From NCBI GenBank assembly GCA_963818475.1, contig CAWFSF010000002.1, positions 192,001 through 256,000 of the forward strand: DNA of 64,000 nt, given 5' to 3'. Positions 1 to 64,000 of this stretch are shown piece after piece. Position 1 is the first letter of the stretch, and every line of letters starts with the position of its first letter. The notes under the pieces were generated by a model, which saw nothing but the letters and a program-made list of their open reading frames with translations, was not told the DNA's origin and ran no database searches. Position numbers and translations under genes: made by a program. This DNA comes from Nitrospirota bacterium (GTDB taxonomy: Bacteria; Nitrospirota; UBA9217).

Positions 1-5
1 GCACT

Positions 6-470
6 ATGGCGGATATTCGCCGGAACTCCGCATTATTCCTCACCAAGCCCTTTGATCTTGATCGGGTCAAAATGATTATGGAGCAGCTCCTGGTCAGCGA
101 TAACACCTCATACCGGGACTATGAGTCGTTCGTTCCCGGCCCTGCAGGCGAACGGAAGCGCTTTGAGCGAAGGCGCGTGGACCGCATCGTGATCACCGGT
201 GCGGCCGTCAGCATCACGGCAGCCTCCCGGACGCGGCTCAGCGCCGATGTCATGGACATCAGCGAAGCAGGTACGCAGGTCCGCACCGATGTTTTCCTCG
301 AACCCGGCACCAGGGTCCGCGTTGAGGATGGCGCCACCCGGTACAGTGGCATCATCCGGTGGACCGGGAAGGTGGACGATTCAGGCGGCTGCTGTGCCGG
401 CATTGAGTTCCTGCACGAAACCGGCGGAGGAGACGGCCGCCCCTACTCGAGGCCGAACTTCTTCGTCTGA
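6..470 (+). CDS. Receiver-domain C-terminus plus PilZ-domain protein (probably 5'-partial)
   Basis: FLTKPF receiver tail, then PilZ signatures RRFERR and DISEAG. Confidence 0.65.
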   Translation: MADIRRNSALFLTKPFDLDRVKMIMEQLLVSDNTSYRDYESFVPGPAGERKRFERRRVDRIVITGAAVSITAASRTRLSADVMDISEAGTQVRTDVFLEPGTRVRVEDGATRYSGIIRWTGKVDDSGGCCAGIEFLHETGGGDGRPYSRPNFFV

Positions 471-1828
471 TACCGCAGCGCGTCGTAGCTGATGCCAAGC
501 AGTTTAGCCGCCTGCGCCTTGTTATGACTCGTGCGAGCGAGCGCCTGGCTGATCAGGTCGCGCTCCACATCGTCGATGCGCACGCCGCACGCCGGCAGCG
601 CGAACCGCTCGGGGCTTGCTTCGGCCACGGTCGGCCGCGGCCGCATCAACCATTCCGGCAGATGTCCCGGCATTATCTCCTCTTCGCTCTCAAGGACCAC
701 CAGCCGCTCTACGAGATTTTTGAGCTCCCGGACGTTGCCGGGCCAACCGTAGGAGGCCAGGCTCCGTTCCGCCTCGGGAGAAAAGCGCTTCACTGTTTTC
801 TTGTTGTACCTTTTACCTAAGCTTTGGAGAAAATTGCGGGCAATGACCGGGATGTCTTCGGCGCGCTCTCGAAGCGGCGGCACGTGCATGTAGAACGTGT
901 TGAGCCTGAAGAACAGGTCCGTTCGGAATTCGCCCGATGCGACGGCATCGGCAAGGTTCCGGTTCGTCGTGGAGATCACCGTGACATCGACGGGAATTTC
1001 CCTGCTGCCGCCGACAGGCCGAATGGTCCGCTCCTCGAGCACCCGCAGCAGTTTGCCCTGCAGACTCTGCTTCATGTCGCCGATTTCGTCAAGGAGAATC
1101 GTGCCGTTGTGGGCAAGCTCGAAGAGCCCCTTCTTGTCGGTTTTGGCATCGGTGAAAGAGCCCTTTTCGTGCCCGAAGAGCTCGCTCTCGAGCAGTGTTT
1201 CCGGCAGGGCAGCGCAGTTCACCCTGATGAACGGCGCCAGGCCGGGCCCCACATCCCGGTGCATCAAACGGTGGGCATACCGTGCAAAAAGCTCCTTGCC
1301 GGTCCCGCTCTCGCCGGTGATCAGGATGGTCGACACCGATGCATCGGCCAGTTTTTCGATCTTTTTTTTCAGCTCCTGCACGATCCTGGACCCGCCGAGG
1401 ATCTCCCGGTCAAAGAGTTCGGCGTGGACCTTCCTGAGATACACGACCTCCTGCCGCAGCCTCCCCTTCTCGATGATGTTGCGAATGACGATCTTGACCT
1501 CGTCGATATTGAACGGCTTCGTAAGGTAATCGACGGCGCCGATCTTCATGGCCTTTACCGCGGTTTCCGCGGAATCGTCGGCCGTGAGCATCACCACCTG
1601 CGTTTCAAGCTGCTGCTGCATGATGTCCGTGAGGACCTCGATCCCGCTCCGCACGGGAAGCGTGATATCCAGGAGCACCACGTCCGGCGCCCAGGCCCTG
1701 ATTCTGCCCATCACGTCATCGGCGCCTGATGCCGCGCGCACCTCGTACCCCTCCTCCTTCAGCACCCGGGTGAGCATGATGGTGATAAGTTCGTCGTCAT
1801 CGATCAGAAATATTTTTGACTGGGCCAT
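443..1828 (-). CDS. Sigma-54-dependent response regulator (NtrC family)
   Basis: Receiver (LIDDD, LLD, KPF), Walker A GESGTGKE, GSFTDA (GAFTGA loop), WPGNVREL, C-terminal HTH; likely start ATG 1828. Confidence 0.95.
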   Translation of the reverse strand: MAQSKIFLIDDDELITIMLTRVLKEEGYEVRAASGADDVMGRIRAWAPDVVLLDITLPVRSGIEVLTDIMQQQLETQVVMLTADDSAETAVKAMKIGAVDYLTKPFNIDEVKIVIRNIIEKGRLRQEVVYLRKVHAELFDREILGGSRIVQELKKKIEKLADASVSTILITGESGTGKELFARYAHRLMHRDVGPGLAPFIRVNCAALPETLLESELFGHEKGSFTDAKTDKKGLFELAHNGTILLDEIGDMKQSLQGKLLRVLEERTIRPVGGSREIPVDVTVISTTNRNLADAVASGEFRTDLFFRLNTFYMHVPPLRERAEDIPVIARNFLQSLGKRYNKKTVKRFSPEAERSLASYGWPGNVRELKNLVERLVVLESEEEIMPGHLPEWLMRPRPTVAEASPERFALPACGVRIDDVERDLISQALARTSHNKAQAAKLLGISYDALRYQTKKFGLE

Positions 1829-3287
1829 GGGCAAGCACCTCTTTCGGTTCCCTGACGGGAAGCGTAATGAAGAACGAAACTCCGTTGTCGTGGTTATTTT
1901 CAACGCTGATCGTCCCGTTATGCTGTTCGATCAGCTTTTTCGTAATGGCAAGCCCCAGCCCCGTGCCATGCGGTTTGGTCGTAAAGAAGGGCTGGAATAT
2001 CTTGGCGACCACGGCTTCGTCGATCCCGCTGCCCGTGTCGATTATCCAGATCCGGAGGGGTTCACCCGGCCCCGGATCAGCCGTCCGGACGGTGACGGTC
2101 CCGCTGGCGGGCATGGCCTCGGCTGCGTTCAGGAGGAGGTTCATGAACACCTGCTGGAGCTGGAGCGGATCCGCCATGAGCGGCCGCACGTTGGGGGCCA
2201 GCTCGCGCACCACGGTGATGGAATGTCCGTTCTGCGGTGCATACAGCGGGTGTCGCTCGGCGAGGCTGATGGTGGAAGCGATCACGTCGTTCACATCCAC
2301 GGACGAAAAGACCGGTTTCGGCGGCCGCGCGAAATTGAGCATGCTTTTAAGCAGCTGCTCGATACGTTTGGTCTGCTCTACGCCCCTCTTGAGCACGTCA
2401 CGGTTCTCTGCCGTCAGCGACGGATCGCCGGCCAGCACTTCCATCGATGCCTTGATGCCTGCCAGCGGGTTCTTGATCTCGTGGGCCAGCCCGCCCGCCA
2501 TCTCCCCGAGCACCACGAGTTGCTCCGCCCACTGCATGCGAAGACAGTCCTCCCGCAGCGAGTGCGCCATATCGTTGAACGAGGCTGCAACCTCGCCGAA
2601 CTCATCCTGCAGGTGGCCGATCCGATAGCTCAGGTCGCCGTTCTTCAGCTTTCTTGTGGCGGTCAGCAGTTCCTGGACCGGCCTGGTGAATCCCCGGATG
2701 AAAATGGTGGACAGCACGATGGCCGCAAAAGGAACGGCCATGGCAAGGAGGTACAGCATCATCTTGGTGCGCGCTATATCCTGGAATGCCTCCTTCGTCT
2801 GGCTTTCCAGCTTGCTGTTCGCCAGGGTGGTGATGTTTTCAACCTCGGAGATAAGGTCCGTACCAACCCGAAAGGCCCGGTCCTCTTCAGTACGCATCCG
2901 CGCGGCATTCGCCCGCAGCGTGAGCGCCCTGCTCAGTACATTTTTATAATCCTCGACCTGTTTTTTCAGGCCGGTGAGCCTGGCCGTCACCTGTTCATGG
3001 TGATGACAGTCAAAGCACGTCGTGATGCTGCCGCTCATGGTCCGCACATGTTTCACGATCGTATCCATGCTGCGCGCATAAGGGGTGTTCTTCACGTACA
3101 GGTCGGACTGCGCCTGCTTGACCTGTATAAGCAGGTGCTCGCGAAGGATCCCGACCTGGTGGAGCCTGACCAGGCTGTCCATTTCCCTCGTGGCCTGTTC
3201 GATCGTCACGACGGTATAGATGGCGCTCGCGATGAACAGGAGGGAAAAGATGCTCAGTCCTATGATGATTTTCCTTTTCATTGTCAT
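1797..3287 (-). CDS. HAMP sensor histidine kinase with periplasmic CxxCH motif
   Basis: Two TM segments, CFDCHH between them, HAMP, H-box LAHEIKNPL, N box NLLLNA, G boxes DTGSG and GTGLGL. Confidence 0.93.
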   Translation of the reverse strand: MTMKRKIIIGLSIFSLLFIASAIYTVVTIEQATREMDSLVRLHQVGILREHLLIQVKQAQSDLYVKNTPYARSMDTIVKHVRTMSGSITTCFDCHHHEQVTARLTGLKKQVEDYKNVLSRALTLRANAARMRTEEDRAFRVGTDLISEVENITTLANSKLESQTKEAFQDIARTKMMLYLLAMAVPFAAIVLSTIFIRGFTRPVQELLTATRKLKNGDLSYRIGHLQDEFGEVAASFNDMAHSLREDCLRMQWAEQLVVLGEMAGGLAHEIKNPLAGIKASMEVLAGDPSLTAENRDVLKRGVEQTKRIEQLLKSMLNFARPPKPVFSSVDVNDVIASTISLAERHPLYAPQNGHSITVVRELAPNVRPLMADPLQLQQVFMNLLLNAAEAMPASGTVTVRTADPGPGEPLRIWIIDTGSGIDEAVVAKIFQPFFTTKPHGTGLGLAITKKLIEQHNGTISVENNHDNGVSFFITLPVREPKEVLAHGPVKNISDR

Positions 3288-4201
3288 TCATTCATATAAT
3301 GGTAAGTGGCAATATCCAGGCCGGCCTCCCGGGCATACCGGTAGACCGGAGCGTAATCAGCGTTCGTCGTCTCAATGAACTTTTGGGCGCCGAATACGCG
3401 CAATACCGCGCGTCCTTCCGGGTCATGATGCATATTCAGGAGCGCCTCCGTAAGGGCCTTCTTCACGTCATCACCGACGTCCTTCTTCAGGGCAAGTCCG
3501 TTCTCGGGGAACTCCGGCGATCGCTCCAGCACCACGAGGTCGCTCCTGATCGCATTGTTGCCGGCCGCCATACGCTCATAGACCGTGTTTTTCGCGGCCC
3601 CGATATCGGCCCGCCGGTTCAGGACGTCGTTGATCGCATCTTCATGGGTGCCGCTGAAATAGGTCTCCCTGAGATGGGTCCTGAAATCGAGCCCGTGTTT
3701 TTTGAAATAGGCGAGCGGGAGCAGATACCCCGCGGTCGTTGCTTTATCCACAAAGGTGAAGCGTTTTCCCTTCATCTGCCGCACTGACGAGATACCGCTG
3801 TCCCGTCTCGCAAAAATAAGGCCGTAGTAGGTCGACATGCCGTTCAGGTCCACCGGACGGCCGATGACCTCTACACCGAGTTTTTCGTGAGCGAGCGGGT
3901 ATGTAAAGCTGCCGAAGAAGGCGCCGTCGAGGTTTTCGGCGACGAAATTATCGATGATATTGCCGTACCGGGGGAGGATTTTCAGGTTGACGGAAATGCC
4001 GATTTTTTTGGAGAGGTAATTACCAAGCGGCTCGTATCGCTCGATCTGGCGGAACAGGTTGTGCTCGGGAAGGAGGCCGATCTGCATCGTACGTCCCCGT
4101 GCTTCTCCCAAAGGAGGCGCTGTCTCCTGCTTGCTGCACCCCGCCGGGGCCGATAGTACCAGGCAGAGTGCGATTGCTGCATAATGTCGTATATTCTTCA
4201 T
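3284..4201 (-). CDS. PhnD/PtxB-like phosphate/phosphonate-binding lipoprotein
   Basis: Lipobox-like PAGC, motifs YYGLIFARRDS, FVDKATTAGYLLP, GTHEDAI; overlaps the kinase start. Confidence 0.85.
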   Translation of the reverse strand: MKNIRHYAAIALCLVLSAPAGCSKQETAPPLGEARGRTMQIGLLPEHNLFRQIERYEPLGNYLSKKIGISVNLKILPRYGNIIDNFVAENLDGAFFGSFTYPLAHEKLGVEVIGRPVDLNGMSTYYGLIFARRDSGISSVRQMKGKRFTFVDKATTAGYLLPLAYFKKHGLDFRTHLRETYFSGTHEDAINDVLNRRADIGAAKNTVYERMAAGNNAIRSDLVVLERSPEFPENGLALKKDVGDDVKKALTEALLNMHHDPEGRAVLRVFGAQKFIETTNADYAPVYRYAREAGLDIATYHYMNE

Positions 4202-4237
4202 AACCAGGTATGCAGACATCGCGAATCGCGACAGGAC

Positions 4238-4339
4238 CAAATCGTAACGCGAGAAGTATGTCCGCTTAGTGAAAAAAGTATCAGGTTACAAATCGTAACG
4301 CGAGAAGTATCAGCTTTAGTGGAAAAAAGTATCAGGTTA
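4238..4339. repeat. Imperfect 51-bp tandem duplication
   Basis: caaatcgtaacgcgagaagtat...aaaaaagtatcaggtta at 4238-4288 and 4289-4339. Confidence 0.85.
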
Positions 4340-4522
4340 CATGACACTTGTACCTAACATATCTCGCGTGTACGACAGTGTCAACAAAGGATGACTTTTT
4401 TTAAATATTGGGGGAAAGTCGACACTAAATAAGCGGAAGTAACAGAAAGGCGCAGTTAGCATTACTTTATTCAGGAAATTTGCAGATTGGTGCCGGCGCA
4501 ACTCAGGGCGCATCAATAAAAC

Positions 4523-5689
4523 TCAGGCATATTGCCCGGCTGCATGACCCGAGGCCCAGGCCCAGTGCAGGTTATAGCCTCCGAGCTCGCCGGTCACATC
4601 CACGACCTCACCGATAAAATACAGTCCCGGCACCGTCCTGGCTTCCATGGTCTTTGATGAAAGCGCTCTGGTGTCCACGCCGCCGGCAGTCACCTCGGCT
4701 ACGCGGTAGCCTTCAGTGCCGCCAGGCGCAAGCTCCCAGGCATGCAGCATCCCGGCGGTCGCGCGCAGGTCTTTCTCTGAATATTGATTGAGCGGTTTGG
4801 AAATCATATGACGTTCGCACCAGACCTGTGCAAAACGCTTCGGGAAATAAGCGGCAAGCAGGTTCTGCATTTCCATCTTGCTGGTCCTCTTTTCCTGGAA
4901 CAGGGCATGGATGTCGATATCCGGAAGCAGGTCGATGACGACGCGCCCGCCCGGAGACCAGAAAGAGGAAGCCTGCAGGATCGCTGGACCGCTCAAGCCC
5001 CGGTGCGTGAACAGAATGTTCCCCCGATAGCGCTTGCCGCCGCATGCCACAAGCGCATCCAGCGAGATGCCTGCCAGATCGCGGATCGATTGCTGATCGT
5101 CTGCCTGCAGCGTGAGCGGCACGAGCCCCGGCTTCGGCGGAACGATCTTGAGCCCGAACTGTTTCGCAATGCGGTGCCCCATATCAGTTGCCCCGAGATT
5201 CGCATAGGACAGCCCGCCCGTGGCAATGACCAGCGATTGCGACGTGAATGTCCCCTGATCGGTCGTCACAGAGAAGGGGCCGGTCTTTTCGATCTGGGTC
5301 ACCTGGTGTTTGGGAAGGATCCGTGCTCCCGCCTTTTCGCATTCTTTCAGGAGCATGGTCAGAATGGCGCGGGAACTGGCCTGGCAGAAAAGCTGGCCTG
5401 CTTCTTTTTCGTAGTAACGGATCTGGTGCTGCTCGACGAGCGAGAGAAAGTCGCGCGGTGTGAACCGGGCCAGGGCGGACCGGCAGAACGGGGGATTGCT
5501 GGACAGATAATGCTCGGCAGCAACATGATGGTTCGTGAAATTACACCGGCCGCCTCCAGAGATGAGGATCTTCCGGCCGACCTGCTCGCTGTGGTCAAGC
5601 ACGGCCACGGAGCGTCCCCGTTTGCCGCATGCAGCCGCGCACATGAGGCCCGAGGCGCCGGCGCCGATGATGATGACGTCGGTCTTCAT
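4523..5689 (-). CDS. HI0933/YhiN (BaiN-like) NAD(P)/FAD-dependent oxidoreductase
   Basis: IIGAGASG, GRKILISGGGRCNFTN, ATGGLS, LFTHRGLSGP, GELGGYNLHWAWASG. Confidence 0.93.
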   Translation of the reverse strand: MKTDVIIIGAGASGLMCAAACGKRGRSVAVLDHSEQVGRKILISGGGRCNFTNHHVAAEHYLSSNPPFCRSALARFTPRDFLSLVEQHQIRYYEKEAGQLFCQASSRAILTMLLKECEKAGARILPKHQVTQIEKTGPFSVTTDQGTFTSQSLVIATGGLSYANLGATDMGHRIAKQFGLKIVPPKPGLVPLTLQADDQQSIRDLAGISLDALVACGGKRYRGNILFTHRGLSGPAILQASSFWSPGGRVVIDLLPDIDIHALFQEKRTSKMEMQNLLAAYFPKRFAQVWCERHMISKPLNQYSEKDLRATAGMLHAWELAPGGTEGYRVAEVTAGGVDTRALSSKTMEARTVPGLYFIGEVVDVTGELGGYNLHWAWASGHAAGQYA

Positions 5690-5732
5690 TTTCGATCGGT
5701 CCCCGGCAGTTTCGGATTAACGATGATTTCGC

Positions 5733-6587
5733 TCACGATCTCAGCTTTATGCGGGCCTTCCGGACCATGGCATCCGGCAGGTAGGATGCTTTGAAGACTC
5801 GCAGGTTCTCCTTGTCCAGGTCCTGCTCGAGGTTCAGGTATTTGTATTTGGCCGGAAGGATCGACGCGAAATTATTGAACATATACTGATACACGCCTTT
5901 GAACTTCGTCCTGGCCTTGGCGAAATGCAGCACATAGGTCTCTTCGTTCAGCTCCTCGCCAAGCACGAACCCTGCCGGTTCGTTCTCCGCGTAGTAGATG
6001 CCTCCGCAGAGCACCAGCTCTTCGTACCGGTCAAGCGCCTCCCGGCAGGGTGCAAAATCAGTCTCTGGCGGGTTCATCTCCGACGTGGCCACCCAGTCGT
6101 TCAGGATAAAGCGGGCCTCTTCGATCCGGTCGTTCGTGAGCGGCTTCGCGTCGTGGCGATATTTTTCAAGGAACTGCTTGAGCAGGTTCCTTTTCTTGTG
6201 CAGGTTCCTTCCCTTGTAGGTGCTCATTTTTTCGACCGTGTAGACGTAATCGGCGTCGCCCTCGGCAAAGGATATTTCGAACTCCTCAGGATCAAAGACG
6301 GACAGCCACATTTCAGGAATGGGGAACAGGTACTCGACCGTGCGCATCAATTCCCGGAGATAGGCGATATCGATCTCCCGAAGGTCCGTCGTCGGCATGA
6401 GATAGGTATGCCCGTCGTAGGAACGGCCCTTGATGAATATCTCCTTGTCCACGACCACTTCGTAATTGTGGTTTTCGCGGAACAGGTAGAGGTTCGGGAA
6501 GGTGTACTCCGAAAGCGGCTGAATGATTTTTTTGAGCAGCGGGCTGAGCAGGTCCTTATGCTCGATGCCAAGCTTTTCGGTCTTCAT
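5733..6587 (-). CDS. DUF2156 (phosphatidylglycerol lysyltransferase C-terminal-like) protein
   Basis: SEYTFPNLYLF, DYVY, GRNLHKKRN, HFAKA, YLNLEQDL, LRVFKASY. Confidence 0.85.
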   Translation of the reverse strand: MKTEKLGIEHKDLLSPLLKKIIQPLSEYTFPNLYLFRENHNYEVVVDKEIFIKGRSYDGHTYLMPTTDLREIDIAYLRELMRTVEYLFPIPEMWLSVFDPEEFEISFAEGDADYVYTVEKMSTYKGRNLHKKRNLLKQFLEKYRHDAKPLTNDRIEEARFILNDWVATSEMNPPETDFAPCREALDRYEELVLCGGIYYAENEPAGFVLGEELNEETYVLHFAKARTKFKGVYQYMFNNFASILPAKYKYLNLEQDLDKENLRVFKASYLPDAMVRKARIKLRS

Positions 6588-6689
6588 GCAGTTACTATAA
6601 TAGCTGGCGTGATTTTGTCAAGGCTAATTCGCACGGCAAAAGCGCAGAGAGAGCGGCATAGCCGCTTTTTTTTATGCTATCTTTTATCC

Positions 6690-7523
6690 ATGTACAAAGC
6701 GGTCCTGGCAGCGGTGAATGAACATCTGAACTCGGAGGTCTCTGCGCGTTATGCGCTGCACCTGGCAAAAGAAGCGGGCGCCCGCATCTATTTCTGCTCC
6801 ATTGCCGAGAACGGATTAGGCAAAAAAAGCTTTCATCTTGCAGAAGAAGCGGTGAAGCGGCTGTCGCACCGCGCCCGGGAACTCGGCGTCAGGGCCGACA
6901 GCATCCTTGAGACCGGCAATCCCATCGAGCAGATCAAAAAGATCATTATTTCCGAAAGCATTGATATCACTTTTGCTGCTACCCGGCGGGAAGACGTGGA
7001 GAAGCGCTTTTACGCCCGCACCGTGTCACGCCGTCTTTCCCTCACCCTCCCCTGCTCCGTGGCGCTTGTCCGTGTCGTTCATATGGGCCGCGTGCATCCC
7101 AAGAACATCCTCGTGCCGCTTAAGGCTCGTATCGACCACATTGCAGAGCGGGCCCGTTTTGCCGCCATGATGGGCAGTGCCTTCGACGCCCGCCTCTCCC
7201 TGTTCCATGCTGCCCGGCCCATGGGGCGCTTCTTTCATGGCGAAATCCACCTGACGCCTCTGGAATGGGAGACCAGGCTGCCAAGCGACATCGTCCGCTT
7301 CATCAATGATCTGGACCGCCAGGGGATTCCTTATGATAAAAGACTCACTCCCGGCTCCGCAGGGCTGACCATCACGATCGAGGCCGCAGCGAAGCGGCAC
7401 GACCTTATCATCATGGGCGCCAGCGAACGCAGTCTCCTGAATTCCCTCATCAGGGGCAACCCCGTGGAGCGGGTGCTGCGCCAAACGACCTGTGACCTGA
7501 TCATCCTGAGACCACGGATGTGA
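6690..7523 (+). CDS. Tandem universal stress protein
   Basis: Two Usp-like halves; DLIIMGASERS, GNPVERVL; real start ATG 6690 inside the longer track ORF. Confidence 0.85.
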   Translation: MYKAVLAAVNEHLNSEVSARYALHLAKEAGARIYFCSIAENGLGKKSFHLAEEAVKRLSHRARELGVRADSILETGNPIEQIKKIIISESIDITFAATRREDVEKRFYARTVSRRLSLTLPCSVALVRVVHMGRVHPKNILVPLKARIDHIAERARFAAMMGSAFDARLSLFHAARPMGRFFHGEIHLTPLEWETRLPSDIVRFINDLDRQGIPYDKRLTPGSAGLTITIEAAAKRHDLIIMGASERSLLNSLIRGNPVERVLRQTTCDLIILRPRM

Positions 7524-7578
7524 CTCGGATAAGATTCTAGAATCATTTATCAACCTAACCCACACAAACCTGAACAAC

Positions 7579-7686
7579 TTTGCCACGAAGGCACGAAGAC
7601 ACTAAGAACATCTTGAAAATTGTCGAGCTTATCAAACCCCAAAGCCACTAATGCATTTCTTCGTGCCTTCGTGTCTTCGTGGCAAA
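7579..7686. repeat. Palindromic element with 9-nt-periodic arms
   Basis: tttgccacgaaggcacgaagacactaagaa ... ttcttcgtgccttcgtgtcttcgtggcaaa. Confidence 0.85.
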
Positions 7687-7728
7687 ATAATTTTTCCGTT
7701 TTGCATTTAACTTGATTCGTAACTAACT

Positions 7729-10385
7729 ATGAAGATAAACAATCTGACCATTGAACAGGTCCTCAGCAGCCTCGTCACCTCGAAGCAGGGCCTTGCCAGC
7801 GAAGAAGCCGAACGCCGACTCGCAGAGTTCGGGCGGAACGAGATCACCTCAGTGAAAGGAAGGCCTCTCCTGTTCCGGTTGCTCGGACAGTTCACGCACT
7901 TTCTCGCTCTTCTGCTCTGGATCGCCGCAGGGCTCTCGTTCCTCTCGGAATATCTTCACCCGGGAGAAGACATGCTCACCATGGGCGTGGCTGTTGTTGC
8001 GGTCATCTTCATCAACGCCATCTTCACCTTTATCCAGGAATACCGCGCCGAGAAGGCACTCGAAGCCCTGAAAAAACTCCTTCCCTTTAATGTCAAGGTC
8101 ATCCGGAACGGAAAGGAGGTCGAGGCCCCTGCAGACCTGGTCGTGCCTGGCGACCTCATCCTGCTTGCCGAGGGCGACAAGGTGCCGGCCGACCTCCGTC
8201 TCATCGAATCGAACGGACTGAAGGTCAATAATGCCCCGCTCACCGGGGAGTCGGAACCGGTCCTCCGCCGCGCAGAACCTTTTGAAGGCGATCCTGTCAA
8301 TAGCCCGAACATCGCCTTTGCCGGCACGACCATCGTGAGCGGCAACGGCACCGGCGTCGTCTTTGCATCGGGCATGCACACGGAATTCGGCAGGATCGCG
8401 CTGCTGACCGAAACGGTCACCCCGGGCCTCTCCCCGCTCCAGAAGGAGATCGTGAAGTCGACACAGGATCGTTGCGGTCATTGCCGCCGCCGTGGGCCTC
8501 TTCTTTTTCCTGCTCGGCTTCATCATCGGGAGAAGCTTCTGGGGCAACTTCATCTTCGGCATCGGCATCACCGTGGCGCTCATCCCTGAAGGCATGCTGC
8601 CGACGGTCACGCTTGCCCTCGCCATGGGCAGCCAGCGCATGGCAAAGCGGAAGGCCCTGATGAAGACGCTCACCTCGGTCGAGACCCTCGGTTCGGTGAC
8701 CGTGATCTGCACGGACAAGACCGGCACGCTCACCCAGAACAGGATGGCAGTGGCGAAACTATGGGTCGATGATGAGCTGCTTGAACCGGGTGCAGCCAGC
8801 GGTCACTGAAACGGCCCGCCTCCTGTTCACCACAGCCGCTCTGTGCAACAATGCACGCTTCAGCGAGAACGAGTACCGCGGCGATCCGACCGAGACAGCG
8901 CTTGCTGAAGGCTGCGCAGGAAACGCTCGGCGACAGCACTGCAAAGCGTCTGTCCGAGATCCCTTTTGATGCGGACCGGAAAATGATGACGACCGTGCAT
9001 GCCGTCGGTAAAGGTACGATGGCGTTCTCCAAAGGCGCCATGGAGCGGATTCTTCCGCTCTGCAGCCATATCATGATCAACGGGGAGCGCAGACCGCTCG
9101 ATGATGTTACTCGTGACGACGTCATCCATGCCGACCATGCGCTCATGGACATGGGCCTCAGGGTCCTGGCCTTTGCCGCGAAGGAGCTTGCATCGCCACC
9201 GGAGCGAGCGTGAGGACATCGAAGCAGAACATGACGTTCCTCGGGCTCATCGGGCTTCAGGACCCGCCGCGGCCCGAGGTGCCTGACGCCATCGGGAAAT
9301 GCCACGACGCCGGGATCCGCATCATCATGATCACCGGCGACGGAAGCAGGACCGCCCTTGCCATCGCCCGGCAGATCGGCCTGGTCGAAAAGACGCCCGT
9401 CCTGATCGAAGGACCCGCCTTCGGACTGATGTCCGATCGGGAGCTGACGGAAAAGCTGGCTGCTCCGGAGATCATTTTTGCGCGCATGACGCCGAAGCAC
9501 AAGATGCGCGTCGTCTCGGTCCTGAAGGACATGGGCGAAGTGGTCGCGGTGACCGGCGACGGCGTCAATGACGCTCCCGCGCTCAAGAAAGCGGACATCG
9601 GCATCTCCATGGGCATTACCGGCACCGACGTGGCCAAAGAGGCGTCGGACATGATCCTGCTGGACGACAATTTCGCGACGATCGTGAACGCCGTGGAAGA
9701 AGGCCGCGCGGTCTACGAGAACATCAAGAAGTTCATCACCTACATTTTTGCGTCGAACATTCCCGAGGCCGTCCCCTACCTTGGCTATATCCTGCTCAAC
9801 ATCCCGCTGCCGCTCACGATCATTCAGATCCTGGCCGTTGACCTCGGCACGGACATGCTGCCGGCGCTCGCGCTCGGGTCCGAACAGCCCACACCCGGCA
9901 TCATGAAACAGCCGCCCAGAAAGCGGAGCGATCGGCTGCTGGACCTTTCGCTCATAGCCCGCGCCTACCTGTTCCTCGGCCCGCTCGAGGCCGTGGCCTG
10001 CATGTTCGGGTTCTTCTGGGTGCTGAACACAGGCGGCTGGACCTGGGGAACCATGCTGCCGGCATCTGACCTCCTGTATCGGGAGGCCACGACCGCATGC
10101 CTGACCGCGATCGTCATCGCCCAGGTGGCCAATGTCTTTGCCTGCCGTTCGCTCCGTGAATCCGTCTTCGACGTCGGGTTTTTCACGAACCGGCTCATCT
10201 TCGCCGCGATCGCCGTGGAACTGCTCCTGCAGGCATTCATCGTGTACACTCCGCTCGGCAACAGCATCTTCGCCACAGCGCCGCTGCCCTTCCGGGTGTG
10301 GCTCGTGCTCATTCCCTTTGCGTTCGCATTGTTCTTTGCCGAGGAGATGAGGAAACTTATTGCCCGGCGGATGACGCCGTCATAA
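7729..10385 (+). CDS. Cation-transporting P-type ATPase (P2 type), split by several frameshifts
   Basis: TGES, PEGM, DKTGTLT, KGA, TGD and GDGVND motifs in consecutive ORF fragments 7729-8589, 8492-8809, 8769-8969, 8851-9213, 9210-10385. Confidence 0.92.
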
Positions 10386-10474
10386 CCTTATTGAGGCCCC
10401 AAGATATGATATACTGAAAGCATAATCAGCCGGTTTGCATTCATCGTTTTGCACTTAATCTCAAGGAGGGCAGT

Positions 10475-11257
10475 ATGCTCGTAATCGCGGACAATCTGAG
10501 TGTACGAAACAAAGCCTATATGGAAGCAGTGAAGAAGAAGGACAAAAAAGCGATCGAAGCCATGGCAAAGGAACTGGCTGAAAAGGGCGCGGACCTCATC
10601 ATCGTGCAGGTCTCGGACGACGGCAATGGCGACGAAGAGCTGCTGCCGCTCGCGACGGAGGCCGTTCAGCTGGGAGGGGGGGTGCCGCTCTGTCTCGATT
10701 CCCGCAACGTCAAAGCGCTCAAAAAAGCCATCCCGCTCTGCTCGGAGCCGCCGATCATCAACTACCTGTCTGCGGACGAAAAAAACCCCGATGAGATCCT
10801 TTCGCTTGTCCGGGAAACCAAGTCGAACATCATCATCCGGGCGCTCAAGGGCACCGTGCCCGCCACGCTCGAAGCCAAGCTGATGATCATCGAGGACCTG
10901 ATCGAGAAGGCCAACGCGGCCGATGTGCCGAACGAGCGGATCTTCGCCGACCCGTCGGTGGTGCACATCAGCAAGGCCATGGGGCAGGAGCACCTGCTGA
11001 ACGCCCATGAGAGCATCGTGGTGCTGAACGAGATGGTCGACCCGCCGCTCAACACGGTGGTCTGGATCTCGAACGTGACCTCGGGCCTGCCGAAAAACCT
11101 GAAGTCCACGGTGGCCTCGTCCTATCTTGCCTATCTCGCGGGAGCGGGCTTAAGCGCTGCCATGGTGGATGTGAAGGATGCGGAGCTCATGAAGGTGGTG
11201 TATCTGATCAAGACGTTCCGGGATGAGATCACCTTTGCGGCGGGGGATCTGGGGTAG
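10475..11257 (+). CDS. Pterin-binding protein, AcsE-like (methyltetrahydrofolate:corrinoid methyltransferase / DHPS fold)
   Basis: MLVIADNL start, LCLDS, IINY, ADP, ISNVTSG matching the MeTr pterin-binding pattern; RBS aggagg. Confidence 0.75.
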   Translation: MLVIADNLSVRNKAYMEAVKKKDKKAIEAMAKELAEKGADLIIVQVSDDGNGDEELLPLATEAVQLGGGVPLCLDSRNVKALKKAIPLCSEPPIINYLSADEKNPDEILSLVRETKSNIIIRALKGTVPATLEAKLMIIEDLIEKANAADVPNERIFADPSVVHISKAMGQEHLLNAHESIVVLNEMVDPPLNTVVWISNVTSGLPKNLKSTVASSYLAYLAGAGLSAAMVDVKDAELMKVVYLIKTFRDEITFAAGDLG

Positions 11258-11277
11258 AAGCGGCAGTACAACTCGAC

Positions 11278-11517
11278 TTACAAGGAAAAGGCGGGAAGCT
11301 GAAAGCTTCCCGCCTTTGTTATTACCGCTGTGGCCGTCGCGCTTCCCGCCAGAGCATGTAAGCAAGCGCCCCTAGAAGAATGCATGCAGGGACGCTGACC
11401 CATTGGGGAACGAATGAAGCCGTTCACGATGATTTCCCAGTGGAAATAGAGACGGAGCAGATGCGCGAGAGAAAGAATCGAAAATATGACTGCGGCGATG
11501 ATGGAAAATGGTTTCAT
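11278..11517 (-). CDS. Small membrane protein (C-terminus probably frameshifted)
   Basis: Hydrophobic N-terminus, AHLLRL, aaggag RBS upstream. Confidence 0.5.
   Translation of the reverse strand: MKPFSIIAAVIFSILSLAHLLRLYFHWEIIVNGFIRSPMGQRPCMHSSRGACLHALAGSATATAVITKAGSFQLPAFSL
11287..11317. terminator. Bidirectional intrinsic terminator
   Basis: aaaggcgggaagct-gaa-agcttcccgccttt hairpin between convergent genes. Confidence 0.8.
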
Positions 11518-11610
11518 GATTTATCTCCTTTCAAGTGTCGGCAGGTAAGTTGACTTCACCCGCAATTACTGCATGTATAAACGAACATCGAATATGGGTT
11601 GTAACTTATA

Positions 11611-11659
11611 CTTGAACAATGAGTTAAGCGGCTCAGGACGCTTGAACGATTGGTTAGTG
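11611..11659 (-). other. attC site 3 (short, terminal)
   Basis: Minus strand cactAAC-caatc-gttCaagcg-tcctgagc-cgcttaac-tcatt-GTTcaag; 5-nt spacers and extrahelical C. Confidence 0.7.
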
Positions 11660-11717
11660 CTTATCCTCTTTTGTCCAACGGCGAAGTTTGCCACTATTTC
11701 CATCCGATAATGTTCTC

Positions 11718-13418
11718 CTAAAGACCCTGGAAAGCCTCAATTATTGTTTCCAAGCTATCATCGCACGCCGCACATAAATGTTCAAAATGTTTACGAAAAC
11801 TGCCGTATTCTTGTAGCGCCTGCTTTCTAGCTACTTCTGCCTCACTTCCAGAAGCATGGCCTTTTAATATGGAACGTAAGTTATGGATTTCATGGAAGGG
11901 CGACATAAGTTGGTGCGCATGATCCTCCTCAAAGCCGACGGCGATAAGACATTCTTCAGTAAGCTTCAGTGCTCTTAACTTTATGTCAGGATTTCTGCCA
12001 CGTTCTTTTGCTTTTTTACGCAACCATTTTTCGTCTAAACCCTCAACCACAAGCTGATCGAGATTTAATATTTCCTCTGCCCATTCATCGCGGGAAGAGG
12101 TATACGGATAGTGAACTATTTTGGGCGCATCTTCTTCTCTTAGAATCCACCAGCCGACTTTTGAACGGTGTAGTTTTTCAAGCTTATACTTTAAGCTATT
12201 AAGTGCATCGTATCCTTGATAAAATTGACCTTCAAAGTCTGTCGTAATTGCTCTCTCAGAAAGTGGAGCTTTAGGCTTTTCGTTATATTGTTTCCAATGA
12301 AGCTGCTCTTCATAAGGAAGCTGACTCAAATATATTAGATAGGTATGGACTTGACCTGCTGCGTTAACATCGAAAGTTTTTAAGTGCCACGCACCACGGC
12401 AACCAACTGATCTGCTTTCCAACTGGTATTTAGCCCTATCGCTCTTGTATTTCAGCAAGACTTCGGGCTTAAAAAACGCGGGGGTTATCTCGAAGGGAAG
12501 ATCTGACTTAGTAAAATAATTGGATAAACATGCAGGGTCACATGCTATTTCGGCAATCCTTTTATTTTTCCAATCATACGCAATGAACGTTGCGTACTGC
12601 TTTGCCTTTTCAGATACAGGCCTGCCCCATATATTATTTATTATTTTATCCTTTGAAATACTGATATTCGCGACCTGAAATCCTCTTGAGTAGCTCCCGT
12701 AGCTCTCGGATATTACTAAGCTTCCAAAAATGTTATGCTTACCCTCAAATTGTATTGGAGTATTTCGATCGCCCCAGCCGGAAAAATTACCTGATTTATA
12801 TCGTGTAAAATCAAACATACGAACCAATAACATTTTGCTTACACTGGTGTACTCTCCAAGGATGGTTTTCTTGACCGTGATAATAGTGCCAGTTTCATTG
12901 TTAGGCAAGCCACTTATTTCTATGATTTTTACGACATCTTCAATATCGCCAAACTTATCGAGTCTACACCAAGCACTACGCTCGGACATAAAGTGAATTC
13001 CTAATACGTGAGATATTTTCTGTTCCACCTCAAAGTACAGCTTCTTAGATTCAACACCCTCAAAAGAGCGCCCAAATAATATCTGCTCCCCCTTTATGAG
13101 CGTCTTGCTTCCAGCATGAGCAAGGGGTCCTTCAATCCAAGCATCATCTGAAGAGCATGTAATCCCCCAGGTGGAAAAAGGATTATGATTCCAGCCTTGA
13201 AGATCGTCTACGGTTGAATCATCAATCTCAACCTCTGGTATTAGAACGGCATGAATAAAAATGTGTCGAAGCGACGCATAGATAATAATGGTTTCATCCT
13301 CTATTTCTTTTTCAAGAAAAGGTAGCACGTCCTCCTGTCGAACCCAGGAATTAAAGGCATCTTCCAGTAGTGGTTCGCTGTCAATCGATAAAATTTCCTT
13401 GAGGTCGTATAGGTTCAT
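11718..13418 (-). CDS. Integron cassette protein, 566 aa, C-terminal HEPN-like Rx5H motif
   Basis: Intact AT-rich ORF between attC sites; HNLRSILKGHA in a helical C-terminus. Confidence 0.7.
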   Translation of the reverse strand: MNLYDLKEILSIDSEPLLEDAFNSWVRQEDVLPFLEKEIEDETIIIYASLRHIFIHAVLIPEVEIDDSTVDDLQGWNHNPFSTWGITCSSDDAWIEGPLAHAGSKTLIKGEQILFGRSFEGVESKKLYFEVEQKISHVLGIHFMSERSAWCRLDKFGDIEDVVKIIEISGLPNNETGTIITVKKTILGEYTSVSKMLLVRMFDFTRYKSGNFSGWGDRNTPIQFEGKHNIFGSLVISESYGSYSRGFQVANISISKDKIINNIWGRPVSEKAKQYATFIAYDWKNKRIAEIACDPACLSNYFTKSDLPFEITPAFFKPEVLLKYKSDRAKYQLESRSVGCRGAWHLKTFDVNAAGQVHTYLIYLSQLPYEEQLHWKQYNEKPKAPLSERAITTDFEGQFYQGYDALNSLKYKLEKLHRSKVGWWILREEDAPKIVHYPYTSSRDEWAEEILNLDQLVVEGLDEKWLRKKAKERGRNPDIKLRALKLTEECLIAVGFEEDHAHQLMSPFHEIHNLRSILKGHASGSEAEVARKQALQEYGSFRKHFEHLCAACDDSLETIIEAFQGL

Positions 13419-13458
13419 TACTTATTCAATGATTGGGCAAATCTTCACATCCGGCTCA

Positions 13459-13515
13459 TGATAACGACGAGTTCACACACCAGCGAAGCGGTCGGCGTGG
13501 AACGATTTGTTATGT
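13459..13515 (-). other. attC site 2
   Basis: Minus strand acatAAC-aaatc-gttCcacgccgaccgc-ttc-gctggtgtgtgaac-tcgtc-GTTatca; abuts the upstream stop codon. Confidence 0.85.
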
Positions 13516-14471
13516 TAGCATCCACTGGTGTGAGTATGAACAACCAAGAGCTCGCCAGAAGGATCAAGATAGTAAGTTATTTCATTGTTTGTTTCAATGA
13601 AATCGGGAAGGCCATCATATGTAACATCAAAGGCGCCTGTGACATCAAACCTGTAAATTGGGCCTAGGTCTTTATCTTTTCCATCAGCTTTCATGTCAAG
13701 CCGGGAAGCTACGCATTTTTCATCTCGACCATCTCCGACATAAAATACTGGCTCGTTTCCCTTTTGAAAATATATTAGGTAAAAGTCAGCAGTTCTTCCT
13801 TGAAAACGTAAGGGGCGATTCGAGGTCAGTATTTTGTCTAAATCTTTGAGCTTTAGAGTGACGATGATTACTCTTAAAGAATGTGGGGTCTTTCCTATTG
13901 TTGTGATTTCATAGCTAACATCTGCAATATTAGATTTTGTAACTGGCATATTCGATTTCTTGTCGAGAATAATCTTCCTGTCATAAATGTCCCTCAAGAT
14001 GGATTCCGCATATCCAGGCTTCGATCTAGATTTCTCGAAGGCAAGTTCATCCGTGAGCCAGAGCGTGTTAGTATTTTTAACATAACGCCCGTAGCCGCGC
14101 GAAGGGATATTACTTATATCAAAAACATCATTTGGGATTCTAATTAGACCCTCCCACTCCACATTGTGCGTTATTAGATGGAGTTTATTATCGGGAAGCT
14201 CGAGGACTGAATTTTTATACTTGATTTTGAACTTCGTCGCATTGCCCTGCATCCCAGAGGAATACATCCAATCGGTAAATGGAGTTACTCCAGTAATGAT
14301 TAGGCCGCTATCATCTTTCTTGTAAGCAAATGTGAAATAGTTCGCATTATTATCAGCCCTTCCATATTTTGCTATTGTGTGAAAACCATATGGGGCAATT
14401 TCACAATTTGCGGAGGCATGTATAGGTAAGGTTAACGTAAAAACAATTAATGCAAAGTTTCGCCATCTCAT
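13515..14471 (-). CDS. Integron cassette protein, secreted hypothetical (318 aa)
   Basis: Signal peptide ending HASA; RBS aaaggag just after the attC1 core site. Confidence 0.75.
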   Translation of the reverse strand: MRWRNFALIVFTLTLPIHASANCEIAPYGFHTIAKYGRADNNANYFTFAYKKDDSGLIITGVTPFTDWMYSSGMQGNATKFKIKYKNSVLELPDNKLHLITHNVEWEGLIRIPNDVFDISNIPSRGYGRYVKNTNTLWLTDELAFEKSRSKPGYAESILRDIYDRKIILDKKSNMPVTKSNIADVSYEITTIGKTPHSLRVIIVTLKLKDLDKILTSNRPLRFQGRTADFYLIYFQKGNEPVFYVGDGRDEKCVASRLDMKADGKDKDLGPIYRFDVTGAFDVTYDGLPDFIETNNEITYYLDPSGELLVVHTHTSGC

Positions 14472-14488
14472 GAATACGACTCCTTTCT

Positions 14489-14551
14489 ATATAACGTGCC
14501 GCTGTGGGGCGCGCGGCTTTTTGCGCGTCTCACACCAGCGGATGGTTGGCC
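14489..14551 (-). other. attC site 1
   Basis: Minus strand ggccAAC-catcc-gctGgtg-tgagacgcgc-aaaaagcc-gcgcgccc-cacagc-ggcac-GTTatat. Confidence 0.9.
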
Positions 14552-14557
14552 CTTTGT

Positions 14558-15475
14558 TCAATAAATCAATGAGTCAAGGTTTGATACGTCCAGCTCTTTT
14601 GCTTTCCGATAAATGATATATTCTTTTGTTTCCCAGAATTCCTTTTGAAACTCAGTGATAATTTTCTTTATACTTTCCAGAACCACTACGAGTTTCTTGT
14701 TAAGCTGAGGCATAATTTGGGTAAAAGTTAAATTATGTAGATTATAATAAGAATCTTTCCACGTTTTATTGTCTTCATTATAAATGTCTGATAGCCATTT
14801 GATGTCCCAGTCTATTGCCAACACGTTGCAAAGGTTATGCAATGTCATGTAAATATGGGTAAACATTAATTCATCATCTGGCTCTATTCCTATAAATGGA
14901 TCTAACTCCTGGTTTTCCATTATGAACTCATAATATTGAGGTAAGTGAATTAAGAGAAGCCTTGATAATTCAGTTAGCTCTTTGAAGTTTTTTTCTTGAA
15001 TGTAGTAGATTATGAAATTTAATAATCCTTGGTCGTCATCAAGCATATGCTTGGTGCTTAATGTAAAACTTAAACTTTGCTGGAGCTTATATTTTTTATA
15101 TTGATTTCTAACTTGGTTTTTTATTGGGGCAAAATACAGTTTCTTTGTCGAAGTTTCAGCAACGCATAAAAAAACCGGAACTGCAAGATTCATCCAATAG
15201 TTAATTGTTTCAATCTTTACTCCAGAAAATTTCGCTTCTTGTCGGTTTTGTTTTTCATTTTGCTTCCATTCGAGACTTTCTGTTCCTTTAAGTTGGATTG
15301 ATATTAGATCACCTCTGACAGAACCATCGCTGCCTACCATTTCAAGATAGCAGTCAACACCATAATCTCGTTCGGTGACTCCTCTAAGCAGCCATTCAGA
15401 AGGAACTGAATTCTGTAGAATTTTCCACGAATCAGTTTCTTTAATATGTGTAGAAGGTCTTTGTGGAAATTTCAT
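14558..15475 (-). CDS. Integron cassette protein, DUF4365-like PD-(D/E)xK nuclease domain
   Basis: ERDYGVDCYLE...IQLKGT...INYW...VPVFL pattern at the N-terminus. Confidence 0.8.
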   Translation of the reverse strand: MKFPQRPSTHIKETDSWKILQNSVPSEWLLRGVTERDYGVDCYLEMVGSDGSVRGDLISIQLKGTESLEWKQNEKQNRQEAKFSGVKIETINYWMNLAVPVFLCVAETSTKKLYFAPIKNQVRNQYKKYKLQQSLSFTLSTKHMLDDDQGLLNFIIYYIQEKNFKELTELSRLLLIHLPQYYEFIMENQELDPFIGIEPDDELMFTHIYMTLHNLCNVLAIDWDIKWLSDIYNEDNKTWKDSYYNLHNLTFTQIMPQLNKKLVVVLESIKKIITEFQKEFWETKEYIIYRKAKELDVSNLDSLIY

Positions 15476-15879
15476 AATTTAAGGCCAACAAGTTATTGAC
15501 TATCCCCCTTGTTTTCAGGTCTTTACTATGGGGGATAGTAAAGAACGGATTTCCGTTCTTTACTAGTTTAGCAAGGAATATGCCAGTATTAGCTAAACGG
15601 AACAAGAGATCGCATATTAGATGCCAGCATTTCAATACTATATGCGCTTTCCCTTACATGTAGGCAGAATATATGCTTAATCCGCGACGTTGTCAAAGAT
15701 TCCGATGGGGTAATTTAAGGGTAATTGCCGAAGGTACGGTTTGTAACTTTATGTATTGCGAAGGATGGAAACTACAACGAGTTCAGGAAGAAGTATTCTT
15801 AGCAGAGTATAACAGCTCTCATCCCGAAATTGGAGCGTTGTCAAGGCACGTAATGATAACGAAGGGAATCGGCAGGCGG

Positions 15880-16904
15880 TTACCGCTGCGAATATTCCTT
15901 CTGCACTTCCGGAACAAGCCGCTGGTACTCCTCGTAGGGGATCTTCGATTTCCAGTTGTCCGTCACCATCCCCAGGCCGATGATCAGGTAGAAGAGAATG
16001 ATGAGGACCACCGGGAAGAGGTACGGGCTTACGGTCCTGACCTTGGGTCCTGCACGGAGCGTGAGTTCCAGCGCGCCCTCTGAGCCGGGCAGCGGCTCAC
16101 GCAGGTGAGGCAGCCGAAACATTCCGCCGACCTCACGACCTCGCTCTTCTCCACATCGATCTGGGTCGGGCAGTGTTTGGTGCAGGCGTGGCAATGGGTG
16201 CATTTCTGCTCGTTCCGCTGGACCTTGAAGGGGCTGAACCGGCTCACGAGACCCAGAAGCGCGCCGTAGGGGCAGAGATAGCGGCACCAGAAGTTCTTAT
16301 ACAGCACCGATAAGCCGACGAGCACCACCAGCACCCAGAACGTGACCTGCGTCATCTCGGTGAAGAACTTCATCATGCGAACGTCCGCGAGTTTGTAATA
16401 GTCGCTGATATAGAACATCGCCATCGACCACATGGGCATGACCCCGATAGCGACGACAAAGAGACCCATCAGGACGTACTTGAGCGACCGGAGCGAGATG
16501 TCCGTAAAACCGGAGATACGGAAGTTCCTTCCGAAGACCTTTTCCCCGGCCATCCAGATATACTGCGACACCGTGCCGACAGGGCAGATCCAGCCACAGA
16601 AGCCTTTTTTCATGACCAGTGAAACGCCGAGGATCGCCGCGAACATGATGAAGCCCGAGGGATGCACCGGCTCGACAATGCCGGTCAGGATGAAGTACTT
16701 GAAGTCCATGAGCCCGCCGATGGGCAGGAAGGCGTCCACGGACGCGGGCCGCTCGACAAAGGGATGGCCCGGCGATACGAAGTGCTGAACGAACTGATAA
16801 AAACGATAGCCGATGAAGAGCGTGATCAGGAGAAAACCGAACTGGACGGCATAGCGGACGAATCGTATGGCGCTGGGATGTTTTATCATGGGATATTGTA
16901 CCAT
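15880..16904 (-). CDS. Membrane 4Fe-4S protein (NapH/MauN/YccM-like), frameshift near C-terminus
   Basis: FCGWICPVG, WCRYLCPYG, CTHCHACTKHCP, CFGCLTCVSRCP. Confidence 0.88.
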
Positions 16905-16937
16905 CGCTCGGCCAGCGCAGGTATGACGGCAATCATA

Positions 16938-17276
16938 TTACAATTTCTTCTTTTCGATCACCCGCTCCATACCGAGCCGTGTTGCCGAGAATCCGTGGGA
17001 AGAAGGATCTTCTTCTTTTTTAACCGCATTGAAAAAATCACAACGCCAGCAGTTGGTCAGTTTCTGGGCATAGGTGCCCTGGATCTTTCCTCCGCAGAGC
17101 GAACCTGCGATGACCCAGCAGGCACGGCCCGCATTCTTTCCGCCGTGGGCGCCATGCAGTTCATCGTGCGTGGTCACGGGGCAGACTCCAAGCTCGGTCG
17201 TTCTGGGTCCTCCCGGGTATCGCCCGCAGTTTTTATGTTCCCAGCAATTCTTCCGTGTAACATCATCGAGTTTCAT
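16938..17276 (-). CDS. Two-CW domain Cys-rich small protein
   Basis: NCWEHKNCGR, CP, GRACWVIAGSLCGG, CWRCDFF. Confidence 0.8.
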   Translation of the reverse strand: MKLDDVTRKNCWEHKNCGRYPGGPRTTELGVCPVTTHDELHGAHGGKNAGRACWVIAGSLCGGKIQGTYAQKLTNCWRCDFFNAVKKEEDPSSHGFSATRLGMERVIEKKKL

Positions 17277-17518
17277 ATAAAAGCCTCTTTTCCATAATAA
17301 TAAATAGAACCTGCAACGAGCAGATTATTTTCGAGCGACAATATACCGTGGGCAACGCTCCAAAGTCAATATTTTTTCGATGGTTGATTCATGATTTTAT
17401 CGTCAGCACAGCCCGCGCTCCTGAGCAGAATAATGCAGACCGGGAGCCGTGCGATGGCACACACAGGTCCGCGCAGGTAACGCTTTACACCTTCAGGAGA
17501 GTATGCTATTTTTTCTGC

Positions 17519-18899
17519 ATGCGCCACGACCTTCAAGAATTTTTCTATCCGAAAACCGTTGCCGTAATCGGCGCCACCGACAATCCCCTCAAGCCCGGAC
17601 GGGCGATTCTCGAAAACCTGTCTTTTTTTAACGGTGCGGTCTATCCGGTAAATCCAAAGCATACAACGCTGCTCGGCCACCACTGTTATGCCTCGATCCG
17701 TGAAGTGCCGGATAAGATCGACCTTGCCATTGTCGCCCTTCCGGCGCCGCTCGTGGAACAGGAGATGGATGAACTGGGAAACAAGGGCATCCGCCGGGCC
17801 ATCATCATCAGCTCGGGCTTTGCCGAATCAGGAAACGACGGTTCGGCCAGGCAGCAGCGGATCGCGGCAATCGCGCGGCAATTCAACATCAGGGTTATCG
17901 GGCCCAATGCCCTCGGCATCTACAACTCTGCCAACGGCCTTGACAGCTTTTTCGTGTCCGCGCACGCGGGTGTCGCGCCCGACCGCCGGCCGCCTTTCGA
18001 TCATTTCCCAGAGCGGCGCCATTACCGTTATCCTGATGGAAGCACTGGCGCGCGACGGCATAGGCATTGCGAAGGCCGTGAACTACGGCAACCGCCTTGA
18101 TATCGACGATGCCGACTGCCTCGATTACCTTGCCGATGACCCCGAGACGCATGTTGTTGCCATGTACATGGAGTCCGTGGGGGACGGCAAAAAGTTCCTC
18201 GCAGCGGCAAAACGCTTTTCCTCCGTGAAACCGCTCGTCATCTGGAAAGCCGGCAAGTTCGAGACCGGGGCCTCGGCTGTCAGATCCCACACCGCCACGC
18301 TCGCCGGCAGATACAGCCTGTACCAGGCGGCGTTCCGCCAGGCGAAGGCCCTCGAGGCCGTAACGTTCGATCACCTTATCGACTCGGCAAAAGCTCTGGC
18401 GATCATGAACTATCACTGCGTGGGAAACCGCCTGCTCGTGCTCACGAACGGCGGCGGCCTTGCTGTAGCTGCCGCTGATCAGGCGAGCAGGGAAGGCTTC
18501 ACCATGCCGCGCACCTCCGACGACGTGCGGACCAGGCTGGGAGCCTCGTTCCCGCCTTTCTTTGTCCTGAACAATCCCATCGACCTCACCGGAAGCGGAA
18601 AAAACGAGGATTACTACACTGCGCTCAAGGAGGCGCTGCCTCACTATGATGCAGCCGTCGTGATCGTACTTATGGGTGCGACCACGGTCACCGAGCCGGT
18701 CACTGAACTCATCGCCCGCGCCTGCCACGAGACCAAAAAACCAATCGCCTGCTGCCTGCTGCAAGGGCTCGGTTATACGCAGGAGGCCATGTCCGCCCTG
18801 CTCAAACTCGGCGTCCCGGTCTACCCTTCACCGGAGCGGGCAGTGCGCGCACTTGCGGCGATCAGGAAGGTGACCTGCAGAGGTGAAAGTTCAGAGTAA
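17519..18899 (+). CDS. ADP-forming acyl-CoA synthetase alpha subunit, frameshifted near 17960
   Basis: VAVIGAT, VYPVNP, IGPNALG, ISQSGA, SHTATLAG, TNGGG, NPIDLTG. Confidence 0.88.
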
Positions 18900-18916
18900 A
18901 AAAAATCGCGGCGGCA

Positions 18917-19169
18917 GTCGTAAAAAGTCGGATTTAACCACGGAGGCACAGAGGGCACGGAGGAAAACCTTTTATTACCAATTTGCTTTTCTCTGTGTCT
19001 CAGTGTCTCTGTGGTGGAGTTTAGCCTTTTACGAGATCGTCAATATTAATGCAAACGAATTAAATATTGTTACATCCAAGAAAGCCCCCCCTCGCCCTAC
19101 CCTCTCCCCGCTGGGGAGAGGACAAAGGTGAGGGGCAAATCAGTAACGAATCTAAATGCGTTTGTGTTA
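18917..19169. repeat. Mosaic of nested palindromic elements
   Basis: gtcgtaaaaag/cttttacga ends around a 9-nt-periodic hairpin (18937-19015); second inverted pair 19047-19072/19144-19169 around a ccctctcccc-ggggagagg hairpin. Confidence 0.7.
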
Positions 19170-19182
19170 GTTCTGAATAATT

Positions 19183-19887
19183 ATGAAAACTCCGGCAGAC
19201 ATAATAGCAACGGCACTACAGGAAGGACGCGCGGCTCTCCTTGAACACGAGGCAAAAGAGATCGTTCGCAGCGCAGGGATCATGGTGCCCCGGTTTGAGG
19301 TTGCAGGCCCGGACGATCACGAGGCGATCGTGGCAGCCGCTGACAAGCTCGGTTTTCCCCTGGCGCTCAAGGCTGTTTCCGCCGATATTCTGCACAAGAC
19401 CGATGCCGGCGCGGTGATGCTGAACATCGCGAACCGGTCGGCGCTTGCGGCGTCCATACCGGCAATGAAGAACATGATCGCGGCCCGGGCGCCGGGCGCG
19501 GTGATACGGCTTTTCCTCCTGGAGAAGATGATGCCTGCTGGATTGGAGCTTTTGATCGGCGGATTGCGCGACGAGCAGTTCGGACCGTCAGTCGCCTTTG
19601 GGCTCGGCGGGGTCTGGGTCGAGGCGCTTCAGGATGCGGTTTTCGGCATTCTGCCCATGACGCGGCAGGAGCAGCTCGCCATGATCGCTGAAACAAAGGC
19701 CGGCGCGTTCATGAAAGGATTCCGCGGAAGCGCGCCGCTCGATCTGGAGGCGGCGCTTGCAGCGATCAACGCCGTCTCGTCCCTCCTGACCAGCCACCCC
19801 GAGATCGTCGAGATCGACCTGAATCCGGTCCGGCTTTACCCGAGGGGCGCTGTGGCACTGGATACGAGGATCGTGCTGCGGCGCTAG
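19183..19887 (+). CDS. ADP-forming acyl-CoA synthetase beta subunit (ATP-grasp)
   Basis: LEHEAK, FPLALK, HKTDAGAV, FGP, GLGGVWVE, EIDLNP. Confidence 0.9.
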   Translation: MKTPADIIATALQEGRAALLEHEAKEIVRSAGIMVPRFEVAGPDDHEAIVAAADKLGFPLALKAVSADILHKTDAGAVMLNIANRSALAASIPAMKNMIAARAPGAVIRLFLLEKMMPAGLELLIGGLRDEQFGPSVAFGLGGVWVEALQDAVFGILPMTRQEQLAMIAETKAGAFMKGFRGSAPLDLEAALAAINAVSSLLTSHPEIVEIDLNPVRLYPRGAVALDTRIVLRR

Positions 19888-19910
19888 GGTGGAAGGTTGT
19901 CCCAAGTGCT

Positions 19911-20001
19911 GTCATTGCGAGGAGCGAAGCGACGCGGCAATCTCAATTTATCAGACGGCGACAAACTGCGAGATTGCTTCGCCACGCTCGCAAAGACGGC
20001 T
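19911..20001 (+). repeat. About 90-bp REP/MITE-like element, copy A
   Basis: gtcattgcgaggagcgaagcgacgcggcaatctc...gagattgcttcgccacgctcgcaaagac; inverted homologue at 47541-47630. Confidence 0.85.
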
Positions 20002-20036
20002 TAAAGGATAGCATGGTAAAGCAATATCGTTTCTGC

Positions 20037-20963
20037 CTAAGAAAGGTTCAGCTGGCGGGACAACTGCTCACCTGCCTCGCGAAGTGTTTTCTCTCCCTTG
20101 ACCTCCTTAAGCGAGTACGGCAGCGTAGCAACGGGCAGGCTGCCCGCCATTCGTTTGAGGTCTGTCATATACGGCTGTTGTGCCTGGAACATGGAGTCCA
20201 GGGCAGGAGAGTCGGGGTTCTCAATGACCCGGTTTATTACCAGGCCCTGAACTGAGAGGTTATATTCCCTCAGCGTGTCCATGAGCCGTTCCACATGCCT
20301 GACCACCAATGCCTCGGGGTTCGCAACCACAACAAACCTCGACCTGCTCTGGATAAAGCCCGCGATCCGCTCCGACAACGCGATCCATTCGTCCATGGTG
20401 TCGGAAATGGACCGCGTCCCGGTGATGCGCCTGCCGATTTTGTCCAGCCCTTCGAAGACACGCGCTCCGGCCCGAAGATGTTTTCTGATGAACTTTGGCA
20501 TATTCAGAAGGTTGAGGGTCTCGCCGGCCGGCGCCGTGTCCCAGACGACCCGGTCATAGTTCCCGGTATCGACCGTATCAACGATGAGGTCAAGCATGGT
20601 CTCTTCCCTGAGCGACGGCGCAGAACCGATATAATCGAGCAGCTGGTGCCGCGACTCGCTGTCAAGGGCGTCAAGATCGATGAGTTGGGAGAGGATATCG
20701 TAGAAATCGCGGCTGAATTTCTTTTTCCACCGCGCCACGATGGCATCCTGCCCGATCTCGACAGCGGACAGGTTCTCCGCGATCGTGGTAACGGAATCCC
20801 CGATCTGCAGTTCATAAATATCGGACAGGGACGGCGTCAGGTCTGACGTCATGATGATGGTCTTTTTGCCCGAGGCAGCGAACCAGGCAGCCACCGCAGC
20901 CGAGCACGTGGTCTTTCCTACGCCGCCTTTGCCGCCAAAAAGGATGATCGGGGTTTCTGTCAT
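20037..20963 (-). CDS. ArsA/GET3-family ATPase
   Basis: GGKGGVGKTT, SLSD, DTAPAGETL, VINRV. Confidence 0.9.
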   Translation of the reverse strand: MTETPIILFGGKGGVGKTTCSAAVAAWFAASGKKTIIMTSDLTPSLSDIYELQIGDSVTTIAENLSAVEIGQDAIVARWKKKFSRDFYDILSQLIDLDALDSESRHQLLDYIGSAPSLREETMLDLIVDTVDTGNYDRVVWDTAPAGETLNLLNMPKFIRKHLRAGARVFEGLDKIGRRITGTRSISDTMDEWIALSERIAGFIQSRSRFVVVANPEALVVRHVERLMDTLREYNLSVQGLVINRVIENPDSPALDSMFQAQQPYMTDLKRMAGSLPVATLPYSLKEVKGEKTLREAGEQLSRQLNLS

Positions 20964-21096
20964 AGTATTGTGCGCTCTCCCGGCCGGTCGCCATGTTGTG
21001 GTACCCGCACAGATTCAAGCCATTACTTAAATCGCTGATGTGCGAAAAAAGGTCCCCATTCCGCAATCCGAAATCCGCATTCCGCAATTGCCACTG

Positions 21097-21825
21097 CTAG
21101 GGGATGGTCCTTACCTTGTCCTCCGGATAGCTGGTCACCACGGTTTTCAAAGGCAGGGCCTCGGCGCCGGAGTAGGAGTAGTCCGTACGCACGAGCTCTA
21201 CGGGGCTGTCTCCCGGCGCATACATCCGCATTGACGCGATCCTTCCCTGTTCGTCGTATTCATAGCGTGTATAGGAAACCACGTTCTCCCGGGCATTGAC
21301 GATCACCTTTTTCAGTTCTGCCGCAGCCTCAGGGATGCTTGTTGCCACCCCCACGGCGAAGCCGACCACGCTGCCGACTGCCACGGGTACGAGTTTGACC
21401 GTAAGATACCCTGCCAGCGCCTCGAGCGACCCGGGATATCCCTGCATGCCCTGCGTCAAGGCCAAGCCGCCCTGAAATCCATCGCCGGTCCAGCGGTAGA
21501 TCACGTCAAAGGGCCTGCTCATGTCCGGCCCTTCCTCGCCGCGCACAACAATGTCGTAGGATTGATACGGACGGCCTGCAAGATAACTCACCAGCGTAAA
21601 CTGCTCGCCTGCCCTGGAAGGCCGATGTTCCAGCGGCACTCCGAAAAAAGGCCTGCCTTTCACGTCATACTCGATGCGTTTTAGCATCGTTATTTTCTGC
21701 GCAGTATCGCTCCAGCCCGAGCTTGCAGTAAGATCGACCCGCCCGGTCATGCAGCCGGACAGGAAGAAGAGGCCAAGCAGCAGGCATTTCGTTCTCTTGG
21801 TGCGAAAACATTCACTAGTCGTCAT
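21097..21825 (-). CDS. Hypothetical lipoprotein
   Basis: Lipobox FLSGC; start overlaps the upstream stop; C-terminal part of track ORF 21097-22872. Confidence 0.65.
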   Translation of the reverse strand: MTTSECFRTKRTKCLLLGLFFLSGCMTGRVDLTASSGWSDTAQKITMLKRIEYDVKGRPFFGVPLEHRPSRAGEQFTLVSYLAGRPYQSYDIVVRGEEGPDMSRPFDVIYRWTGDGFQGGLALTQGMQGYPGSLEALAGYLTVKLVPVAVGSVVGFAVGVATSIPEAAAELKKVIVNARENVVSYTRYEYDEQGRIASMRMYAPGDSPVELVRTDYSYSGAEALPLKTVVTSYPEDKVRTIP

Positions 21826-22961
21826 TGTTTTCTCACGAGCTGTATGACCGTGACCTCCGGTGGAGCGAGAAATCGTATCGGAGGCCCCCAGGTGCCGGCG
21901 CCGCGGCTCGTGTAGACGACCGAGCCCTTGCCCACGTCGTACCGTCCCGCTTGGAGCGGATGGGCGCGCTGGCTTAAGTAGGTGAAGGGCCAGATCTGGC
22001 CCTTGTGCGTGTGGCCCGACAGCATGAGGTCGTACATACCGATTGCGTCCGGGTCCGGATGGGGCTGGTGCTTCAGGAAGAGGACAAACTTCTTCGACCG
22101 GTCGGTCCTGGCCAACGCCTCGCGGTCCGGCGCGGGCGTCCCGGTCTTGGTCTGGATGGCCGCCCGGTCGTCCACCCCGGCGATCTGGATGACCCCGAGG
22201 TCTCTCGATTCGCCTCTCAGCACGGTGAAACCTGAGTGGTGGAGAAGCTCCAGCGCCTTGTCGAGGCCGGCATAGTACTCGTGGTTCCCCGTCACGGCGA
22301 ACTTGCCGTATTGCGGATGGATTTCCTGCAAGAGCTCGCGCAAACCCGGCAAGTGATTGATTTGGGCATCCACGAGGTCGCCGGTGACGACGAGAATGTC
22401 CGGCTTGGCTGCTTTCACCGCTTCCAGTATCGCCACCAGGCGATCGCACCGCACGATGAGGCCAAGATGCACATCCGATATCTGGGCGATAGTGACCTTG
22501 TCCGTGCCCCTGGGCAGCCGGTCCGTCTCGAAGACGAGCCGCTCGGTCCGGATGTTCTGCGCGTCGAAATAGCCGTAGACGCAGATCAGAGCCGACAGGG
22601 AGAGCGATAGCACAAAGGAAAGCCTTGGCGGAACGCGCAGAAGGAACGGGCCCTGCCCACCGAGCCATGCCGGCACCCGAAGCGCGAGGTTCACGAGGTC
22701 GATCACGACGGAACTGCAGAAGAAGAGGAAGATGAGTGCCATCCAGAGGTAGGCGATCCAGGACAGGGTGCGTGCCGAAAGCTCGAACTCGTTCCGCTCC
22801 AGCGAACGGATGAGGAACACGGCCCCGACCATGAAGACCATGAAGAGCGCGACGACGATGCCCGTGCCCCATCCGAACCCGAAAGCCTGCCGCGCCTTCA
22901 GGAACGCGTAGGCGTGGATACCTCCGTACACGCCGAATACAAAGAAAAAGAAAAGGATCAT
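21822..22961 (-). CDS. Membrane-anchored metallophosphoesterase (YkuE-like)
   Basis: N-terminal TMs, [26 protein letters not shown]. Confidence 0.92.
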
Positions 22962-24038
22962 CTGCCGAAACTCACCCCCATGCCCTCGGCGACCTTCACG
23001 AGCTCGTCTTCGGGGTCGACCAGCTTGAGCTGGCTGATCGCCTGCTCGAGCGGCACCGAGGTGATGATCGGCGGCTGATAGGAGACCATTTCCCCGAATT
23101 TCTTCTGGGCGATAAGCTCCACGGCATGGGCGCCGTAGCGCGTGGCCAGCAGCCGGTCAAAGGGACAGGGACTGCCTCCGCGCTGCAAGTGGCCGAGCAC
23201 GGTCACGCGCGTTTCGAAGCTTGTGCGTTTGCTGATCTCATTCGCTACGATCTCGCCCATGCCGCCGAGTCTCAGGACGTATCCGTCTGCACGCCTTCTC
23301 GCGCACCGCCATTTCTCCGCCCGCGGGCTTGGCGCCCTCGGCCACCACCACGATGCTCGACTTGCTTCCCGCTTTTTTCCGTTCCAGGAGCCTTTCCGTC
23401 ACCTTATCGATACTGAAAGGGATCTCGGGGATCAGGATGACGTGGGCGCTGCCTGACATGCCGGCCTGCAGAGCGATCCATCCGGCATACCTTCCCATCA
23501 CCTCGAGAATAATGACCCGCTGGTGGCTCTCCGCTGTGGTATGGAGTTTGTCGAGCGCTTCAGTTGCCGTGTCCACGGCGGTCTGGAAGCCGAAGGTCAC
23601 GTGCGTGGCCATAAGGTCGTTGTCGATGGTCTTGGGGACGCCGATCACCGGGATCCCCAGTTTGTTGAGCCCGTTGCCGATCTTGAGAGAACCGTCACCG
23701 CCGATGACCACGAGACAGTCCAGCCCGAGTTCCCGGATATTGGCGATGACCACGGCGGACATGTCCTCGACGATCTCCCTGCCGTTCATCACGGTCTTGT
23801 ACGCAAAGGGATTGCCGCGGTTCGTCGTCCCCAGGATCGTGCCGCCGACGAACAGAATGCCCCTCGTGTTCCACGAGGTGAGCGGGCGCGTTTTCGTCGG
23901 GCTGAGCAGACCTTCGAATCCGTCTATGATGCCGGTCACTTCCCAGCCGTACTTGAAGATGGCGGTCTTCGTGACCGCGCGGATCACTGCATTAAGACCG
24001 GGCGCGTCGCCCCCGCCTGACAGAATTCCGATACGCAT
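22958..24038 (-). CDS. pfkA: 6-phosphofructokinase, frameshifted near 23290
   Basis: [40 protein letters not shown]. Confidence 0.93.
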
Positions 24039-24059
24039 GATTGCCTCCGAATGAAAATA

Positions 24060-24142
24060 TGGATCATGGGTCAAGTAGCATGGGTCAAGTTGAAGACAGC
24101 TCAACCGGAAATCCTTGCTATTTGCTACTTGCTGCTTGACCT
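24060..24142. repeat. Heptamer-periodic palindromic element
   Basis: tggatca tgggtca agtagca tgggtca ... tgctatt tgctact tgctgct tgacc. Confidence 0.6.
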
Positions 24143-24972
24143 GTGTTTTTTATTCCCAGCAGCTTCGCACCGCTCTCGCAGGCGATCTTCATCACCTGAA
24201 CGCGAGGTATTCCCGCCTGCTCAAACAGCTCGATCTCGGAATCATAGGTCTCACGGTAGGCGGGATCGGGAAGCACGCAATCCGTGCCAATGGCGAGCGG
24301 GACGCCGATCGAATGGGCATAGCGCAGCATCGATCGCTGCGACAGGATCAGCTGCTCGACGAACTGGACGGTATCAGACGCGGCAGACGATCCAGCCGCG
24401 CGCCGCAGGGCGACCAGGGTCGGCACCCAGAAAATGTCCTTCGCAGCCATGAGATCAAGCGCCCGTTCCGTCATGAAAAACCCGTGCTCGATGGACCGCA
24501 CGCCGGCAGAAGCAGCGGCAATGATCGCCTGCTCTCCGTTTGCATGCGCCATGACACCGAGACCCTGTGCCGCTCCCGCGTTCACCAGGCATGCCAGTTC
24601 TTCGCTGCTGAACCCGCCCGCAGTGACCTGGCCGGGACGCTTGAAGCTTACCATGCCTGATGCCATGGTTTTGATTATACCAGCTCCGGCGCGTTTCAGG
24701 CGAAGGATCTCGGTCGGTATCTGGTCCGGTGTTGATATTGCTACGCCGAAGGCGGATCCATAGCCGCCCTGGCGATACAACGCCCAGCCGCTTGCAAGTA
24801 CGGCCGGCCCGTACTCCCTGGCGATGATGCCGTGTTCGACATTCCGCTTGAAACCGGCATCGCGAAGCGCCCTGATCCCAGCGGACGCAGCGCAGTCAAG
24901 CCCTGATGTTTCCTTGAGGTGCACATGGGCATCAACGAGGCCGCTCATGGTTGTGGATGGTTGAGAGGGCAT
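24118..24972 (-). CDS. Amidohydrolase family protein
   Basis: GLVDAHVH, IIKTMASG, MAHANG, SIEHG, IGTD. Confidence 0.85.
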   Translation of the reverse strand: MPSQPSTTMSGLVDAHVHLKETSGLDCAASAGIRALRDAGFKRNVEHGIIAREYGPAVLASGWALYRQGGYGSAFGVAISTPDQIPTEILRLKRAGAGIIKTMASGMVSFKRPGQVTAGGFSSEELACLVNAGAAQGLGVMAHANGEQAIIAAASAGVRSIEHGFFMTERALDLMAAKDIFWVPTLVALRRAAGSSAASDTVQFVEQLILSQRSMLRYAHSIGVPLAIGTDCVLPDPAYRETYDSEIELFEQAGIPRVQVMKIACESGAKLLGIKNTGQAASSK

Positions 24973-24989
24973 GGTAAAACGCCCGGAGG

Positions 24990-25686
24990 TTATGGGCTGA
25001 TCATCCCCTTATCGCGGAAACTGAAGTGCGTGCCGTCGCCGATAATGATATGGTCGAGCACCCGGATGCCGAGCACCTCGCCGGCCTGCACCAGCCGTTT
25101 CGTGAGCAGAATATCTTCCTGGCTCGGCCGGGTATCGCCGCTCGGATGGTTATGGATGAAAATGACCGCGGCTGCCGATTCCCTGATTGCTGCCTTAAAG
25201 GTGTCGCGGGGATGCACGATCGATGCGGATAGGCTGCCGACCGAGACCTCCTCGTCCCGGATGATCTTGTTCTTGGTATCGAGCAGGGCGCACCGGAATA
25301 CCTCTTTTTTGAGGTCCTTCATGCGCGGGCGGTAATAGCCGATGACATCGTCGCAGGAACAGAACGACTCGCCCGCGAGCGACGGAAGCTGGTATCGCTT
25401 CCCGATCTCGATGGCCGCTTTGATCTCGGCTGCCTTTGCCGGTCCGATGCCGTTGACGCCGCAGATCTCGGTAATGCTCGCCTGGCCAAGCCCCGCGAGG
25501 CCGCCGAATTGCGCCAAAAGCTCCATGCTCAGGTCGAGCGCGGTGCGGCCCGCCTTGCCGCTCCTGATGATGATCGCAAGCAGGTGGGCATCTGACAATG
25601 ACGACGGGCCATGGGCGATCAGCCGTTCGCGCGGCCGTTCGTCCTCGGGCCAGTGCTTTGACCGTCCGGAGCTGGGTATCGGGCAT
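24990..25686 (-). CDS. radC: RadC/JAB domain protein
   Basis: WPEDERPRERL, HPRD, HNHPSGD, LDHIIIG; start uncertain, probable frameshift just after ATG 25686. Confidence 0.9.
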
Positions 25687-25806
25687 TTCACCTCGGGTGC
25701 TGGAGTAGGAACGAATTTCGTTAAAGTATAGAGGTGATGAAAAATGCTGTCAAATAAAAAAGACGACCCCTGAGGGGCCGCCTTCTCGCCATGCACTGTT
25801 ATTTTG

Positions 25807-25935
25807 TCATACCCTCACAAACGCATCCTTCGGAGCGTTGCAGACCGGGCAGGCCCAGTCATCGGGCAGGTCTTCGAATTTTTTTCCTTCTTTCGCTTCT
25901 TCGTAGATATAGCCGCATACGGTACATCGCCACAT
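25807..25935 (-). CDS. Rubredoxin, 42 aa (absent from ORF track)
   Basis: Manual translation [42 protein letters not shown]; ggagg RBS. Confidence 0.92.
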
Positions 25936-25952
25936 ATTAACCTCCCTAACTC

Positions 25953-26080
25953 CAAATTTTAAATTTCAAAAAACAAATACCAAATAATATCGAATATTCA
26001 AATACCAATGGCCGAACGTTTGAAGCTTGATCTTTGGAGCTTGTAATTTACTTGCTATTTGATGCTTGGTGATTGGGATT
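25953..26080. repeat. About 125-bp AT-rich heptamer-periodic palindromic element
   Basis: caaat-rich left arm, atttg-rich right arm, central aacgttt; inverted homologue at 33802-33931. Confidence 0.75.
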
Positions 26081-26101
26081 TATTATTTTAACATCACAAC
26101 A

Positions 26102-27344
26102 TTATTTGCATTGGCCGGAACCAGTGCCATCGAATTTTTTGTGGTACTCGATGGTCTTCTCCGCAAACTGCTTCCCGAACTCGAAGCATTTTTTTTCGTC
26201 GTCGGGACTCGGCCGGTAGAGGACCTCGACCCCTGGTTCGACTGTGTCCAGCCCCATCTTTTTGAAGGCCTCGTATACTTCTTTCACCGCCCCACCGCCC
26301 CAGCCAAAGCTCCCGAACGCTCCGACAAGCCGGTTCTTCGGTCGGAGCCCCCGAAGATGCGCCAGGAATTCGGCAACAGTCGGGAACATTATATTGTTGA
26401 GCGTAGGCGTGCCCACAAGCATAGCCCGCGACTCCCAGATCCGTTTGATCGCCACGCTCATGGGCGTGGACCGGAGCTTGATCACATCGACATCGACGCC
26501 GGCTGACTTGATCCCCTCCATGATCGGGATGGTCATGTGCTCGGTGCTGTGCCACATGGTGTCATATACGATCACGACCCGGAGGTCGGCCTTGTCGTTC
26601 GCCATGTCAAGGTACATCTGCAGGATCTTGCCCGGGTCCTTTCTCCAGATGATGCCGTGGTCCGGAGCGATCATGTCGATGGCCAGACCCAGTTTCTGCA
26701 CCTCGGCGATCTTGTTCTTGATCAGCGCGCCGAACGGCATGAGGATGTTCGCGTAGTAGTCGCGGACCGCGTGCTCAAGGGCCGACACGGAATACTGATC
26801 GCAGTATTCATCGTCGAACCGGGCGGACGAAGCGATATGCTGCCCGAAGGCATCCTGGCTGATGAGCAGCTTGTCCTCGGCTACGTAGCTCATCATGGAG
26901 TCAGGCCAGTGGAGCATCGGCGTTTCGAGGAAGGTGATGGTCTTCGTGCCGGTCGAGAGCGTATGGCCGGTCTTGACGATCTTGAACTTCCATCTGCGAA
27001 GTGTCGTAGAACCGGTCCAGCCCTTTTTTGCCGCGCTCCGTGATATGGATCAGGGCGTTCGGCGCCAGCTCCATGATCCGGTCGATGCTGGTCATGTGAT
27101 CGTTCTCAATGTGGTTGATGACCACATATTCGATCTTTGACGGATCCACGAGGCCGCGAATATTATCAAGCGTATATTCGCAAAAATCGTGTTTCACCGT
27201 ATCGACAAGCGTCACATGTTCATCGAGAATGAGATAGTTGTTGTACGACGTTCCGTGCGGCGTTATGTAGCCGTGAAAATCGCGCACCGCCCAGTCGACG
27301 GCGCCGACCCAGAATATCTTCGGTTTTATTTCTACAGCACCCAT
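26102..27344 (-). CDS. fprA: Flavodiiron protein (FprA/ROO), frameshifted near 27000
   Basis: GTSYN, NHIENDH, HWPDSM, DAFGQH, APDHG, flavodoxin YDTMWHST, FGSFGWGGG. Confidence 0.93.
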
Positions 27345-27407
27345 GGGGGCCTCCTGTTGTGATCTCTCCTGATTGAACGGTCATTCACCGGCATGCCCCA
27401 CTGCAGG

Positions 27408-27827
27408 TCAGGCGTTCTTTTGCGCCTTGCGGCATGCCGGGCAGATCCCGTAAAACTCAACGTGATTTCCGAGAATAGAGAAGTTCTGTGCAACCTCTTT
27501 GGGCAGGTCGATGGATATTTCCTCAGGCACATCGACCACCTTTTTGCAGGTTACGCAAATGATATGGTGGTGAGCGCCGGTATTCGGGTCATAGCGCTTT
27601 CGTGAAGGATCAATGGTAATTTCCCGCAACGCCCCTGCCTTGGACAGGGTATTAAGCGTATTGTACACGGTGGCAAAGGAGAGAGCCTTCTCTTTCCCCA
27701 CAACGGCGTGAAAAATCTCTTCCGCGGAAGGGTGGGAGGTGTTTCCGTCCAGATAAGCGAGAATGGCGAGCCTTTGCGGGGTGCGCTTGAACCCCTTTTC
27801 AAGCCCTATTTTGATTGCCTGCTTCAT
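27408..27827 (-). CDS. Fur-family regulator, PerR-like
   Basis: TPQRLAIL, HPSAEE, ATVYNTL, HHHIICVTC, CPAC; upstream of fprA and rubredoxin. Confidence 0.9.
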   Translation of the reverse strand: MKQAIKIGLEKGFKRTPQRLAILAYLDGNTSHPSAEEIFHAVVGKEKALSFATVYNTLNTLSKAGALREITIDPSRKRYDPNTGAHHHIICVTCKKVVDVPEEISIDLPKEVAQNFSILGNHVEFYGICPACRKAQKNA

Positions 27828-27836
27828 GGTTATAAC

Positions 27837-27873
27837 TTAGAATTAATATAAATTATCAGGGTCATGCTGTCAA
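27837..27873 (-). promoter_or_regulatory. Sigma-70 promoter overlapped by a Per-box-like operator
   Basis: Minus strand TTGACA(27873-27868)-17 nt-TATATT(27850-27845); ttatattaattctaa (27851-27837) has 2 mismatches to TTATAATNATTATAA. Confidence 0.7.
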
Positions 27874-27889
27874 GGGCTTTATATCTGGG

Positions 27890-29299
27890 TGTCAACCCAA
27901 AGTAGAAATGTCCTACTCTTACCAAGATAGAAATGTCCGCTTTTAGGAAGCAATTGGAAATTGTACATTTGCTCTGCGGAGTCTCTTCCATGGATGATCT
28001 GATGGTTGATACCGACTTGTCGGTTTCTTATTGACTGCCGGTGTTTTAGGGTTTTCTTTCGCTGGCCGTGTTTTGATCTCCCGATATGTTAATTCCAAGC
28101 CCCTGTGAGTGATATGCAGAGATCCATCGAGTCGTTCTTCCACTGCGACCTTTTGAGTCTTTATAGCGTCTTTGATCTGGTACAGTTTGCCATTATAAGC
28201 TATGGTGAAATCGTTCCGTAGCGTACGCTCCTCTCGAATGCAGAAGATCTTGTCGAGTTCCCTTATGGATAGCGCGCGTTGGTGTACATCGGCTGCAGAA
28301 ACGGGTTTTACCTTGAATTTCGCATTGTATATTGGATGATACTTTATCAGGAATTCGTTTGCCTGCACAACACTGTTTACCCTGGCAAGCCTCATCTCTT
28401 TAACCAATCGATCCTGGAGCGTTCGAAAACTTCTTTCTATCCTGCCTTTTGCCTGGGGTGAATTCGCATGGATGACCGTTACCCCGAGTTCGGTTAGACT
28501 CCTTTCGAACTGGCTCATGGGTTTTCTATCTTCCAACTCATCCTCGATGCTCTGCTTGGCATTGGATTTATACGTTGAGTGCTTGTCCAAATAGACACTC
28601 TGTGGAATGCCGTAGCGCTTGATATACCGCTTGAAGCTATCCATGGCTGGCATGGTCCCCTCATAATCATAAAAGCGCCCATACACCGTTCCTGTGGCAT
28701 CATCGATATATCCCATTAATACGCTCTCAGGACCCCGGCCTTCGAACCAGGCATGATGGGAGCCATCCATCTGGAGCATTTCACCAAAATGATGCTTCCT
28801 CTCGCGCCATTGCCGGTGCTTTCTACCCTTGCGCTTCTCGTAAGGGATGCTTTCCTGATTAAGCCATAGACGGAGGGTTTCGTCGCTTAGCTTGATTTCA
28901 TGAACATCAAGAAGCTTCTCGCAGGCAAAGGTGGGGCCAAAATCACTGTATTTCTCCCGATACAGCTTGAGTGCCTTGTCTTTTACCTTCTGAGGGAATC
29001 GACGATTCGAGGTTTTGCCGCGGGATCGGTGACTGATGCCGTCGTCTCCCTCCTTCCGTACTCGTTTGAGTATCCGTCGAATCTGCCTGCTGCTCAAGCC
29101 TACAAGTTCAGCAGCTGTCTTCTGCGTGATCCTTTTATCCAATGCTTGGTGGATAATGTGCAGTCTTTTTGTTTCTCTCCTGCTCATAGTGATCATGTCC
29201 ATTTCTGTCACAGTACCCTCCAATTACATCAGGGTATTGTAACTTAGAATAGGACATTTCTACTTTGGGAGAATAGGACATTATCATTTTGGGAGTACA
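27890..29299 (-). mobile_element. IS1202-family (ISNCY) insertion sequence, copy 1
   Basis: TGT...ACA ends, repeated subterminal agaaatgtcc/ggacatt motifs, 16-bp direct repeats gggctttatatctggg at 27874-27889 and 29300-29315. Confidence 0.92.
27943..29223 (-). CDS. IS1202-family DDE transposase
   Basis: N-terminal HTH, QMDGSHHAW, IDDATG, YLDKH, SPQAKGRIERSFRTLQDRL. Confidence 0.95.
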   Translation of the reverse strand: MEGTVTEMDMITMSRRETKRLHIIHQALDKRITQKTAAELVGLSSRQIRRILKRVRKEGDDGISHRSRGKTSNRRFPQKVKDKALKLYREKYSDFGPTFACEKLLDVHEIKLSDETLRLWLNQESIPYEKRKGRKHRQWRERKHHFGEMLQMDGSHHAWFEGRGPESVLMGYIDDATGTVYGRFYDYEGTMPAMDSFKRYIKRYGIPQSVYLDKHSTYKSNAKQSIEDELEDRKPMSQFERSLTELGVTVIHANSPQAKGRIERSFRTLQDRLVKEMRLARVNSVVQANEFLIKYHPIYNAKFKVKPVSAADVHQRALSIRELDKIFCIREERTLRNDFTIAYNGKLYQIKDAIKTQKVAVEERLDGSLHITHRGLELTYREIKTRPAKENPKTPAVNKKPTSRYQPSDHPWKRLRRANVQFPIAS

Positions 29300-29315
29300 G
29301 GGCTTTATATCTGGG

Positions 29316-30726
29316 TGTCAACCCAAAGTAGAAATGTCCTACTCTTACCAAGATAGAAATGTCCGCTTTTAGGAAGCAATTGGAAATTGTACATTTGCTC
29401 TGCGGAGTCTCTTCCATGGATGATCTGATGGTTGATACCGACTTGTCGGTTTCTTATTGACTGCCGGTGTTTTAGGGTTTTCTTTCGCTGGCCGTGTTTT
29501 GATCTCCCGATATGTTAATTCCAAGCCCCTGTGAGTGATATGCAGAGATCCATCGAGTCGTTCTTCCACTGCGACCTTTTGAGTCTTTATAGCGTCTTTG
29601 ATCTGGTACAGTTTGCCATTATAAGCTATGGTGAAATCGTTCCGTAGCGTACGCTCCTCTCGAATGCAGAAGATCTTGTCGAGTTCCCTTATGGATAGCG
29701 CGCGTTGGTGTACATCGGCTGCAGAAACGGTTTTTACCTTGAATTTCGCATTGTATATTGGATGATACTTTATCAGGAATTCGTTTGCCTGCACAACACT
29801 GTTTACCCTGGCAAGCCTCATCTCTTTAACCAATCGATCCTGGAGCGTTCGAAAACTTCTTTCTATCCTGCCTTTTGCCTGGGGTGAATTCGCATGGATG
29901 ACCGTTACCCCGAGTTCGGTTAGACTCCTTTCGAACTGGCTCATGGGTTTTCTATCTTCCAACTCATCCTCGATGCTCTGCTTGGCATTGGATTTATACG
30001 TTGAGTGCTTGTCCAAATAGACACTCTGTGGAATGCCGTAGCGCTTGATATACCGCTTGAAGCTATCCATGGCTGGCATGGTCCCCTCATAATCATAAAA
30101 GCGCCCATACACCGTTCCTGTGGCATCATCGATATATCCCATTAATACGCTCTCAGGACCCCGGCCTTCGAACCAGGCATGATGGGAGCCATCCATCTGG
30201 AGCATTTCACCAAAATGATGCTTCCTCTCGCGCCATTGCCGGTGTCTTTCTACCCTTGCGCTTCTCGTAAGGGATGCTTTCCTGATTAAGCCATAGACGG
30301 AGGGTTTCGTCGCTTAGCTTGATTTCATGAACATCAAGAAGCTTCTCGCAGGCAAAGGTGGGGCCAAAATCACTGTATTTCTCCCGATACAGCTTGAGTG
30401 CCTTGTCTTTTGCCTTCTGAGGGAATCGACGATTCGAGGTTTTGCCGCGGGATCGGTGACTGATGCCGTCGTCTCCCTCCTTCCGTACTCGTTTGAGTAT
30501 CCGTCGAATCTGCCTGCTGCTCAAGCCTACAAGTTCAGCAGCTGTCTTCTGCGTGATCCTTTTATCCAATGCTTGGTGGATAATGTGCAGTCTTTTTGTT
30601 TCTCTCCTGCTCATAGTGATCATGTCCATTTCTGTCACAGTACCCTCCAATTACATCAGGGTATTGTAACTTAGAATAGGACATTTCTACTTTGGGAGAA
30701 TAGGACATTATCATTTTGGGAGTACA
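29316..30726 (-). mobile_element. IS1202-family insertion sequence, copy 2 (tandem)
   Basis: Near-identical to copy 1; followed by a third direct repeat at 30727-30742 and a 12-bp partial at 30743-30754. Confidence 0.92.
29369..30650 (-). CDS. IS1202-family transposase, one frameshift near 30245
   Basis: ORFs 30207-30650 and 29369-30205 together match copy 1. Confidence 0.88.
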
Positions 30727-30764
30727 GGGCTTTATATCTGGGTTTATATCTGGGCGGGCAAATG

Positions 30765-30794
30765 AAAAGGCAGGCCCCTGCCGGGGACTGCCTT
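30765..30794 (-). terminator. Intrinsic terminator of the atp operon
   Basis: aaggcagtccccggcaggggcctgcctttt on the minus strand after atpC. Confidence 0.75.
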
Positions 30795-30822
30795 GTGTGT
30801 TGGGTTTTCGCTGATGCCGTTC

Positions 30823-31248
30823 TTACTTCTGTGCGTGCTTTTCCGCCACCTGAACGCGGATGATTGCTCGGAGCAGCTCAATGCGGGCTTTTTCATAATC
30901 CTTCTGTTCCAGCTGTCCGCCGAGCGCTTTTTCTGCGCGCTCTTTCTCCAGCCTTGCATCTTCAAGGTTGATATCCATGGCACGGTCTGCGCCCTCGGCC
31001 AGGATGATCACCCGGTTCGGCCCCACCTCTGCATAGCCCCAGTCTACGGCAAGGTAATGCCACTCATCACCCTCGCGATACGAAAGTTCACCGACCTTAA
31101 GTGTGGTCAGGAACGGGGTATGACCGGGGAGAACGCCGAACTCGCCTTCGCTGCCTGGCGCGATCACTTCGTCCACGTGCTCCGATCGCACAACCTGGCG
31201 GCTCGGCGCAACGACTTCAAGAAGCATTTTTCCTTTTTCAGCGACCAT
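30823..31248 (-). CDS. atpC: ATP synthase epsilon subunit
   Basis: LEVVAP, PGSEGEFGVLPGH; position after atpD. Confidence 0.95.
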   Translation of the reverse strand: MVAEKGKMLLEVVAPSRQVVRSEHVDEVIAPGSEGEFGVLPGHTPFLTTLKVGELSYREGDEWHYLAVDWGYAEVGPNRVIILAEGADRAMDINLEDARLEKERAEKALGGQLEQKDYEKARIELLRAIIRVQVAEKHAQK

Positions 31249-31280
31249 GTTCTTTTTCCAATCCTCGCCACTCATGTTGT

Positions 31281-31357
31281 CATGGATGCAGGATCCATGA
31301 TTCACGATGCATGATGATAATCGCGTTGTCCATCCTTATCAGCATACTGTATCCTGC
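31281..31357. repeat. Heptamer-periodic palindromic element (atpD-atpC)
   Basis: ggatgca ggatcca tgattca cgatgca ... catcct...gcatactgtatcctg. Confidence 0.6.
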
Positions 31358-31367
31358 TCGGACTCAA

Positions 31368-32790
<1,423 letters not shown>

Positions 32791-32819
32791 TTATGACCCC
32801 CTGTAGCAATTTTCTTCGA

Positions 32820-32907
32820 AAATTGAATTGTCAATTTAGATTGAAGATTGAAAGTTTAGAATGCGGGACAATTTGCAATCTCAAATTTCCAATCTTCAAT
32901 TTCCAAT
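32820..32907. repeat. Heptamer-periodic palindromic element (atpG-atpD)
   Basis: agattga agattga aagttta ... caatttg caatctc aaatttc caatctt caatttc. Confidence 0.65.
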
Positions 32908-32913
32908 AAATAT

Positions 32914-33781
32914 TTATTTCTGTGCTTCCGCTCCGCCGACGATCTCGGAGATCTCCTTGGTGATCGCTGCCTGGCGCTGCTTGTTGAACTTGAGCGTCAG
33001 CCGTTCGATCATATCCTTGGCATTTCTCGTGGCCGAATCCATGGCGGTCATCCGCGAGCCCATTTCGCTCGCCTGGCTTTCCAGCATCGAGCGGTAGACC
33101 TGCACTTCAATGTGCTTCGGCAGGATCGAGCTCAGGATCGCTTCTGCCGACGGCTCGTACAGATAATCGACGGCAGCCATGAACGGGTCCGCCTCGGTGG
33201 GCGGTTCAACCGGCAGGAGCTTCTCGAGCGTTACCGTCTGCTGCATGACGCTCTTAAACTCATTGTACAGAAGATAGACCTCGTCGGCGTCGCCCTGCGA
33301 CAAAACGCTCGACGATGTTTTTTCCCACATCTGCGGCCTTCTCATAGTCGATCATGCCGAGTTCCGACCAGACCTTGCCCAGCGTGTATCCGGCCCGCTT
33401 GCGGAAAAAGTCGCGTCCTTTGCGGCCCACGACATTCACCTTCACGTCCTTGCCCTCGGCCTTGAACTGCTTGACGGCTTCGACGGCTTTGCGCAGGATA
33501 TTGGTATTGTATGCTCCGCAGAGCCCCCGGTCGGAGGTGAGGACAAGAAGCTTGACCTGCTTCGGCTCGCGCTTGGCCAGGAGCGGATGCTGCGCCCGCT
33601 CCACGCGGCTCGCGAGGTTCGCGATCACCGAGAGCATCTTGCGCGAGTACGGACGCGCGGCGATCACCCGGTCCTGGGCGCGGCGGAGCTTGGCCGCCGC
33701 CACCATCTTCATGGCCTTGGTGATCTGCTGGGTCTTCTTGACGCTCGTTATTTTTCTTTTAATGTCTCTTAAGCTGGGCAT
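32914..33781 (-). CDS. atpG: ATP synthase gamma subunit, frameshifted near 33300
   Basis: [43 protein letters not shown]. Confidence 0.97.
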
Positions 33782-33801
33782 GGTGTCCCTTTATGGAAAT
33801 G

Positions 33802-33931
33802 AAATCTCAAATCACAATATCCAAATCCCAAATAAATTCCAAAATTCAATGATCGAAATTCAAAACGTTTGGTTGCTTTGAATTTGGAGCTTCGATATTA
33901 TTTGATATTTGGTGCTGCTCTTTGGTATTTT
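33802..33931. repeat. About 125-bp heptamer-periodic palindromic element (atpA-atpG)
   Basis: aaatctc aaatcac aatatcc aaatccc ... aacgttt ... atttg repeats; homologous to 25953-26080. Confidence 0.75.
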
Positions 33932-33936
33932 CGCCC

Positions 33937-36013
<2,077 letters not shown>

Positions 36014-36017
<4 letters not shown>

Positions 36018-36593
36018 CCCCGGCCTCCCACGTTCGATGATGTATTCCTTCACAATGCGCTCATGGTCCGTGCCGCCGATCTTCTCTTTGATCATGCCTT
36101 CCGCAAGGTCGAGGGACAGGAGCGATGCCTCGGTGGCAAGCGTGGTCTTGGCCTTCTGCAGTTCGATATCGATGCCCTGCTTCACCTGGGCCTGAACATC
36201 CTGGGCGACCTTCCTGCCCTCCTCGATCAGCGACTGCTTGTCCTTTTCGCTCCGGGCCTGGGCATCGGCGACCATCCGCGCTGTTTCTGCTTCGAGGTCC
36301 TTGATCTTCCGTTCCATTTCCGCAAGAGCGGCCACGGCGCGCTCGCGGGCCTCTTTCGACTCCTGCAGCGCTTTCGCGATCTCGGCGGACCGGTTCTTGA
36401 AGAAGTCCTGGGCGGGCTTCCTCATGAAATAGACGACCACGCCTGCGATGATCGCAAAATTGACCAGCCGCGGCAGCCAGTCTCCCATGAACGTTATCGC
36501 TTCGTGAGCGCCTTCTTCGGCCTCGGATGCAAGCGCCACCGAGACGAACACCATCGTGAAAAGCGCTGAGAACAGCGGCATGATTTTTTTCAT
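36014..36593 (-). CDS. atpF: ATP synthase b subunit (one extra base near the end)
   Basis: TM segment RLVNFAII then charged coiled coil; span is 3n+1 to TGA at 36014. Confidence 0.88.
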
Positions 36594-36610
36594 TGTTCGA
36601 TTCCCCACCG

Positions 36611-37036
36611 TTATACCGCCCTTCCGAGCAGCTTGGAGGTAATGTCCAGCGAGAGCCGCTCTGCCTCTTTTTTGAGGTCCGCCCGCGCTGCCGTGGATGC
36701 GGCCGCTATCTCCGCACGGGCCTTGTCCAGCATTTCGCCTGCCTTCGTACGCTCTGCCGCGATCATTTCGCGCTGGGCGTCAAGGCCCTGCTGATAATTG
36801 GTATTGTAGGCTGCTGCGGATTTCTGCTTGGCTTCGGCCAGGGAGGCGTTATACTGTTCCAGAAGGCTCTGCGTGCGGTCCTGTGCGGACTTTGCATCGC
36901 CGAAGGCGGAGCTGATGCCCTGTTCCCGCTCGAGCATGACCTGCCGTATCGGCTTGAACAGGATGAAATGAAGCACGACGAGCAGAACGATGAAGTTGAT
37001 GAGCTGGTAGAGCAGGGAGATATTTATGTCTATCAT
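36611..37036 (-). CDS. ATP synthase b' subunit
   Basis: QLINFIVLLVVLHFILFKPI then coiled coil; first gene of the operon. Confidence 0.9.
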   Translation of the reverse strand: MIDINISLLYQLINFIVLLVVLHFILFKPIRQVMLEREQGISSAFGDAKSAQDRTQSLLEQYNASLAEAKQKSAAAYNTNYQQGLDAQREMIAAERTKAGEMLDKARAEIAAASTAARADLKKEAERLSLDITSKLLGRAV

Positions 37037-37281
37037 AAGCGAAGCGCCTCTCAGAACAGAGAAACATCTGTTGGTTGTTTTAAGTGCAAAAAAAATTAAC
37101 ACATCGAAAAATTAATGTCAAGATTTTTACCTATAAATAATATAAATGGCCGGACCGTTTTTGATTATAGAAAATGCTGGAGGGTGCAGAACGGCTGCTT
37201 TGACCTACTACCCTTCTGTAATTACTACAAAGCCCTTTACTCGACGGGAACGAGGTGGTAGAATGATGTTCCCTTACTGCC

Positions 37282-40075
37282 ATGAATAAGATCATCATAA
37301 AAGGCTGCCGCCAGCACAACCTGAAGAACATCGACGTCGAGATCCCGCGCGACAAGCTCGTGGTCATTACCGGGCTTTCGGGTTCCGGAAAATCGTCCCT
37401 TGCCTTCGACACGATCTATGCCGAGGGGCAGCGCAGGTACGTCGAGAGCCTTTCCGCCTACGCCCGCCAGTTCCTGGGCCAGATGGACAAGCCCGATGTG
37501 GACTCCATCGACGGGCTGTCGCCGGCCATCGCCATCGAACAGAAGACCACGAGCAAGAACCCCCGCTCCACCGTCGGCACCGTCACCGAGGTGTACGACT
37601 ACCTCCGCCTGCTCTACGCCCGCATCGGCAAACCCTATTGCTACAAATGCGGCCGCGAGATCGCCGCCCAGACCGTGCAGCAGATCACCGACGCGGTCAT
37701 GGCCCTGCCCGCGGACACGCGCATCCAGGTGCTGGCGCCGATCGTGCGCGGCAGGAAGGGCGAGTACAAGAAGGAGCTCATGGCAGCCGGCTGCCTCGGG
37801 CTTTGTCCGCGCCCGCGTGGACGGCGTGATCAAGGACCTGTCCGAGCCGGTCCCGATGGACAAGAAGAAGAAGCACGACATCGAGATCGTCATCGACCGG
37901 CTGGTGGTGAAACCCGGCACGGAACGCAGGCTCGCCGAATCCGTGGAAACTGCCCTGCGCCAGGCCGACGGCATCGTGCTCATCAACCTCGTGGACCAGA
38001 AGAAGGACCTGCTCTACAGCGAAAAGCTCGCCTGCATCGTCGACAACATCAGCTATCCCGAGATCGCGCCCAACACCTTCTCGTTCAACAGCCCCCAGGG
38101 CGCCTGCCCCACCTGCGACGGCCTGGGCGGGCTGCTCGAGTTCGACCCGGACCTTATCATCCCGAACAAGAACCTCACCCTCCGGGAAGGCGCCATCAAG
38201 CCCTGGGCAAAACGCGACATCCTTCCACCACTTCAAGATGCTCGAAACGCTCGCAGCAGCGTGCGGCTTTGACGTCAACACGCCCGGTCAAGGACCTGAA
38301 GCAGGCCCAGCAGAAACTGCTGCTCTACGGCGCGGCCGAATCCGCGAAACCGGCAGGCCGCGGCGAGGCCTGCAGCTCCTTCGAAGGCGTCCTCGATATC
38401 CTCAAAAAACGCTACGACGAGACCGACTCCTTCGCTACCCAGTGGGAGCTGGAGCAGTACATGAGCTACCAGACCTGCCCGGACTGCCGCGGCAGCAGGC
38501 TCCGCAAGGAATCGCTGGCCATCAAGGTCGCGGGTTTGAACATCCATGAAGTGACGCACATGAGCATCACGAAAGCGCTGGCGTTCTTCACGGACCTCAC
38601 GCTCTCGGAAAAAGAGACCGCCATTGCGCACCGGATCCTGAAGGAGATCCGCGAACGCCTGGGATTCATGGTCCACGTGGGCCTGGACTACCTCTCGCTC
38701 GACCGGGGCGCGGCGACCCTTTCCGGCGGCGAAGGCCAGCGCATCCGGCTTGCCACCCAGATCGGCTCGTCCCTCGTCGGCGTCCTGTACATCCTGGATG
38801 AACCGAGCATCGGCCTGCATCAGCGCGACAACCGCAGGCTCCTGGATACGCTGTTCCGGCTGCGCGACCTGGGGAACACGGTCCTCGTCGTGGAGCATGA
38901 CGAGGAGACGATCCGCCTGGCGGACCACGTGATCGACATGGGGCCCGGCGCGGGCGTGCACGGCGGCGAGGTGGTTGCCCAGGGAACGCCCAAGGAGATC
39001 GAAAAGAACCCCCGGTCGCTCACCGGCCAGTACCTGGCGGGCAAGCTCTCGATCCCGGTGCCCCGTACGCGGCGGCAGCGGGACAAATACATCACCGTGG
39101 TCGGCGCCAGCGAGAACAATCTGAACAACATCTCCGTGCGGTTTCCCCTGGGCGTGCTGACCTGCGTGACCGGCGCTTCGGGCTCCGGCAAAAGCACGCT
39201 GGTGGTGGACATCCTGTACCGGGCCCTTTCCCAGCGGCTCTACCGGTCAACGGAGCGGGCCGGGGCAGCACAAGGACATCAAAGGCCTGGAGCACATCGA
39301 CAAGGTGATCGACATCGACCAGTCGCCCATCGGCAGGACGCCGCGCTCCAACCCGGCCACCTATACCGGCGTGTTCGGCCCGGTGCGCGATCTCTTCGCC
39401 CAGCTGCCGGAGTCGCGCATGCGCGGGTACAAGCCGGGCCGCTACAGCTTCAATGTGAAAGGCGGCCGGTGCGAGGCCTGCGAGGGCGACGGGCTGATCA
39501 AGATCGAAATGCACTTCCTGCCCGATGTGTACGTGACCTGCGACGTCTGCCACGGCTCCCGGTACAACCGGGAAACGCTCGACGTCCGGTACAAGGGCAA
39601 GAACATCGCCGAGGTGCTCGGCATGACCGTGGAGCAGGCCTACGAGTTCTTCCAGAACGTGCCGCCCGTCCGGTCCAAGCTCCAGACGCTCATGGACGTG
39701 GGGCTGGGCTACATCACCCTGGGCCAGTCGGCAACGACGCTCTCGGGCGGCGAATCGCAGCGCGTAAAGCTGTCCAAGGAGCTGTCGAAGCGCGCCACGG
39801 GCCGTACGCTCTATATTCTCGACGAGCCCACCACGGGCCTGCACTTCGCCGACACGCAGAAACTGCTGGACATGCTCGCCAAACTGATCGACTCCGGCAA
39901 CACCGTGGTCGTGATCGAACATAACCTCGACGTGATCAAGACCGCGGACTGGATCATCGATCTGGGGCCCGAAGGCGGCGACCGGGGCGGCACCATCGTG
40001 GCCGAGGGCACGCCCGAGGATGTGGCCGCCGTGAAGGAATCGTATACCGGGCAGTTCTTGAAAAAGATATTGTGA
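37282..40075 (+). CDS. uvrA: Excinuclease ABC subunit A, several frameshifts
   Basis: [23 protein letters not shown], zinc fingers, [16 protein letters not shown], second ABC domain LSGGESQR and DEPTTGLH. Confidence 0.97.
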
Positions 40076-40291
40076 CAACGTACGCGAAGAAAAACATGCA
40101 GATGCGATGTCGCAGATTTTAAAAACATTTCAGCTGAGTCGTACACTGCCGTATTACAGGCGATCGCTACGCTCGAGACGCTCAGACTGCTGCACATGCA
40201 TCAGTTGCTTTATCCGTGAATCTGCGATCTGTGTGACCCTGGCTTGACAGTTACTCATTATCAACATTACCGATCCAATCCTGGAGGCCTC

Positions 40292-40757
40292 ATGAACCGC
40301 ATACTCGTTTTCCTCATCACCGCAACGCTCCTGCTCGTCCGCCTCGGCCTGCAGCGAAAAAAAGCTGCCTGCAGTCGCGGCGGCCAAGAGCAAGAACATG
40401 CTCACGGTGCTGCGTGAACTGGACGACACCTATCAGAAGAAGGACCTTGCGGGCTTCATGGCGCAGGTCGCTCCCCTCTACCCGGACCGCGAGGCGCTCT
40501 CCTCCTCGCTCACGACGGTGTTCAGCAAGTTCGAGACCGTCTCGCTGAACATCCAGTACACCAAAATGCTGATCATGATCGAAGAAAAAGGGAAGGTGCG
40601 GACAACCTTCAACTGGGACGGCGCCTGGCACAAGGCAGGCGGTGACGTCCAGAAGGACGGGGGCCGGGTCACGCTGGTCTTCGCGCCAGGGGATTTCAAA
40701 CTGCTTGCCATAGAGGGAAAGAACCCCTTTGTGCCGACGGAAAACAAGGTGAAGTAA
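40292..40757 (+). CDS. Hypothetical lipoprotein, possibly NTF2-like (frameshift in N-terminus)
   Basis: ggagg RBS and ATG 40292, hydrophobic leader with Cys, joins ORF 40398-40757. Confidence 0.55.
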
Positions 40758-40760
40758 GCA

Positions 40761-40848
40761 TTGCGGATTTCGGATTGCGGAGTTCGGATTAAAAGCTTAT
40801 CTAAGTCGGTTTTGCTATTCCGTCATTCCGCACTCCGCATTCCGCAAT
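40761..40848. repeat. Heptamer-periodic palindromic element (tgcggaw/wtccgca type)
   Basis: ttgcgga tttcgga ttgcgga gttcgga ... ttccgtca ttccgca ctccgca ttccgca; single arms also at 21058-21088, 55848-55868 and 61078-61108. Confidence 0.8.
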
Positions 40849-40852
40849 TTCT

Positions 40853-42425
40853 ATGGATTATACCGAAGAACATATCTCAACTGATTTCCTCATCATCGGC
40901 GGGGGCGTTGCCGGACTCCGGGCCGCCATCGAGCTCGCGCGGAACGGCGACGTGCTGGTCGTGACCAAGGACGCGCCGTCGGAAAGCAGCAGCGAGTACG
41001 CCCAGGGCGGCGTGGCCGTTGCGCTCTCGGACGAGGACGAGATCTCGATCCACTTTGACGACACGATCAAGGCAGGCGACGGGCTCTGCCTGCGCAAAGC
41101 CGTGGGCACGCTCGTCGAGGAAGGGCCCACGCGCATCAGGGAGCTCATTCTCTGGGGCGCCGAGTTCGACCGCGAGGGGACCAAACTCGCCTTCACGCAG
41201 GAGGCGGCCCATACGAAGCGCCGGATCCTCCATGCCCAGGGAGATTCCACGGGCAGGGAGATCATGCGCGTCCTGACCGGAAAGGTCCGCGAATCGGGGA
41301 CCGTGTCCAAGGTCGACTTTGCCTTTACCCGGGACCTGATCATCGAGCAGGGCAGGTGCGTCGGCGCAGTGGTCTGCCAGCAGGCGTTAAAGAAAATACT
41401 GATCATTTCCGCACGGGCGGTCCTGCTCGCCACCGGCGGCGCGGGCCAGTTGTACGAGCGCACCACCAATCCTGCGGTGGCCACCGGAGACGGCATGGCC
41501 ATGGCCTGGCGCGCCGGCGCGGCGCTCGTTGATATGGAGTTCGTCCAGTTCCACCCGACGGCCCTCTTCCGCGAAGGTGCGCCCCAGTTCCTGCTCTCCG
41601 AAGCCATGCGCGGCGAAGGCGGCATGCTTAAGAACAGCAGGGGCCAGCGCTTCATGGACGGTTACCACCCGGCACGGGAACTTGCGCCGCGCGATGTGGT
41701 CACCCGCGCCATCCATTCGGAAATGGCGCTGACCGGCGCAGACCACGTCTACCTCGACATGACCCACTTGAACAGCGACTACATCACCCACCGTTTCCCG
41801 AGGATCTATACGACCTGCAAAGAGCTCGGCATCGACATATCCCGCGAGCCGATCCCGGTCTCGCCGGCGGCCCACTATATCATGGGCGGCGTGAGAACGG
41901 ACCTCTGGGGAGCCACGACCGTACCCGGCCTGTTCGCCGCCGGAGAGACGGCCTGCACCGGCGTACACGGCGCGAACCGTCTGGCAAGCAACTCATTGCT
42001 GGAGGGCCTGGTCTACGGCGAGCGTGCCGGACTGGCAGCTGCTCGGTATGTGCGAAAGAGGATCCAGAATGCGAAGCCCCGATTGAACCTGCCGGGCCTT
42101 CATAAACGAGCGGCCTCCCCGCCATCAGGTCCTTCTGTTGCAGAAGTACGCTTGTCTTTGAAGAAGCTCATGTGGTCGAACGTGGGGATCGTGCGGAACA
42201 AAAAAGAACTGGCCGCCGCGCTCAAGCAGCTGAAGGACTGGGGCCGCGCCATGAAGGACCACGGCCCGGACAGGAACGTCTTCGAGCTGAACAATATGAT
42301 AACCACCGCCTCGCTCATCACCCGCTCGGCATTGCTGCGACGAAGGCAGCGTCGGCGCCCACTTTCGGAGCGACTTCCCGGCCAAAGGCAAAAACTGGCG
42401 CAAGCGAATCATCCTGAAAAAATAG
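40853..42425 (+). CDS. nadB: L-aspartate oxidase (frameshift near C-terminus)
   Basis: IIGGGVAG, YAQGG, EAAH, MEFVQFHPT, SEAMRGEG, HYIMGG, HGANRLASNSLLE. Confidence 0.93.
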
Positions 42426-42457
42426 CACTCCTGTTTCTTGCCGCTCATACAAACCTT

Positions 42458-43172
42458 ATGATCACCCCAACCCCAAACGACAAGATCAGGGCCTCCCAAC
42501 AGCTCATCATCGTTACCACCGGATCCTGGGCCGGGATCAAGGCCCGGCTTTATTGTTTTGAACGGTCGGGCGCAGCCTGGATTGGACAGATGCCTTTCAA
42601 CGCTGTTGTCGGGAAAGAGGGACTTGCCTGGGACGGAGAATTGGCGGGAATCGCTGGTGAAGGCCCGGAAAAGCGCGAAGGAGACGGCAAGGCGCCGGCT
42701 GGCGTGTTCTCACTGCTTCACGCAATGGGTCATGCCGCAAAACCGCCGGACAACGTCGTCTTCCCCTACGAGCGGATCCAGCCGGATATGCACTGCATTG
42801 ACGATGCCGGATCGCTCTATTACAACAGGATCGTGAGCGAAAGCATGCTAGGACCACGAGCAGAGGAACAATGGAAGTCTTCCGAGCAATTGAGTCGGAT
42901 GAAAGAGGAGTATCGATGGCTCATCGTGGTCGACTATAACAGGCGCGACCCAAAACCGGGCGCAGGAAGCTGCATATTCATTCACGTCTGGAAGTCTCAG
43001 GAGCAGGGCACTGCAGGCTGTACGGCCATGGCGGAAGCAGGACCTGCTGGCCGTCCTGCGATGGCTCAGGAACGAAAAAAAACCGCTCCTCGTGCAGCTG
43101 CCGAGAGCGGAATATGAACATCTCTGGAAAGCCTGGGGCCTTCCGTCGTTGGAACAGCTAGAAACGCCTTAA
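42458..43172 (+). CDS. L,D-transpeptidase catalytic-domain protein (frameshift near 43040)
   Basis: KREGDGKAPAG, YN, GSCIFIH, TAGC. Confidence 0.8.
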
Positions 43173-43189
43173 GCCGCTCCTTCACTCTT

Positions 43190-43749
43190 TTACCACCAGC
43201 CCGGAGGAGGCGGGTAAGGGACCGCCACCACCACGGATCATACCAGCCATAGGGATAGGGGTACGGGGAGTAGTAATAGGGATAGGCCGGCATCATGTAG
43301 TAATCGATCTGCTCTTCCCAGAGGTAGATCTGTTTGATCTCGAATACCGGGTAGGTGTACTCCATCTCGTCGATCTTGCCCTGCCGGTTCTCCCTGAAGG
43401 TGCCTGCAAGCGTTATTTCCCTGCCTTTTTTATAGACCAGAGGATCGAGCATGCCGCTCGTCCGCGGGTACAGCGCCAGGAACCGTCCCCCATACTGCTC
43501 CCGGTCCCTCAGATAGCCCAGCTTGCTCACCGGAACAGAGAGCACCTCGATCTGCGAACCGGTGTCCGTGACCCTCGTTTCAACGATCACTCCGCCGAGA
43601 ATGAACAGCTTGCCTTTATTGGCGTCGGGGCTTTCCCTGATCTGCGAAAGCGGGACATTCCGCGCTCCCTCCTGCATCAGCTCCCGGTTCAGGACGGGCG
43701 TACAGGAGAGCATCAGAGAACCGATCACTATGATTACTATCCTCTTCAT
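43190..43749 (-). CDS. Slp-family outer membrane lipoprotein
   Basis: Lipobox MLSC, GGVI, GRFLA, LDPLVYKKGREITLAG, YTYP, Tyr/Pro-rich tail. Confidence 0.85.
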
Positions 43750-43842
43750 AAACTTATTGTGACACCATCCGCTCATTATGTCAAGATGGTCCGCGCCGCT
43801 GCGACCAGAGATGCTCGTGGGCGCGGCAAAGCGCAGGCGCGC

Positions 43843-45181
43843 TCACTCCTCCTTAACGAACTCGGGATACAGCTTTTTCGCGCAATCCGGGCAGATGCCG
43901 TGGCTGAACTCGGCATCGGTGCGCTGCTGAATGAACACTTCCAAATGGTTCCAGAAGCCCTTGTCGTCGCGGATCTTTTTACATGACGCGCAGATCGGCA
44001 CCAGGCCCTTGAGCGTCTTGATGTTGTTCAGCGCGTCCTCATAGGCAAGAATGAGCTGCGACCGCTCCTGCTCCAGTTCTTTCTGGCTGCTGATGTCGCG
44101 AAAGGCGGTCACGACGGAAACTATTTTCCCGTCTTCCCAAATGGGGCTGGCCACGACCGCGATCGGGAAAACGGTGCCGTCCTTCCGCACGAACACCTCA
44201 TCGACGGACGTGTAGTTCTTCACCGCTCTTGATCACACTATGCATTCCGCAGGCCTCGAGCGGCTGAAGCGTCCCATCCGCCTTGCGGTAATGGACCAGG
44301 TCATGGGCGCCCTTTTCGTTCAGCTCTTCCCTGGTCCAGCCCAGAAGCCGCTCCGCCTCAGGATTCATGAACGTGATCTTTCCTTGCAGGTCGAGCACAT
44401 AGATGCCTTCGGCCAGATGCGAGGTGATATTCCGCAATTTCCTTTCACCGGCCAGGAGCATGTCTTCGAACTGCATCCGCGTCTCGGCCATCGTGTTGAA
44501 AGTCGCGGCCAGCTGCCCCAGCTCGTCATTCGAGCGGACCGGGACCCGGGCATGCATATCTCCGCGCTCCAGCGCCTGCGCCGCAACTGCCAGCAGATGA
44601 AGCGGTTTTGTCACTGATGAGACTAACAGGGCGGCCACAACGCTGCCTCCCAGAAAGAGCGCCGCAATGGCGCCGATGATCATGGCAATGATGTCATTGA
44701 TGTCACGTTCCACCGACGCTTGCGACATCCCCAGATACACGGTCGCTGCTCCGCTCTTCAACAGCGGAATGATGAATTCGTGCACCACTCCGCGCTCGGT
44801 GTTCAGATCCCGGTCAGAATACTGGCCATTGCTGCGCACCTCGCCGGGATATTCCTTTTGCAGGTCAAGGGGAAACCCGTTCTCAAAGGTATGCGCCACG
44901 ACCTCGCCGCGCGCGTTTCGGACGTAGATATACTCAATATCGGGCTCCTCATTCCTGACCTCCCTGAGGATTAGCGCAAGGTCGAGGAACTTCTCGGTCA
45001 GCACGGGATTGACGCTTTCGCGCGCAATGTTCCTGGCGAGGGAGAGTCCACGCTTTTCCAGTGTCACATGCAGTTTGTTATAGAGGACGGTCTTGGTGAG
45101 CACCACCAGCGACAACCCCAGCACGGCCACCATGCCCAGCAAACCCAGAATGAATTTTGTGCGCAACCTGATATTTCGCAT
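43843..45181 (-). CDS. Membrane HAMP-PAS sensor with Cys-rich C-terminal domain and no kinase (frameshift near 44220)
   Basis: TM-periplasmic-TM, HAMP (DELGQLAATFN), PAS (NPEAERLLGW, RKDG), PICASCKKIRDDKGFW...FSHGICPDC. Confidence 0.82.
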
Positions 45182-45186
45182 GGGAG

Positions 45187-46131
45187 TTATTTTATGACCT
45201 TCCCCGCTGCAGCCTGTTGATCCAGGAATGACTTCATTTCCCGTATCGAATCATAGGCGTGGTCGTCGATCAGCACGAACTTGTCGATCATCATATTCTT
45301 GAGGATCTCCCTGCCTTTTGGGTCCTTATGCGCGTTCAAGAAAACGTCCCTGAGCCTTTCCTTCAGCTTTGGGTCCATGCCGGGGGTGACGACGACCGGC
45401 GGGATGCCGTAGGGCGGGGACCGTTCAATGATCTTCGTCTTCTCGGTAAATTCCGGGTTCTTGTGATTAGCATATTCCCAGATGAGGCTGTCAACAGCAG
45501 CGCCGTCCACGAGCTTTTCCGCGACCGCCCTGATGGACTTGTCGTGCGAGTTTGTATAGATGACCTGTTTGAAGAAGCTTTTGGGCGACTCGCCCTTTCG
45601 AGCCAGCATGTAGGTGGGCACGAGTGTACCGCTGTTCGACAGGGGGTCGGTGAACGCGAAGCTCTTTCCCCGGAGGCCCTGGAACGTTTTTATAGAGCTG
45701 TCCGCAGCCACGATGATATAGGAGTAATAGACTGTGCCGTTGTAGGCCTGGGGCGCGACCAGCAGTTCCATGCCACGATTCTCGCTGCCGTCCACATAAG
45801 GGCCGCCGCAGACAAAAGCAACATCGACCTTCCCGGATTTTACCAGCGCATTGAGCTCGGCGTAATTTTCACGGTCCACAAAATCCACGCCTCTGCCGAT
45901 ATTTTCTCCAATATAATCAAGGAATTGCCTGTAGTACCCGAAACCCTCCTTGGGCGTGATCATGCCGCCCACAGCGATCCGAATATGGTCGGCATGTTCC
46001 TCCACAGCCTTGGCAGTCATTGTTTCCTTTGTTTCAAGGCTCACTTTACGTGGTTCGTCGGAGCGGCTGCAGCTAAAAAGTCCTGCTGAGAAGGTAAAAA
46101 TAAACATGAGAGAAACCAGGTTACGGATCAT
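45187..46131 (-). CDS. PhnD/PtxB-like phosphate/phosphonate-binding lipoprotein
   Basis: Lipobox LFSC, YYSYIIV, FTDPLSNSG, SHDKSI, PYGIPPVV. Confidence 0.88.
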   Translation of the reverse strand: MIRNLVSLMFIFTFSAGLFSCSRSDEPRKVSLETKETMTAKAVEEHADHIRIAVGGMITPKEGFGYYRQFLDYIGENIGRGVDFVDRENYAELNALVKSGKVDVAFVCGGPYVDGSENRGMELLVAPQAYNGTVYYSYIIVAADSSIKTFQGLRGKSFAFTDPLSNSGTLVPTYMLARKGESPKSFFKQVIYTNSHDKSIRAVAEKLVDGAAVDSLIWEYANHKNPEFTEKTKIIERSPPYGIPPVVVTPGMDPKLKERLRDVFLNAHKDPKGREILKNMMIDKFVLIDDHAYDSIREMKSFLDQQAAAGKVIK

Positions 46132-46296
46132 AAAACACCTCCAGCAGGATATATCCTGCGCGCTGAGCGAGCGAGCTTTCTAATTATAGCAGAGCCGCTG
46201 CTGTATTGATATTCCTTTCGTTTTTTTTCATTTCAATTTTATTTGCACGCTCCTTGCCGGCGTGTTATACTGAGCACTACTACTCGGGAGGCGGAC

Positions 46297-46557
46297 ATGG
46301 GACCAAAGGCATCGATCAGGCTGTACACGCTCAGCACCTGTTCACACTGCATGCGGACCAAGCGGTTCTTCGAGGAGAACGACATCGAGACGAAGATCGT
46401 TGATGTGGACCTCCTGTCGGGCGCTGAACGGGAACGGGTCATGGATGAAGTACGGAAGCTCAATCCCGACTGCACCTTTCCCACCATCTGCATCAACGAG
46501 ACGGTCATCGTGGGCTTTAACGAAGAGAAGCTGAAAAAGGCTTTAAAACTGCCATGA
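46297..46557 (+). CDS. Glutaredoxin/NrdH-like protein
   Basis: LYTLSTCSHC, FPTI, IVGF; ggagg RBS. Confidence 0.9.
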   Translation: MGPKASIRLYTLSTCSHCMRTKRFFEENDIETKIVDVDLLSGAERERVMDEVRKLNPDCTFPTICINETVIVGFNEEKLKKALKLP

Positions 46558-46886
46558 CGCCTGAGACGCTTTACACTATACTATCAAAATATGCCGAATC
46601 GCAGGGCATCCGGCTGAACAGCGACAAGCCTTTTGTGATGGATATCCTGCAGGGACTGCTCACGAACGAGGCGCGCTACGGCTATCGTTCCTGCCCCTGC
46701 AGGCTTGCCTGGGGAGTAAAAGAGAAGGATGCGGACATCGTCTGCCCCTGTGTGTATCGCGACCCGGACATCGCGGAGTACGGAAGCTGCTTCTGCGCGC
46801 TCTACGTTTCCGTTGCATGGAATGAAGGAAAGATCGAACGCCGGCAGGTGCCGGAGCGAAGGCCGAAAGAGAAACGGATGATGTGA
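46554..46886 (+). CDS. Ferredoxin-thioredoxin reductase catalytic subunit-like
   Basis: CPC, CPC, CFC motifs; overlaps the glutaredoxin stop. Confidence 0.9.
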   Translation: MTPETLYTILSKYAESQGIRLNSDKPFVMDILQGLLTNEARYGYRSCPCRLAWGVKEKDADIVCPCVYRDPDIAEYGSCFCALYVSVAWNEGKIERRQVPERRPKEKRMM

Positions 46887-46944
46887 GATCAGACAGGTTC
46901 AGGATGCAGGATACAGGAATCAAGTACAAGATAAGGAAGAAGCG

Positions 46945-47340
46945 ATGAAAAAACGTCAAAAAGAAAAAGCCAAAAAAGCCGATATGCCTGAATTCCTTTT
47001 CAAGGAGTTCACGCCTGAGGAAGGCAAACTCTATGAAGATGCCGTGAATAAATACCGCGAAGCGATTGCCGCAGGAAAGACGCTCCGCCAGGCATATGAG
47101 AGCTATGCCGTCGCCGATAAAGAACTGGAAGCGGTGATCCAGGCGGATTTCCTGAAGATCATGATCGCCGACCTGCACTTCGGCCAGGGGAAGTCGCTTG
47201 CGGACGTGGCAGCGACGCTCTCGGTGCCGAACGAGCTGGTCCAGGACACAAAGAAACGGATGCTGCAGGAGGCCGGCGTTACAGCCGGGAACCAGTTCGG
47301 GGAGCAATTCGGCGACGTGGTGGCGAAGACGAACGACTGA
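46945..47340 (+). CDS. Hypothetical protein
   Basis: 131-aa ORF followed by a terminator-like hairpin. Confidence 0.65.
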   Translation: MKKRQKEKAKKADMPEFLFKEFTPEEGKLYEDAVNKYREAIAAGKTLRQAYESYAVADKELEAVIQADFLKIMIADLHFGQGKSLADVAATLSVPNELVQDTKKRMLQEAGVTAGNQFGEQFGDVVAKTND

Positions 47341-47390
47341 GAAGCGCCTGAGACCTCGCATAAGCGCGGATCAAACAGATTTTTAGAATC

Positions 47391-47423
47391 AAAGGGGTAG
47401 CCTAATTAGGCTGCCTTTTTTTT
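47391..47423 (+). terminator. Intrinsic terminator
   Basis: ggggtagcctaattaggctgcc followed by a T-run. Confidence 0.7.
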
Positions 47424-47459
47424 GCGTTTGGAAGGGGAAGGGAGAAACCTAAACGACAG

Positions 47460-47715
47460 TTGGACGCGGATTAACGCGGATTTTCGCGGATAGGACTTTT
47501 ACCCTAAAAGTGAGCACTGATATTTTCGTAGTAAAGTATAAGCCGTCTTTGCGAGCATAGCGAAGCAATCTCGCAGTTGGAATCAGCCTGATAAATCAGA
47601 TTGCCGCGTCGCTCCGCTCCTCGCAATGACGGCAGTGGGAACTTCTTAGGAGGCAGCAATCTTTAGTAGTATCGACTCGCTTTATCCGCGTTCATCCGAT
47701 TTTATCCGCGTCCAA
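47460..47715. repeat. 9-nt-periodic palindrome enclosing copy B of the 90-bp element
   Basis: ttggacgcggattaacgcggattttcgcggata ... tatccgcgttcatccgattttatccgcgtccaa with 47541-47630 nested inside. Confidence 0.85.
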
Positions 47716-47730
47716 AGGCTCTTTTCAGAA

Positions 47731-48633
47731 TTACAGCCGGATCAGGTCCTGATGATCGTCCTCATGGGGATTGACATGGATCATGACGTCCCCGACGTTC
47801 TGGAAGTGATCAAAGATGAGCTTCTTGACGGAGGTGGCAATGGCATGGGACTCCCGCACGGTCATCTCGCGGGTCCATGTCGAGCTTCAGGTCCACGATC
47901 AGGTACTGGCCCGAGCGGCGGCACCGGATCTCATGCACGTGCTCAACGCCGGCCACGCCTTCGGCAAGCATCCTGATGCCGTCGATGCAATCGTCGGCAG
48001 GCTTGCCGTCCATGAGGTCATGAGCAGCGCCCACGAAGGTCTCATATCCGATGTGGAATATGAAAAGCGAGGTGATCCCCGCGGCGATGGGGTCCAGCAC
48101 GGTGAGTCCGAAGAAGGCGCCGGTGACGCCGACAAGCGTGCTGACGGAGGTGATGGCGTCCTTCCGGTGGTCCTTGGCCACTGCGAGGATGGCCGGGCTT
48201 CCCAGCTTCGTGCCGGTCTTGAACGAATAGCGGTACAATGTTTCCTTGATGATGATGGTGAGGAAAGCCGCGGCCACAGCCATGGCAGCCGGAACCTGCG
48301 TACACGCCGTCGATGATCGCATGCGATCGACCGGACAAGGATCCATCCGCCGGTTGAGAAGATGACCAGGGACACGATGATGGCGGCGATGCTCTCGGCC
48401 TTGCCGTGTCCGTAGGGGTGCTTTTCGTCAAAGGGCTGGCTGCCGATGCTCAGGGCGATCATGCTCGAGCCCAGGGCGATGAAATCCGCCGCGCTCTCCA
48501 TGCCGTCGGCAAAGACCGCTTCCGACTTGCCGAAATGACCGGCCAGCAGTTTCATGATCATGAGCCCGGCGTTCACCCAGAACCCGATCTTGATGACCCT
48601 GCCTGCGCTCCCGAACCGTTCGCTCCGTTCCAC
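47731..48633 (-). CDS. Cation diffusion facilitator transporter (FieF-like), frameshifted
   Basis: SEAVFADGMES, HPYGHGKAE, DHRKD, C-terminal dimerisation domain; GTG start after aaggag. Confidence 0.88.
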
Positions 48634-48768
48634 CTGGATCTCCTTCACTGCCGATAAACATGTTTGTCTTGAAAAAGAAGTTACAATAACTGGATGAAAA
48701 TGGCAAACAATAAATCTTTTTGACACTGATCTACACTGATTAAATATGATCCTTCCCAGACCTGAAAA

Positions 48769-49695
48769 TCATAAGACATCATGCCTTTTCAGTGTCAGGA
48801 TCACTTGCTTTTCTCCGTGCCTCCGTGACTCCGTGGTTAAGCTCTGTTGTACCGTTGCTGAAAACCGCCACCCCAGTTCCTCCAGCCCCAGCGTCTCAAG
48901 CACTTCATTCAACCGCTCGGCCGGCCGGCGGCGCGGCAGGTCCTTGTAGACCGCGATGATCAGTTCGTTTTTCATCGAGTGTTCCCACCCCACCAGTTCC
49001 GTCACGTTGACCTGATATCCGTGCGCCTCCAGTTCCAGGCAGCGCAGCACATTGGTGATCAGGCTGCCGAATTCGCGCGTGTGCAGCGGATGCCGCCAGA
49101 TCTCGGTCAGGCTGCTTTGGGCCAGCGCCTGGCCCTTGTTCTTCCTGAGCACCGCGGCCACCTCGGCCTGGCAGCAGGGCACCAGCACGATGAATTTGGC
49201 CTGCTTCTTCAGGGCAAAATGGATCGCGTCGTCCGTTGCGGTATTGCAGGCGTGCAGAGCGGTCACCACGTCAACCGTTCCCGGCAGGGCATCGGACTCG
49301 ATGGCTTCGGCCACGGACTGGTTCAGAAAGGACATGCCGGGAAACCCAAGCCGCTCTGCCAGGGCGCGGGATTTCTCCACCAGTTCATCGCGCGATTCAA
49401 TGCCGAAGATCCGGGAGCCGCTCTCCTGCTGCTTAAAGAACAGGTCGTAGAGGATGAAACCCAGATAGGACTTGCCCGCTCCGTGATCGACCAGGGTGAT
49501 AGCGGGGTGGTCCTCTTGGACCTCCTTCAGAAGCGGTTCGATGAACTGATAGAGGTGATAGACCTGTTTGAGCTTTCGCCTGCTGTCCTGGTTCATCTGC
49601 CCGTCGCGGGTAAGGATGTGCAGCTCTTTCAGCAGCTCAAGGGACTGGCCCGGTCTTATGTCGTGTTTTTCAGGTACGGGAGTGATTTTCTTCAT
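48769..49695 (-). CDS. Class I SAM-dependent methyltransferase
   Basis: VDHGAGKSYLGF, ALHACNTATD, PCCQ, HSMKN; C-terminus runs through a 9-nt-periodic repeat. Confidence 0.88.
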   Translation of the reverse strand: MKKITPVPEKHDIRPGQSLELLKELHILTRDGQMNQDSRRKLKQVYHLYQFIEPLLKEVQEDHPAITLVDHGAGKSYLGFILYDLFFKQQESGSRIFGIESRDELVEKSRALAERLGFPGMSFLNQSVAEAIESDALPGTVDVVTALHACNTATDDAIHFALKKQAKFIVLVPCCQAEVAAVLRKNKGQALAQSSLTEIWRHPLHTREFGSLITNVLRCLELEAHGYQVNVTELVGWEHSMKNELIIAVYKDLPRRRPAERLNEVLETLGLEELGWRFSATVQQSLTTESRRHGEKQVILTLKRHDVL

Positions 49696-49799
49696 TTCTA
49701 GGAGCCTCCCAACATTCGGTTGTCTGACTCAAACGCCCGGGTCTCGGCTACCCTGCCCGGAAACCGGTGTTTATGGTTCTTTTCAGCGCCCCAAACTTT

Positions 49800-50361
49800 T
49801 CAGGAACATATGAGGACAGATGCGCCGTACTGCCCCACGCTGGCACCGATTGCGCGGAAGATCTTCCATGATCCGTCATCTTGCCGCTTCACGATCCAGA
49901 GCCAATTGCCGTGATCCTCCTCGATTGGCGGGCCGCCCTCCTTCGGTATCACCGTCGTGGTGTAGGTGCCGTCGCATAAAGGCTCAGGCGCCACAGATTA
50001 TATTAGGCTATTGCCGTGATCACTGCACACAGATATGGAAGGCGCCCTTCGGTATCACCGTCGTGGTGTAGGTGCCTCGCATAAAGGCTCGTCGCCACCG
50101 ACATCCAGCTCGATAACCTCAGAGCTGCCTCTGACTGAACTGCTCAAGGACCGTTTTATAACCTGAACGTATAGCTTTCTTACCGACGATTGGCAGCTGA
50201 TTCTGAGGCAGCAGCACTGCATCCTCGGTATAGAACTCTGCAATGGCAGCTGCGTCACCGGCGCCCCGCAGCCGCTGGTGCGGAAAGAAGAAATAAGAAT
50301 ATACTGAAAGGTCCCGGGGTCCGACAAGTATCCTGATCGCCTCGACATCTTCTGATCGCAT
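49800..50361 (-). pseudogene. Disrupted DUF4440/YybH (NTF2-like) gene with internal duplication
   Basis: AGDAAAIAEFYTEDAVLLP and GNWLWIVKRQDDGSWKI fragments; about 45-bp direct repeat at 49940-49985 and 50046-50090. Confidence 0.6.
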
Positions 50362-50401
50362 CGGCTCCCTTATGCCTTTTTTTCAAATTCCGATTTCAAC
50401 T

Positions 50402-51553
50402 TCATTGCTCCGATACCATCGATTTTGCAGTCAATATCATGGTCGCCTTCGACGAGACGGATGTTTTTAACTTTGGTTCCAACTTTAACCACCGATGAAG
50501 CTTAGCATAGTCAGGTTTGATGGCTATTGCCTTATCTAATGCCGTGAGTTCTTCCTCATAACGCCCCAGCTCCCCCAGCCGGACACCTTTATTAAGCCAT
50601 GTTTGAGCATCGTTTGGATTGATAGAGATAGCCTTGTCATATGCTACGAGCTCGTCTTCATAGCGTCCGAGGCTTCCTAACGCAATACCTCTATTAGACC
50701 AGGCCTCTGCATCATTTGGTTTAATGGCAATTGCCTTATCGTATGCTGCGAGTGCGTCTTCGTAACGTCCGAGTTCTCCCAAGGTAGCACCTTTATTTAA
50801 CCAAGCATCAGCATAGTCTGGCTTGACCGCAGTAGCCTTATCGTATGCCGCTAGAGCGTCTTCATCACGTCCGAGCACCCCCAATGTTACGCCCTTGTTA
50901 TACCACGAATCAGCATAGTCCGGCTTTTCTGCTATTGCCTTTTCGTACGAAAGCAGTGCCGCATCAAAATTGTGCTTAAGGTATTCCGAATTGCCGCGAG
51001 CTAAATAATCCTCGGGCGATGGCTTCTTTCCAAGCAACTGAACGGATTCCAGCGTTCTCTCAAATTGTTCGAATTTTTCCTTAACCCACGCCGGAACAGT
51101 GTCCTTTTCTTTCAAATCAACCGCGGGCAGTTGGTTTCGCATGTCCTCCAGTCGAATCTCGGCGTTCGTCACGATATCATTGAATTTACTATTTGTCTCC
51201 TCCATCTTCCGCTTCAAAGAACGCCACCTCTTTATTTCCATAAAACCGAAAGCGATCATCAGCATCAGGATGAGAGTAAGGACTGTGAGCATAACCCCGA
51301 GAATACCTACATTGATACTCATTATGTTCAAAGACCGATCGAATGCGCGTTGAGATTCTGCCAACAACTCTTTTTCCATGGGAAGCGTTGCAGATTGCGC
51401 TTTAGTTGCTGACTGGGAGCTGGCAAGGGGAATCTTTTTTATCACAGGCGACACCGTATTCGCCCCTATTGAATACGTCTGCTGAGCCAAAGAGGGGGCA
51501 GGGAGAATTAAAAGGAGGAATATAGCTAATCGAAGTATGAGCTGAGTAGTCAT
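50402..51553 (-). CDS. Membrane-anchored TPR repeat protein
   Basis: Signal peptide and TM, about five 34-aa repeats ([25 protein letters not shown]); lower GC than flanks. Confidence 0.88.
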
Positions 51554-51596
51554 TTATTCTTTCTGTGCCACCCTGAGAGATGCACAATTCTAGTTC

Positions 51597-51784
51597 GTCG
51601 GTCGGGCAGAGTGCAATGAAACCCGATATGCGTCCAAGCTATTTTAGAGTTAGGCCCACTCAACGAAGGCTAGATGATATTGAACTGTTCGCGGCGAGCT
51701 TCGGTATCACCTGTTGTCGTAACTCGTTTATCAATCATAGTCTTCAGAAATGCGTCGGGTTTCGCTATGCTCTACCCGACCTAC
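51597..51784. repeat. Inverted pair of GTAG-type REP sequences
   Basis: gtcggtcgggcagagtgcaatgaaacccgat (51597-51627) versus reverse complement gtaggtcgggtagagcatagcgaaacccgac (51754-51784). Confidence 0.65.
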
Positions 51785-51995
51785 ACTCTGTGCTTTGAGT
51801 GAACGTTGATGACGCTGTGTCCCAGATTGACTTCTTCGGAAATGATCTCCACTTGTATTTGGCACTTATATTGAATACGAGGCAAGGATACAATAACGAT
51901 GGGTAAATGGCAAGGACATTGAAGGTCAAAAAGACCCATCGCACAGTTGCGTAGGTGGGAGTATTTGGGATCTGCGAACAGATGCCGCGCCTGTT

Positions 51996-52439
51996 TCAGT
52001 CATCTTTCTGCGGACACCCGGAAACATCCTTTTGTTTAGCGATGATCTGTTCGATCTCTTCCGCTGAGTAAAGCCTGCCTTTGCCCACACCGGGACAATA
52101 GGACGCGACTTCCCGTTCCCACACAGCGCTGTTCATGTTCTCCGGCCAGAAAGGCCAGGTGCGGCACTGCCAGGGCCGGGCCGTGTACACACTGCAACGA
52201 TTGTTTTTTAAAAATGGGCAGTCCTTGTCTGCGTACTTCAACTGGTACTGACCATCTTCTTTTTCGGTGTAGCGCGCGGTAAACGCTGTCGTCGTAAGCC
52301 CGAAATGGATCGCCAGACGTCGCCGATCATTGAAAGAAAGATAGACGTAGCTGTGTCGACCACGCGTAACGCAGCACTTGCCTTCGCCCTGACATTCGAA
52401 GCGAATCCCTTCTTTATAAAAAGGTCTTTTATTGGTCAT
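51996..52439 (-). CDS. YkgJ-family cysteine cluster protein
   Basis: FECQGEGKCC, CPFL, CSVYTARPWQCRTWPFW, CPG. Confidence 0.88.
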   Translation of the reverse strand: MTNKRPFYKEGIRFECQGEGKCCVTRGRHSYVYLSFNDRRRLAIHFGLTTTAFTARYTEKEDGQYQLKYADKDCPFLKNNRCSVYTARPWQCRTWPFWPENMNSAVWEREVASYCPGVGKGRLYSAEEIEQIIAKQKDVSGCPQKDD

Positions 52440-52568
52440 GGTATTTACCTGGGAAAATCAAGGGGGTAAATCTTCACGTTTATCCCTTTCCCTTCAAGGG
52501 CTTTACCCTGCCATGAAACACTCCGCCAATACCGCTGCTCTTTGCCTCTCGGAAAGAACAACTGTGTA

Positions 52569-53507
52569 TTATTTTTTGGCCAACTGCTTGTCGAGTCTTC
52601 TCGTGAACTGCGTGAACGCCACATCACTAAGCGCAAATAAGTCCTTCTGCACTGTTCCCTTCGGGTCCTTCAAATCGATGATCCGGTTCGGTCCTTTCGA
52701 GCCGAATTTTATGGTCTTTGCGTACTCAAGCCGATAGAGGGGGACACTGGACTTTCCCGGTGAGATCGGATTAATGGCAGGTGCGCCTGTGTCGATCGCG
52801 ACAGTACCGTTCCTTGAGACCAGGATCATAGCGGGCTCCATCCTGAGAGTATCGTTGCCGCGATCCGCCACATTGACGTCAACTTTTACCGTCGGGCGTA
52901 TACCAGCCTGAAGGAAGACGATAATGAGCCCGTCCAGATTGAGCTTGGCTGCAAGCTCTCCGATCTTGGGCAACAGCTCTTTCCGGTACTCGGGAAGATC
53001 GGGCACGCCTTCGCCTTTCATGCTCACCGTCGAATCGTCCACGTACGGGGGCCAAAGCATATTGCAGGGAATAAGCGGCATATTCTGAGCGGCGAGATAG
53101 TGCCGCATTTGATCCGGTGCAACGTTCTCGATGGCAGCTCCTCCCGTAGCCTCGTTTCCTGACTTCTGTTTTTTCCGGGCAGGCGATCGCTTGAGAAAAT
53201 CCTGGATGTTGGCATCCCCATAATTTAACGGCACCATCTTCCATTCCGGGCGGTTTGCCAGGACATCGGTATATTGCCGAGACGCGTAATTGATAGTTGA
53301 TTGCATCACCTCGTCGTCGGTCGGCTGTGTTCCCATCTTGTTGATTGCAATCGAAAGGATACCGACCTTTTTGACGTTCATAAGAACATCGTGGTTCACC
53401 ATCTTCCCTCCCCCCGCACATCCCGTCACGGAAAGGACTGCAATCACTGCGAGAGTCGCCACCCACAAAGAAAATCTCCGCCCCTCGATCTTCTTTCTTA
53501 CGTTCAT
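52569..53507 (-). CDS. Hypothetical lipoprotein
   Basis: Lipobox VTGC; ggagg RBS. Confidence 0.7.
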   Translation of the reverse strand: MNVRKKIEGRRFSLWVATLAVIAVLSVTGCAGGGKMVNHDVLMNVKKVGILSIAINKMGTQPTDDEVMQSTINYASRQYTDVLANRPEWKMVPLNYGDANIQDFLKRSPARKKQKSGNEATGGAAIENVAPDQMRHYLAAQNMPLIPCNMLWPPYVDDSTVSMKGEGVPDLPEYRKELLPKIGELAAKLNLDGLIIVFLQAGIRPTVKVDVNVADRGNDTLRMEPAMILVSRNGTVAIDTGAPAINPISPGKSSVPLYRLEYAKTIKFGSKGPNRIIDLKDPKGTVQKDLFALSDVAFTQFTRRLDKQLAKK

Positions 53508-53898
53508 AGAACCTCCGTTTTATATGTTGTCGACTGTTCACTCTGTCGATAAAGGAATTTCATTGTTTGCACATTATGTATTTCCCAGTCGGGGAAATAT
53601 GAGCTACGAGATCCTAAAGAGACAGCTTCTTATATTTTAAGATCTGTTCCCATATATTACAGCGAACAGTGGGAAATGCCATTGAAGAAGGATTTTTAGT
53701 GGCTTAACATAATTCATTTAAATAAAGCATTCGTAGTTGAATCGACTTTATCAACAAGCAGCTCCTCTGTCAATACAATAAGCACTGCTTTTCAGGAGCG
53801 CAGCGGCCGATGATGTAAATCATGGTGGCACGTCACTCTGCCATATCCGGTTGCATTCGTGAACCGACGAGATCGTGACGGAAAGGCTGTTGTTTCTT

Positions 53899-55746
53899 TT
53901 ACACCTTCTTCTCCCCAAAGTTTTTTATCTCCTCCATAAACCGCTCGCCATACCGCTCCAGTTTTACGTCCCCCACGCCGGTGATCTGCCGCATGGCGGA
54001 AGGAGTCGTTGGGAAGTGTCTGCACATCTCATGCAGCGTCTTGTCCGAAAAAATAACATAGGGCGGCACGTGCTGTTCCTCGGCGATCTTTTTCCTGACA
54101 ACGCGAAGCTGCTCAAAGAGCGTCTCGTCGTATCCTCCTGCTGCAGCTGCGGCTCTTCTTTTCGCTGCGCCTTTCTTCGTTTCTTCACGCTTGAGGCCAA
54201 AGACCTGTCCTGTTCCCGTCAACACGCCAGCACCTTTGGGAGTCAGCTTGAGCACCGGGTACCGGTCGCCGTCCTGTTTGATCAGCTCCTGCGCAAGCAG
54301 TTCGTTCACGATGAAGTGCCAGTGGTTCTTGTCCTTGTCCCTGCCTGCGCCGAAGGTCTTGATGCTGTCGTGTCCCAGTTCCTTGATGCGCTTCGTGTCC
54401 GCTCCCATGACAACGTCGATGACATGCATGATCCCGAAGCGCTCATTGGTCCTCGCCATGGCGGACATCAGGATCTTTGCATCCAGCGAGATGTCGACCT
54501 GCATGACCGAGCCCGTGCAGATATCGCAGGCCCCGCAGTTGTCCCCTGGCCAGACCTCTCCGAAGAACGACAGAAGCTGCTTTCTTCTGCAGACGTTGTG
54601 GGAGGCGAAGCGCACGGTCTGGTTCAGCTTTTCCATCGCAATGGCGCGTTCTTGCTCGTCCTGCGTGCGGTCGATGAAGTAGCGGATCTTCGGGATGTCG
54701 CCCCGGCTGAAAAAGAGCTGGCAGTGGGCAGGCGCACCGTCGCGGCCTGCGCGGCCCGTTTCCTGATAATAGGCCTCGATGTGCTTCGGCAGATCGGCGT
54801 GGACCACGAACCGGACATTGGACTTGTCGATGCCCATGCCGAAGGCAACGGTCGCCACGATCACCTGAACCTCGTCCCGACTGAACGCCTCCTGGTTACT
54901 CTGGCGTTCGTCCGCCGGAAGGCCTGCATGGTACGGGAGCGCCTTGATGCCCTGGCCTGCAAGGAACTCGGCGGTTGCGTCGACGGCATCGCGTGTCGTC
55001 CGGTAGATGATGCCTGACTCAGCCTCATGGTTTGCAAGGAACTCCAGAAGCTGCTGTTCTACATTAGTTTTGGCCTCTACCTGATAAAAGAGATTGGGAC
55101 GGTTGAATGATGCGCGCACCTCATGAGGCTTCCTGAGGCCGATCTTTTGAATGATGTCCTGCTGGACCTTCTCGGTGGCTGTTGCCGTGAATGCAGCAAC
55201 GGGAATGCCAGGGAACGCTCTTGGTATGGACGACAAGGCCAGATAATCCGGCCGGAAGTCGTGACCCCATTCGGAGATGCAGTGCGCCTCGTCAATGGCG
55301 AAGAGCGAAAGGCAGATGCTCTTTAACGTCTCGACGAACTGAGGCATGGCGAACCGTTCCGGCGCGATATAGAGGAGTTTCACCTGATTGTTCGTAAGCT
55401 TTCGATGTATCTCCGCCAGTTCCCGCTGGTCCAGCGAGCTGTTCATGAATACTGCCGCGATGCCGTTCTCCTGCGCCGCATCTACCTGGTCCTTCATGAG
55501 CGAAATAAGCGGGCTGATGACCACGGCAGTGCCGGTTTTGAGGAGCGCAGGCAGCTGATAGCACAGGGACTTGCCGCCGCCCGTGGGCATGACGGCGAAC
55601 ACGTCTTTCCCGGCCATGATGCTGGTGATGATGGGCTCCTGGTTCTGGCGGAAGGACTCAAAACCGAAGACCGTGCGAAGGGTATACTGTATTGTGGGAT
55701 CGACTGAAGGAGTTTGATCGTTCATGCGTTTTTCATCACCTGACAT
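53899..55746 (-). CDS. recQ: DNA helicase RecQ
   Basis: MPTGGGKSLCYQLP, DEAHC, HAG, YYQETGRAGRDG, Zn site, RQC and HRDC domains. Confidence 0.96.
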   Translation of the reverse strand: MSGDEKRMNDQTPSVDPTIQYTLRTVFGFESFRQNQEPIITSIMAGKDVFAVMPTGGGKSLCYQLPALLKTGTAVVISPLISLMKDQVDAAQENGIAAVFMNSSLDQRELAEIHRKLTNNQVKLLYIAPERFAMPQFVETLKSICLSLFAIDEAHCISEWGHDFRPDYLALSSIPRAFPGIPVAAFTATATEKVQQDIIQKIGLRKPHEVRASFNRPNLFYQVEAKTNVEQQLLEFLANHEAESGIIYRTTRDAVDATAEFLAGQGIKALPYHAGLPADERQSNQEAFSRDEVQVIVATVAFGMGIDKSNVRFVVHADLPKHIEAYYQETGRAGRDGAPAHCQLFFSRGDIPKIRYFIDRTQDEQERAIAMEKLNQTVRFASHNVCRRKQLLSFFGEVWPGDNCGACDICTGSVMQVDISLDAKILMSAMARTNERFGIMHVIDVVMGADTKRIKELGHDSIKTFGAGRDKDKNHWHFIVNELLAQELIKQDGDRYPVLKLTPKGAGVLTGTGQVFGLKREETKKGAAKRRAAAAAGGYDETLFEQLRVVRKKIAEEQHVPPYVIFSDKTLHEMCRHFPTTPSAMRQITGVGDVKLERYGERFMEEIKNFGEKKV

Positions 55747-55870
55747 TGGAACGTTGGCTCTCCCTCAGGAAGATTATAAGGTGAGCGGGATTATTAGGAA
55801 AACAAAACGGGGCAAGGAATTGTATTTTTCCTTACCCCGGGTCTTAATTCCGCAATCCGCAATCGGCCTC

Positions 55871-56821
55871 TTATTCCAGTACCGTGCCGTCTTTCAAGTC
55901 CTCATAAAATTTTCTGAGGTCGGGAAGCGTCTTCGCGGACATGGCCTTCATTCCGCTCCTGGGGTGCTCGTTCAGGATGCCGGTGATCATGTACGGGATA
56001 TGGTACCCCCATTCAACCTTCGCCTTCATGGGAATAAAGATCTCCTGAATGATCGCGATGATCGGCCGGATGTCGAACTTCGGGTTCTTCAGGAACGAGA
56101 GCAGCAGTTCCGTGGGGCAGTTGCCCGCGCCCCGCCCCATTCCGTAAATGGTCGAGTCGAGGCGGTTGATGCCCGCAACAATGGCATCGATGGTGTTCGA
56201 GAAGGCAAGCTGTTGATTATTGTGGGTATGGATGCCGAGCTCCTTGCCCGGAAGCGCTGCCTGGTATTTTTTCGCGAAGAATTGGATCTGTTCCGAATAC
56301 ATCGCACCGAAGCTGTCGACGAGGTAGATGACCGGCACATTGCTTTTTGCAAGGTCTTCGAGCGCATCATCGAGTTCCTTTTCGAGGACCTTCGAGACCG
56401 CCATGAGGTTGATCGTCACCTCGTAGCCTTTATCCATGCAGTGGTGAGCAAGGCTGATCGCCTTGTCGACCTCTTTCGCATAGCAGGCAACCCTGATCAT
56501 ATCAAGAGCGCTCTCGCTTTTTTTCGGGATGTCATGGTCATCGATGCGGCCGATATCCGCCATAGCGGACAATTTCATCGTCTTGTCGATGCCGCCGCAG
56601 ACCCTTTTCAGGTCATCTTCCGAACAGAACTTCCATGCGCCGTTGTCGGTCCTGGAAAAATATTTCTCCGAAGATTTATACCCTATCTCCATATAGTCGA
56701 CGCCGGACTGCGAGAGAGCGATGAAAACCTTCCTGACGAAATCATCATTGAACTGCCATTGGTTGATCAGGCCGCCGTCACGAACGGTGCAATCGAGGAC
56801 CTTTATCTGGGGACGGAACAT
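55871..56821 (-). CDS. DRE-TIM (HMGL-like) aldolase, 4-hydroxy-2-oxovalerate aldolase-like
   Basis: LDCTVRDGG, VDSFG, HTHNN, GMGRGAGNC. Confidence 0.85.
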   Translation of the reverse strand: MFRPQIKVLDCTVRDGGLINQWQFNDDFVRKVFIALSQSGVDYMEIGYKSSEKYFSRTDNGAWKFCSEDDLKRVCGGIDKTMKLSAMADIGRIDDHDIPKKSESALDMIRVACYAKEVDKAISLAHHCMDKGYEVTINLMAVSKVLEKELDDALEDLAKSNVPVIYLVDSFGAMYSEQIQFFAKKYQAALPGKELGIHTHNNQQLAFSNTIDAIVAGINRLDSTIYGMGRGAGNCPTELLLSFLKNPKFDIRPIIAIIQEIFIPMKAKVEWGYHIPYMITGILNEHPRSGMKAMSAKTLPDLRKFYEDLKDGTVLE

Positions 56822-56881
56822 GGTAATGCCTCCTGAAACGAAAATATTCCCGCGCGCTGTCTGGGAAAAAACAATGGGTGA

Positions 56882-57565
56882 TTATACACGATTTACTTCA
56901 GAATGTGAAGACAGGCCTTTCTGGTGGGCAAAGTCCTCGGCCTTCCTGACAAACCCTTTCGCCAGCCCGGCAATGGCGCTCCAGTCCTTTGCCGCCACGA
57001 GCTCGCGCTTGATGATCGCTGCCCCGATGAGGATGCCTGCCGCGTCTGCAGCAAGATAGTGTGAGACATTGTCGAGCGTCGCCCCTCCGCACAGCAGGTA
57101 TCGCACAAAGGGCATCGGCCCCCTGATCGCTTTGAGGAAGGCGAGGCCGCCTATCTCGACAAAGGGGAAGAGCTTTATGATATCTCCGCCCGCCTTATGA
57201 GCCCGGTATATTTCCGTGGGCGTGCATGCGCCGGGAATCGAAGCACATCCTTCCTTTTTTGTGAACTTCACTACCTCTTCGTCGAAGTTGGGGCTCACCA
57301 TATAGGACGCGCCGGCTGCCAGCGCTTTTCTCGCATCATCAACAGAGAGGATCGTGCCGGCCCCGACCGTGACCCGTTCGTCTTTGCGCAGCCGCCTGAT
57401 CACGTCATCTGCCTGTGGCACCGAAAAGGTGACCTCGATGAACCTGATCCCGCCTTCCACGCACGCCAGAGCCGCTTGATAGGCATCCTCCGGGGTTTCG
57501 GTACGGACCGCTACCACTAACTGATGTTTCTTCAGGTTTGCTATAAGGACCTCTGCGTTTGACAT
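56882..57565 (-). CDS. eda: KDPG/KHG aldolase
   Basis: AVR, IEVT, GAGT, SP, TPTE, KLFP, GG motifs. Confidence 0.85.
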   Translation of the reverse strand: MSNAEVLIANLKKHQLVVAVRTETPEDAYQAALACVEGGIRFIEVTFSVPQADDVIRRLRKDERVTVGAGTILSVDDARKALAAGASYMVSPNFDEEVVKFTKKEGCASIPGACTPTEIYRAHKAGGDIIKLFPFVEIGGLAFLKAIRGPMPFVRYLLCGGATLDNVSHYLAADAAGILIGAAIIKRELVAAKDWSAIAGLAKGFVRKAEDFAHQKGLSSHSEVNRV

Positions 57566-57607
57566 CAGCTCCTCATCATGCTTTGCGGTAAATGATCCTT
57601 TAATCAC

Positions 57608-59159
57608 CTACTCCCACTCGATCGTGCTCGGCGGCTTGGACGAGATGTCGAGGACCACGCGGTTCACCCCTTTTACTTCGTTGATGATGCGGTTGGACAT
57701 GATGCCGAGCAGGTCATAGGGGATCTTGGCCCAGTCGGCGGTCATGCCGTCCTGGCTCGTGACCGCGCGGATGGCGACCACGTTCTCGTAGGTCCGCTCG
57801 TCGCCCATGACGCCCACGGTCTTGATCGGGAGCAGCACGGCAAAGGACTGCCAGATCTCCTTGTAGAGGCCGGCCTTCTTGATCTCCTCGATCACGATGG
57901 CGTCGGCCTCACGCAGTATTTTCAGCCGCGGCTCCGTCACCTCGCCCAGGATGCGGATGGCAAGACCCGGGCCCGGGAAGGGCTGGCGGTCGATGATGTC
58001 GTCGGGCATCTTCATCTCGCGGCCGATGGCGCGCACTTCGTCCTTGAACAGTTCCCGGAGCGGCTCCACCAGCTTCAGCTTCATCTTCTCGGGCAGACCG
58101 CCCACGTTGTGGTGCGACTTGATGATGGCCGACGGGCCCTTGAACGAAACGCTCTCGATCACGTCGGGATAGAGCGTGCCCTGCACCAGGAACCCGGCGC
58201 CGCCCACTGCATGCGCTTCCCGCTCAAAGACCTCGATAAAGGTGTTGCCGATGATCTTCCGCTTCTTCTCGGGGTCCTCGACTCCCTTGAGTTTGACAAG
58301 GAATTCCGCGGACGCGTCGACATACTTGAGGTTCAGCCCCATGTCCTTGAAGGAGTGCTGCACCTTCTCGGCCTCGTCCTTTCTGAGCACGCCGTTGTTC
58401 ACGAAGATGCAGGTGAGCTGTTTTCCGATCGCCTTGTGCACGAGCACGGCTGCTACGGAAGAATCAACGCCGCCGGACAGGCCGCAGACCGCCTGGTCCT
58501 TGCCCACGGCCTTGCGGATCTCGCCGACGGAATAGTCCACAAAGGATGCCATGGTCCAGGTCGGTTCGCATTTGCAGATCCCGTACACGAAGTTCCGGAG
58601 GATCTGGACGCCCTGCGGCGTATGCACCACCTCGGGGTGGAACTGGACGCCGTAGAATTTCCGTTTTTCATCCGCCATGGCCGCGGTCGGGGAGTTGTCC
58701 GTATGCGCAATGGCGGCAAAGCCTTCCGGCATTTTCTCGATGCGGTCGCCGTGGCTCATCCAGACCGTCGCCTTGCCGGCCTCTCCAATGGCTGCGAACA
58801 ATCCTTCGTTCTTATGGATATTAAGCTCTGCTCTGCCGAACTCGCGCTTTGTGGATTTCGCCACCTGCCCGCCGAGCACATGTGTCAGGAGCTGCATGCC
58901 GTAGCAGATGCCGAGCACCGGCACCCCGAGTCCGAGATGGGCCTTGGTCAATGAGTGGCGAACCTGCATCATAGACGCTCGAAGGGCCGCCCGACAGGAT
59001 GAGCCCCTTCGGATTGAAGGCCTTGACCTTGTCGAGCCCCGCGTTGTAGGGGAATATTTCGCAATAGACCCTGGCCTCGCGCACCCGGCGGGCGATGAGC
59101 TGGGTGTACTGGGACCCGAAGTCGAGGATAAGGATTCGTTCACTATGGATATCGGACAC
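57608..59159 (-). CDS. guaA: GMP synthase (glutamine-hydrolysing), frameshifted near 58940
   Basis: [52 protein letters not shown]. Confidence 0.97.
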
Positions 59160-59233
59160 AAGGAGCTCCTTTCAAATGCTGAAGTGGTGCCATATTACCC
59201 CATGTAGCGAAGACCTGTCAATCTGAACATGGA

Positions 59234-60046
59234 GTGAAAAAACTCGCCTTGACAAGCCGCGACGGCACCGTTTATTATAGGTCCATGGGTCAATTCTACC
59301 AAGAACTCAGGGACCTGGCACACCAGCTTGCACGGGCCCTTCCCCGCCCCTCGTTCTATACCGAACACGCTTCCCAGGTGCGTCGTGCCGAAGAGTCCCT
59401 GGGGCGCCACGAGTTCATTCTGCGCTGCCGGACTTACCTCGATGAATCCCTGCTGGAATGCGCCCACGGACTGTGCCACTGCGAAGCCGTGGCCCGCGAT
59501 GCGGGAACGATCGTCCTTGTCGAGGCCGAGCAATCAAACATGGGATTCCCCGACCGGGAACGCCTTTTTACCGCTTCCATTGTCGCCGGCCTCCTGCATG
59601 ACATTAAGCGGAAGGAACAGGACCATGCGGTCCGGGGGAGCATCGAGGCTGAAAAGATCCTTTCGAGGCTCGGCATGGACCTGCGCGAACGCCAGTATAT
59701 TGCGGACGCCATCAGGAACCATGAAGCCTTTCAGGAGACCTTTGAACGGGACGATGCGGCGGGGCAGCTGGTGAGCGATGCGCTCTATGACGCCGACAAG
59801 TTCAGGTGGGGGCCCGAAAACTTCACCACCACGCTCTGGCTCATGGTCGAGTCTCACCACACGCCGCCGGAATCACTGCATCGGACCTTTAAGGAAAAGA
59901 TGAAGGGTATCGAACGGATCAAGGAAACCTTCCGGACCGATACCGGCAAGCGGTTCGGCCCGGAGTTCATTGACCAGGGAATTGCCATCGGAAATGCCAT
60001 CTATGACAAAATGAGCGAGATGCTGAAAAGATCAGATGTCAGATGA
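59234..60046 (+). CDS. HD-domain protein
   Basis: HGLCH, GLLHD, HAVRG, IRNHE, YDADK. Confidence 0.85.
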   Translation: MKKLALTSRDGTVYYRSMGQFYQELRDLAHQLARALPRPSFYTEHASQVRRAEESLGRHEFILRCRTYLDESLLECAHGLCHCEAVARDAGTIVLVEAEQSNMGFPDRERLFTASIVAGLLHDIKRKEQDHAVRGSIEAEKILSRLGMDLRERQYIADAIRNHEAFQETFERDDAAGQLVSDALYDADKFRWGPENFTTTLWLMVESHHTPPESLHRTFKEKMKGIERIKETFRTDTGKRFGPEFIDQGIAIGNAIYDKMSEMLKRSDVR

Positions 60047-61037
60047 CAGACTGAGAAGCAGACGGCAGAAGCCAGACTTTCAAAGAACAGGCCGAGTCAT
60101 AAGTCCGAGTCTGTCTTCTGTTATCTGTCCCCTGTGCTCTCTTCTGATTCCCGTAAACCTTCCTCATAACTGCATCTGCCTGTTCCTTGCGCGCATCGAG
60201 TACGCCTTCCCTGAACTTGAGGGTTTCCTCGGCGAACATGGCCGATCGAAGCCACTCATAGGCCAGCTTCAGTAGTTCAGCATCGTCGGTGCGGACCTTT
60301 TCGATGCGCTCCTCAGGAATATCGTACGTGGCGAGGAAGCTGCTTTCGAACACGAACGCGCGAAAGTAATCGGTGTCGGTGCTGGCCATGAAGAACATCC
60401 GGTTCTTGATCTCGGGAAACTCCCTCTCACCGAAGGACTTTTTCTTGATCAGAAGGTCCATCCAGCCGCGGTTTATGTCGTCGTACTGGTCCGCTCCCTG
60501 GTCCTTGCGCCATTCGGCGACGGTCCACTCCTTGTCCTCCTCGAAACCTTTGCAGTGATCTTCCTTGACCATGAAGTAGAACTCGTCCTTGCCGCCCTCT
60601 GCCTCTTTCTTCCTGAGTGTTGCCATTCCCACAGGGTAATAACGGCAGTTGCTCGGCCGGTCTTCGTACACCGTGCAGCCATCGGGCGTGAGGAAGGGGC
60701 AGGTCTTTTTTTCATCGGCGCTCATTTTGAGCGTGATCACCGGGAGCAGGGTCTTGGCGAGGATCTCGATATCGCAATACTGGTTGATGAACTCCTCGGT
60801 CGTCAAACGGAGCCGTTTTCTGAGGCGCAGCAGGTCGTAAGGCGGCAGAACGATATTGATATTGCTGCAACAAGCTGTAAAGCACGACACACCTTTGTGG
60901 CAGCGGAACTTGAATCTGCTCGCTTCCGTCAGCTTGATCGGCACAACCTTGTCGCTCGCGCTCTTTTTAAGCGGCTCGACGTCAATATCCTCGGACACCA
61001 TTTTTTCCTTTTTCTTATCGTGCTTCTTCTCTTTCAT
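60039..61037 (-). CDS. YkgJ-family cysteine cluster protein (long form)
   Basis: FRCHKGVSCFTACC, CPFL, CTVYEDRPSNCRYYP, HCKG; tail runs into a heptamer repeat. Confidence 0.85.
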   Translation of the reverse strand: MKEKKHDKKKEKMVSEDIDVEPLKKSASDKVVPIKLTEASRFKFRCHKGVSCFTACCSNINIVLPPYDLLRLRKRLRLTTEEFINQYCDIEILAKTLLPVITLKMSADEKKTCPFLTPDGCTVYEDRPSNCRYYPVGMATLRKKEAEGGKDEFYFMVKEDHCKGFEEDKEWTVAEWRKDQGADQYDDINRGWMDLLIKKKSFGEREFPEIKNRMFFMASTDTDYFRAFVFESSFLATYDIPEERIEKVRTDDAELLKLAYEWLRSAMFAEETLKFREGVLDARKEQADAVMRKVYGNQKRAQGTDNRRQTRTYDSACSLKVWLLPSASQSVI

Positions 61038-61112
61038 TGCATCCCTCTCAGCCAGGTTTAAGCCTGTCTCTTTTTTATTCCGAAATCCGCATTCCGCAAT
61101 CCGCATTCGGGA

Positions 61113-61607
61113 CTACTTCATCCAGCTCTGGATCTCCTCATGCTGTTTTATGAAAAGCTCGACCCCTTCGTGGTCAGGACCGAGAATTCTCTTGAACCGC
61201 TCAAGCGCTTCATAAAACGGCATCTCACGGGTGCCGCTGATCAGATTGTCGGCATAGGAAACGATCTTCTCTTCCGGGGTGATCGGTAGATATTCCTTGC
61301 AGGGAAGTCCAAGCCGCGCGGCTTCGGACGCTGTTATGCCAGCTCCGATATGGCGTTCAATGATCAGTACGAGGTGGTCCGAAAAACCGAGGCTCTTCGC
61401 GATCTCAACGCCTGCCACGGCGTGTTCTATGCCATGCGTCCGGGACCGGCCGATATCATGAAGCAGTCCCCCGAGGCGGACCAATTCCCGGTCCACCGGC
61501 TCCTTTACTTGTTCTGCAATGGAGCCTGCCATATTCGAGACCTTTTGACAGTGAGCAACAACATCCGCCGAACAACCGGCCTTTATCAGCACATCAACCT
61601 TACTCAT
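61113..61607 (-). CDS. HDIG-domain protein (TIGR00295-like)
   Basis: VVAHC, LLHDIGR, HAVAG, ERHIGAG, EEKIVSYADN. Confidence 0.88.
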   Translation of the reverse strand: MSKVDVLIKAGCSADVVAHCQKVSNMAGSIAEQVKEPVDRELVRLGGLLHDIGRSRTHGIEHAVAGVEIAKSLGFSDHLVLIIERHIGAGITASEAARLGLPCKEYLPITPEEKIVSYADNLISGTREMPFYEALERFKRILGPDHEGVELFIKQHEEIQSWMK

Positions 61608-61763
61608 AAGCCCGAGAATAATACCATAATTCTGTGAAATTACAAGGCAAGAATCAGGAGATCTCACCAAATCGTGGGCCTTCCCATCAGAAAATACCTC
61701 AGTTTATCATACAATTATCGCTCGACCATCCATGTACGAACCTTCATGTGTCAACTGCCGTTT

Positions 61764-62405
61764 TCAGGATGAAGCGCCTTTTTCCATGAGGGCGGCCAGC
61801 TTCGACCAATCAAAGGAGAGCAGGTTCATGATCTGTGCGCGGATCGTCCTTATCGCGCCTGGGACGTCCCCTTCCCTTTTGAGGTTATAGAAAGGGAGGA
61901 CCGCGGTAAAAGCACGGTCAAGGTAATCAGGGTCCGGCTGCAGGACGTCATCGCGCCTCGTATAATAGGGGTCTTCTCCGACCGCGCAGGGAGCGGTGAA
62001 CACATTGAACTGCCTGCACCCGATCGGCCTGACCGGATGAATAGCACAGGAATTATCGATCAGGAACGGACAGCCCGAAGCGGCCGCGTCGACAGCAAGC
62101 CGGTTCCTCAGCAGGTCCCGTGTAGTACCGGTGATCTTTTCCGATGCATACCAGTAGATCCCGACGATTTCATGGGGATACAGGGGAAGGTCCTTTTGAT
62201 GCACGCAGCAGTTGCCGCATCCTTTCCCGCAGGCCAGTTTTTTCTTCCGCCTTTTCTCAGTGTTTCTCACCGCGACTGCCACCCCGGTATCCGCAATCGC
62301 GTATGCATCAAGAAGCAGGCTAAGCCACGGAAGACGCCGCTCTTCAGCGGGAAAATGCAGGCGGCGCGATAGGCCGGAAGTAGCATGATTCTTGTTTTTT
62401 TTCAT
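61764..62405 (-). CDS. YkgJ-family cysteine cluster protein
   Basis: CGKGCGNCC, CPFL, CAIHPVRPIGCR. Confidence 0.88.
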   Translation of the reverse strand: MKKNKNHATSGLSRRLHFPAEERRLPWLSLLLDAYAIADTGVAVAVRNTEKRRKKKLACGKGCGNCCVHQKDLPLYPHEIVGIYWYASEKITGTTRDLLRNRLAVDAAASGCPFLIDNSCAIHPVRPIGCRQFNVFTAPCAVGEDPYYTRRDDVLQPDPDYLDRAFTAVLPFYNLKREGDVPGAIRTIRAQIMNLLSFDWSKLAALMEKGASS

Positions 62406-62655
62406 TTTTCATTCCATTAAAGCACGTTCGGAGGACGGACTGGATAATAAGCGGTCTTTGCATCCCTGCTTTTTGGCAGATTATGGGAGATTTTTGTGTG
62501 CCATCGGAAAATCTCTCACGCAGATCTCCCGAGTTGCTGCCAGAAATGTTTCCCTGAGTATGAAGAATACAACTCTTGATCGCAGCGGGCAAGGGGAAAT
62601 AGGCTCCCCGATACAGTGCCCATGCCGCCTCTGCTGATAATCGAACATCGTAAAT

Positions 62656-62684
62656 AAAAAGGGGCTGGCTTACAGCCAGCCCCT
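62656..62684 (-). terminator. Intrinsic terminator after hppA
   Basis: aggggctggct-gta-agccagcccct plus a T-run on the minus strand. Confidence 0.8.
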
Positions 62685-62710
62685 CGTACGATCTTTGGAA
62701 CGAATACTGC

Positions 62711-64000
62711 TTACTTGATCAACGGAACGATCAGGAGTGCAACGATGTTGATGACCTTGATCATCGGGTTGATGGCCGGACCTGCGGTGTCCTTGTAAGG
62801 ATCGCCGACCGTGTCGCCCGTGACCGAGGCCTTGTGTCCGTCGCTGCCCTTCTTGTGCACAACGCCCTTGCTGTCCGTGACGCCGTCTTCAAAGGACTTC
62901 TTGGCATTGTCCCATGCGCCGCCGCCTGAGGTCATGGCGATGGCCTGGAACAGACCGGTCACAATGGCGCCGATGAGCACGCCGCCGAGGGCTTCTTTGC
63001 CCAGGAGGAGACCCACCACGACCGGAACAACCACCGGAATGAGCGCCGGGAGCATCATCTCATTGATGGCGCTCTTGGTCACGATGTCAACGCACTTGCC
63101 ATACTGGGGCTTGCCGGTGCCTTCCATGATGCCCGGGATCTCGCGGAACTGTCTGCGAACTTCTTCCACCACGCCGCCTGCAGCCTTAGCAACGGACTCC
63201 ATGAGGAGCGCGCCGAAGTAGTAGGGGAGCATGCCGCCGATGAACAGGCCGCAAAGGACCATGGGGTTCGAAAGATCGAACAGGATCGTTGAGCCGAAGG
63301 AACGTGAATATTCCGAGAACAGCACCAAAGCGGCAAGAGCTGCGGAGCCGATGGCATAGCCCTTGGTCACTGCCTTGGTGGTGTTGCCGACCGCATCGAG
63401 AGGATCGGTGATGTCGCGGATGGCCTGGGGAAGTCCGGCCATTTCAGCGACGCCGCCCGCATTGTCCGTGATCGGACCGTAGGAGTCGATTGCCACGACG
63501 ATGCCGGTCATGGAAAGCATGGACACGGCTGCAAGCGCGATGGCGAAGATGCCGCCCGAGGCCGCGTTCTCTGCACCGGAGAATCCGCCGCCAAGCCAGT
63601 ATGCGCCGAGGATCGAAGCAACGATCACGAGCACCGGCGCTGCGGTGGACTTCATGCTGACTGCGAGTCCGGCGATCACGTTCGTGCCGTGGCCGGTGAG
63701 GCTCGCCTGTGCAATGTGCTGCACCGGGGCCGTACTCTTTAGCAGTGAAATACTCGGTGATCCACACGATCAGGCCGGTGAGGGCAAGACCGATGAGGGA
63801 GATGAAGAACACGGTGTTCGCCGTGAATACGCCGGCATTGGCACCGAGGCTGTCGATAAAGCTCTTGGATACGAAGTAGAACGCTACTGCCGCGATAACG
63901 CCTGCAACGGCGAGGCCCTTGTACAAGGCGCCCATGATGTAGTTGGTCTTGCCGAGTCTTACGAAGTAGGTGCCGACGATGGAAGCGATGATCGAAACGC
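62711..64000 (-). CDS. hppA: Membrane pyrophosphatase, K+-independent H+-PPase type (5'-partial, frameshift near 63730)
   Basis: [21 protein letters not shown] (Lys), [23 protein letters not shown]. Confidence 0.95.

Follow-up and report, generated by a model that had tools for sequence, protein, structure and literature searches.

An integrase-less array of three integron cassettes behind a predicted promoter and attI-like site in a Nitrospirota genome

The islet, its attC sites and its cassettes

The window, that is, the whole 64,000-nucleotide stretch analysed here, lies on an 850-kb contig (C2) of a Nitrospirota genome and contains a 4.35-kb AT-rich islet that is bordered on one side by a conserved 79-aa gene and on the other by the stop codon of a gene, likewise conserved, for a 4Fe-4S membrane protein (Table 1). 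GC content is 0.38-0.41 across 12-16 kb and 0.54-0.62 in the flanks, and the homology of the window to two genomes of the same genus (G004 and G005) stops at 11529-11534 and restarts at 15882. Within the islet, three minus-strand ORFs follow one another, each with an attC site after it, exactly where a first-pass annotation of the raw sequence had placed three AT-rich, co-oriented ORFs with attC hairpins. In the comparison with related genomes proposed in that annotation, the intergenic content of the slot is wholly different among G000, G002, G004 (where it reads N in part) and G005, and no empty site is definable. G005 and G004 carry unrelated insertions without attC sites at the slot, and the integrons of relatives are located elsewhere, their 4Fe-4S gene and intI being on separate contigs.

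Table 1 Coordinates of the islet and its features in the window
Feature	Position	Strand	Detail or basis
AT-rich islet, platform and three cassettes	11535..15881	-	GC profile; same-genus homology breaks
Pc-like sigma-70 promoter, TTGACA-17 nt-TATATT, toward the cassettes	15668..15696	-	predicted
Perfect 14+14 nt palindrome (TAGTAAAGAACGGA / TCCGTTCTTTACTA), between promoter and docking site	15536..15565	.	inverted repeat I3
attI-like simple site CAATAAC-TT-GTTGGCC, crossover G15489/T15488	15483..15498	-	own-genome copy and cassette 1 homologues
Cassette 1, 994 nt	14495..15488	-	ORF1 15475-14558, 305 aa
attC1, 63 nt	14489..14551	-	R'' GGCCAAC at 14551-14545, R' GTTATAT at 14495-14489
Cassette 2, 1030 nt	13465..14494	-	ORF2 14471-13515, 318 aa
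attC2, 57 nt	13459..13515	-	R'' ACATAAC, R' GTTATCA
Cassette 3, 1848 nt	11617..13464	-	ORF3 13418-11718, 566 aa
attC3, 49 nt, short type	11611..11659	-	R'' CACTAAC, R' GTTCAAG

The three attC sites are real. On the minus strand, the 3' side of each ORF shows xxxxAAC and GTTxxxx enclosing, with a 5-nt spacer at either end, a stem whose 5' arm has a single bulged base. These AAC/GTT repeats, inverted and imperfect, with their extrahelical base in the 5' (L'') arm, were read directly at all three sites and also recovered by a geometry scan that requires 5-nt spacers and one bulge. At the stringency of attC3 the bare scan returned 84 sites genome-wide against 49-57 in three shuffles, and attC geometry alone is therefore weak evidence. 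The covariance-model check that the first-pass annotation had suggested was made with two models of our own (R1 and R2, not those of IntegronFinder, their training sites having been chosen by a scan that presumes the geometry in question), and confirmed the hairpins at their exact coordinates and strand, the first two by R1 and the third by R2. R1 was trained on 22 attC sites from arrays adjoining intI genes above the TIGR02249 cut-off in G021, G016, G012 and G010, and has compensatory changes in 12 of its 17 base pairs. Run over the whole window with filters off, it matched attC1 (34.4 bits, E 6.8e-7) and attC2 (25.1 bits, E 2.9e-4); no other match in the 64 kb had E < 0.01. Since attC3 reached just 8.5 bits under R1, a second, subfamily model was needed; R2, trained on 13 other attC sites of this genome and one from a relative, had as its top two matches in the window attC2 (65.5 bits, E 9e-20) and, in second place, attC3 (18.4 bits, with a rough E-value of 0.0032). 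Folding energy of the plus strand was tried as an attC test and discarded as uninformative, attC1 and attC2 (z -1.5 and -0.1) not being unusual; the third site gave z -3.2.

Related sites recur outside the islet. At least 13 other copies of the attC2 subfamily are present in this genome (81-96% identity by blastn), within attC clusters, and the inner stem of attC2 is mutated relative to its 13 genome relatives. Pieces resembling attC1 were found on other contigs in three of the four sequencing runs examined, and a 36-nt copy of attC3 occurs in a different context in run X2.

The first-pass annotation had also described matches between cassette starts and their own attC sites, which were borne out: GTTGGCC at the start of cassette 1 (15489-15483) is the exact complement of R'' of attC1, and cassette 2 starts with GTTATAT where the complement of its own attC inverse core is GTTATGT (6/7); for cassette 3 the match is 4/7 only. 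In all four metagenome contigs that contain the 5' end of cassette 1, DNA homology begins at 15489 (junction G/TTGGCC), and the sequences upstream represent three different attC contexts, those of L131 and L132 being alike. In all four contigs that contain the 3' end, it ends inside attC1, at 14545, 14545, 14537 and 14492. In three of the four sequencing runs examined, contigs spanning cassette 1 end or part from the window sequence at 15486-15489. Cassette 3 as a whole (window 13473-11613) is found at 87% DNA identity in another genome (L094) between two attC sites of the attC3 type (E 2e-5 and 4e-5), a contig junction of run X2 falls on the cassette 3 boundary at 13465, and two further loci (L097 and L058) have attC sites directly 3' of their ORF3 homologues. 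An attC match 3' of the ORF3 homologue in L056 (E 0.034 with default filters) disappeared with filters off and was not counted. No contig covering ORF2 was found in the four sequencing runs; a sequence-word search of sequencing runs returned none with half of the words, and no RNA run was among those listed. As judged from these alignments, the cassette junctions lie at G/TT and cassettes 1 and 3, which this result covers, occur elsewhere as discrete units.

Proteins encoded by the cassettes

Residues 15-131 of ORF1 match DUF4365 (PF14280), a PD-(D/E)xK-type domain, in Pfam (E 5e-18, 65.9 bits against a cut-off of 24.3); the translation contains the motif Q61-L-K63 (Q-x-K), a PADLOC match to Aga_REase is limited to residues 34-133, and 81 homologues were found. 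For TmuRE of SPARDA, Q62 and K64 are named as the likely active site in the published description (PMC10810196), and ORF1 resembles the DUF4365 of such short Argonaute systems in its N-terminal domain and in Q61-x-K63. In contrast to SPARDA, ORF1 is a 305-aa stand-alone cassette protein and the islet contains no Argonaute gene. Moreover, its C-terminal 170 aa match no family, APAZ included, in Pfam, PADLOC and NCBIfam, and the neighbouring ORFs match no family in Pfam and PADLOC, so the locus is not classed as SPARDA.

ORF2 has a signal-peptide-like N-terminus and no family in Pfam, NCBIfam or PADLOC; it is an orphan, with a single homologue (58% identity) among 5.8 billion proteins. ORF3 belongs to a family of 1448 homologues of uniform length (~565 aa) that has no Pfam match, and the 80 homologous loci fetched span many bacterial groups. 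No match to ORF3 was obtained in Pfam (to E 10), NCBIfam or PADLOC, a sequence-profile search of the PDB gave 0 matches, and the Atlas returned just its own unnamed clusters. The first AF2 model of ORF3 was poor (pLDDT 70) and the second good (pLDDT 91); the latter found nothing in the PDB with Foldseek at E <= 0.001, the best and only recurring lead being Avs3 (8dgc; E 0.007-0.03, TM about 0.2). Among 135 neighbouring ORFs from 71 loci no conserved partner was found, and the commonest family, Phage_integrase, accounted for 4 of them.

The earlier impression that two of the three genes look like nucleases is not supported: a nuclease-type domain, DUF4365, was found in ORF1 only, and ORF2 and ORF3 have no family in Pfam, NCBIfam or PADLOC. 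Judging from these searches, the likely payload consists of ORF1 as a stand-alone nuclease-like protein with DUF4365, ORF2 as a secreted orphan and ORF3 as a 566-aa protein whose behaviour is that of a mobile accessory or defence gene.

The platform upstream of cassette 1

Three elements absent from the first-pass annotation lie upstream of cassette 1: an attI-like site, a hairpin that is conserved, and a promoter close to consensus. The predicted Pc-like promoter, with 11 of 12 positions matched, ranks first among 14 promoter-like sites in 11200-16100; a copy elsewhere in the same genome (on contig C3) keeps both of its hexamers, as do the intI-proximal regions of G021 and G023. The palindrome is likewise conserved next to intI in these two relatives (L019 in G021 and L013 in G023), in the cassette orientation, and an 88-nt region containing it folds with z -5.5; it could be a protein-binding site or part of attI. 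The window is 94% identical to the own-genome copy (C3:52422-52520) up to ...AACTTGTTG and diverges exactly after GTTG, and cassette 1 homologues elsewhere have an attC in place of the attI-like site. The attI-like assignment rests on the positional homology of promoter and palindrome with G021 and G023; conservation with these two does not extend to the 50 nt around the crossover.

Altogether, ~230 nt ahead of cassette 1 (15486-15716) share homology with the promoter and palindrome region that adjoins intI in complete integrons, as well as with the own-genome copy, and the host genome holds at least three copies of this platform. These alignments show its homology to the segment that separates intI from the first cassette in relatives.

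Integrase content and origin of the array

The first-pass annotation had seen no tyrosine recombinase in the window, an absence that extends to the whole of contig C2, on which none of the 11 PF00589 matches of the genome is located. In the genome (91% complete) there is no TIGR02249 match above the cut-off, and tblastn with the IntI of a relative gave just fragments, none of them on C2, and no intI remnant beside the array; the genome search for intI that had been proposed thus yielded truncated remnants only. No complete integron, that is, an intI with the IntI-specific insertion adjoining attI, was found by the TIGR02249, PF00589 and tblastn searches. At E <= 0.001, R1 has 62 attC matches at 31 places in the genome, 15 of which have two or more sites. 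The best intI-like match of the genome (204.5 bits with TIGR02249 and 208 bits with NF040815, both below the cut-offs) is a 285-aa XerA-like or IntI-like recombinase on C3, encoded in the first-cassette position behind a second platform copy (...CAATAACTT followed directly by GTTG). It does not have the IntI-specific insertion, profile positions 179-234 being unmatched with ~13 residues there, and recombinases of its type are found with identical scores at seven places in G016.

The class named in the first-pass annotation, an integrase-less integron cassette array or CALIN in the IntegronFinder definition, is supported by the attC models and the cassette boundaries. By the 2016 description (PMC4889954), a CALIN has two or more attC sites, within 4 kb and on the same strand, with no intI nearby; the islet has two such sites by R1 and a further one by R2, all on the minus strand. 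It also resembles the CALINs of that text in its few cassettes, in these being uncharacterised and not resistance genes, and in having no intI near. It differs in keeping a promoter and attI-like platform, which the definition, as stated there, neither requires nor searches for, and in its host genome, where at least 31 attC loci coexist with intI genes that are all truncated. This integrase-less array is a known kind of element, a CALIN, and its genome abounds in remnants of this sort. With the complete chromosomal integrons of the same family (G021, G023, G016, G012 and G010) it shares the attC architecture (about 57-60 nt, several bulged bases), the promoter hexamers and the palindrome between intI and the cassettes, but it has no intI, occupies another chromosomal location and has a crossover sequence unlike that of G021 and G023.

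We consider it highly probable that the islet is a decayed integron, composed of a promoter, palindrome and attI-like platform followed by three promoterless attC-ended cassettes, with no integrase. The Pc-like promoter would transcribe all three genes as one unit. The array may be frozen in this genome because no working IntI is present here, and its attC bottom strands (the plus strand of the window) would be able to fold and recombine if IntI arrived in trans. The integrase may have been deleted, or platform and cassettes may have moved in together by rearrangement or by exchange through the conserved flanks; insertion of the cassettes by IntI at a secondary site would be a less likely route. 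IntI-mediated insertion moves attC-bounded cassettes, not the promoter/attI platform. Since a platform homologous to the intI-proximal region heads the array, pure delivery of cassettes in trans is unlikely, and the earlier description of the array as "delivered in trans" is doubtful, given a promoter, hairpin and attI-like site homologous to the platform of complete integrons at its head.

Direct placement of the three cassettes at a secondary genomic site (attG) by an integrase encoded elsewhere, with no platform ever present, is an unlikely alternative. It agrees with the absence of intI remnants next to the array and on C2 and with the slot not being an integron locus in relatives (4Fe-4S gene and intI on different contigs), whereas cassette 1 adjoins the ~230-nt platform instead of host sequence, the whole 390 nt upstream of it are AT-rich and foreign to the slot, and a platform is not among the things that IntI is established to move. 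Such insertion is documented experimentally (bioRxiv 10.1101/2022.09.11.507474) and is listed among CALIN origins in PMC4889954. The SALIN/attG cassettes described in the former source resemble the islet in lying away from an integrase and in expression via a nearby promoter, but in the islet it is an attI-like platform, and not host DNA, that the first cassette adjoins.

Continued recombination of the array by a non-canonical recombinase, the 285-aa C3 protein, is very improbable: its position behind a second platform copy, its rank as best intI-like match and its multi-copy type in G016 would suit such a role, but it has no IntI-specific insertion, and the multi-copy state fits an insertion element equally well. 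An ordinary horizontally acquired islet whose hairpins are attC-like by chance or are terminators, for which the commonness of the geometry (84 genome hits versus ~54 after shuffling), the unremarkable folding energies of two sites and the attC-free insertions at the slot in G005 and G004 might speak, is already contradicted by the covariance-model matches at exact coordinates and strand, the cassette-wise recurrence elsewhere with G/TT junctions and the attC2 family of at least 14 copies in attC clusters, and has next to no probability.

Returning to the decayed integron, the islet is probably a clean natural case of integrase loss with retention of the promoter and the attI-like docking site, and it confirms that attC geometry is readable in raw sequence. 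It bears on the origin of CALINs, whether through integrons that decay or relocate or through insertion at secondary sites. A broader reading, which we put forward tentatively and hold to be rather less than evenly probable, is that ORF3 represents a mobile family of single-gene defence systems or toxins, widespread and unnamed, whose fold is absent from the PDB and which integron cassettes carry in at least four lineages, and that, in parallel, the genome records a lineage-wide integron collapse in which orphan Pc/attI platforms persist as landing pads that an integrase could serve in trans. Cassette 3 draws attention to a large family of uncharacterised proteins whose possible part in phage defence or toxicity merits testing. 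The host genome, in which at least 31 attC loci and at least three copies of the platform occur together with truncated intI genes only, would be well suited to the question of whether such arrays serve as a reservoir for re-mobilisation by an incoming integrase.

A cassette array without an integrase

The islet at 11535-15881, read on the minus strand, consists of a platform followed by three attC-bounded cassettes and contains no integrase. Its GC content is 0.38-0.41 (11.5-15.9 kb) against 0.54-0.62 on both sides in the GC profile of the window. Downstream of each ORF the same layout was found on the minus strand, namely a 7-nt motif with AAC at its end, a 5-nt spacer, a stem, another 5-nt spacer and GTT plus four bases, and all three stems have one extra base on the 5' arm. 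The bottom strands of the three attC sites correspond to the plus strand of the window. Re-reading of all three sites reproduced the attC coordinates and layout of the first-pass annotation to the base, as well as the complementarities it had reported for the first two cassettes. GTTGGCC at 15489-15483, 7 bases ahead of ORF1's start codon, is exactly complementary to the attC1 inverse core, and the start of the cassette agrees with its own attC at 6/7 positions for cassette 2 and at 4/7 for cassette 3.

Features of the array, of the corresponding slot in same-genus genomes and of integron remnants in the source genome (window positions, or contig C1-C6 of the source genome)
Feature	Location	Strand	Description
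ORF1	15475-14558	minus	305 aa
ORF2	14471-13515	minus	318 aa
ORF3	13418-11718	minus	566 aa
attC1	14551-14489	minus	direct reading and geometry
attC2	13515-13459	minus	direct reading and geometry
attC3	11659-11611	minus	direct reading and geometry; 49-nt short type
Promoter TTGACA-17-TATATT	15696-15668	minus	11/12 positions; best promoter-like site of the region
Perfect 14+14 nt palindrome	15565-15536	minus-strand reading	inverted-repeat scan
intI remnant	C6:1772159-1772560		internally deleted, residues 12-65 and 421-493; adjoins attC array
intI remnant	C5:460592-460863		resembles the deleted copy C6:1772159-1772560
intI fragments	C6:86408-86683, C5:457310-457456, C6:787618-787794, C3:170993-171070		tblastn
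attC places, examples	C6:1773754-1784033, C6:1941804-1951972, C1:260788-268541, C5:525070-528467		model R1
Slot	G002:C480		155 nt only
Slot	G002:C425		low-GC insert of different content, canonical attC at 55 bits, same orientation
Slot	G004		unrelated gene and run of N
Slot	G005		2.97-kb insert, 860-aa methyltransferase-type protein, no attC

Neither the bare attC geometry (84 occurrences in the genome versus 49-57 in shuffles) nor the folding energy, which is unremarkable for attC1 and attC2, discriminates. The covariance-model check proposed in the first-pass annotation was answered with models built here, which recover all three sites. TIGR02249, the integron integrase family, scored over cut-off in 11 of the 41 genomes searched and in 0 of the 6 of the same genus, and model R1 was derived from the arrays adjoining five such intI genes in genomes of the same family (G021, G016 with two, G012 and G010). 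The 22 aligned training sites, regularly spaced, on the same strand and picked by a geometry filter, included nothing from the window, and the consensus fold has 17 pairs with compensatory changes in 12. Over the whole 64 kb with filters off, R1 gave only two matches at E < 0.01, both on the minus strand, attC1 (34.4 bits, E 6.8e-7) and attC2 (25.1 bits, E 2.9e-4), and scored attC3 at only 8.5 bits (E-values of both models are approximate owing to shortened calibration). The attC2 subfamily has more than a dozen further copies across the source genome by blastn. A second model, R2, built from 13 of these copies and one short site from G016, scored attC2 at 65.5 bits and attC3 at 18.4 bits (E 0.0032), its top two matches in the window.

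Cassettes 1 and 3 also occur as discrete units elsewhere. A metagenome scan with ORF1 led to five contigs. In all four with a 5' end, the homology of cassette 1 DNA begins at 15489, the G of GTTGGCC, and is preceded by an attC 3' half, of which three versions occur, contigs L131 and L132 being alike. In all four with a 3' end, the homology stops inside attC1 (14545, 14545, 14537 and 14492), and the cassette then closes with its own attC starting GGCCAAC. Contigs from soil, marine-sediment and cold-seep public runs (3/4 runs) span 14502/14527 to 15486/15489, then stop or diverge. Cassette 3 was found in pieces in a groundwater run, one junction falling on the G of GTTATCA in attC2 (13465), and a 36-nt copy of attC3 lies on an unrelated 10.5-kb contig of the same run. 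Moreover, locus L094, from a genome of another lineage, contains the entire cassette 3 at 87% DNA identity (window 13473-11613) with an attC3-type short site on each side (R2 E 4.4e-5 and 2.3e-5). Together with L097 and L058, an attC lies directly behind the ORF3 homologue in 3 of 80 loci, which is a minimum, both models being lineage-specific. Only one homologue of ORF2 turned up in the protein collection, so the boundaries of cassette 2 have no comparison partner.

The platform upstream of cassette 1

AT-rich sequence also makes up the 390 nt that separate cassette 1 from the next host gene. Besides the promoter and the perfect palindrome they contain a second, imperfect hairpin, and an 88-nt stretch folds with a z of -5.5. 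The minus-strand junction into cassette 1 reads CAATAAC-TT-G/TTGGCC. Within the source genome, 15486-15585 is 94% identical to C3:52422-52520, and the two platform copies align from ~15716 through ...AACTTGTTG and diverge completely thereafter, the gene behind the C3 copy being a XerA-like recombinase, not ORF1. Another array, at C2:581.4 kb, has a further partial copy within it. In G021 and G023, the stretch that separates intI from the first cassette can be aligned, in cassette orientation, with the promoter hexamers as well as the palindrome. Judged from these alignments, the upstream region would be the cassette promoter (Pc) and docking site (attI) platform of the family's integrons, with cassette 1 at the insertion point; the attI assignment stays putative because the 50 nt beside the crossover show no conservation with G021 and G023.

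Some platform parts also recur on their own. The segment 15671-15789, just upstream of the promoter and extending over its -35 side, has an 87% identical counterpart in another attC array (C6:1511920-1512041) and a 78% identical one at C6:638725-638823. The gene in first-cassette position behind the C3 copy (C3:51375-52232, L033:7376-8233, minus strand) encodes a 285-aa XerA-like/IntI-like tyrosine recombinase that lacks the IntI-specific insertion. Behind it lie four further ORFs on the minus strand and an attC (C3:48869-48927). Seven places in G016 with identical recombinase scores suggest that this type of recombinase is a mobile element. In addition, G021 (L019 ~660-700) and G023 (L013 ~2960-3000) have in common TATAGTGAAC-N4-GTTCAC in the interval from the intI start to the cassette promoter, a GAAC-N4-GTTC palindrome that we take to resemble one class of LexA boxes.

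Integron remnants and the chromosomal slot

The absence of a tyrosine recombinase, first noted for the window, holds for the whole contig C2, which carries the window at 192001-256000 and on which none of the 11 PF00589 matches of the source genome (91% complete, 7 contigs) is located. TIGR02249 gave no match over cut-off in this genome. The genome search for intI that the first reading had called for, by tblastn with the open frame of the G021 IntI, returned only truncated or internally deleted pieces, none of them on C2. At E <= 0.001, R1 detected at least 62 attC sites spread over 31 places, of which 15 have two or more; this is an underestimate, as 150 of 2843 candidates were scored and attC2 of the window is absent from the list. 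With so many attC places and all intI genes broken, the window array is thus one of many integrase-less arrays, in what looks like a genome-wide integron graveyard. In the family, 9 of the 12 full-length intI matches that exceed the cut-off have open frames of 470-560 aa. The G021 intI (L017/L019, G021:C3:424809-425738) has ~150 aa of in-frame sequence ahead of the usual IntI core, which could be an N-terminal extension or a read-through upstream gene.

The flanks of the islet are common to same-genus genomes at ~90% identity. Homology breaks off at 11529-11534, immediately upstream of a conserved 79-aa gene, and sets in again at 15882, where the gene for a 4Fe-4S membrane protein has its stop codon. 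The content of this slot differs in every same-genus genome compared. None of these genomes offers an exact empty site for reading the insertion junctions. In intI-bearing relatives the 4Fe-4S gene and the integron lie on separate contigs. Given the variable content and the location of the relatives' integrons elsewhere, the slot is a variable hot spot rather than the ancestral integron locus. The G005 slot protein (L049:1497-4079, G005:C4) has an NPPY adenine-methyltransferase region and weak TIGR02987 and PglX-type matches, so that the slot may attract defence-type genes across the genus. The 4Fe-4S gene beside the islet (15880-16904, minus strand) is split into overlapping frames, 16029-16904 and 15880-16287, by either a frameshift or an assembly error; its G005 counterpart is one 335-aa ORF with the same C-terminus. 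A 426-aa ORF (27943-29223, minus strand) in the window's second low-GC stretch (27-31 kb) has HTH_23/HTH_28/HTH_32 domains typical of transposases and, with a 278-aa ORF without family (29369-30205), probably forms an insertion sequence.

Origin of the array and its cassette genes

We favour an origin in which the integrase was lost or separated from a once-complete integron, either through deletion of the integrase in place or through relocation of platform and cassettes by rearrangement or exchange through the conserved flanks. The first-pass annotation had proposed a mini-array delivered in trans. The integrase-less array stands, and the delivery route is less favoured: insertion of cassettes at a secondary site, although shown experimentally (bioRxiv 10.1101/2022.09.11.507474), would not bring the platform that heads cassette 1. 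Published origins of CALINs, integron cassette arrays without an integrase, include both routes, and no recognisable intI pseudogene lies nearby in 95% of them (PMC4889954). The platform promoter would drive all three promoterless cassettes as a single transcription unit. At present the array would be frozen because the assembled genome encodes no intact IntI, but an integrase that arrives in trans would still find substrates in its cassettes; the family often has intact intI genes (11/41 genomes).

Two of the three cassette genes had been thought to look like nucleases, which applies to ORF1 only, as ORF2 and ORF3 match no family. The N-terminus of ORF1 is a DUF4365 domain (Pfam, E 5e-18), and the PADLOC match to an Argonaute-associated REase covers the DUF4365 part only; no APAZ match was found in the C-terminal part of ORF1 and no Argonaute gene within the islet. 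Q61-x-K63 of ORF1 corresponds to Q62/K64, for which an active-site role in a DUF4365 nuclease has been proposed (PMC10810196). ORF1 has 81 homologues, many with 80-99% identity on short metagenome contigs. ORF2 has a signal-peptide-like N-terminus. The ORF3 family comprises 1448 detected homologues of very uniform length (~565 aa), and many bacterial groups are represented among the 80 loci retrieved. R117 and W375 are among the invariant residues of ORF3. No Pfam, NCBIfam or PADLOC family matched ORF3. Its AlphaFold model (57-sequence alignment) reached pLDDT 91 and pTM 0.79, and Foldseek against the PDB returned nothing at E <= 0.001, with Avs3 as a recurring weak lead. The neighbours of ORF3 homologues are heterogeneous, a few being defence or mobile-element families, with no conserved partner (top family 4/135 neighbours).

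By the definition of Cury et al. 2016 the element is a CALIN, a type that is both known and common. Less ordinary for a CALIN are the persistence of a Pc/attI-like platform, an attC type as short as 49 nt, the host genome with dozens of attC loci and intI genes only in internally deleted form, and the derivation of cassette 3 from a large uncharacterised family. None of these aspects overturns current understanding. If ORF3 proves to be a defence gene, it would be more noteworthy than the element itself.
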